From Eledone cirrhosa (lineage: Eukaryota): 64,000 bases of DNA. The translations under genes were made by a program, and so were the position numbers. The DNA is taken from positions 1,488,001 through 1,552,000 of the forward strand of contig OZ024755.1 of assembly GCA_964016885.1 (NCBI GenBank), read 5' to 3'. Positions 1 through 64,000 of this stretch are shown here, one piece after another (the stretch's first letter is position 1; each line of letters starts with the position of its first letter). The notes under the pieces were generated by a model that had not been told where the DNA came from, did no database searches, and worked only from the letters and a program-made list of their open reading frames with translations.

Positions 1-53
1 ATATATTCTTTTTATTGATAACGTATGTAAATGACTTTCATTTCTTTTTACAG

Positions 54-127
54 ATGTCCATCCAGCCTTCAAGTTCATATCGTCTGCTGTCTGCCGTAAC
101 AAGTGGGAATGGCGAAGTTTCTGTTAA
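54..127 (+). CDS. Putative terminal exon of a gene entering from the left (xVHPAFKFISSAVCRNKWEWRSFC*)
   Basis: Acceptor tttctttttacag ends at 53. Phase-1 frame is open to TAA at 125-127, overlapped by AATAAA at 126-131. Peptide not recognised. Confidence 0.3.
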
Positions 128-599
128 TAAAGAAAGCTTTCATTATATTTTGACAAAAATGAATAAAGTTTACATATTATATATATATATGAATTGTGTT
201 CATTTTATTTTAATAACAAGAAATCAAGAGTCTACAAGAAACTAAGACGTACTAAAAAGAACGTAAGTGTATATGAAGTTTCTAAATAAAGAAACTAAAA
301 GTGTAGTTAAAGTTTCTAAAAGAAACTAAGAATGTCTTTTCAAAATGTCGAAAAAAAAATCGATATGAAAGGGTCGCCATTTTTTTAATTTTTTTTATTT
401 CTCCACTTTAGAGACATCAGATACTCATGCATGGTTAAAGGCATGGATCGAGGAACTGATGTCGCTAAAGTGGAGAAATAAAAAAAAAAATTAACGGGGG
501 CCCCCCCCTCTGTGATTGAACTTAAGAAAAATACTGAATAGTTGCTTCCTTTACCTTTTACAAAGAGAAGTAATAAGAAGCCATTTATTAGGCTAATCT

Positions 600-921
600 T
601 TTTCATACACTTAGGTGTTTTTAGTACGTCTTACTCAGTTTCTTGTAAACTCTTGATGTCTCTATTCATTTTTGTCAAAATAAGCAGAACACAATTCGTA
701 AATAATACGTAAACTTTCTTTATTAACAGAAACTTCGCCATCAAAATAAACAGAACACAATTCGTAAATAATATGTAAACTGTCTTTATTAACAAAAACT
801 TCGCCATCAAAATAAACAGCACACAATTCGTATATAATATGTAAACTGTCTTTATTAACAAACTTCGCCATTCCCACTTGTTACGGCAAATTACTTTGAA
901 GGCTGGACATCTGTAAAAAGA
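600..921 (-). repeat. Diverged inverted copy of about 41-275, with an internal 66-bp unit x3
   Basis: Reverse complement reads tttttacagatgtccagccttcaa...tgccgtaacaagtgggaatggcgaagttt...caagagtttacaagaaact...agacgtactaaaaa, matching 44-260. Confidence 0.85.
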
Positions 922-1035
922 TCAATAAAAAGAATATTAAACTTTATAAAGTTTACCAATTTTGTCTTTTATTATATATACATTTAAATAGAGGAAACAT
1001 TTTCCTACATCAAAGGAGGTAACTAAAGAAACTAA

Positions 1036-1165
1036 ATAATTGTTTCTACTTTAGGCACAAGGCCAGCAATTACCCAGTGCATTACTGGTACTTTATTTTA
1101 TCGACCCCGTAAGGATGAAAGGCAAAGTCAACCTCGGCGGGATTTGAACTCAGATCGTAAAGGGA
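1036..1165 (-). mobile_element. tRNA-derived SINE, family A (octopus-type), partial
   Basis: Reverse complement contains ctgagttcaaatcccgccgaggttgactttgcctttcatccttacggggtcgataaaataaagtaccagt, a motif that recurs more than ten times in the window. Confidence 0.85.
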
Positions 1166-1206
1166 CTAAAGAAACTAATAATGTAGATGAGAATGTAAAT
1201 AACGAA

Positions 1207-1478
1207 AAAAGAAACAAAGAATGTAAACCAAGTTTCTAAGGAAAGAAACAAAGAATGTAAACCAAGTTTCTAAGGAAAGAAACAAAGAATGTAGACCAAG
1301 TTTCTAAGGAAAGAAACAAAGAATGTAAACCAAGTTTCTAAGGAAAGAAACAAAGAATGTAGACCAAGTTTCTAAGGAAAGAAACAAAGAATGTAAACCA
1401 AGTTTCTAAGGAAAGAAACAAAGAATGTAGACCAAGTTTCTAAGGAAAGAAACAAAGAATGTAGACCAAGTTTCTAAA
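1207..1478. repeat. 34-bp minisatellite, about 8 copies
   Basis: Unit gaaagaaacaaagaatgta(a/g)accaagtttctaag in tandem; degenerate units continue to about 1660. Confidence 0.95.
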
Positions 1479-2723
1479 GAAAGAATGTAAATGAAGAAAC
1501 TAAGAATGTATATGAAGTTTCTAAGGAAAGGAATAAATAATGTGAGTTTTTTTTTAAGAGAAATGTAAATGAAGAAAAAAGAAACTAGGAATGTAAACCA
1601 AGTTTCTAAAGAAAGAATCTAAGAATGTAGATGAAGTTTCCAACGAAAGAAACTAAAAATGTTAATAGACGAAAAGTAAACAATTTTTTTTTACAAGGAA
1701 ATTATTAGCACATTGGTGTATTGTGACGAGGAGGGATTCCATTTCTGAATTTCGTTCTTTCTTTAAATTATGAAATTATATTCCTTGAAACCAACGCACT
1801 AACAATTTTCTTATGAAAATCTGTATTCCGATCGAATTATCTCCATTCATTTCATTTATTTATTTTTATCAATGAAGAAAGACCTCCGTAGAGACGACAG
1901 TTCAGCTACATCAATGACTTGATTCTTTCTCTCACTAATGTTTAGTTGGTCACTTCTGCCATCGAAAATCCATCAGGGCCGGATATTTAATTATTTCACT
2001 GATGTCTGACATTTACAGGGATATTAACAAACATATTTAATATAGAAAATCCCATACAATGTCATGAAGATATTGACATTTTATGGACATTTATTGAGCA
2101 GTATCTAATAAAAACAAAACACTATTAAAGCAGCAAACGAAAGGGGGAGACGGACACTACACCCCAGTTTGAGCAGGCAAAACGGGAAAGGTGTTACCGT
2201 TATGTAAAAGAAACTTGAACCCAAGTCCTTCAGAAGGTTGTTACTTATCTCAACACTGAGGCTCTTCTAGACATGAAGAATAAAAATCAGTGGTGACAAC
2301 AGACATTCAGGGCGACACACGAGTAGTTGGCAGTACCAATGGCACATGTTGACAAAGAGAAAGTCCTCCAAAACGAATTTACAACAAAACACGGGGATAT
2401 CATGAAGGGAACTAGAAATATATTATTTACCAACTTAATAGAAAAATCTGCTAAATTCTATTTCATATGGAAGGTGTATTAGATGTATAACACACGTGGA
2501 AGTGTGGCACTAAACAAAACTATCGTTTAAATAATTATTGCTGACATTTATGGAAGGAAATAAACAGAGAATGTCTCAATAAAACTGTTCAACATAAAAT
2601 AAAACTACTTTACTTGCTTATAAATAGTAAAATCCAAGGTTTTTTAACGTTTTTTATTCAGTTTGGAAAACATGAAGTTGTCCCAGTGGCCATATTATTT
2701 TTTGTAAACAGAATTACTCCAAT

Positions 2724-2763
2724 TACGCATGCGCAAAAAAGTAGACGTCAATGCGCATGCGCA
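2724..2763. promoter_or_regulatory. Promoter-like cluster: two NRF1-type sites flanking a CRE-like site
   Basis: acgcatgcgca and tgcgcatgcgca (NRF1 consensus YGCGCAYGCGCR) with gacgtca between them, in CpG-poor DNA. Confidence 0.55.
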
Positions 2764-3282
2764 AAGTATTTATGTGAAGTCGTAATGGCTTTACAGTCGT
2801 GAGTTCGATTCTCAGAGGGGGCTTGGTTGGTTTAATAACCGGTTGTCTATTTTTAAAGTTCTTTCGTCACACATTCTGTGTCTCTCTTCACATCTAAAAT
2901 TGTGTGTTATGTCACCAAACGTATGCCCATGGCCTCTTATGTGGCATTGAAATGAAAAGACAGCGCGATAACATGCCTCAAAATATATTCCGTGTGTTAC
3001 CATACTCTCCTTCCGTTTCTATTTTTCAATAAATAATCACCTCCGTAGAGTGAACGAAGCAGCAATGTCCAATGTGATCTTCCTTCTTTAAAAAATAGTA
3101 GGCTATGATATAGGCAGTATTTGGCTGTTAATACTAGCAAACCAGGTGACCACATAGAAGCTAGTTCCCTCCCTATTGTTACACATCAGCACTACTACCT
3201 TACGGGTGGACTGTGTGTATTTGTTGTGACACCAGCACTACCACTTTACAGGGTAGACTGGATGCTTTTTGTCATCATTGCT

Positions 3283-3460
3283 GAATTGGCAGTATCGGTA
3301 GAGGGTCGGACACCATACTTTGATGCACAGTTACGGCCCTTCTGAGTTCAAATCCCGCTGAGGTTAACTTTGCCTTTCATCCTTACGGGGTCGATAAAAT
3401 AAAGTACCAGTAATGTACTGGGTAATTGCTGGCCTTGTGCCAATAGTAGAAACAATTATC
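3283..3460 (+). mobile_element. SINE family A copy
   Basis: A-box-like ttggcagtatcggtagag, B-box gagttcaaatcc, family body and tail ggccttgtgccaatagtagaaacaattat. Confidence 0.85.
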
Positions 3461-3576
3461 ATTTGCATTTTGTTTTCAGTTGGAATGTACACTTTTCACA
3501 TCTTTTATATTAACTCAGTACTTTGTAAAAGTTCGAGAGCTCAGCTAAGTATACATGATGCTTATATATATTGTGT

Positions 3577-3781
3577 AAGTGAACGACACAAAATATAACT
3601 ACTTCATTACCAAAGGTTTCTGGATCCCAGATAATAATATATACGTCTGGATCGGTTGTCAGACAGAGATGTTAACTGCATAACATCTCTCTCTGACGAA
3701 CGATCCAGATGTATATATTAATATTGTCTGGGATCCAGAAACCTTTGGTAATGAAGTAGTTATATTTTGTGTTTTTCACTT
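3577..3781. repeat. About 205-bp near-perfect palindrome, Penelope-like terminal relic with hammerhead-like core
   Basis: Arms of about 100 bp around loop actgca. CTGACGA at 3693-3699, GAAA at 3738-3741, GTA at 3748-3750. Confidence 0.8.
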
Positions 3782-4743
3782 TCTAATTAAATAGCTTTGT
3801 TCTATACATAGAGCACTCTTTTTTCCTTCGGAATTACCTAACATATATGTGTATATAAAAACATACAGACATCTAGTTTTTCTTTTCTTCTATTTCAAAT
3901 CTGAGAGACTAGATAAAAGACTATCCACTTTATACTATGCTACAAATTGAGATTAAATTAAGAGAGATAATATATGTGTGGCTAATAAGTAAATAAGTGG
4001 AGATACTTCATAACAGGATGTTAGCAACAAATGAAAACTGACGGGGGGGGGGGGGGTAAAAATGGTGGGTTTTGGACTCAAAGTTTTTATATATTCAGAG
4101 GAATAAAGGAGAGAAAAAAAAAGGAAGATTTTCTAACAGCTGTCGTATGTTATTAACATTAAAAAATACCCCACACCACCTCTTTGGTAATTATCGCTGT
4201 GAGAGAGTGACCTTATCTCATTCTTTGACAGCATTAATAACCATGGCAACATTTCAGCATTGTTGAAAGTAATGTAATTAGATTTACTGTTGAAGCTGGT
4301 ACCAGTCAGAGAGGAGAGAGATTAGCTGGAGATTAACTAATCTCTATTTCAACAGGGGGAGGAAGGTTATATGAAATAACTGAAAGAGGAGTGGGTGATG
4401 TTGTTTTAATGTCAGCTTTCCCTGCTAGCATGGGTTGGACAATGGCTGTGTTGTTAAGGTAGTTAATTCCACTGCTGCTTCACAACGACATCACATGGTC
4501 AGCAGCAGCATTGGGTAATATTGGTCATGCGACTTCTACGAGCATCTCAAACTAACCTAGGGTTTATTACTGAAGTTTCTAGCTGGAAATTGTAAAGAAG
4601 CCTATCATGTGTGTACACGTACACACATTTGTTAGTTGGAAACTAAAGAAGCCTGCCATGTGTGTGCGTGTGTGTACACATACACGCGTGCGACAAGGTC
4701 CAATAATATAAAATCTACTTATCTTGATATCTTTTATCTAGAC

Positions 4744-5145
4744 CAGAGGTCCCCAAACTTTTGAGCCCCCCCCCCCCCCCACGGCCAGGTAATACCCTCA
4801 GCAACCCCCACCCTCAGTCTGTGATGACACATCTAAACCTTACTAGCAGAGAAAGTGGACATTAAACAATGATGGTGATGATGTTAGTTTATCATTAGTA
4901 ACAAAGATGTAAAAAGAATGTGATTTTGCCAATAAGAATAAAGACATCTATGAGATTGTGTAGAATTTACACAATCTCATAGATGTCTTTATAAATGCTT
5001 AATATTTGTAAAAAAAAGAAAAAAACAAGTTATTTATTGTTTAGAATTTAAACAATAAATAGCTTGTTTTCTTCTTTTTTTTAATACTACACTGTCGCCC
5101 CCCAACCACCCCCCGATATCAAAGCACCCACTTTGGGAAACAATG
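4744..5145. mobile_element. hAT-type non-autonomous element with nested inserts
   Basis: Termini cagaggtccccaaac / ctttgggaaacaatg. Flanking 8-mers atctagac / ttctagac match 7 of 8 (TSD-like). Confidence 0.55.
4938..5083. repeat. Two adjacent palindromes sharing the central motif TAGAATTTA
   Basis: 4938-4992 has 25-bp perfect arms; 5009-5083 has near-perfect arms of about 35 bp. Confidence 0.9.
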
Positions 5146-5715
5146 TTCTAGACTAAAGATCCTGAAACTTTTTGGACTATGGACACTTTCTGGAAATTCT
5201 TGACCTCAGACAAAAATAATCAGTAAACAAAATACAAAATAAAATAAACAATACTAATTATATAAAATAATTAAACACTAAACACTAATTATATATAGAC
5301 ACCTACTAATTATATATAAATTAGATACTAATCACTAAATATATATAATAGACACTAAACACTAATTATATATTAATCAGAAACCTGTCTAAACATTTTA
5401 TTTTGTTATTCTAATTATTTTCATCTCTTATAAAAATGTCAGGCTTTGGTCCCAGAAGTTATAGTTATTCTTTTTGTGACACTAAACTCTGTCAGTTGTC
5501 AACTGCACATCAGTATGAGATATTCTTCTCCACAAAGTTTGATCACCAACAGCAGAGTTTAAATGTTTAAACCGGCCAAAATTCTCTACCTCTTTCTGTT
5601 GAAACTGGCCACTCATACTGATGTTAAGGTATTGTTCTCAAAATTATGTGAGATAAAGCCTTTACCATGAAAATATAATAGTATATATAGAGTAATGTGA
5701 ATGCTAAAGGGTTAA

Positions 5716-6175
5716 AGAGCAAAGATCAAGTCCAGTCCATAAGTTGACATTGTCAAGCCATCGTTTTGGCTGCTGGCCTCTGCTTCTCTCACCAGCCAAC
5801 CTTCCTTCCAGGCATAACCTACTCACACTACGAGTTGATCTTTTTATATGACCATATAGTTTGAGTACTCTTGACTTGACAATTGATGTAACTGGTCTAA
5901 ATTTGGTAATGTTAAGCAGCTCACTGATACAGATATGGTCGCTGAGCCACTTGCCAGTCATAAATCTCATGATGTGGTTCTGGAATGTAGAGAGCTTCTG
6001 AAGTGACCTTGTCGTCCAATTAACAGTGAAGACCATATAACACAACTGGTAGGATAGTATCGAAGATCTTAGCCTTCAAGTGATAGGAAACTCGTTTTGA
6101 TGTTAGTACTTCCTTGTTCTTGTTGAAAGTTGCCCAACCTAGAGCGATTCGATATTGCGCAGCAACCATTCCATT
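5716..6175 (-). mobile_element. RTE-clade LINE relic (ORF C-terminal region, frameshifted)
   Basis: RIALGWATFNKNKEVLTSKRVSYHLKAKIF and KSRVLKLYGHIKRS...LEGRLAGERSRGQQPKRWLDNV are typical RTE C-terminal motifs. Confidence 0.8.
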
Positions 6176-6345
6176 GTTTGATGATAATAATAATAATAAT
6201 AATGAAATATTGTGTACAGTGCTCAGGTGCACTACAACTCATCAAGAAGTGTATGTATAGTACATAGGGTAATGTACAAACGTCAGGAAAATGAACAGTG
6301 CATGTGTCATGATATACATGTGTGCATGTGTATGGAAGGGGTACA

Positions 6346-9048
6346 TCAGATGTAGTTTTGGCGTATTTCGGGAAGCATGAGTGTTTTAAAGGGTGCAGTG
6401 TCTCGGCAGCTAACAACTGACGCAGGCAGTTTGTTCCATGCTTCAGCAACTCTAAGCGTGAAAAAATGTTTACGAAAGTCATGGGAGCTGTGGTGTTTTC
6501 TGATCTTGTAGACATGTCCACGTGTGTTAGACACATGGAGATCAAAAAGGTGCTCAGGGTTGTTGTTGGCGAGATGGTTAATAACTTTGTGGGTATTTAC
6601 CAAGTCCATTGCCAGACGTCGGAGCTTCAATGAATTCATTCCCAGGGAAGCAAGGCATTCAGAGTATGGTAGGTGTCTGATGGAGGGTATGCGCTTGGTT
6701 GTACGTCTCTGAACAGTTTCCAGGAGGTCAATGTTCTGAGCAAGATAGGAGTTCTAGACTGATGATGCGAATTCCAAGTGTGGTCGTACCATAGCTGTAT
6801 ACAGCTTTAAATAGATGGCTGGAGAGCGGCTAACAAAGGTCCTGCTGAGTGATGCCGAGACACCCTCGGCCTTCTTGACAATCTTAGAGACGTGCTTTGT
6901 GTTGTGGAGGGAGTATGTGGACGCTGGATTTTTCCTCCAAAAATGCATGGTGGTACACTTGTCCACAGCCAGCTTCAGTTGCCAGTCTGTGATCCATTGC
7001 TGCATTGTGTCCAGGTCTGATTGTAGGAAAAAGTTGTAGATTTCAGTATCAGTCCTTTTGATTTCAAGGTACAGCTTGATGTCCTCTGCATATTTCAGTA
7101 CTGTGGCATTCTGTAACTTGGCATCTATGTCATTAATATATGCCACAGACAAAAGGGGACCAAGAACAGATCCCTGTGGTACACCAGATGACATCTCATA
7201 TGGTGAAGAATGCTGTCCTAGAACCGTGACTACCGTTTTTCGGCTGAGAATGAAGGATTTCAACCAGTTAAAAAGATCATCCCTCACACCCATTGCAGAG
7301 AGTTTTGCCATAAGTCTTTTGTGTGGCACAGAATTAAAAGCCTTAGCAAAGTCAAGGTAAACAACATCCACCCATGAGCCGCTGTCAGTGATCCGGGTGA
7401 TGTCCTCAAGGAACTCGATAAGCTGATCACAGCAGCTGGAGTTAGGGATAAATCCAAATTGTGAGGGCCGGATGAGGCTGTGAGAGCTCCAGAAGTTCCA
7501 AAGTGTTTCTCTGACACAGGATTCCATCAGTTTGGCCATACAGCTAGTAAGACTGACTGGACGATAGTTGACAGGTGACATGCGGTTGCCCTTTTTGAAC
7601 AGGGGAATGACACTGGCAGTTTTCCACTGCTCCGGAGTAGCACCATTGTTGAGACAGTATTGAAAGAAGAAAGAAAGCTGGCGCAAAAGGAAATACCCAC
7701 CACGTTTGAGAAGCAGGTATGTCACACCATCAAGACCAGGGGAGGCATAGTTGCGCTTATTCTTAAGGTGACGTCGCAACATTGCAGGTGTAAATTCCAT
7801 AGTTGTTATGGAATTTGATGTTAGAGATGGTGGAGATGGTACATTCTGGTTTTCAACAGTAAAAATACTTGGATAGCACTCAGCAATGAGTTCTGCGCAT
7901 TCCTTGGGATCGTCAGTGATCTGGCTTGTGTGGGGATTGCGAAGAGGACCAACTGGAGAGTGAGGTCTCTGCTTTGAATGAACATATTTCCAGAACACCT
8001 TACTGTCAGGATTGGTTGTTATGCACTGTTCAAATTCAAGCACTGCCTTCTTTGTCACTTGCTTGAGATGGTTAGAAGATTTATTCCACTTTTTTCTGTT
8101 GGCATCTGATTTATGCAGTTTATATTCCCGTTCAGCGTTCCAACATTCTTTCCTGGCAAGTTGGACCGCTGAAGTTTCCCAAATTGCACTTTTGGGGTGG
8201 TTTTTTCTCTGCTTACGTAGCACTGATGCTGCACACGCTATCCATATTGAGTCCAGGATGCTCTGGAGTATAGTGTTCACATCTCCAGAGTTATACATCT
8301 CATGCCAGTTTGGATGCTGTAGCTCAGTGCAGTACAAGTTCCAATCTGCCCTCTTCCAATCAAAGCAAGCAGATTGGAGATGGCTCTGGTTTTTGTTGCT
8401 GCCCGCAAGTGCCAGATTGGCAATGATCATAGCATGATCAGAGTCGCCTAGAGGTTCCTCAGTAGTACAACTGATAACCACTTCAGGAGTAGTGGTGAAG
8501 ATCAGGTCCAAAGTGTTGTCACCTCTTGTTGGAGAGGTGACTACTTGTGACCAGTTTGAGTCCAGCACTAGCTCAAGGAAATCGTTTGCACTTTGTGGCC
8601 AACGAAAGGTTTCCCAATCGATCTCAGGATGATTGAAGTCACCTGCAATAAACACATAAGTGGCTGTTTTCCTGGCAGCAACTCTGAGGATATCGCAAAG
8701 CTGTGTGTCCTGATGGTAGTTTGGGGGGCGATAAACAACACCAAGCAGAAGTGTTGACATGGTCATACGTATGTCACAAAAAAAAAAAAATTCTTGTGAT
8801 TCGTTCAAATCAACGCAAAGAATTATGGAAAAGTTTGAACGAACGTAGACCATCACACCACCACCACCACAGCGATTAATGCGGTCCTTGCGAAAAAGGT
8901 TGTACCCAATAATGCTGAAAACCCCATCACAGAGTAAGGAATGTGCCCATGTTTCCATGACTGTGATGAAGTCAGGGTCGATGCTTCTGACGTAGGAGTT
9001 AAACAGATGTATCTTGTTGCATAAACTGCGAGCATTTAAGGACAACAA
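6346..9048 (-). pseudogene. LINE ORF2 (APE endonuclease + reverse transcriptase), disrupted
   Basis: Motifs LNARSL, GVVYRPP, GDFNHP, LDLIF, SDH, NYRPVSLTS, YLDFAKAF, SGVPQGSVLGP. YADD is mutated to YAED, there is an in-frame TAG at 6754-6756, and an apparent deletion before HVSKIVKKA. Confidence 0.92.
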
Positions 9049-9326
9049 TTTGTACCCTGCTTGCAGTTTATGATGGTGTGTAGATGGTGGCAGGTTGTTC
9101 TGGTTTAGTTTCCCAAAGTTGTTGCAGTTTATTCATTGCCAGTTATTGTGGGTAGATCACACTCAGACCAGCTGGTATCTCTCTTCCACGTTTCACCAGC
9201 CTTAACAACCCTCCAGATCTGCCCATCATCACGCAGACTAAAACTTTCATGTTGTGCTGAGTTCCGATTCAAGGAAGCTGCAGCACGTAGCTTTGGGCGT
9301 ACATGGGGTGGTAGGCCTGGGCGTGT

Positions 9327-10205
9327 TCAGAAGGTAATCCGATTTTCACGCCCAGCTTTAACAGAGGCCAGATGATATGAGGTTGCCTCTGCGGCGTCTG
9401 AAAAAGACAGCCTGATGTGTCTGGGTTTTGGACCAGGTCGACCAAGGCGGAGAGCACCTTTTGGGGGAACACAGTCTAGGTCTCTGGCTGAGCTGACAGC
9501 AAATGCCTGAAGATCAGCCTTGTCCTCTGGTACCCCAATGGCAATTACTTCATGGGTAGCAGATTCCGCAGTCTTCTCAGTGTGCCCAGATACGGCAAGA
9601 GGTACAGGGAGATTCTTTAGCAATGCATTCCGATAAGACTCCTCATTGTGGGGTCCTACCCGAATGCTTGCCTTTATTCCTGTTACTTCCCTTCTTAAAG
9701 CAGAAATCATTAGTTGCAATTCCGCAAAATCTGTACTGGTCGGTTGTTGTTGTTGTTGATGATGTTCCTCCACGGGAATGTCAGGGGAAGACACAGTCAC
9801 CAGTTGTTGGTGTCGAGATGTACTGGGAGCAGAAGACATGGGTTGTTGTTGTTTCTGATGTTCTCCCACAGGAACAGCAGTAGAAGCCAGTGTCATAGGT
9901 TTTTGCCGTTGTTCAGTAACAATGGTAGAGGAAGACACAGTCATTGGTTTTTGTTGTTGTTTTTCAATAACAGTGGAGGCAGGCACACAGTCCAGACACT
10001 GAAAGGACCAGGATTTTAGCTGGACCATCTCCCATATTCCATCCATCATAGCATTATGATGTCTCTTTTTTTGGCCTGGGATCCTCCGGAAGCCTGTGGC
10101 GCATTGAAGGCAGACAGAGATGTGACAGGTTCCACATTTGACCCAGCGATTACGGAACGAGTTTTCGGGTCCCGTACAGATAATAGATGTGGTTTTCTGG
10201 GCAAT
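9327..10205 (-). pseudogene. LINE ORF1 with N-terminal PHD-like finger and Gln-rich repeats
   Basis: Frame upstream of the listed ORF reads SIICTGPENSFRNRWVKCGTCHISVCLQC...SWSFQCLDC, then IAIGVPE and RLGRPGPKPRHIRLSF (L1-like RRM motifs). Confidence 0.75.
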
Positions 10206-10405
10206 GTTCTATTTTGAAACATCGACAAGTTTTGTCGCCTACTTCATCGATGGATATCACCATGGCAATTTTGTTATTTCTACCCATCCATAGAAAAAAC
10301 ACAGAATGTAAACAATATAGGTTTAGCGCACTTGATTACGATAGAAATAAAATGTCTGTTTTTGTTGTTTTGTTTTTGTGTATTTTGTTTCCGTTTTCCT
10401 AAATA

Positions 10406-10436
<31 letters not shown>

Positions 10437-10984
10437 TGTAAACAAATAAATATGCTGCGTAAGTTAACGAGATAAATGTTTGTTTCTGTTTTCCTGTGTA
10501 TTATGTGTGTGTGTGTATGCAACAAGATCTGCACACGAATATATAATTATATATATATAATTAAAAGGTGTATGTGGGTTAGAAGCCAAGTCAATGTTCA
10601 GAAATATTTTACCGATGTACGTAAGATTGGCCGGTAGAGTGTCTCACACGAAACAGTGTGGTTTCTTTTCACTTGTGTGTATATATACATGTGGTATGTA
10701 TCTGTATATAGATGTGTGTATATTGTTGTTTATAGATTTTGGGAAGTACTTACTGCGATGCCTAAGGGATGTAGTGATTTGTTGTTGTTTTTTTCCTCGT
10801 CCATGTCCACACGTGGTTTGTTGGCGAAAATCAAATCAAATGTACTTTGTTAACATAATTCTATGTTGAAACTGGTACTAGTCAGGGAACAGTCAAAGTA
10901 TTTGTAATAATGAATATTGTAACCCATCTGACATGTGTTTAAGGGCAGTTTTAGGTGAAAATATTATATTTTGTTTGGTCAAAA

Positions 10985-11060
10985 CGTGGTCTAACGTCCT
11001 TCCTTGTCGCCATTTTTTTCAATAGATAGTTTGAGACAAGATATACAAACTCCGTACCTT
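10985..11060. promoter_or_regulatory. Possible promoter or first-exon region with YY1-type motif
   Basis: gtcgccatttt (YY1 AANATGGCG on -), local CpGs, and minus-strand donor-like aag|gtacgg at 11057. No gene assigned. Confidence 0.25.
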
Positions 11061-12105
11061 GAGCAATTTGCTGGTTGTAGATTGTGATATAGTTATCCAT
11101 GTATATCTAAATAGACATGGATACTTTAGTTTATTTTAATCATTAATACTATTATATTTATTCTGAAAAACATTTACATTATTCTCTAATTTCTAGTCCA
11201 AAAGTAAAAACAACAAAGATTTTATAGGTTTTAACAACTAAATAAACCCTTTGGTGGGTGAAGAGTTTATTTTACCTGCTTTGGAGCTCTTTTGTGTCTG
11301 GGAAAATATTTTTTTTAATATCAGATTTAATATTTTTTATTCAATAAACATTCTAATTATCCCAGCAAAAATATTTCAACATAAAATTCAAAATTAAATA
11401 TCAAATTGGTAATTCAAGTTAATAGGAGTATTTTGCAACATTTTAAAATGATTTTTATAAAAAGAAATAAATTTTAAAAAGTAGATTGACACAAACAAGT
11501 TTCATGTTGATAAACCTTTAATAAAATAAACAATGTTTAGATTAAAACTGACAAAATATTGTTTATCAAGCAAATCATTTCTACATCTATCAAATATCTT
11601 TTTATATATTCACACAAATTTTTCTGTGTATGAAATTTATTTCTATATATGTATCTATGTATGTGTGTATGTATATATGTATGTATAAATATGTACATAG
11701 TTTTGTATATGAATTCAAAATTATCTCTGAGATATTTTTGAATTCAGATATTTTCTTTTTCTTCCATAGTTTCATGAACCATAACTTTATATTCTTATCA
11801 CAATGCTCTTCCTTGTCTTCTTGACTGAAGAGTTCCAATGAAATATCTTTGCTAAATCTTCATATCACAAATATAACAAAGGAATGTTTCATTGCAACAC
11901 TATCACAGACAACTGCTATATTTATAGCAAACACAACAAAAATACATTTAACTGAGACTGGTGAGAGAAGAAGTGGCTTTCTTTTCAGTTCTTGTTTTTT
12001 GTTTTTTAAAACAATCTGTTTTAATTTCTTGATTGACAAATCTAAAACTATCTTCACAATCCAAGTTCTTTCATCATTAAATTAACTATATATATATATA
12101 TATCT

Positions 12106-12190
<85 letters not shown>

Positions 12191-12224
12191 TGTCTGATTC
12201 TCCATCACAAATTTCTGTTTTTAT

Positions 12225-12515
12225 GTTGTGAGTTCAATTCTCAGACTGGGTGGGTGATGTGTTGTTTCCTTGAGCAAGACACTTTATTTCACATTGCTCC
12301 AGTTTACTCAGCTGTAGAAATGAGATGATAGGGACTGGGGTCCATATCATTCCACTGCAAAGTGGTCGTGGAGGTGCCACAGCAAAGAAGCACCCAGCAC
12401 TCACTGTAAATGAGGTTGGTGTTAGGAAGGGCATCCAGCTGTAGAAATCAAGCCAGAATCAGTTCCCGTCCCACCCTTGCAAGCAGGGAAAAGCAGACGT
12501 AAAATGATGATGATG
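12225..12515 (+). mobile_element. Composite SINE (family B head, family C tail ending in (GAT)n)
   Basis: gagttcaattc B-box, ttgagcaagacactttatttcacattgctccag, ggaagggcatccagctgtagaaa, and gacgtaaaatgatgatgatg. Confidence 0.75.
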
Positions 12516-12871
12516 ACATGCATATATATACACACACACACACATCCTCATCATCATTTAACATCCATTATGCCATGCTAGCATGGCTTAGACAAGTTGT
12601 CCTTTTGTAGAAGTCAGATGACAGTGTCATATATATATATATATACTCTGACACACACACAAACACTTACATACATACTCATACACACACACAAACACAC
12701 ATATATATATGTATGTGTGTATATATATATATATATAGCAAGTTCACAGTTGCAAAAGTAAACAAAAATATATAAAATCTTTTGATTATATTTACAGGGA
12801 TTGGTTGCAATCTTTTGAAAAGAAGTTCAAATCTATTTTAGAGTGTTTCTCTTATAAATTATAATAATTAA

Positions 12872-12997
12872 AGGTAAACCACAGGTAAATGTCAGGTAAA
12901 CCTCAAGTAAATCACAGGTAAACGTCAGGTAAACCTCAAGTAAACCACAAGTAAACCTCAAGTAAACTACAGGTAAACCACAAGTAAACCTTAGGTA
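12872..12997. repeat. 11-bp minisatellite, about 11 copies
   Basis: Unit a(g/a)gtaaacc(a/t)c in tandem. Confidence 0.9.
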
Positions 12998-13142
12998 ATA
13001 AAGTTGTAATGTTAATGAAATAGAAATTGTTTTTGTTTTAGATTTGAAGTCATTTTCTTCATAAGAGACATTAGGACTCGTTTAAAAAACCTGAGATGAT
13101 TTGGGGACATTAGAAAGTTTTATAACAAATATTTAAATTATG

Positions 13143-13345
13143 GTTTCTGACACAAGGCCAACGCAAGGGGAAAGCTGATTAAATCAACCCCAGTGTGTTA
13201 CTGGTACTTTTATTTTATCAATCCCGTAAGGATGAAAGGCAAAGTTAACTCTGGCAGGATTTGAAAACAGAACGTAGAGGGCCGTAACTACATGCCGTGA
13301 AGCATGTTGTCAGACGCTCTACCAATTACTGCTAATGCAGCGGCC
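13143..13345 (-). mobile_element. SINE family A copy
   Basis: ctggtacttttattttatcaatcccgtaaggatgaaaggcaaagttaactctggcaggatttgaaaacag, followed by a reversed tRNA-like head. Confidence 0.8.
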
Positions 13346-13964
13346 TTGTACAAATAATGACTCGGAGAGAAGACATAAAACAGTGATGAACACATTTTTC
13401 TAAAGAACCATTAACAATGTAATATAGTTTAACCCTTTAGCATTCAAACCAGCCATATCCGGCCAGAAATGTCTCACCTCATTCTGTTTAAACTGGCTGT
13501 AAATGGCTACTCATACTTATGTTAAGGTATTCTTCTCAAAATAAATATCATCAAAATCTCATAGATTGATGTTATGTGAGATAATTATGTGAAATAAAAT
13601 GTTTACTATGAAAATACAATAGTATATATAATGTAAATGGAAAGGACCAAAACTGAAATATAGATTCGATTTCCAATAATTTATCACCTCTACTACATTA
13701 TAATTAGAGAACAAATAACATTATAATTTACAATAATTACTATCAGCCCCCCCCCACCCTCCCCACATCTTTACCATAATACAACAGAGACAAAGACAAT
13801 GATTGACAGCTGTTCAAGTCATGTCTGTCTACTTGTTTGTCAGTCATTAAAGTCTCCTCTTAATTAGACTAAACTACATTAGTAACACTAATTAACTCTT
13901 AACATCCTCTAATGATTTAACAGAAAATATTCTAAACAAGTTTGGCTTAATTCAAATGTATACT

Positions 13965-15172
13965 AGTGTATATATACACCAATCTATAGCAGTGTATACA
14001 CCAATCTATAGCAGTGTATACACCAATCTATAGCAGTGTATACACCAATCTATAGCAGTGTATACATCAATCTATAGCAGTGTATACACCAATCTATAGC
14101 AGTGTATACACCAATCTATAGCAGTGTATACATCAATCTATAGCAGTGTATACATCAATCTATAGCAGTGTATACATCAATCGATACAAGTGTATACATC
14201 AGTCTATACAAGTGTATACATCAGTCTATACAAGTGTATACACCAATCTATAGCAGTGTATACATCAATCTATAGCAGTGTATACATCAGTCTATACAAG
14301 TGTATACATCAATCGATACAAGTGTATACACCAATCTATAGCAGTGTATACATCAATCGATACAAGTGTATACATCAATCTATACTAGTGTATACATCAA
14401 TCTATACTAGTGTATACATCAATCGATACAAGTGTATACATCAATTGATACAAGTGTATACATCAATCTATACTAGTGTATACATCAATCGATACAAGTG
14501 TATACATCAATCGATACAAGTGTATACATCAATCGATACAAGTGTATACATCAATTGATACAAGTGTATACATCAATCTATACTAGTGTATACATCAATC
14601 GATACAAGTGTATACATCAATCGATACAAGTGTATACATCAATCGATACAAGTGTATACATCAATCGATACAAGTGTATACATCAATCGAAACAAGTGTA
14701 TACATCAATCTATACAAGTGTATACATCAATCGATACAAGTGTATACATCAATCGATACAAGTGTATACATCAATCTATACTAGTGTATACATCAATCTA
14801 TACTAGTGTATACATCAGTCTATACAAGTGTATACATCAATCAATACAAGTGTATACATCAGTCTATACAAGTGTATACATCAATCTATACTAGTGTATA
14901 CATCAATCGATACAAGTGTATACATCAATTGATACAAGTGTATACATCAATCTATACTAGTGTATACATCAATCGATACAAGTGTATACATCAATCGATA
15001 CAAGTGTATACATCAATCGATACAAGTGTATACATCAATCGATACAAGTGTATACATCAATCGATACAAGTGTATACATCAATCGATACAAGTGTATACA
15101 TCAATCGATACAAGTGTATACATCAATCTATACAAGTGTATACATCAGTCTATACACCAATCTATACAAGTG
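13965..15172. repeat. 22-bp minisatellite, about 54 copies
   Basis: Unit agtgtatacatcaatcgataca with variants agtgtatacaccaatctatagc and agtgtatacatcaatctatact. Explains the repetitive ORFs at 14190-15208. Confidence 0.97.
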
Positions 15173-15580
15173 AACAGATCATTAGACAGTAAAGACTTTC
15201 ATATTTAATGTGTTGTTATATGTTTGTCTTGCTAATGTGGTTTCATGTGGTACAGGATATTAAAAGTTAACAGGTATTAAATACAGATTGTTAAGTCCAA
15301 AACAGGTCTATCTCTTCTTCAACTATGATTACCTATAATCATAATATATATATATTACCCATCTAGAATCAGCAACTTTACCCCACCCCCGATTGAGAAA
15401 CCCTGTTCAATGAAATAACAATGTGAGGTAATTTAATTATCACTAAATGGGTTTTTTTTGATAATGCTCAATAAATATTTCAATTAAAGGATTTCTTTGA
15501 TATTGGTTTGATGGTTCTGCAAAGTCAGACATTTCGTAATCAATTATTGGAGCAGGTTATATTACAGATGGATTACTATA

Positions 15581-15643
15581 CATGCACCTTTGATGAGTTG
15601 TAGTGCACCTGAGCACTGTACACAATAATTTCATTATTATTAT
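15581..15643 (+). mobile_element. 3' tail-only copy of the CR1/L2 LINE
   Basis: catgcacctttgatgagttgtagtgcacctgagcactgtacacaataatttcattattattatt closely matches the reverse complement of 6190-6245. Confidence 0.85.
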
Positions 15644-15782
15644 TCATTACTTCCTCCCTAACATATACCAATTGGCTGCGAAAGAAGTTTTATATAGTTT
15701 TTAGCTGTAAGATGATTGAAGTAAAACAGAGATGTACAGGATACTTTTCAGTACGATATATTACTACATTCTACACATACAT

Positions 15783-15818
<36 letters not shown>

Positions 15819-16963
15819 GTTCTTTTCTTTTTAGATATTGCGAAATTGCGAACAATTGGTTTAAAACTCAACTATTTATTGAACTATAGGTTATTGGTTC
15901 AATCTCATAATTTAATCATCATTTTTACACCTGCTTTTCCCTGCTGGCATGGAATGGACCAGACTAAATGAGACAGTTAGCCAGTGACCAGATGATCTTC
16001 CTGGTACCTACACTATATTTCTAACTATGGTATATACTGACCGTCTTTGTCGATATGAAAATACATGGGGTAAAATCTCTCACTCTCACACACATATATA
16101 TGATGAGTTTCCTTAGAATTACTGTCTATCAAATTGACAAACAAGACATTAATAAGCCTGGGGCTATAGTAAATAGTTGAAGATCTTGTCCAAGGTGCCA
16201 TGCAATGGGATGGAACCCGAAACTCCGAGGTTGCAAAGCAAACTTCTTAACTGGTATTATGTTTTTCCCCTTAATCCAAAGACATTCCTCTGCTTGGTTC
16301 AGTTTTCTTGACCAGAAAACAAATATCATTCTTACTTCTTGGTTGAAAGTTTTAGTTACAGACGAGGAAACCATCAAAGACCAAAATAGATTTACTCCAA
16401 AAATTAATGTACATGTTTAAATTTACAGAACCATACAACCTGCAGTGATGTAGGAATTATTGTTTTACTACTTTACATATTGTTTTCAGTCATATAGTAG
16501 TGGTCATGCTGGAGCACTGCTGTAAATATTGAGGGCAAAACAGTGGCCAAGCTACAGCACTGCTACAAATATTAGGGGCAATAGGTTGGAATGATATCTA
16601 TGTAACACATGTTAATCAAGAAGTTGTCAGCTCTAAAGACCTATCTACATATTTTCACCAGTTTCTCTCCATTTCACCGTCAGTTTTGTTTTTCTTTTTT
16701 TTGTTTTCATTTCCCAGGTTTGTATAAGGTGGCTGACGAGTTGTTTTTCTCTTCAGCCAGATGTCAACCTTTACAGAATGGTACAATACCATTGATGTTT
16801 GTTGAACCAAACTAAATAATTCCCATTATGTCTGAGAATTAAAGTGGAAATGAAAAGTAGAACTAATAGTTTTATGTATTATTCTAAAAAAAGAAAGAAA
16901 AAAAATCCATTATTTACAAAAATAGATTCTATACATTTCAAAATATATTACCTAAAATAAATA

Positions 16964-17123
16964 TTATTTAAGGTCTGGGTTCATTTGATTTTCACTATGA
17001 AAGTCTGTACTGTCAAACGTGTCTTCAACCGACAGTCGACGTACATTGTCCAATATCATAGATAATCTTTCTTTATTTAAAGTTAATGATAGACTCTTTT
17101 CACTTCCAGAACTTTCCTCTTCC

Positions 17124-17155
<32 letters not shown>

Positions 17156-17425
17156 GTCTTCTTCCTTATTGCCATCAGTTCCTAATGAGGCCATTGTTGT
17201 CAACGTGTCAGCAGGATCATTTATTTGGTTGATGTCTAATAAAGTACTAGTGTTAGAGTTTGTGTCTGTACTTCCTCGGTGACTGACCTGTCTAGAAACA
17301 TCACAGACAGCACTGCCATCAGCAGAATAACCAGAATCACTCAAACAAATGTCATCAGACATAATACTTCCACTTTCTTTACAAATATCTTCACTGTTTA
17401 ATAAACCAGATTTTTCCAGTTGATT
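16964..17425 (-). CDS. Bfr1/PPI-like coiled-coil protein, last coding exon (acidic, Ser-rich tail)
   Basis: Acceptor ttttcttatttcag, phase 0. NQLEKSGLLNSEDICKESGSIMSDDICLSDSGYSADGS...poly-D/E...NPDLK*; 462 nt including stop. Confidence 0.85.
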
Positions 17426-18062
17426 CTGAAATAAGAAAAACCAAAAAAAAAAAAAAGTGTAAATATATAAACCTGGTTATAGATCGATAGGGGGGGGGGG
17501 GACAATGAGGGAGAGCGCGGCAGAAAGGCAGAAGGGGGGGGGGGGGGGGCAAAGAGGGAGAGAGCTTTACTGTGTCTTAATATGTCAGATCATTAAAAGG
17601 TAAAATAAAAACCAATATGGCAGAATTTCGACAGAGTTGCTAAGTTCCAGAGAAAATTGAGCAGGAATTGTGTTAATTAGGAGTGTAGTTAATTACTAAA
17701 TCATTTAATTAATTGTTTGCTTGATAGCTGACTGAATAATGATAGTTAACTGAATCATAATATCATTTAATTAGTAATTAAAAAGTGATATATTAGGAGG
17801 GCGGGGTTGTAGAGAAGACATATTAATGGTTTCAGTTTTGTAAAAATACCCAGTCCACTCTGTAAGGTGGTCATATTGGTGCCATGACAGAAAACACCCA
17901 GTCCAACCTGTCATACTGGTGCCATGACAGAAAACACCCAGCCCACTCTGTCATACTGATACCATGACAAGATGGTGAGGGTGATAACAACCATTGGTAT
18001 TTGGTTTCTAAAAATAGAATTAAAATACAGTGTTTGTTAATATTCCGTGAAATCAAACAAAC

Positions 18063-18179
18063 CTTCAACTGTTGTAGTCTCTCAATTGTTGGCATAATGT
18101 CACAAAAATTGGATGTTGGCGGCAAGTTAACACTTTCAAACAAAGAGAATATTTCAGTAGAATGGGCTAGGGGTTTGTT
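18063..18179 (-). CDS. Bfr1/PPI-like protein exon
   Basis: ttttcttcag / gtttgt, 117 nt, phase 0-0. NKPLAHSTEIFSLFESVNLPPTSNFCDIMPTIERLQQLK. Confidence 0.85.
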
Positions 18180-18282
18180 CTGAAGAAAATAGACAAAAGA
18201 AACTCATTAAAACATGATATTTGATATATATAGAGACTGGTTTTAGAAAATAGGAGAGATTTAAAACAAAAATAGCATATAG

Positions 18283-18432
18283 TTCTATACCAGTAACTAG
18301 ATTAAACTATATCTCTATACTAGTAACTAGATTAAACTATACATCTCTATACCAGTAACTAGATTAAACTATACATCTCTATACCAGTAACTAGATTAAA
18401 CTATATATCTCTATACCAGTAACTAGATTAAA
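18283..18432. repeat. 30-32-bp intronic minisatellite, about 5 copies
   Basis: Unit tctataccagtaactagattaaactatacatc. Confidence 0.9.
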
Positions 18433-18504
18433 TATATTTCTATATTAATATGTCCTGCATAAAAGTTACAATAATTCTTCAACAATTTACAGAAATTATT
18501 ACAT

Positions 18505-18716
18505 TACATATACACCAGCAGGATATATACAACATCATATATACAACATTATATATACACCAGCAGGATATATACACCAGGATATATACAACATTATATA
18601 TACACCAGCAGGATATATACACCAGGATATATACAACATTATATATACACCAGCAGGATATATACAACATTATATATACACCAGCAAGATATATACAACA
18701 TTATATATACAACATA
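18505..18716. repeat. Degenerate minisatellite
   Basis: Repeated atatacaccagcaggatatatacaacatt. Confidence 0.85.
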
Positions 18717-18739
18717 TATTAAATATGACAATAACTCAC

Positions 18740-18864
18740 TAAGGTTTTTTTCCGTCCTTTTCTATTTTTCTTATTTGGTCGATTACTGACACTAAACTCT
18801 TTAAAGAATGTATCATTGCTCTTCTTTAATAAAACATATTTGGTTCCATCATCATCTAAGATCT
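18740..18864 (-). CDS. Bfr1/PPI-like protein exon (basic patch)
   Basis: tttctactttag / gtgagt, 125 nt, phase 1-0. EILDDDGTKYVLLKKSNDTFFKEFSVSNRPNKKNRKGRKKTL. Confidence 0.85.
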
Positions 18865-19064
18865 CTAAAGTAGAAATATAAATAAAATTAACACTTTTCA
18901 GGGAAATAATATGCATACATATACATTTATTTTCATAAATACTTCTGTAATTCTCAAACCTCCATAGTAAAGATATACCACAAATGTTGGTGTGTATTTA
19001 GTTTAGAAGAGGTATACCATAAAGATATACCACAAATGGTGTGTATCTAGTTTAGAATCCAAAG

Positions 19065-19268
19065 TCTAAAGTCCCTCTCAAGCCAGGAAACTCATCAGAC
19101 CGGTGCTTATCTCGGTTTTGTGGCATGAAGCGACTGAGAGTACAAGACTGCCCCTGGACAGGACACCAGTCCATCGCAGGGTTAAACCCCCAGATATTGC
19201 TGGTACTCATTTTCAGTTGAGTAAACTGGAGTGATGTGAAAGGAAGTGTTTTTGCTTAAGAACACACA
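19065..19268 (-). mobile_element. SINE family B copy (central domain resembles MetaSINE-type)
   Basis: Reverse complement has aaccctgcgatggactggtgtcctgtccaggggcagtcttgtactctcagtcgcttcatgccac. Other copies near 24870, 27110, 28870, 38230, 42770 and 62690. Confidence 0.8.
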
Positions 19269-19348
19269 ACCCATCCCAAAAGGTTGCCCATGTCTGGTGT
19301 AGAAGAATGAACTTAAATACTGAGATGAAAACATAAAATGTTCCAAAC

Positions 19349-19503
19349 CTGGAAGGAAAGAAAACTCCTCAGATGGCGATGGTAACGGACTAGAACCTAA
19401 AACTGCGTTGAAATTAGTAAATTGTTGGAGATAATTAATTAAAATATTGCAATGTTGAATACGTTCTGCATTGGGGTTTGGTGCTGCAACTACTGTTTCA
19501 TCC
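19349..19503 (-). CDS. Bfr1/PPI-like protein exon
   Basis: ctttctattttccag / gtttgg, 155 nt, phase 2-1. RDETVVAAPNPNAERIQHCNILINYLQQFTNFNAVLGSSPLPSPSEEFSFLP. Confidence 0.85.
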
Positions 19504-19594
19504 CTGGAAAATAGAAAGATGTATATATATAAACAGATATAAACATATATATATATTTAAAAACACACACACACACACATATATATATTTAAAA

Positions 19595-19626
<32 letters not shown>

Positions 19627-19632
19627 TTAAAA

Positions 19633-19667
<35 letters not shown>

Positions 19668-19892
19668 AATCAGGCCGGTGCTTATCCCGGTTTTATGGCA
19701 TGAAGCGACACCAGTCCGTCGCAGGGTTAAACCCACAGCACACACATATATATATATAAATACACACACACATATATAAACATATGTAAACACACACACA
19801 CATATATATATAAATACACACACACACATATATAAACACACACACGTATATATATATAAATATAAACATAAACACACACAGACAGACATATA

Positions 19893-20769
19893 CAGGGTGA
19901 GGACGATATTTGTTCGCAATTTTCAACTGCTAATTTTATGCAAATTTTTTTTACTTCCGTTGTCACTCTTCTCTTCATAAAAACAGTGACTATATTTCCA
20001 TTATTTATTTTCAGAATAATTGATTATGAATAATTTTGAACCTCCAAATTGGTGGAAGATACAAGGAGTTCTTCTTGGAATCCACGCCGGGAGGACAAAT
20101 AAGGACCAGAAGATCAACTCCCAGAACAACAAATGGCTCGCTGTCTCATCCAAAGACATTCCCAGAGTCATGCAGACAAAGTTTCCAGCGACAACATTGG
20201 TCTTAGGTGTCGTCAGCAGTCAAGGTGACGTCATGCCACCTCACTTCTTCCCTGAGGGCCTCAAGCTGAACACCGATGGCTACATCCGCGTTCTGAGCTA
20301 AGTAGTAAAGCCCTGGATCGACCAGATAGCTGCAGTAGGCCGTACGTGTGGCAGCAAGACTCAGCGCCCTGCCATACCAGCCGAACGACCCAAGCTTCGC
20401 TGTCAGAGAACTTCGTCGACCACACTTCACCTGACATCTGGCCTCCCAGCTCGCCTGACTGCAACCCCCTCGACTTCTTTGTGTGGGGCGCAGTGGAATG
20501 AGATACTAACAGATCTAGCTGCAATACGAAAGACGATCTGAAGGCCAGGATCACAAGTGCCTTTAGGGGCCTAAGTCGGGGGACAGTGATGAAGGCCTGT
20601 AGCCGGTTCCGAGGCCGCCTTGAGGCCATCATCAAAGCCAATGGTGGGTTTATCGAGTGAGATCGATGAAAACAAACTGACCCAAGTTTGATAAATATAT
20701 CTTAAAAAATAAAACTACTGTGTTATTTTTTCCTAGACAGTAATCTTGCGAACAAATATCGTCCGCACC

Positions 20770-20772
<3 letters not shown>
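19893..20772 (+). mobile_element. Tc1/mariner DD37D (maT-type) transposon, internally deleted
   Basis: 27-bp TIRs cagggtgaggacgatatttgttcgcaa / ttgcgaacaaatatcgtccgcaccctg with TA on both sides. Transposase relic WQQDSAPCH...WPPSSPDCNPLDFFVWG has 37 residues between the last two Asp. Stops and a frameshift are present. Confidence 0.93.
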
Positions 20773-20801
<29 letters not shown>

Positions 20802-21003
20802 GCTGACTATGAACGAGTAATGCTAGAGATGTGAAATCTTACATGCATTAATTTCAACTCTTCTTATTAATAACAGCATTGTTTCTTTTCCAGGGACTAT
20901 ATTGAACAATAAACCTCATTAGGTCATGCCATGAGAGTACCCTGGTCAGCCTAGGAATCAATCAGCTGACCCTTATACTTTCATTTCACAACATATTGAG
21001 ATA

Positions 21004-21109
21004 TCTTTCAAACATTGATTACCTTATATAATTAGGCAGGTCTTTCAAATATTGATTACCTTATATAATTAGACAGGTCTTTCAAATATTGATTACCTTA
21101 TATAATTAG
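21004..21109. repeat. 37-bp unit x3 overlapping an exon donor
   Basis: tctttcaaa(c/t)attgattaccttatataattag(g/a)cagg; each unit carries minus-strand ATAAG|GTAATC. Confidence 0.9.
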
Positions 21110-21262
21110 TTTTCTTTTCACTTGTTAATCTTTCTTCTTCTGGATGTTTGCTACGTCGATTCTTCTTCTTCCGAGCAATATCTTTCATAATATTGTAATC
21201 TTTTTCTTGTTTTTTGAAATCTGCTAAAAGTGTTTTCTTCAGTTCTTCTAATTCTTTGATTT
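21097..21262 (-). CDS. Bfr1/PPI-like protein exon
   Basis: tttttcttgtag / gtaatc, 166 nt, phase 1-2. EIKELEELKKTLLADFKKQEKDYNIMKDIARKKKNRRSKHPEEERLTSEKKTNYIR. Confidence 0.85.
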
Positions 21263-21346
21263 CTACAAGAAAAACAAACAAAAATAATGGAATAAATATA
21301 AATTATTTAACCCTTTCATTACCATATTTCTAATGAAAGACACTAC

Positions 21347-21404
<58 letters not shown>

Positions 21405-21581
21405 TGTCCGTGTGTGTCAATGTGTGTGTATTTCTCTTTGCATGTCTTCATGTTGACGCCACTTAAAATTTAGGAGTTCAACATTTGAAGATCAGTAAAA
21501 TAAGTTTCATACATAAAAATAAGGAATGGCATCTGCCTCAAAAAGCTTCATCTAGCCCATGCTAACATAAAAACAATAACA

Positions 21582-21780
21582 ATAATTGTTTCTACTTTTG
21601 TCACAAGGCCAGCAATTATCCCTGTGTATTACTGGTACTTTATTTTATCGACCCCATAAGGAAAAGTTACTTTATTACCCCCGTAAGGCAAAGTTAACCT
21701 CGGCGGAATTTGAACTCAGACCATAAAGGGCCGTAACTCTATGCTGCCAAGCATGGCGTCCGATACTGCCAATCCACTGC
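21582..21780 (-). mobile_element. SINE family A copy
   Basis: Same body as 1036-1165 plus reversed tRNA-like head. A further partial copy lies at 22128-22260. Confidence 0.8.
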
Positions 21781-21827
21781 AACAACAATAATGACAGTGT
21801 AAAAATACTAAAACAAAATTAATTTAC

Positions 21828-21924
21828 CTGAGGTTAATTGTTTAATACTTTTCAGTAGGAATACCTGTCGTTTTTGTTTCACTTCTTCTTTATCTCGTAG
21901 GTTATTAATTCTGTGATAGAATTC
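21828..21924 (-). CDS. Bfr1/PPI-like protein exon
   Basis: gtttttctag / gtaaat, 97 nt, phase 0-1. EFYHRINNLRDKEEVKQKRQVFLLKSIKQLTS. Confidence 0.85.
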
Positions 21925-22470
21925 CTAGAAAAACAAGTCAAAACATGGCCAACTTTAACCCTTTCATATTCCTAATGAAAGACATGTGTTTTAATTAAAA
22001 TTATGATGAAAGGTTTTGAAATGATCAGTTTTGTATCATAAAACCAAGGCAGTTTCAGGTGGTTTGGTATCATAAGAGTTAACCATTTTCATACAATATT
22101 TCTAATAGAAGACAATACTTATGACAACTATCCCAGTACATTACTGGTACTTTATTTCATCGGCCTCGGCGGGATTTGAACTCAGACTATAAAGGGCCGT
22201 AACTCTTTGCGTCAAAGCCTGGCGTCCGACCCTCTACCGATACTGCCAATCCACCGCCCTAAAAAGTTTGAAAATTAATACCTTTTAGTAAGGGACATAA
22301 CTCTTTAGGTCTCAGTCCAACTCATTTTAAAGTGGTTAAGAGAAATATCTTGATGTAAAGTTTTACTCCAATATATTACAGTTTGTGAAACTATTCATCA
22401 ACCTATTTCATTTCAACAACAAACATTGTTGAAGTATATTCCCACACAAAGAATAATTATTACAACTTAC

Positions 22471-22543
22471 ATCGTTTTCCTTGCGTTTCTTTGTCTGTTG
22501 TGCCCTCAGTTCATCAATTTCTTTCTTTTGTGCCCTATACTGT
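22471..22543 (-). CDS. Bfr1/PPI-like protein exon
   Basis: gttttctag / gtaagt, 73 nt, phase 2-0. AQYRAQKKEIDELRAQQTKKRKEND. Confidence 0.88.
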
Positions 22544-22596
22544 CTAGAAAACATAAATACAACAAATTAACACTCCAAATAAATATAAGAGTAAGG

Positions 22597-22825
22597 TGTC
22601 TCTCTGGGAGGGAATGTTGACATTTATATCAACATTCAACAACTGTCGTCTCTCTAGAAGGAAAATGTTAACATTTATGTAAACATTTAACAGCTGTCGT
22701 CTCTCTAGGAGGGAAATAGACATTTATGTCAATATTTAACTGTCATCTCTCTAAAGGGAATGTTGACATTTATGTAAACATTAAACAACTGTCGTCTCTC
22801 TAGATATTGATATTTATGTCAACAA
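22597..22825. repeat. Degenerate tandem repeat of about 50-55 bp, 4-5 copies
   Basis: Repeated tgtcgtctctctagaagggaatgttgacatttatgtaaacatttaacaac. Confidence 0.8.
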
Positions 22826-23119
22826 TTGCTGTGCCTTATTTCTTGATAGAAGGATGCAACAATTTGATTTTGGAAAAGGGCCATAAGGAAGGAAAAAGTG
22901 TTTTGCATTTGGAATTAAATTAGAGAAGAGTATAACGGGTGGAACTGTCAGACAACTTTAACGACACTAGAAGGGTCTGGGGGGTTAGTTTTCTAAAACG
23001 TGGAATGAGAGCAGAGAGAGAGCCAGAAAGAATACTACAGAGCAGTCACCCCAACAACTATCAATTCCTATTAAATATAATATATACAAATGGAAACTTT
23101 AATATAAAGTTATACATAC

Positions 23120-23221
23120 GCTAAAGGCTTCTTAGACCTCTTCAAGCTGTCTATCTCAGCCACAATCGTTTTTTCTTCACGGAGTGTAAAGTTTATACAG
23201 TTTAGTTGCAGTTCTAAATTC
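23120..23221 (-). CDS. Bfr1/PPI-like protein exon (family signature)
   Basis: tttatttaatag / gtatgt, 102 nt, phase 2-2. KNLELQLNCINFTLREEKTIVAEIDSLKRSKKPL. Confidence 0.9.
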
Positions 23222-23731
23222 CTATTAAATAAACAGATATACAATAATTAACATTTATGAAAATATGTTACTTAATATACTTCATCTTCCTTCCACTGGA
23301 ATTTCTTGACACTTCTTCACCATCCATGCACATCACATGTCGATACCAACACAGTCTTCTCTCTTACAAACCAACTTGAATTCCTCTTAAACCCAGTTTT
23401 TCTCTTCATTCAAGCTCTTTAATTCTCTTACATTAACATTGCACATCTCAATTAAATTGGTAATCATCATCATTTAACATTCATTTTCCCTACTAGGAAG
23501 GGTAGGACAAGTCTGCCTAGACCAAGTCAGAACTGATGTGGGGCTACTGACATCCCAGGGGATCTGTTATCTTGCTTACATAGTCTTATATTCTACCAAG
23601 TTCATAGCAGAGGTTGTCACAATTGAAGGGTCTTCCCAGCCCTTCCTTTGGCCAGCTTTCTATGGTTGGATGCCCTTCCTATCACCTAATATGCTAGAAA
23701 ATAAACGACAGAGAAGAAAGCCTTTACATAC

Positions 23732-23802
23732 TTGATAGTTTCATTTATCTTATTTTCATTTTTGTACGTTAAACCGGATTGCAAGTTAGACAAGACGTTA
23801 TT
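23732..23802 (-). CDS. Bfr1/PPI-like protein exon
   Basis: gttcttttccag / gtatgt, 71 nt, phase 0-2. NNVLSNLQSGLTYKNENKINETI. Confidence 0.88.
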
Positions 23803-24475
23803 CTGGAAAAGAACAAAAACAACAATAATGAGGTAAGACAATAACAAAAACTGTAAAAGAAAGAAACAATAATAAAAACTTGTGAAATGTTTATATTATG
23901 GGCAGCAAATATCTAGGATGATCAACAAGATCCCAGTGGGGTGGAGCTCATTAAATTGGACCAAGGAAACAATGTTTCCATTAGTCTTTCCATTGCTGAT
24001 ACTATCTACCAGTGGGAACTCCTGGCAGAAGAAGCAACGTGAAATAAAATGTCTTGCTCAAGGATACATTTCATTGCCTGGTCCGAGAATGAAACTCACA
24101 ACTTCAGAATTGTGAATCCAATTGTCTACACTGTAATATTGCTGGGGTTGGGGTGGTGGGGTGTACAATGACAGTTACAAAGCACTTGGTGGTGACACAG
24201 AGTAAATAAAGATAATTTAAATTATATCAATGATACAGTCTTGAGTTACAACTAACAGCAGTTTCATCTGTTGACTTTTCTTTTGATAGATGAAACTATG
24301 GTTAATCATAATCCAGAATTGTATCATAAACTTAGTAAATTATAAAGATAGTTTAAATTAACACAAATTTCCATGAACAATACATTGAAAGATGATAAAA
24401 TAAGCAGTTTTATATCCATGAATAAATAAAACCACATTACACTGTTTCAAATATTATATAAAATAGTAGACATAC

Positions 24476-24610
24476 CTTTTGAATAAGTTCAGATTTAAGT
24501 AATTTCAAATCTGAAATATTCTGTAATTGTCGTTTAGTACATTCACTTCGATCAGAGGACAAATCTTTCAATGTCTGTCGAATATTTTCCTCCTCAATTG
24601 AATAATGTTT
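24476..24610 (-). CDS. Bfr1/PPI-like protein exon
   Basis: tttatttgtag / gtatgt, 135 nt, phase 0-0. KHYSIEEENIRQTLKDLSSDRSECTKRQLQNISDLKLLKSELIQK. Confidence 0.88.
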
Positions 24611-25816
24611 CTACAAATAAATATAACATTAACCCCTATTTTAATATTTCTACAAATAAATATAATATACAGCATTATTAACCGCTATTTTAAACAACTA
24701 TAGCCATTAACCCTTTAGCAGTTACATTACTCTATATATATTATTGTATTTTTGTGGTAAAGGCTTTATCTTACATAATTATCTCACATAATATTGAATC
24801 TATGAGATTTTGATATTTATTTTGAGAACAATACCTTAACATCAGTATGAATGGCCGGTTACTTCCGTGAAGCCACCAAGCCAATGTTGGACTTACAATC
24901 ATAATGTCGTTGGTTCAATTCCTGGACAAGTTGCTGTGTTGTGTTCTTGAGCAAAACACTTTATCTCACATTGCTCCAGTATACTTAGTTGAAGGTGAGT
25001 ACCAACAGTAGCTGGCAAGTTAATCCTGTGGTAGACCGGCATCCTGTCCAGGGAGAGTTTTGTACTCTCAGTTGTTTCACACCAACGGGATTTTTTGGAT
25101 ATTACTTCTTCCATTTCCCCATGACCTTATAATTGGAAACTTCCAGTTCTAAATAAGGTACTACATCAATTCCAAGGCTAGAAACTGGCTTCTTCCAAGC
25201 TTTGATCTGAGGCTGGTTCTATCAAAAAGCAAACCACACATCCAAAAATCTAATGTTAACAAAAAAACTTCATCCATCTCACTAAGACCATCACTATAAC
25301 AGTTCAATATAATAATGTTGAATTGATAATTGATCAATTGTACTAGAATGATGTACTGTGTCTTGTAAAATAGGTTTGAGATGATTTGAACCTATCAAAC
25401 TTTAAGTAGGGATAAAACTGGAAGAAAAGGTTTTGGGAACACAATTCTTATGAAGATCAGCTACTGTTACCGACTCCTGTTCTAGATAAAGCTTACAACA
25501 GCTAATTCTTATAACAGTTTACATAATTCAAGAACACTAATTCTTAGATTACACTCGTTTAAAACCTGTTGCAGTTATTTCCCTTCTAAAGAATGAGTTG
25601 AAAATGGTTTCTATTACTGACATACATTGAACTGCTAAGATGCCAGATGTATTGTTAATGCTGACCCCAGCAGTTGATAGTACCCCCTTTCAGTCGAGGC
25701 GACTGGAGCAACATGAAATGAAGTGTTTTGCTCAAGAACACATTGTCTGCTCCAGGAATCAGACCCATGACAATACAATCATAAAGCCAACACTTATTAT
25801 TAGGTTGTATGCCTAC

Positions 25817-25853
<37 letters not shown>

Positions 25854-26078
25854 CCACACAACAGACTTCAAGTTTGCATCTACCAAATTCACCCACAGGA
25901 CCTTTGTCTATAGTAGAAAACACATGCCAAAGGTGCCAGACTGTGGGATCTAACCCCAAACTCTAACCTTACTAACAGTGGTTACCCCTGATTGAACCTA
26001 GGACTATCTATCTCTCTCTCACACACACACACCACCACCATCATCATCATATATAGTTTTATAAAATAAGATACTTAC

Positions 26079-26158
26079 AAGAAGTTTGCTTTTCTCCTTT
26101 ATTTGAGACAAATGATCATCTATAGATTTTCGATTTGGGGGACGAAGTTTCTTTATGT
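26079..26158 (-). CDS. Bfr1/PPI-like protein, most 5' confident exon (start codon lies upstream)
   Basis: taatatcag / gtaagt, 80 nt, phase 1-0. xIKKLRPPNRKSIDDHLSQIKEKSKLL. Confidence 0.82.
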
Positions 26159-26589
26159 CTGATATTAATTAAAACATTTTATGTAAAATAAATTAAAATA
26201 AAATATACACAGGTTTAATATATGAACAAGATATTTATGGCCGGGAAAGATTAATCTTTTTCTCTTTATTACTAAACTGAATAACAGCCAAACAACCCTG
26301 AATGTCAACAAATTCCTTCGCTAAATATAGAAAACACAAGACTTGTCTTCACCTTAAGAACCTCAATAGAATAAAATATGACATGAGTTGTCTTCCATTA
26401 CTTGATGAAAATATTTTGTTTGCTTTTTGGCTGCTGAAATAACATTTTTATCCACTAACTTATTAGGGTTTGAAACCTAACATGACAAAGGTTCTTACAT
26501 AAAATCATGATGAAAGGTTTTTAGATAAATATAAACAGTTTTTTATTGTAGAATCGTGTTTTGTTATAAAAAAGGGTTAAATGAAATGG

Positions 26590-26848
26590 TAATGAAGGTA
26601 ATTAAGAAAGCAGCATTAATTGATAGATCCTCCATTAATACTGAAGGTAATTAAGAAACCAGCATTAATTGATAAATTCTCCATTAATTTTGATGAAGTT
26701 AATTAAGAAAGCAACATTAATTGATAGATCATCCATTAACACTAATGAAGTTAATTAAGAAAGCAACATTAATTGATAGATCATCCATTAACACTAATGA
26801 AGGTAATTAAGAAAGCAACATTAATTGATAGATTCTCCATTAATTCTG
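26590..26848. repeat. About 51-bp minisatellite, 5 copies
   Basis: Unit taatgaaggtaattaagaaagcaacattaattgatagatcatccattaacac. Confidence 0.9.
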
Positions 26849-27317
26849 ATAACAAACATTCAGTTATTGAATCAATTGAATATTTTATTAATGTGTAAGT
26901 CAGTGAGTATTTCATAGACACGTGTACCAAGGTTAGATCTTTTCATCCTTCCAGGGTCGATAAAAGTACTAATCAAGTAAAGTAGTCGATGTTAATAATT
27001 TTCCGTTCCCCAACAAATTGTGAAACTATTAATTCAATAATTGAAGAAATTCACCAACCACAACAAAGATGAATTTCTTCAATGAAAATAACAGACTTGT
27101 TCTGTATTCTAAAGTCTGTCTCGACTCTGGATGCTCATCAGACCGGTGCTTATCCTGGTTTCCATGGCGTGAAATAAAGTGTTTTGTTCAAGAATACAAC
27201 AGAGAAAACAGTCCAGGAATGAAAGCCACAACATTATGATGGCCAAGTCCAACACACCACTAGGCCACACACCTGGTTGTATTACACTAATATTATTTTA
27301 AAAGAGGTCGATAGTAT

Positions 27318-27802
27318 AATAATAATAATAATGAAATTATTGTGTACAGTGCTCAGGTGCACTACAACTCGTCAAAGGTGTATGTATAGTACATAGAATA
27401 ATACACAAATGTCAGGGAAGTGAATAGTGTCATGGTATACATGTGTGTATGTGTATGGAGGGGGAACATTAGCTGTAGTGTTGGCGGATCTCGGGAAGCA
27501 TGGATGCCTTAAAGGATGCAGTGTCTCGACAGCTAACAACTAATGCAGGGAGTTTGTTCCATGCTTCAGCAACTCTGAGCGTGAAAAAATGTTTCCGAAA
27601 GTCATGGGAACTGTGCTGTTTTCTTACTTTGTGGGCATGTCCACGTGTGTTAGACACATGGAAATCAAAAAGGTACTCAGGGTTGTTGTTGGCAACATGG
27701 TTAACAATTTTGTGGGTGTTTACCAAGTCAGTTGCCAGGCGTCGGAGCTTCAATGTATCCATGCCCAGGGAAGCAAGGCGCTCAGAGTATGGTAGATGCC
27801 TG
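27318..27802 (-). mobile_element. 5'-truncated copy of the same CR1/L2 LINE family
   Basis: MDTLKLRRLATDLVNTHKIV...RKHFFTLRVAEAWNKLPA closely matches 6346-6639; same 3' UTR and tail. Confidence 0.93.
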
Positions 27803-28159
27803 ATATGCTTTGGTATATTCTTTCTTTTACTATTTTATTTATTTCTGTCATTAGACTGTGACCAGAGAGAGAGGTGGATCGCAATAAAGTAAGAAAGTAC
27901 ATGTCATAAGGTAAAGTAAGTACATGTCGTAAGGTAAAGTACATATATGTCATTAGGAAGAAGCAGTATTTACAATATCCATAGAAACTGTCATCACGTG
28001 ATGTATAAAAACATGACCTAATTTCATGAAACACGTTCCATGTGTTTTGATTGTGAATTGAAATAAAGCAATTAGAGTTATTTCCCTTCATTTATTTCCT
28101 ACGTTTTTCAGAGAGAGAGAGAGAAAGAGAGAGACAAACAGAAAATGAGAGAGAGAGAC

Positions 28160-28198
<39 letters not shown>

Positions 28199-29544
28199 AA
28201 GTGAGAGAGACTTAGTATAAGTATTCTACGTTTGACTACGCTTCGAGGTTTACGAAAGAGTTTAGTAAATAAAAAATAAAGGGCCCTTAGCTTCTGATGG
28301 GGCGTTGTTTTAAGACAAGGCGTGTCTTGGATATTTAAAACTTGGCGGATCTCATTCCTCTCCAGGTCGGAACATATCAGATTTCTTCCAGAGAAAGAAA
28401 GAGAGGGAAAAGAACCAAACCCAATACTTGACTGGTACTGTATTTATATCGACCTCAAAAAGATGACAGGCTAAGTTTAGCGAAGTTTACACTCTGCAGT
28501 GTGAGCCGGGGGAAATATGATGAAACCATTAAACCGACGCCATAACAAATGATTGGACCAATTCGTCCATTTGAATAGATTAAAAGACAATATAAACCAT
28601 TGAAAATGGGTTGTTGTTTTTTTGTTACTGGGGTCTCATAAGAGGGAAAATATTAAGTGTTATTTGGAAGGGTCAAAATGGAAGGGGTTTTCTTTTTTAA
28701 AACAAATGGAAGTCATTTCATAGTCGGGAAATGAAAATTTCATAAATAATATTTTAGATCATTTTCATACAAATAATTAGTTTTTGTTGGGACAAATTAG
28801 TTGAGGAACCTGTGGCCTGTGAATCTATTCTAATCCTAGTGTTTTGTCAATCAACTGAAGGTGCACAAATTAGTAGTTAGGGTGTTGGGCTTATTATGAT
28901 CATGAGGTTGTGGTTTTAATTCCCATACCAGGCAGGTGTTATGTCTTTAAGACACTTCATTTCATGTTGCTCCAGCTCAGCTGAAATAAATTAGTACCAG
29001 CAGTAGCACAGGGAGGGAGAGTTAACTGTGAAGGACTAGTGTCCTGTCCTGGGTGGAAGTTTTGAACTTTCCATCATTTAACACTAATAAAACCAGAAGC
29101 ACCGGCCCAATACTCCTCTCAGCTTCAGACAGACTTTAAACTCGCTAATAAGCATATGTTGACAGGGAAACATGCTAAGAAATTAGTGTTGAGCAACTTC
29201 TGTTTGTGTTAGTTGCTTAGTAATTGTTACCAAGCAACAATTATTCTAAATATTATTCTATCTAGGAAGAGGTTTTCTTTTGAATTCAATCAATAAATAT
29301 TATCTGTTATAATGGAAGTAATCTGTATTGATTCTCTTAATTAAACAGAAAGCCACATATTTACATGGAAAGAGAGATGTTATGATATCTAAAAGCTCCA
29401 TAATAGTATTAGTACTTTAAGTGAAATGATGTGATTTCAACCAAGAAGTACAATAAGTCATGGACTTGCTACACATGAAGGGTTAACCCTTTAACTCTCC
29501 ACATGAAATATGTGCACTTATATTGAGTGATAAAGGAGAAAAAC

Positions 29545-31005
29545 ATGAAGATATAACAGCATCTACCATGAAGATATAACAGCAGCATCTACCGTGAAGA
29601 TATAACAAGTAGTATCTACCATGAAGATATAACAACAGTGTCTACCATGAAGATATAACAACAGTGTCTACCATGAAGATATAACAGTATCTACCGTGAA
29701 GATATAACAGTATCTACCATGAAGATATAACAGTATCTACCGTGAAGATATAACAGTATCTACCATGAAGATATAACAGTATCTACCGTGAAGATATAAC
29801 AGTATCTACCGTGAAGATATAACAGTATCTACCGTGAAGATATAACAGTATCTACCGTGAAGATATAACAGTATCTACCGTGAAGATATAACAGTATCTA
29901 CCATGAAGATATAACAGTATCTACCGTGAAGATATAACAGTATCTACCATGAAGATATAACAACAGCATCTACCATGAAGATATAACAACATCTACCATG
30001 AAGATATAACAGCATCTACCATGAAGATATAACAACAGTATCTACCATGAAGATATAACAACAGTATCTACCGTGAAGATATAACAGTATCTACCATGAA
30101 GATATAACAACAGCATCTACCATGAAGATATAACAACATCTACCATGAAGATATAACAGCATCTACCATGAAGATATAACAACAGTATCTACCATGAAGA
30201 TATAACAACAGTATCTACCGTGAAGATATAACAGTATCTACCATGAAGATATAACAGTATCTACCATGAAGATATAACAGTATCTACCATGAAGATATAA
30301 CAGTATCTACCATGAAGATATAACAGTATCTACCATGAAGATATAACAGTATCTACCGTGAAGATATAACAGTATCTACCGTGAAGATATAACAGTATCT
30401 ACCATGAAGATATAACAGCATCTACCATGAAGATATAAGAACAAGTAGTATCTACTGTGAAGATATAACAGTATCTACCATGAAGATATAACAACAAGTA
30501 GTATCTACCATGAAGATATAACAACAGTGTCTACCATGAAGATATAACAACAGTATCTACCATGAAGATATAACAACAGTATCTACCATGAAGGTATAAC
30601 AGTATCTACCATGAAGATATAACAACAGTGTCTACCATGAAGATATAACAACAGTATCTACCATGAAGGTATAACAGTATCTACCATGAAGGTATAACAG
30701 TATCTACCATGAAGGTATAACAGTATCTACCATGAAGGTATAACAGTATCTACCATGAAGATATAACAAGTAGTATCTACCGTGAAGATATAACAACAAG
30801 TAGTATCTACCGTGAAGATATAACAACAAGTAGTATCTACCATGAAGATATAACAACAGTATCTACCATGAAGATATAACAACAGTGTCTACCATGAAGA
30901 TATAACAAGTAGTATCTACCGTGAAGATATAACAGTATCTACCATGAAGATATAACAACAGTATCTACTATGAAGATATAACAAGTAGTATCTACCGTGA
31001 AGATA
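29545..31005. repeat. 23-bp minisatellite (with 26/29-bp variants), about 60 copies
   Basis: Unit c(a/g)tgaag(a/g)tataac[aac]agtatctac. Confidence 0.97.
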
Positions 31006-31118
31006 TTTATAGTTTAATACAATTTGGAATATTCTCTGATATTGAGCCAGTGAACTTTTACATTGCAATCTGCCATCTTCACAGAAATCTGTGCCAAATT
31101 CCTCCAAAGCAATTCTAT
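30996..31118 (-). CDS. Candidate exon, phase-compatible with the Bfr1-like gene or part of a separate small gene
   Basis: Acceptor ttttgttttgttaaacgtttgtag. Open phase 1-1 frame DRIALEEFGTDFCEDGRLQCKSSLAQYQRIFQIVLNYKYLH. The donor (gtagat) is weak and lies in the first minisatellite unit. Confidence 0.35.
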
Positions 31119-32033
31119 CTACAAACGTTTAACAAAACAAAAAATATAAATCAACTTAGTTATATTTCTTCAATTGATAGAAGAGAAATATTTGTGTACA
31201 TGTCACTGGTTACTCACACCTGTTAATGTCACTCTTACCGGTTGATGTCATTGTCACTCACTAAGTAGAAATACTTGGCTCCAATAAATTTGTGAACTAT
31301 ACTAGGGCAGATTCTTCCTCTCTCAATATCTCTTTCTCAGTTCCATTCTCTCACTTTCTCTATTTCTCTGGCAGAAATCTGCTGTACTCAGGCCCGGAGA
31401 AGAGATGGGCTCTGCCAAGCTTAAAATGTCCAAGAAACGCTGTATGTCACTATGGTGTGTCTACAACTCCATCGGGAGTTACGGGACCAAGAAGAAGCTA
31501 CATGGATGGTTGTATGGTTAAGTAAGATGATGGCTTTGTAAACCATGTGATTCAGGGCTGTTCCATTGTGTAGTACCATGGGCAGGCGTTTGCTCTATAA
31601 CCTTAGGATGACCCAAACTCTTGGGAGTGAATTTGGTAGACAGAAATTGCAAGGAAGCCTGTCATGTGTGTGTGTGCGTGCGCGCGCGCGTGTGCATGCA
31701 TGAATGAATGCATATGTCAGTTTACCACACGTCTCTTCATAGCATCTATGTTCAAATCAAGCTGTGAGATTTATCTATTTATGTTCTGCAGTGCTTCAAT
31801 AAAGTATATACCATTCTTGGAACAATAAAATATGGGTTGACCCCAAGAAAGGCACCCGGCCCACCATTGAAAAACTGCCTCAAAAATCCGAAACCATTAT
31901 TATCATCGTTATATAAAATACCAGTTAAATAGAGGGAAAAGTCGATACTATCGACTTTTTCCAATACCCAAAATTGCTGGCTTTGTGCCAAAAGTAAGAA
32001 CAATTGTTATATACAGGGTGTATCACAAATAAT

Positions 32034-32111
<78 letters not shown>

Positions 32112-32112
<1 letters not shown>

Positions 32113-32285
32113 AAATTGATGGAAGTAACGGAGTAGGTAGACCCAGACAAACCTGGGACGATATGATAAAGTCCGACCTAGCACACTTGCACCTCTCTAA
32201 GACAATGTCACTGGATTGAGATGTTTGGCGCCACGCAGTATTACAGAAGACCCGCCTTCCCTACATGCTAAGTGAACTTACAGTC
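32112..32285 (+). mobile_element. RTE LINE 3' fragment
   Basis: KIDGSNGVGRPRQTWDDMIKSDL...SLD*DVWRHAV is an RTE C-terminal motif. Confidence 0.75.
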
Positions 32286-32377
32286 AGTGGGCTCCTCCAA
32301 ACCAAACATACACCCCAACCCACTACCCCACTCTATCCTCCCACCAACACCAACACCACCCTTTCTCTATAAAGTTA

Positions 32378-32669
32378 TGTTGGTACCACAACATCCAGTC
32401 CAAACTAATGAGGTTGTGTAGATATCACGACAAAAACACAGTCCACGCTGTAATGTGGCCGTGTAGGTGTCACGGTAAAAAGTTCCCAGTCCACACTGTA
32501 AATGTGGTTGGTGCTAGGAAGGGCATCCAGCCGTAGAAAACCTGCCAGATAGTCCTATTTGAGCAAGACACGGTCACCCGACCAATCTTGTCTCAAGTAG
32601 GACAACTCCCGTCTAACCCATGCTAGCGTGGAAGATAGACGTTAAACGATGATGATGATGATGATGATG
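32378..32669 (+). mobile_element. SINE family C (RTE-type tail)
   Basis: ggttggtgctaggaagggcatccagccgtagaaaacctgcc...aacccatgctagcgtggaagatagacgttaaacgatgatgatg. Related copies near 45990-46340, 47730-48110 and 58835-59110. Confidence 0.8.
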
Positions 32670-33115
32670 CACCCAAACAGGTGAGATACAATTAATGTTT
32701 AGTTAGAATATCCGTTAACCAAGGTGGGTCGTGATTGGGAGGAAGAAGATTTCTAGAGGGTCAAAGTATACTTTCATACCACCACCCACAAATGTAAACA
32801 CACCTCCTCCCTCGATATAATCGACCTTTTCACATGAAGCCACGGAGAGATCAGACAATAGCAACTTGATAACACACACACACACACACACACTATATAT
32901 ATATATACATATATATTATATATATATATATATATATACATAATTATATATATGTACATACATACGCATATGTGTGTGTGTATGTGTGAAAAATACTTTA
33001 AAAGGCGTTGATGTTCCTAATCTTATCGTTATACATACATGTGTATTTACAGTTCATACAAAGTAAATTATATTTTTATGAGGGAGAGAGAGAGTGCGTG
33101 TGAGGGCGAGAGAGA

Positions 33116-33169
<54 letters not shown>

Positions 33170-33536
33170 CGATGAGAGAGATTTAGTCTGATATTAGAAA
33201 AGTAAAGTAAAGTGACCAGATGAGTGAAGTGACAGTTTATCTGTGAAACTCCAGTGACTTATGGCTTGCGACTTCCCTAGGAAGACTTGTACAATTTAAA
33301 CAAGTGTCCAGTATGTCCCACGAATCACCCCACACATCCGTGATACCATACATACCCTCCATCCCACCGTAGGGTAGACACGGCTCTTCAGTTGAGTCAA
33401 CAACCTTTCTAGTGTTGGTGCCACCAAAAATGCACCCAGTGCACCCTGTAAGGTGGCAATATGAAGGGCATCCTGCAGTAGAACCCATGCCAAGAAAAAA
33501 AAAAGGAACGAGAGGACTCTTTAGACATGACAACCT

Positions 33537-33844
33537 CCCCTTGTGGTAGTACCACGATAGAATATACCCCCTTGTGCTGGTACCACGATAAAATATACCC
33601 CCTTGTGGTAGTACCACGATAAAATATACCCCCTTGTGGTAGTACCACAATAGAATATACCCCCTTGTGGTAGTACCACAATAGAATATACCCCCTTGTG
33701 GTAGTACCACAATAGAATATACCCCCTTGTGGTAGTACCACAATAGAATATACCCCCTTGTGGTAGTACCACGATAGAATATACCCCCTTGTGGTAGTAC
33801 CACGATAGAATATACCCCCTTGTGGTAGTACCACGATAAAATAC
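33537..33844. repeat. 31-bp minisatellite x10 with internal palindrome
   Basis: Unit ttgtggtagtaccac(a/g)atagaatataccccc; no spacers. Confidence 0.97.
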
Positions 33845-34406
33845 TCTCGGTAAAGCACGAGTGTGTGCAAGATACAAAAGTCACGCACCACTCTTCATTT
33901 TACTTGCAAAAATAACTATTGTGACAATTTTACTGGTGCGCTACTTTTCCCTTGTGTGTATATATATATATATATAATGAAAATATAGAAATTAATGTGA
34001 GCAAGAAGCCAACAGTATTTCATAATATATAAGTGACTATAACGTCAAAATGGAAAATAATTAACGTAAGATATGGAAAAATAATTCAAACTCAATTAAA
34101 AAAAATCAAGACAGATTTTATCCACAGATTTTGTGAAATCCAGGGAAAAAACCAATAGAGTCTTAACTCAGAATAAAATAAAGTTTAAATACTCATCCTT
34201 CAATTGGGAAAAACTACAAATGCTCTATAGTTTTAAAAAGACTATTTCACGAAACTTTTCAGTGGGATTAGTCACGGTTGGAACCGTTCCTCAGTAGAGC
34301 TCAACACGATAACCATAAGACCCACTGCCAAAATATGCCAAAAAGGGAATTTAAAAGCAGGCTAGTTCACTTCGTGCGGCATTTTGAAAATAAACACACA
34401 TGGAGA

Positions 34407-35358
<952 letters not shown>

Positions 35359-36292
35359 ACTAACCAACACGATCTTAAGACCATGCAGGTTAAAGGAAGA
35401 AGAAAAAAACATGCTTAAAGCAAACATGGCAATCCTTATTTTGAAATTCACAGACAACCTCTGAATGAAAATATTTTATTATCATAATCGTAATGTATTC
35501 TCTAGAAAATAGATATTATTCAGTTATACGGAAACTAAGTCAAATAAATGTATTTATTAATAATGGTTTGTACTTTAGACACAATGCCAGCAATTTAGGG
35601 GAGGGGGAAGTCAATTAAATCGATCCAGTGTATTACTGGTACTTTATTTTATCGAGAGATATTTTCGAATGTGTAGATGCCATTTATGTCAATAAATTTT
35701 TAATTGTTTATGTTTGTTATTTTTTACTCACGGAAATAACCGGATGTTGTTTGATTATAAAACCTAATAATTGTTTCTACTTTTGGCACAAGGCCATCAA
35801 TTACCCAGTACATTACTGGTACTTTATTTTATCGACCCCGTAAGGATGAAAGGCAAAGTTAACCTCGGCCCTAATAATGAATTAGAATCAATAACATGTT
35901 TTATAATGAAAGGAGTTTTGCAGTGGTACTATTTCAAATTACTATTATTATTGCTTAAATAGAAAACCATTATTATTCTTGTTGTTATTCTGAGTTCAAA
36001 TCCCACCGAGGTTAGCTTTGTCCTTCATCCTTATAGGATCAATAAAATAAAGTACCAGTAATGCACTGGAGTCAATTTAATCGACCCCCCACCCCACCCC
36101 CAAAAATTGTTGGCATTGTGTCTAAATCAGAACCGATTCTCATAAAGTACCAGTAATACACTGGGGATATTTGCTGGCCTTGTGCCAAAAAGAAGAAACA
36201 ATTATTATTTTAAAAGTAACTTTTACAACGAGCTATCAAACATGACAAATACTATCTACAATTCTGATATCGAATATCAATATGTAACTTAC

Positions 36293-36419
36293 CGTTTATA
36301 AAAGTATATGTTGTAAACGGGTCTATAAACATTTTGTTGGAAAGAAAATTACAGCAATATCTGTGTTGATAAATATTACCAAATCTACTTCTATTGTATA
36401 TCTTCCAATGAAGGACAGT
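36293..36419 (-). CDS. Candidate exon, phase-compatible with 31118-30996
   Basis: atttgctatttcag / gtaagt, 127 nt. The only open frame is TVLHWKIYNRSRFGNIYQHRYCCNFLSNKMFIDPFTTYTFIN, ending in phase 1. Confidence 0.4.
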
Positions 36420-37075
36420 CTGAAATAGCAAATCTATCTTCTATTCTTCTTCACAGTAAACTAAAGAGACTAACCATCGCTGTATCTCTCCCTAAACTTG
36501 ACAGTGTGTGGTTGATTGTCAGTGAAACAACGATTTATATGAGAAGCAAATGTTGGCTGGGTTTTTATTTTTGAATGAATGGAGTGAGAGGAGGTGGGCG
36601 AGTGTTTAGAGGATATTGTAGCATTAGTCATTTAGTAGTCATAGTAGGAGATGGTGAGGGTGGGGTGGGAGGGGAGGGAGGAGAGAAGATAGAGAGATGG
36701 GTTGGAGGTAGATGGAGAGAGGGAGGGGGGAACATATTTACGGGCGGAGAGAGGCAGAGAAATAGAGACGGAGGGGAAAAAAACAGAAGCAGGGACGAAG
36801 AGAGGCAAATAGATAGAGGGAGGGTGAAACAGACATATTGATGGGGAGGAGAAGTAACCTCCTAGTGACTCAGTGTTATGTCGTCTGCTTGTTAGAAACT
36901 GTATTCCTTACAAAGTCGTTAAGTGAACCATCATGGTTCGCCACATTACATACTATGTAAATATTACATCAATTATGACAGATAATAAAGACTAATTTAT
37001 CTCATTTACTGCTGGTAATATAGAGAAGATATTAGACCAATGTTGGGTTTTATTGTGAAAATAAACAAAACATTA

Positions 37076-37813
37076 ACAGAAACACATATACACACACAGA
37101 AACTCATATATACACACACAGAAACTCATATATACACACACAGAAACTCATATATACACACACAGAAACTCATATATACACACATAAACACATATATACA
37201 CACACAGAAACTCATATATACACACACAGAAACTCATATATACACACAGAAACTCATATATACACACAGAAACACATATACACACAAACAGAAACTCATA
37301 TATACACACATAATCACACATATACACACAGAAACACATATACACACAAACAGAAACTCATATATACACACAGAATCACATATATACACACACAGAAACT
37401 CATATATACACACACAGAAATTCATATACACACACAGAAACACATATACACACACAGAATCACATATATACACACACAGAAACTCATATATACACACACA
37501 GAAACTCATATACACACAAACAGAATCACATATATACACACACAGAAACTCATATATATACACACAGAAACACATATACACACAAACAGAATCACATATA
37601 TATACACACAGAAACTCATATATACACACACAGAAAGTCATATATATACACACACAGAAACTCATATATATACACACACAGAAACTCATATATACACACA
37701 CACAGAAACTCATATATACACACACAGAAACTCATATATACACACACAGAAACTCATATATACACACACAGAAACTCATATATACACACACAGAAACTCA
37801 TATATACACACAC
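37076..37813. repeat. 20-26-bp microsatellite-derived minisatellite
   Basis: Unit cagaaactcatatatacacaca with length variants; explains ORF 37040-37837. Confidence 0.95.
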
Positions 37814-38229
37814 AAGCGGAAACACAAGAAGCGGTAAAAATGATTTTGTTTAAAATGAAATTTAACCTTTTGTATGCGTCATGTTATTTCGAGTTAGTCC
37901 TAATTAAATAAACCTATCACCAAAAAATGTTCCAGCTGTGACGTCTCGTCTTTTGTTTATATATTATATTAATAATTGGTCGATTAACCACATTAGAGGG
38001 TCCCTGGTTCATTTCTCATTCTAGCTGCTATAACAGCCAATCTTCCTCAAATTACACCCACTCTACTTTGTGTTGACAACTCACCCCTATGCAGGTTTAG
38101 CTGGCCTCCTCCAAGATATCTCGTTGGAGGTGTCTTGGATGATTTAATGATAGGGATCCCAGTCCTATCATAAGACCACTCTACTATAGGGAGGGGGGGG
38201 GGGCACATATTTGATAGTGTAATCCAAGA

Positions 38230-38490
38230 TATGTCATCAGGCTGGTGCTTATCCCGGTTTCGGTGGTGTTAAGCAACTGAGAGTACAAGGTTCCCCCTGG
38301 ACAGGACACCAGTCCATCGCAGGGTTAAACCTCCAGCTATTGCTAGTACACTTAGCTGAGTATACTGGAGCAACGTGAAATGGAGTGTTTTGCTCAAGAA
38401 CAGAACACACAACTCAGCTCAGGAATAAAACACACGACATTATGATATAGTAAGTCCAACACCCTTACCACTAGGCTACACACCTCCACA
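38230..38490 (-). mobile_element. SINE family B, near full-length
   Basis: Reverse complement starts gtggaggtgtgtagcctagtggtaagggtgttggac (tRNA-like) and ends gataagcaccagcctgatga. Confidence 0.85.
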
Positions 38491-49695: not shown

Positions 49696-51167
49696 TATAT
49701 ATATATGAAATTGAAGGCTGATGTTAAAAGAAAATAATTGTGTGGTGGGGGAAATATTTTGTAGATATCAATTTCCAGTATGTTTTAATTACGACAGTTA
49801 AAGCATCTATTGTAAAACTCATGAAATTAAAAAAACAGACATTTTTATAATATCATCGTTTAGAAAATAAAAACATTTTTTTTTTAATATAAAATTGTCT
49901 TCTCCAACGATATTAATTAATATATCCCTTAATTGTGCTTTTCTTTCTGTTAACGAACTATAAGGATAATCCTTAAAGTAATTAAACAAATATTTTTATA
50001 TTTTCTAAAAATCAATTTAAACAATCAATATCTAAAATTCAAAATATTAAATACAAACTTTTTTTTTTAAATCTAACCTTGGACTTTATATTTCTACTAA
50101 ATATATTAACATGCATGTGAATCCTTCCCCAATTCTATAACTTACCAAAAACATGTTGAGGTAGAAAATATAATTGTTTACTTCTACTGGAGAATTATTC
50201 CCGTGTCAGAGTTTTTAAGATAAATAATTCCAAAATTGGTAAATTATTTTTAAAAATTAGCAAAGAATTAGTTGAAAGGGAACCGTGGAAGATATAAAGA
50301 TTGTGATGAGATGGTAGATTCCTTATATTCCATAGTTAAAGTAATAAAATGTTTGAAACGATTCTGTAGAGTAAAGAAACTCTTCTTACAATGTGGAATA
50401 AAGACGAGAGAGAAATGTGTTGCTACTAATAATATATATTTATATATTAGTGTCAGCAAGTAGAGAGAACTACTGTGTGGAGAGAAAAGAAAGCTTGCAA
50501 TGAAGTTTGTAGAGAATATCTCGTTGTTATTCATAACACCATTGTATCGATTTTCAGGAAAGCAAATAAAATAAAGGTTTAGTAAATAAGGATACTTTAT
50601 ATAAAATAATCAACCGTTATATTATATTAGGTATAATATATATTTATGTAATCTGATTTATTGCTGAGGAATGTGACAACTTGTTTAAAGATGTTCATTT
50701 CATTTTGTATGTTTCGCATTTGTATTTTGTTTTTTTCTTGCGGAAGTATAATTGACAAGAGAGAGCATTTGTTTTCTTCTAAATACGTGAAATAAGTATA
50801 TATATATATATTTAATATATTTATTTTATTTTATTTTACCTTGCAGCTGGAATTTTGTTTTCAGACAATTCATTTACCAGTTGCATCTAGGTGGAAGAAA
50901 ATATGAAAATCCGTCCAACAACATAACATAGTGGTTAGGTTGCATTAGGTGCGAGACCAGTTGTTCTACCGGTTTATAATTGAAGGGGAGGATTATAATG
51001 TGAGGAGTAGTAAAAACTAGACCTCTAATGATAGTCATGGTCAGATCATCTGCCTACTATAGACAAGTTTCACTTCTATGTTCTACATACATATCAAATT
51101 GGTTCTCTCTCTCTCTCTATATATATATGTATGAATAAAACAGGAAAGCTAGAAGTCTATAAAAGTG

Positions 51168-51211
<44 letters not shown>

Positions 51212-51697
51212 GACGAATTAATAGTGAGGGGAAAGGAGACATACAGATGACAAAATACGTTAACCGATATAAAGATTTTATTTTTAGTATTTTTTCATGT
51301 TATCTTTTTATAAATTTATATAAATATTTCTCATTCTCTCTCCATAGACAGAGAGAAAATATGCATATAATATATTTATATATAAATTATATTTTATTAT
51401 GTCTACTACTTAGAGAAAGAAGTGCGCCTACGACAGAAATAGTAAGAGCAACAGACAGAGGAATGAAATGACGTATTAGTCTAGTCGTAATGTCGACGGC
51501 ATTCCTCCCCCTTCATACCATATATATATAGTATAAATTGTGGAGTGAAACGTTACCGTAATTGTGTTTCTTATATATATAATATATATATATATCAACA
51601 AAATACTTTTATTGAAAGAAAGCTACACTTTTTTTTTCACGTTTCGATTTATTTGATGTGTGACGTAAAATACTTTATATCATCTGTGGTTATTTGC

Positions 51698-51753
51698 TAT
51701 TCAGAGGAAAATTATACACACACATATGTGTGTGTATAATTTTCCTCTGAATA
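51698..51753. repeat. Perfect 56-bp palindrome
   Basis: tattcagaggaaaattatacacacacat|atgtgtgtgtataattttcctctgaata. Confidence 0.95.
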
Positions 51754-51876
51754 TATATATATGTGTGTGTTTTTTTATTCATTAATTAAATTAATAAAAG
51801 ATTTTAAATAACGATATATATATTTTTTTAATTACTAAATAATTTATAGGTATGGGATACACATGTGTGTATGTAG

Positions 51877-51926
<50 letters not shown>

Positions 51927-52619
51927 GCTTGTGTATATATATAGTCGTTTCTGTATTTTGCTTGAATAATGAAAATGTATAAACCGGCATATATATATAT
52001 ATATTTGATCTAAGCATCTCTTAAATTTCATTATAAAGTGTAAGCCATCCCTTGAAAGGGCGTTACATGGGCAGGGCTTGTTAGAAAAAAAGAAGAAATT
52101 TAAAAACGAGGCTCTGTCTTAGTCACGGCGGAGGAACCATTTTCGGCAATTTTAGCAAGAATTATTCTTTTCTACATTTACCATTTGGCCTCTCCGTCGA
52201 AATTTTTTTGTTTTTGTTTAACAAAACATGCAACTTTATTATTTTTTATTTTCATAACAAAGTAATAATAGTTATAGAAATTGTGCCAATGGTTAAATTA
52301 AGTGAATTTATAAGAGGGATCCGTTGACCTAAATCTCGTTCTACTCCTCGTTTCTTCATTCTCATTCTCAAAGGATTAATTCGCTCTAATGAATGTCAGG
52401 TTTTTTTTTTCGGATTTCTGTGTTTGTTTTTTTACGTAATAGAAAAAAAATTTCTAACGATATCTGATCGTTATAAATTTGATCGGATTTTATTTTGACG
52501 TGTTTTTACGATTTTAAAAAGGTCGTGTGATTATTGACTTTAACGAAGTAATTAAAAGAATGATGGAACTATTTCGTTAGTCGGAGGTGTAATTTGTAAT
52601 TAGACTTTATTCGAACAGC

Positions 52620-52660
52620 TTGTTTGGGCGGGAAACAAAAGGGACGCCATCTTGGAAAAT
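52620..52660 (+). promoter_or_regulatory. RAD21: RAD21 promoter: E2F-type and YY1-type sites
   Basis: ggcgggaaa (E2F TTTCCCGCC) and cgccatctt (YY1) within a CpG-enriched region of about 52080-52870. Confidence 0.7.
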
Positions 52661-52791
52661 GAAATTTGGCTGTTATTAATTATGTGGCTTTTTGCTACGA
52701 TTTTTAGCAATCACCCGCCGGATTTTACTATACATGTTGATTGAATGTTGTTAATTAGATAACCAAGATTTAACTGCATATCGACAATCGG
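52640..52791 (+). other. RAD21: Probable RAD21 non-coding first exon (start approximate)
   Basis: Consensus donor cgg|gtaagt at 52792 just downstream of the promoter motifs. The matching acceptor at 57874 lies 23 nt before the ATG. Confidence 0.6.
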
Positions 52792-55700
52792 GTAAGTAAG
52801 CGCCAGTTATATATTGCTGATATTTTTCTGAAGAAAACTTGGTCGTTACTAAACTAGTCCATCGGCCAACAGTAAACATATGTCTAATATAGAGAGAAGA
52901 GAGCAGAGAGAAGAAGAAGCTTTTACTTTTAGTTTTTATATTTTACGGTGGGGATAAATATTTTCTTTTATACCAAGTAACAGGATCTGATCTGGATTAT
53001 TGGAGGGGGATAGATCGATTTTATTGCTAGAGTTAATATTTCTTTAATGCTTAATATAGTAACAATCTCTCGGTGATCGTGTATGTATATGTTGCTATAT
53101 ATATATGTTTGTGTCTGGGTATATATATGTTATATACGTGTGTATGTTGGTATGCATGGATGTTAACCCTATACTATATACATATATATATTTACACACA
53201 CATCTATATCTGAACACTATATATTTACACACAAGCACTTATATATACACTACTATTCTCTAGTATATATACACCACAATTCTCTAGTATATATACACAC
53301 CACAATTCGCCGATCTATCTGCTTTAACACCACATTTTATATATTTACTCGCCAATATATTTCAATAATCTACACACATGTATTTTAGATTTATTTCAAT
53401 CTCTCCATCATTTATTTTTCAATTATATCAAAATAAATTGATTCCAATAAATACAAATTGTTGCATGTATCTTCATTTTAACCTATATATTTTTTATTTC
53501 TATATACATAGATCAAAGATTATATATATAATCTTAACATAGTCTATACTTTTCATTTTCTGTCTTAAATATTACAGATCAATATTATTCCTCTTCGATC
53601 TATTCTCTATTTCTACTTCTATCAATTTTCGATCTAATTTTTAAATATTCGAACGATTTTCCACCAGGTGAAATTTTAAATCTGTTAAAAATATTTATTA
53701 ATCTTTTTCACAATATAAGAACAGTTTGTAATTTTAAAATAGTATTATTTTGTTAAAGGTTATATTTCCATATTCCAAGATATAATAAACGTAATTAAAC
53801 TATAGAACTATGTCAGATATTCCATATTTACGTGGAATGTGTAAAATTGTCAGCAAAGATGTTGCTGACTTTCCAATCTACATTTTCTAGATTAACAGTT
53901 CTATTTATTGCTCCATTAAATATTTAGTTTATTACATCTAGTAATTATATAATAACATAACTGTAATGTTTCTCGTGTAATTTAATCAACTCAGGTTGAA
54001 ATATTTAGAAGGAAATATAACGATATTGAAGATTGCTCACCATTATATCTGAATTCAAATGAAATTTTATAGATAGATCAAACATTTTATATATCAGCTG
54101 TCATCATTTGTCTTAATTAAATTGATCGAAAATAAGAAAATATCGTAATACGAATTAAATTTCTTTTGCTATTGATTGCTGCAAATCTTTCTTCCATATT
54201 GGAATTATTTTTTCTTCGCTATATTTCTGAATATTCTATATTCTTAAATCTAATTTTATTTCTATATAAACGTTTTTATGAATTTCATAATACGAAATAA
54301 AAATATTTATTGTGCAATAATTATAAATATATATATTTTCTACACTATATATAAAAAAGGAATAAGTAAGTTTGTGGTGGTCCAGTATTTTGTAATGTCT
54401 GTCCTGTTGAGTTTTAGCTTGTCTGTTAAAAATGGGTCATACGACTGATGGGAGATCACTCTCATATAGAAGACCAACCATTTTCTACTGCTTCTATTGA
54501 TTACTTAACACTACGGAGCTCTTCTCTCTCTGACTTCCACATCATCACTGATGGCCACTTCTTATACCGCTACCCTTTTATATGATGACGCGGTAACCTC
54601 CGCTCACTTAACACCAACGTTGATTGGTTGATATCTTTACATTGCTGGCCTACAACATATATTCCCGCTTAATTTCCCCTCAACATTAGAGCTTCACTCT
54701 ACCCTCCCCTCTCCCTCCCCATTAGCGGCAACATGATATTCCATAACCCCTTTTTTAAAAGCAGCTTCAATTCCCTAGAAATACGTATTTTTTATATATA
54801 TCTTTTAAACAAATGTTAAATTAACTACACAGATCCCTATTTTTTTTTCAAGGTAAGCTGAAATTGGTCTTTATATAATTTGTTTTAAACTAAAATAATA
54901 TCAGTTGTATCTCCTCTTTCTGTAGTTCTTTCTCTAGAAATCCCTCTAAAATTGAGTCATCTAAACTATTTGTCATCAAATGGGGTTTAAAATTTCACTC
55001 AGCTAATCCTAGTTGTGTAATATTGTATATTTGTAGTTGAATCAATTTTATCATCATAAAACTGACATTGAAATGGAATTTTAACATTGTCTTTGGAGGT
55101 AATATTAGATCTTTCGTGAATGCAGGTGTTATGTAGGTAAATGTATTTTAGACATTCGGATATCATAATAATAAACAAACCTCTAAGCTGTAAAACATAG
55201 ATTTCACCTTCAAAATGCTAACCACCCTTAAAATTACACCCCTCTCGCAGGTATAAATCTTTGGATCCTTCAATAAATACAATGTCATTACAAAACCTGT
55301 ATATTTTTTAATTAAACTACTTTCAGTATTTCTGTACAATACACGGTATAGAAAATAAAGTATATTTCCTACTTTAAAAGAAAATTTTGTACAGTTAAAT
55401 ATATTTCAATTTGGCATCTAATTATTAAGTAATTAAATCTGGCTAATTAATATTAAATGTAATTGTTTAGTAGCTATTGACTTAGAGAAAAGACGACAAC
55501 TGTTAGGTATATTAAGTGAAATGGAGGTCTCGTGTCTAGTAATCTAGTTGATATAGAAAGAAAATGATTGGTAGTGTGTTTGTTGTTAACGATCCTATTT
55601 ACAACCAAGTTGTGATCTTCAAAGATTTCTCTATTATAACCAATATCTTCAGAAATATATGGATGTCTCTTCACTGTTCTCTCGTCTCTAAATTATCAGC

Positions 55701-56023
55701 TTTTCCGTGTATGTCGACATTTTGTCGAGTGTTTGTGACCTTTTCAATTCCCGGTTGGATTGGGAGAAAGCACAACGTTGCATTTTCTCTTTCCTCTACA
55801 TGTGGAGCTAACTTTCAACATGTCCAAGCTTAACTAATATATTTACAATATATAAATTACTACTATAATATACAATATATAAATATTCCGGGTCAATTTT
55901 CCCATTTTAAAGAAATCTGTTTTCATAGTAAACACAATTGTGTTTTCTATTTACAGCATTAAATTAAATATGGAAGGATATATTAGATATAATCCAGATT
56001 GTAAATACTTTCATTATTTAAAT

Positions 56024-56205
56024 GTGGATTGGCAGAATTGGTAGAAGGTTTGGCATGCTTTCCAGCATAGTTACGTTCCTTTACGATCTGAGTTCAAATC
56101 CCGCCAAGGTTAACTTTGCCTTTCTTCCTTACGATGTCGATAAAATAAAGTACCAGTAATGTACTGGGTAATTTCTGACCCTGTGCCGAAAGTAGAAACA
56201 ATTAT
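56024..56205 (+). mobile_element. SINE family A copy in RAD21 intron 1
   Basis: gtggattggcagaattggtagaagg head, gagttcaaatcccgccaagg, family tail. Confidence 0.85.
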
Positions 56206-57395
56206 TTAAATGTGGAGAAATTAAAGGAAAATTACATTTTAAAATATTTCAGTTATTAAATTTAAAGGGTTGGTGTCAGTTATATCTCTGATGTCCTTCC
56301 ATACTTCAATATTCACGGCCGTCAATCAACGGAACAAAATATTGGAATATATGAAAATCTCTATTATTGACAATGGTTCTCATTTAAGACATATTTGGTC
56401 GCTACGTTTCATTGATTCAGTTATATTGGAGTCGTTTGATCTGGTAGAAGTAGCAACCAAATCTCCCTCAAATGGTGGTGGTTTTATATACTTCATCTAT
56501 TTCTTTCCAACTTCCTAATGATGAGCAATTAGTACAAATATTTTAATTCATTTAGTTTCTATGTATGGAAAACTAAAAGAATTATTTAAAGTCCTAACTT
56601 TAAATGAGACTACGTTAACTTATTGGTTGGAGAATGTTATTTGGGGGTTTAACGAAAACAAAATTCTTAAAGGACAAGAATGAGATCGATAGTTCCAAGT
56701 TTTTCCAGCTAAACAGAAACGGGATGATAGAAACATGGACATGAAATGTTTTTAAAATGTGGAAAATAAGTTATATGAAAGAGTGGTGGATAGTTTACCA
56801 GAAATTGTGGTGTACTCAACCATTGTTGGAACTTAGGAGGATAAATTGTTAATTCTGTTGAGATAAAATATTAAGACCCTAGCTAGTGAGCAATCTAACA
56901 CCACTTGGTGCACATTTAGTCATGGTTATACTGAATTCACCAGACCCTTTATAAATACTAGCCCCCCCCCCCTCCATTACACTAAAAACTCATGAGGCGG
57001 TAATTTTAAGTCATTTGTTGTAGGTCCATAGGTTTCCTCGAGGGGCTTGATACCAACACATTAGTATTTTAACATGTTTTAGATGAGTTGGAATATTTTA
57101 GGATTAAAACTAACTTCGACATTTTAATCAGGTTCCTTGTTTTCAGTTATATCTTTGCATTGTTTTAGTTTTGGTCATCTTTCGTTTTAGGTACATAAAA
57201 TAGCCAACAACAAACAAATAATTAAACTCTAAACAAATGTTTTTATTTTTTGCCAGTTAATAAACTCCCAATTATTATTCTAGTCAGTTTTCATTAATGA
57301 TTGTTCAGTGTGATTGTTACAGAAATGTTCGACTTTTCAACTTCAGCCATTTATTAATTAAATATAAATGGTTAAAATGCATTTTTTTCTAGTAT

Positions 57396-57523
57396 TCAAT
57401 CACTATGACAATATCTTACAAGGATGTGTTCAACCACCGTGACACAATATCTTACAAGGATGTGTTCAACCACCATGACACAATATCTTACAAAGATGTG
57501 TTCAATCACCATGACACAATATC
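57396..57523. repeat. 36-bp tandem repeat, about 3.5 copies
   Basis: Unit gacacaatatcttacaaggatgtgttcaaccaccat. Confidence 0.9.
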
Positions 57524-57897
57524 TGGCAAGGGTCGGGACCATTTAGTATTATACGTACTATCCATCCGTCTTCCACAGTTTCTATTTATCCAATTTTACT
57601 CAAGTCTTGGCACTACATGAGACCGTAAATGATATGTTAACCAAGATATCTCGCAGTGAAATCGAATCCGGGATCTTGTGATTGTGAAGTGAACTTCTTA
57701 ATCATATTTCTGTCTAAAAACTCCCAAAATAATAATAACCACTTTTACTTTCATTTAAAATTACATTTGTTTTATATATACCTAAAACGAAAGATAACCT
57801 AATTTTTTTGAAAATAACTTTTCACTTTTTTCCATTATGATATAACCAAATATTTCTTTTTATTTCTCTTTCAGATTTTACTGAAAAATAATTAACA

Positions 57898-58041
57898 ATG
57901 TTTTACGCCCATTTTGTACTGAGTAAAAAGGGCCCGCTGGCCAAAATATGGCTGGCGGCCCATTGGGACAAGAAATTAACAAAGGCACATGTTTTTGAAA
58001 CAAATATTGACAGCAGTGTTGAAGCTATTCTCAAACCAAAG
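57898..58041 (+). CDS. RAD21: Cohesin kleisin RAD21, coding exon 1
   Basis: [48 protein letters not shown] is the canonical Rad21 N-terminus; donor gtagtt. Confidence 0.98.
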
Positions 58042-59788
58042 GTAGTTTGATGTTCTTTTATTATATTTTATATTAATAAAAGACTTGTCAGTCTTATAAA
58101 TATTGTTTAACTTTTGTATTGAGTTTCAATCTGGGTGTGGTCTGGTTTTCAATTGGTACACTCTACCCCTGCATGACGAGGTCAACTTTACCTTTTCATC
58201 CTTTGGAGGTCGATAAAAATTACCAGCCTAGGGGGTTGATTCTTCCTCTATATCTCTTTCTATTCTTCTCTGGAAGAAGTCTGCTGTGTTCAGACCTAGA
58301 GAAGGTTGGGTCCTGTCTTTAAAATGTCATAAGGAGTTAATGGGACCATACCATCCCTGCTTGTCGTAAAGGTGACAAAAGGGGTTGGTGCCAACCAAGA
58401 CAGGCATCTACCTGTAGAATATTATCTCTCCAAGATGAGTATAAAACTTGTCAGCCCCCTACTCCAGAGTTAATCACTGTTTTAGCAAAGAATTTTTTCT
58501 TGTTATTTTTTGTACTAGGTTTGTTTAGATTCATTGTAATTTTTTAGATTATGATTGATATTGAATAATATAAAGAAAAGTATATTGATATTAGCCATAT
58601 ATATATCATTGTATCTTCTACCAAGTGTTGTGACTGATAGCTAGTATCAACAATGAAAATATTATTTCCTTGGTCTGATTTGATGAGTTCCAGTATTTAA
58701 AGTGTTAAAGCACCTGAGAAACCTCAGTTTAAAACCTTACAGGAGGTCTGTAAAATCTGCACAGGTGTAAGGCGGATCTTCATAAACATCTGTCATCCAG
58801 ATCAGATAAGAATAACTACTATGAGGACACATTAGTTGTGTCATGGACACGACAACCTCCCTAGTGCTGGGGATCTACACAATAAAAGCACCCAGTACAC
58901 TGTAAAGTGGACGGTGTTAGGAAGGGTATCTAGCTATAGAAAGCTTGCCAAACAAGGAGTTGGAAGGACCCTTCAGTTTGTGTCTTTTGACACAACTTTT
59001 CCTCTACTCAATAGAACTTATGACCATACATAGACTCCTCAGTACTGATTGGTCTATGTAGATCCACCCAACTGTTGCTAGTAGGGAGAGCAGACATTAA
59101 ATAATGATGAGGCCTATTTTTATGATCCACCATCATTGTCTTCAGTTGACCATCACATTAATCCTAACTACAAACATAGTTGGATTAGTAACAAAAATAA
59201 AGGTGTCTCTTGTTTAGTCCCAAATAAACTGTGATAAAAAAATATTGCAGCTGGATTATCAACATATAGATATATATTATTGTTCCATTTTAAGATGAAT
59301 CAGATTTGGCTATTCTTTTCAGTAATATGAGATCAACTCTCACCACTTCCTCCCAAGTCTTCCTTGGTTTACCTCTACTGGGATTTCCTGGCACATCTTC
59401 ACTCAGTGATCATCATCCATGTGCATCACATAAAGATGTGTTCCCTAATCGTTTATAAAATACCAGTAAGGGTGAGATCTAAATATAGATATTAGTGTCA
59501 TGGGGGCAACATAGATAGTATTATCACCTTCATCTTATGTCAGTTTTCCATGCTGATGTAGGTTGGACAGGTTGTCACAATCTGAGTTTTTACTTAGAGT
59601 GACTTCCCTCTTACACAGTCGGAAGACCACATCTAGCTCGTGCCTTTTATTTTTTTTGCCATTGTGTCTGTCAGCAGATCCACAGGGCCCTAGATTGAGA
59701 TTCAACTTCTATATTTATTAATCTTAATAAAATACTGCGTTAATTTTCTTAGCAATGTGTTCATGTTATGTTGTATTTTAAATTTCAG

Positions 59789-60018
59789 GTAAAAATGGCT
59801 TTAAGAACATCAGGCCACTTGCTCTTGGGAGTTGTACGTATTTATTCTCGGAAAGCCAAATATCTTTTAGCTGATTGTAATGAAGCTTTTGTTAAAATCA
59901 AGATGGCTTTTCGCCCCGGGGTAGTTGATCTTCCTGAAGAAAACCGAGAAGCCTCCGTGGCAGCAATTACCTTACAAGAAAATTTCCATGATTTTGATAC
60001 AACACTAGCTGACCTCAA
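59789..60018 (+). CDS. RAD21: RAD21 coding exon 2
   Basis: [55 protein letters not shown]...; tttcag / gtaagt, phase 0-2. Confidence 0.98.
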
Positions 60019-60577
60019 GTAAGTAGAAATACTTAAATTGTTGTCCCTGTTGTCAGACTATTTTTAACATTGTCCATGTTGTCCAAGGTTCGATAGAATA
60101 AGGGTCTCTGCTATTAAGCTGTTGTTTGGAACATAACATAATGTTCTGATGTATAACTTTAGAGCTGGAATAAATTTAAATAAAGTACTGGAGTTTTGCA
60201 TCATAAAAGGTTTCTGCAGAAAATTATGAGAGGTATGTGTGGGGGTGGGATTCTGGTTGTTTAATCAATAGAACAGCCTACTCATGTAAAGAGGTTTAGT
60301 ATTCTGGACATGTACACTCTTAACATAATTCTCAGGTTGATTCAATATCTGACTTGGCTGGCCTGTTGAATTACAGGTAAAATCTAACAGGCTTCCTATT
60401 TCACCGACAAGGCTTAAATTTTCAACTACGCTGTTTCCATATAAGTTTAGTTATAAGGAAATAAGATATTCAGATATAAAGATAATAATTTGTTGTAAGA
60501 AATATTGTTTCAATAGTTGTATAAATCAGTGAATCATATTTATAGCTTGAATTAATTTCATTTTATTTCCTTTTCAG

Positions 60578-60684
60578 TGAAATCAATGTACAAGCTCAAT
60601 TTTCAGTGAATCAAAGTCGTCCTGAAGAAATTACCATGCGGGAGGATTATGGAAACATCACTTTGATTGGTGATGATGGCTTTG
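60578..60684 (+). CDS. RAD21: RAD21 coding exon 3
   Basis: [36 protein letters not shown]; ttttcag / gtatgt, phase 2-1. Confidence 0.96.
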
Positions 60685-60689
60685 GTATG

Positions 60690-60730
<41 letters not shown>

Positions 60731-61059
60731 TAATTGTGTGATTAGTTGCAAAGTAATTAATTCTTAAATTTTTATAATTAGTTTCAAAATGACATTAGCT
60801 AAATTTATTTCTCATTTGATTCAATTTTTTTTAATTTGTAATTTGTTTCTAAAATCATTTAATGTTTCAGTGGTTTGTGTGCATTAATGCTATAACCTCC
60901 TGCTATAAATGGAAAGTAATGGAAACTGGTACAGCACAGCTAATTAAGAAGAAAATTAGCTTAGATTTAGATAAGATGCAGTTCAATTTTGTGCCATGAT
61001 AAGAATATTACTAATGTCCTCTTCTTGATGAAATAACTACAGAAGTTCTTAGAAAACAG

Positions 61060-61560
61060 CTGTCCACTGCATTTTATTGATCTGTTGTTGTAGTGAGCTT
61101 ATTGTACAGGAAGGACACAGCTCTTAGTTTTCCAGGTCAGCACAGAGGGCTTGAGAGCAGGCTATCTATGGAAACTTCTATATGCCAACGATCTAGTTCT
61201 TGTAACTGAATCAGTCAAATAATTATTGAAGAAATCCTATATTTAAAAGCAATCCCTAGAAATGAGAGATCTTAATGTAAATTTAGTTAGCAGAAAAAAG
61301 GACGCAACTTTACTGCCGTATAGTGCAGTTTATGTAAACTATAGGTGCACAAGAGATGCAGGTTGACAAAACAACTATATGTAGCAGATACACAGGATTG
61401 ATTAAAATACTCTGATGGTTTCCTAGAAGTAATTAATAGCTTCCATTATCTAGATGATGTGAAAGGGTATTTCTAAAGAAATAAGGATGGAGTAGAAGTT
61501 GAGGAAGTTCTCTCTTGGGTGAAGGGTAGATTGTATGTTTGTGTGATGCTGTGTGGTAAC
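61060..61560 (+). mobile_element. Highly degraded RTE relic in a RAD21 intron
   Basis: ctatggaaacttctatatgccaacgatctagttctt reads WKLLYANDLVL, resembling PWELLYADDLVL. Confidence 0.55.
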
Positions 61561-61599
61561 AAAATAAACTTGATTTTTTTTTTTTTAAATCTTAAATAG

Positions 61600-61791
61600 G
61601 TGATGTTGGGTTTGATGATCGAGAAATACTGCGAGACGCTACAAATCTAGAAGAGTCTTTGTTCAAAAGTCCTGACATTACCAGTCCTCGGGCTCCTGAA
61701 GAAATAAAAAGCATTGATGAGCCAGAGAAATCATTAGATGTGGACATGACAGCTCCTGTCACCAATGAACTTGATGAACCTAGCTTTATGG
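61600..61791 (+). CDS. RAD21: RAD21 coding exon 4 (contains separase-site-like DREILR)
   Basis: GDVGFDDREILRDATNLEESLFKSPDITSPRAPEE...PSFM; aatag / gtaagt, phase 1-1. Confidence 0.93.
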
Positions 61792-62425
61792 GTAAGTCTT
61801 TTAATGCTGATATAGTTGACCCATGAATGGCCAGATTTTTAATAAACTGTCAACATGCTTCAATTAGGGGTTTGTTAAAGGGACTAACTTTGTTTAAGAT
61901 GATGTTTGTAACAAAAGGTTCTTTAATATAACTACAATGAACATATTAAAACCTGTTTTATGTCAGAACCATAGGTTGGTTTGTATCAAAAGTTGATCCA
62001 AATAGAGTCGATGAATGATTCAGTGTTCTGAAGGTTTTAAGGTGTTATTAAATTTGAGGAGAATACATACAGCAGAAATAGTCTAAGGTGGACGTGTACC
62101 ATTACGTTTTTTGTTATATTTGTCTTTGATTTGTCAGTTAAGTTTGAAAATAATTGGGAATTTGGAAAGATTTAGTAATAACTTTCTCGTTATTAAGGTG
62201 GCGTTTGGAACATAATCTAACAAAGGTTCTTACATAAAATTATGATGGGAGGTCTTTAGTAAATATACTATAGAACTAATGGCCCTGAATTGTAGAACCA
62301 GGGGCAGTTAGTATTGAAAGGGTTAAAACAGCTAAATTGATCTACAACCATTACAAGACTCTCTCGAGTCTGTTCTAACATATTTTGTCAGAATTATATC
62401 CAGGAATTGTATTTTTGTTATTTAG

Positions 62426-62506
62426 ATGCTCCAGTTGATGATGACGATGATGATGATAATGGCAACAATGATGATTTTGGAGGTGAAATTGGTCAAGAAT
62501 TTCTCG
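62426..62506 (+). CDS. RAD21: RAD21 coding exon 5
   Basis: DAPVDDDDDDDNGNNDDFGGEIGQEFL; tttag / gtaatt, phase 1-1. Confidence 0.88.
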
Positions 62507-62655
62507 GTAATTCATTTCTTTCTTTAAACTCTCTGGGGTTGTTTTTTTACTTGAGCACCTCAACAGTAAAATTGTTTTATGGATATGTGGCTGAGATGTG
62601 TTTCAGATATATGTACATACATATATATATGTATATATATATATATATATAGTGA

Positions 62656-62690
<35 letters not shown>

Positions 62691-62978
62691 AGGTTCGTGG
62701 CTTAGTGGTTAGAGAATTGGATTCGCAAGCGTGAGGCTGCAGGTTTGATTCCGAGACCAGGTGATGCGTTATGTCATTGAGCAAAACACTTTATTTCACG
62801 TTCTTTCTGCCAAGAGTTGCAACCAGTTGATAGTATCTGTAATGGAAACATTGCTTCCTTGCTCCAATTTGATGAGCTCCTATCAATGAAACATAATTTA
62901 AAAGATTCTTTTGCATAGAATTCTGTTGGAAGGTTTAAATTTAAATAGGAACACTGTAAAGAGGAAGTTAATTGTATC

Positions 62979-63388
62979 GGACTGTCTCTGGCAGCTTGCT
63001 ATCTAAAGGGTTATCTTAAGTATAGGGGACTGTCTCCGGCAGCTTACTATCTAAAGGATTATCTTAAGTATAAGGGACAGTCTCTGGCAGCTTGCTATCT
63101 AAAGGGTTATCTTAAGTATAGGGCACTGTCTCTGGTAGCTTGCTATCTAAAGGGTTATCTTAAGTATAGGGGACTGTCTTTGGCAGCTTGCTATCTAAAG
63201 GGTTATCTTAAGTATAAGGGACAGTCTCCAGCAGGTTGCTATCTAAAGGGTTATCTTAAGTATAAGGGACAGTCTCCGGCAGGTTGCTATCTAAAGGGTT
63301 ATCTTAAGTATAAGGGACAGTCTCCGGCAGGTTGCTATATAAAGGGTTATCTTAAGTATAGGGGACTGTCTCTGGCAGCTTGCTATCA
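62979..63388. repeat. 48-bp intronic minisatellite, about 8.5 copies
   Basis: Unit ggactgtctctggcagcttgctatctaaagggttatcttaagtatagg. Confidence 0.95.
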
Positions 63389-63470
63389 AGAGGGTTAAAG
63401 ACATTTGCATGAAACGCAGCAAACTTTGGTAGTTAAGTGGTTCATTACAATATTTTTCATTATATTTTAG

Positions 63471-63572
63471 ATGATACATTTATGGAGCCTGGTGGACTAT
63501 TTGAAGATGCTCCTGTAACTGACGTTGGTATGGAACCTGAAGAACCAGTAACTGAGACCGAGAAACCTCAAG
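63471..63572 (+). CDS. RAD21: RAD21 coding exon 6 (gene continues beyond the window)
   Basis: DDTFMEPGGLFEDAPVTDVGMEPEEPVTETEKPQ; ttttag / gtattt, phase 1-1. Confidence 0.88.
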
Positions 63573-63871
63573 GTATTTCATAAAACCTTTTTACGAACCT
63601 TTCCTCAAATTATTGCCAAGTTAGATACATTGTAGAATTTTTCATCATCATAATAAAACACATGAATTATGGTTTGTCAGGTAATTTGATTACGTATATA
63701 CTATATCTTCCTCCCTTACCTCTCTCTCACAGTGTTGACAAGATGGTCAGTGGTAGAACAACAGATATATTTAACAATGTATCTATCTTTGGATAAGAGC
63801 AATAATCCCAATAGCAGTCTGAAGATAGAACAAAACACTGTTCACTTTCCTGACATTTGTACATTATTCTA

Positions 63872-63944
63872 TGTACTATACATGCACCTTTGATGAGTTG
63901 TAGTGCACCTGAGCACTGTACACAATAATTTTCATTATTATTAT
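63872..63944 (+). mobile_element. 3' tail-only copy of the CR1/L2 LINE
   Basis: tactatacatgcacctttgatgagttgtagtgcacctgagcactgtacacaataattttcattattatta, almost identical to 15576-15643. Confidence 0.85.
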
Positions 63945-64000
63945 GATTTAGTGGATATGTTTCATAACGATTAAAGAAAATATGGGAGAAAATTATAGTA

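Follow-up and report, generated by a model that had tools for sequence, protein, structure and literature searches.

A predicted animal member of the Bfr1/ERBP1 family encoded by a 12-exon gene of the octopus Eledone cirrhosa

As far as the literature found goes, studies of Bfr1 are confined to yeast and trypanosomatids. Yeast Bfr1 and Trypanosoma brucei ERBP1 are both reported to bind mRNA and to sit at the ER, with little sequence identity between them (PMC7025706), and the papers describing ERBP1 and Leishmania NSP place both in this family by InterPro (PMC7025706; 10.1101/2025.09.19.677349). The ER location of yeast Bfr1 is described as needing RNA binding (PMC6859859), and its co-purification with Scp160 as RNA-dependent (PMC8783092). 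Targets and stress-granule entry are reported to differ between ERBP1 and Bfr1, and the ERBP1 partner ERBP2 is given as kinetoplastid-specific (PMC7025706). Arabidopsis PPI1, which was brought in as a further relative, has its own Pfam families (PF27883 and PF28572) and was compared here by Atlas score and predicted membrane anchor. A search of the literature, mostly of papers outside subscription, revealed no experimental study of an animal Bfr1 member and no statement of animal breadth, in line with an earlier note on this DNA, which knew of no characterised animal member. The same note went too far in calling the gene overlooked and an undescribed system: a review already cites predicted nematode homologues (PMC8783092), and the gene is a new member of a known family, the animal branch of which is unstudied as far as the literature found extends.

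The window analyzed here is a stretch of 64,000 nucleotides of E. cirrhosa DNA. On its minus strand, 11 GT-AG exons (26158-16964) chain in phase into 526 codons plus a stop, bearing out the exon structure of about 527 codons claimed previously. AG acceptors are present at all 11 exons and GT donors at 10 of 10, and each exon has exactly one open frame. The eight motifs that had been quoted as a series in Bfr1 order were all located where expected on the minus strand, seven of them each contained in a single exon and the eighth spanning two. On the other hand, the motif RPPNRKSID, claimed to be N-terminal, is not: the exon at 26158 opens at a splice acceptor rather than at a start codon, and start exons are found upstream. 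The gene is real and the 11-exon model is 5'-incomplete; this cephalopod gene has 12 exons, the first of them in two alternative forms, and is composed as follows (helices, coiled coils and disorder as predicted).

45311..45335, minus strand: first coding exon A (alternative); ATG, 8 codons plus 1 base; 535-aa product like Octopus isoform X2
36293..36332, minus strand: first coding exon B (alternative); ATG, 13 codons plus 1 base; 540-aa product like Octopus isoform X1
26079..26158, minus strand: exon 2; RPPN motif, start of first long helix
24476..24610, minus strand: exon 3; coiled-coil helix
23732..23802, minus strand: exon 4; end of first helix, YKNE turn, start of conserved hairpin tip
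23120..23221, minus strand: exon 5; EEK..V.EI..L.RSKK motif (strongest conservation in the family); one copy in genome search
22471..22543, minus strand: exon 6; returning helix
21828..21924, minus strand: exon 7; returning helix
21097..21262, minus strand: exon 8; last part of returning helix with two conserved aromatic positions; one copy in genome search
19349..19503, minus strand: exon 9; P..C..LI.YL helix, proline/serine linker
18740..18864, minus strand: exon 10; lysine-rich disordered loop, 12 K/R vs 2 D/E in 36 residues
18063..18179, minus strand: exon 11; H.P..F..L..P block, last conserved helix
16964..17425, minus strand: exon 12; acidic serine-rich disordered tail, mollusc-only motif, aspartate run, stop codon

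Exon A gives the best ungapped match to the X2 N-terminus and has a G/GT donor in phase 1 with an open spliced frame. In-frame stops precede its ATG, and a pyrimidine-rich acceptor is present at about 45390; a non-coding exon is therefore likely further upstream. Exon B, which carries a G/GTAAGT donor, matches the X1 N-terminus better than any other candidate (score 50 vs 27 for the next). Both start exons lie outside the interval in which the gene was first described.

The uncharacterised Octopus genes LOC106877082 and LOC115210398 are orthologues with the same two N-terminal isoforms; the 535-aa and 540-aa products are 78% identical to isoforms X2 and X1, respectively. The window copy differs from them in a longer aspartate run and in a 4-residue deletion at one junction. 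Alignment with the proteins of three relatives shows the spliced product to be collinear with them across all 11 junctions, apart from gaps of 4 residues at one junction and of 1 residue close to a second. The 4-residue gap lies at the 5' junction of exon 10, where a search for a micro-exon encoding the missing residues returned two AG..GT candidates, neither of which encodes similar residues. One relative (P0003) derives from a 1743-nt assembled contig nearly filled by its 525-aa frame; as little room is left beyond that frame, the contig is most likely a transcript. Support for the splice junctions is of an indirect kind.

To compare animal and fungal proteins, a profile was built from 22 animal cores and run against 26 source-named Bfr1 proteins, chosen among 120 listed, with 26 reversed and 260 heptad-shuffled sequences as decoys. 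The animal profile matches all 26 named fungal proteins (E 1.2e-32 to 2.2e-49; best decoy 2.7 bits). In the opposite direction, the fungal profile scores the window protein at 42.1 bits, with a composition bias of 31.6 bits, against 3.5 for the best of 201 decoys. Profile-profile alignment (hhalign) of animals and fungi yields 99.94% (E 1.2e-36) over 378 columns. Moreover, the C-terminal half, which lacks the long helices, places 26 of 26 fungal Bfr1 proteins above the best of 546 decoys, whereas the N-terminal block alone beats the decoys in 4 of 26 and the P..C..LI.YL block alone in 2 of 26. A single octopus query retrieves two fungal-type proteins at E 1e-4, one of which clusters with Meira miltonrushii, and Atlas rows scoring 0.96 include 'Nuclear segregation protein family'. 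The tie to the founding S. cerevisiae Bfr1 runs through automatically named basidiomycete proteins and an unscored by-eye reading, in which the same motif order is seen in the published S. cerevisiae Bfr1/ERBP1 alignment (PMC7025706 Fig. S1). Judged from sequence, the gene encodes an animal member of the Bfr1/ERBP1 family (IPR039604 / PTHR31027), in agreement with the homology to fungal Bfr1 proposed previously.

The likeness to S. cerevisiae and fungal Bfr1 extends from a motif series collinear over about 380 residues to an all-helical prediction, a lysine-rich loop and the absence of both a classical RNA-binding domain and a membrane anchor. Identity is only about 20%, however, and the C-terminal helix that follows the last block in fungi is shortened in octopus, its place being taken by 145 residues of acidic disordered tail that include the mollusc-only motif; in yeast, most of the C-terminal coil is reported to be dispensable (PMC6859859). 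ERBP1 and NSP resemble the octopus protein, by eye and unscored, in motif order, a His-containing last block and an acidic C-terminus (PMC7025706).

The window protein is predicted to be helix-rich, without a canonical RNA-binding domain. Residues about 24-257 are modelled as one long antiparallel helical hairpin with the most conserved block at its tip, which would be followed by a short conserved helix, the disordered lysine-rich loop, a small helical end domain and the acidic disordered tail. The pTM of the structure models is low (0.43 and 0.50). The fold and Foldseek check suggested earlier provided models, but neither gave a Foldseek match at E ≤ 0.001, and a sequence search of solved structures returned a designed coiled coil at best (E 0.016). 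VIA gave a top Z of 12.9 to SMC/cohesin arms over residues 4-235, a value in a range common for long helices, with the C-terminal domain barely covered. The highest 19-residue hydropathy is 0.60 in the window protein and at most 1.51 in 23 of 23 named animals, which by this measure have no membrane anchor.

In yeast Bfr1, K138 and F239 are described as the most conserved of the residues that cross-link to RNA (PMC6859859). At these columns, mapped by eye, octopus proteins carry Ala and Glu. Of 23 named animals, 13 have Ala at the K138 column, where ERBP1 and NSP have a basic or Gln residue; the F239 column is variable. Basidiomycete members likewise lack both residues, and we treat the cross-link residues as a yeast feature, not shown to define the Bfr1 family. 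Conservation of yeast Y225 in animals was considered and dropped, as the published alignment can also be read with a shift of one heptad; its position is ambiguous by that heptad, and the other three cross-link residues have no reliable placement. Conserved in both animals and fungi are the lysine-rich loop and a basic patch next to the tip of the hairpin.

By analogy with the two characterised relatives, yeast Bfr1 and trypanosome ERBP1, from which the mRNP function is inferred, the octopus protein is somewhat more likely than not to be a soluble adaptor on mRNAs translated at the ER, that is, part of an ER/polysome mRNP. In place of a classical RNA-binding domain, it would use the basic patch and the loop to bind RNA or the ribosome, and the anchorless protein would reach the ER on membrane-bound polysomes, like yeast Bfr1. 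At the ER, it may help its mRNAs to be translated and stop them from entering P-bodies, probably as part of the particles that contain vigilin. The serine-rich motif of the tail, which is confined to molluscs, could be an add-on controlled by phosphorylation.

The conserved job may instead be that of a protein scaffold in secretory traffic or in spindle or ploidy control; binding of RNA would then be a side effect, or an ability that animals no longer have. Yeast Bfr1 mutants defective in RNA binding are reported to be normal in ploidy, in P-body repression and in resistance to brefeldin A (PMC6859859), so the conserved function may be protein-protein, and a mitotic spindle kinase is described as likely to act on the Leishmania member (10.1101/2025.09.19.677349). 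That K138 and F239, as mapped by eye, are not kept in animals points the same way. Set against this, mRNA binding and ER location are common to the yeast and trypanosome members despite their divergence, and the basic patch and loop are kept in animals and fungi; we consider the scaffold reading possible but rather doubtful. An action like that of plant PPI1, which would bind a membrane ion pump and stimulate it, is improbable. The kinship with PPI1 claimed earlier finds a lead in an Atlas cluster (rank 23, score 0.89, 194 shared features, for a hemichordate relative only), and PPI1 is reported to have three predicted coiled coils and to reside mainly at the ER (PMC11394911). A score below 0.9 counts as a lead only, however, fungal Bfr1 clusters rank higher, and the C-terminal transmembrane domain predicted for PPI1 (PMC11394911) has no counterpart in the octopus protein or in any of the 23 named animal members (0/23).

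That the likeness to Bfr1 is generic and the gene an unrelated animal coiled-coil protein is hardly credible and already largely refuted. Pfam gives only weak generic matches below its cut-offs (none of 3 cephalopod, 19 animal and 14 fungal proteins has one above the curated value), the structures retrieved by fold searches are all unrelated helical hairpins, and the composition bias noted above is strong. But named fungal Bfr1 proteins likewise have no family in the Pfam copy searched, reversed and heptad-shuffled controls stay below 4 bits, the motifs are collinear, and the half without coiled coils matches fungal Bfr1 by itself, contrary to the generic hits that the earlier note had named as grounds for refutation; these comparisons argue that the homology is not a coiled-coil artefact. 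As to COG1340, some fungal matches carry the JGI label 'uncharacterized coiled-coil DUF342 family protein' and a few carry PF23435. A decaying or unexpressed copy in E. cirrhosa is very improbable as well. When sequencing runs were searched with the last exon, 24 were listed: four, whose kind is not on record, contain nearly all its words, and the remaining 20 contain 0.05-0.07, which is no evidence. No run recorded as RNA had more than a small share; moreover, the 4 residues at the exon 10 junction are absent and no micro-exon fits. Against decay, the 12 exons are free of stops and frameshifts, both start exons are kept, identity to the Octopus orthologues is high, the terminal branch of the gene is 0.14 vs 0.09 and 0.12 for relatives, and a genome search with exons 5 and 8 finds one place each and no second copy.

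Relatives occur in a sponge, a placozoan, cnidarians, a tardigrade, arthropods, an annelid, molluscs, echinoderms, a hemichordate and unicellular holozoans; no vertebrate is present among the named matches. In a quick, midpoint-rooted tree without clade test, animals lie on one side of a branch and three unicellular holozoans fall between animals and fungi. Horizontal transfer from fungi and contamination were rejected on the intron-rich gene, the long contig and the separation of animals from fungi in the tree. With a vertically inherited animal branch in at least 8 phyla, Scp160/vigilin-Bfr1 as an ancient ER-translation unit becomes testable. A wider scenario, tentative and on the unlikely side when all its parts are taken jointly, would have Bfr1 ancestral in animals, paired with vigilin on ER polysomes from sponges through to echinoderms, lost in vertebrates so as to leave human HDLBP without a partner that the majority of animals retain, and extended in molluscs by a phosphorylation-controlled tail. 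The family assignment, a useful annotation and a tractable question rather than a new kind of system, gives names to genes that currently appear as 'uncharacterised', 'DNA ligase 1-like', 'myosin heavy chain-like' or 'NST1-like'.

All eight motifs quoted in the earlier note (8/8) were located on the minus strand, across 11 exons lying between 26158 and 16964. Each exon holds a single open frame, AG acceptors are present at 11/11 exons and GT donors at 10/10, and the in-phase chain comprises 526 codons plus a stop, in line with the 11 GT-AG exons and about 527 codons originally described. RPPNRKSID had been taken as N-terminal; the exon at 26158 opens with a splice acceptor, and the 11-exon model is therefore without its start. 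Scanning upstream with the N-termini of five relatives located two start exons, each opening with ATG and closing at a G|GT donor of the required phase:

45335-45311, minus strand: start exon, giving a 535-aa protein
36332-36293, minus strand: start exon, giving a 540-aa protein

Each isoform thus comprises 12 coding exons, and 16964-45335 is the minimum extent of the gene. The 535-aa form is identical to Octopus bimaculoides isoform X2 at 421/539 aligned positions, and the 540-aa form to isoform X1 at 424/544. The predicted splicing is backed solely via relatives, among them a contig of 1743 nt: the gene is collinear with three relatives at 11/11 junctions, one of which holds 4 residues fewer than in the relatives, a shortfall that no micro-exon explains. 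Two exons queried against the 3.0-Gb genome each found one matching place. Within 1.46 kb past the stop codon, AATAAA/ATTAAA occurs only at 15880 and 15916 (minus strand), which would put the length of the 3' UTR near 1.1 kb. A GAT/GAA repeat at about 17120-17165 (minus strand) encodes an aspartate run roughly twelve residues long, which is missing from the aligned octopod relatives.

The proposed homology to fungal Bfr1 held up well. An alignment of 18 sequences, used as the fungal-side query, retrieved 355 proteins; among the best 120, all those with a named organism are basidiomycetes, and the automatic names 'nuclear segregation protein Bfr1', 'BFR1' and 'multicopy suppressor of BFA' are frequent. 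With 22 animal cores (21 named, one unnamed) as its sole input, a profile matched 26/26 fungal proteins so named, at E 1.2e-32 to 2.2e-49 (scaled to a database of 5.8 billion), while decoys (26 reversed, 260 heptad-shuffled) scored at most 2.7 bits. In the reverse test, the fungal profile matched 23/23 animal sequences at E ≤ 8.5e-5, the window protein scoring 42.1 bits (E 1.7e-5; top of 201 decoys, 3.5), and a profile-profile comparison gave 99.94%, E 1.2e-36, over 378 columns at 20% identity. Taken singly, the hairpin tip and the C-terminal half exceeded the top decoy in 26/26 proteins each, the lysine-rich block and the last block in 24/26 each, the N-terminal block in only 4/26 and the P..C..LI.YL block in only 2/26. 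In the Atlas, the 'Nuclear segregation protein family' cluster ranked at 0.96 for both queries. Scored against automatically named basidiomycete proteins, the window gene is thus very probably a member of the Bfr1 family. A published alignment of S. cerevisiae Bfr1 with its trypanosome relative ERBP1 has these motifs in matching order, as judged by eye from the part of the source covered (PMC7025706 supplement 1).

Eight of the 120 best-listed fungal Bfr1 records (P0220, P0240, P0252, P0266, P0286, P0324, P0325 and P0334; 700-790 aa) contain PF01248 (ribosomal L7Ae/L30e/S12e/Gadd45) as an additional domain; either a conserved neighbour gene has been merged into these models, or the fusion to an RNA-binding fold is real.

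Among animals, a single-exon query matched three octopod proteins, and the Octopus core matched 35 (8000 candidates scored), from cephalopods, bivalves, gastropods, a chiton, an annelid, a hemichordate and a crinoid, together with two weak fungal-type matches, one of which clusters with Meira miltonrushii. Of these matches, 23 went into a profile that found 1618 representatives at E ≤ 0.001. Names were checked for 20 of the best 150, picked from animal-side branches of a first tree; six had none, and the 14 named were Nematostella, Trichoplax, Sanderia, Cyprideis, Chamberlinius, Cloeon and Caligus, and Sphaerothecum, Syssomonas, Sycon, Paramacrobiotus, Acanthaster, Apostichopus and Capsaspora. 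Vertebrates, flies and nematodes are missing from the named matches, a chosen sample that does not establish absence. A quick maximum-likelihood tree, midpoint-rooted, was built on 57 cores and 390 columns. In it, the 24 animal-labelled rows (the window, 21 named and two unnamed, the latter assumed from their neighbours) and four unnamed rows form one side of a branch (SH-aLRT 98), six fungi form a separate group (SH-aLRT 99), and three unicellular holozoans lie between. This topology fits vertical descent of the animal members.

The notion of an overlooked, undescribed system was overstated: the family already has a name and characterised members. One record (H2) bears the name 'Uncharacterized protein C458.02c', and animal members are therefore already present in databases; C458.02c is a fission-yeast Bfr1 homologue, and no paper came up under this name in a literature search. 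The literature covered, in part, held neither a published study of an animal member nor an account of the animal breadth seen here, and the same applies to the parts covered of PMC13659451, PMC6940804 and PMC10939154. The window gene belongs to an unstudied animal branch of a known family.

AlphaFold was run on the Octopus orthologue (23 sequences, pLDDT 69.9, pTM 0.43) and the Trichoplax member (120 sequences, pLDDT 81.9, pTM 0.50), standing in for the window protein. Secondary structure is concordant between the models: a long helix, a short turn, a 17-residue helix, a turn and a helix of 135-150 residues, followed by a short helix with a conserved Cys, a disordered loop and a small two-helix end domain. 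Structural matches over residues ~4-240 were to antiparallel coiled coils (SMC, dynein stalk, chemoreceptors), with scores usual for long helices; they support a predicted hairpin shape and are uninformative on function. A conserved block with a basic patch lies at the predicted tip, where Octopus position 139 is Lys or Arg in 23/23 named animals, and the loop contains 12 K/R versus 2 D/E. The 146-residue tail holds 39 D/E and 34 S/T. Molluscs share in it a 32-residue motif ending in R-Q-x-S, R-x-x-S being presumably a kinase site; its profile matched 50/340 proteins, every source-named match being a mollusc; the named holozoans, fungi and non-mollusc animals checked all fell short. Of two Capsaspora models, P0107 and P0340, only one has a hydrophobic C-terminal stretch (hydropathy 2.39), likely a gene-model difference; if real, this end would look like the anchor of the plant proton pump interactor PPI1.

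According to the part of the source covered, Bfr1 of yeast is an mRNA-binding protein found with polysomes and at the ER; changing six RNA-contact residues abolishes its ER location, and translation of ERG4 requires it (PMC6859859). Partial coverage of two further reports adds RNA-dependent co-purification of Bfr1 with the vigilin orthologue Scp160 (PMC8783092), and mRNA binding at the ER by ERBP1 likewise, but with other targets (PMC7025706). The animal member may act as these proteins do, its basic tip and lysine-rich loop contacting RNA or the ribosome, a role to which our analysis lends somewhat better than even weight. However, the RNA-contact residues K138 and F239 of yeast Bfr1 correspond, by eye, to Ala and Glu in the octopus proteins, which counts against such contacts and in favour of the main rival, a scaffold role without RNA. 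This rival, a less probable though serious one, also draws on the ploidy, P-body and brefeldin A functions of yeast Bfr1, which persist when RNA binding is lost (PMC6859859, in part), and on a Leishmania member that is a likely spindle-kinase substrate (10.1101/2025.09.19.677349, in part).

Kinship had been claimed with plant PPI proteins as well as with Bfr1; the latter stood, and PPI1 is only a lead in the Atlas (rank 23, score 0.89). A PPI1-like role as pump regulator is unlikely, because PPI1 has a predicted transmembrane domain (PMC11394911, in part), whereas a hydropathy check found no hydrophobic anchor in the animal protein. The boldest reading, less likely than not, would make Bfr1 a vigilin partner retained in invertebrates and lost in vertebrates.

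Transposons and repeats also occupy the window:

6754-10208, minus strand: LINE-type retrotransposon; endonuclease and reverse transcriptase domains (Pfam E 1e-14 and 2e-33) in a frame of 792 codons, preceded by a 293-codon cysteine-containing frame with no Pfam match
6346-6753: broken 3' pieces of the LINE, after the 792-codon frame
19890-20775: element flanked by terminal inverted repeats, lying within the exon 8-9 intron
27469-27834 and 39260-39904, minus strand: retroelement-like fragments within the long first introns
14166-15208, 18280-18720, 33400-35130, 37019-37911 and 62949-63398: long simple or tandem repeats, a source of spurious open frames

Pfam gave no match for the tested piece of the inverted-repeat element nor for the two retroelement-like fragments. 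The interrupted frames of the former are, as we see them, reminiscent of Tc1/mariner transposase; its arms (19868-19919 and 20746-20797, flanking microsatellite included) are 81% complementary. By eye, the fragment at 27469-27834 looks like the piece at 6346-6753.
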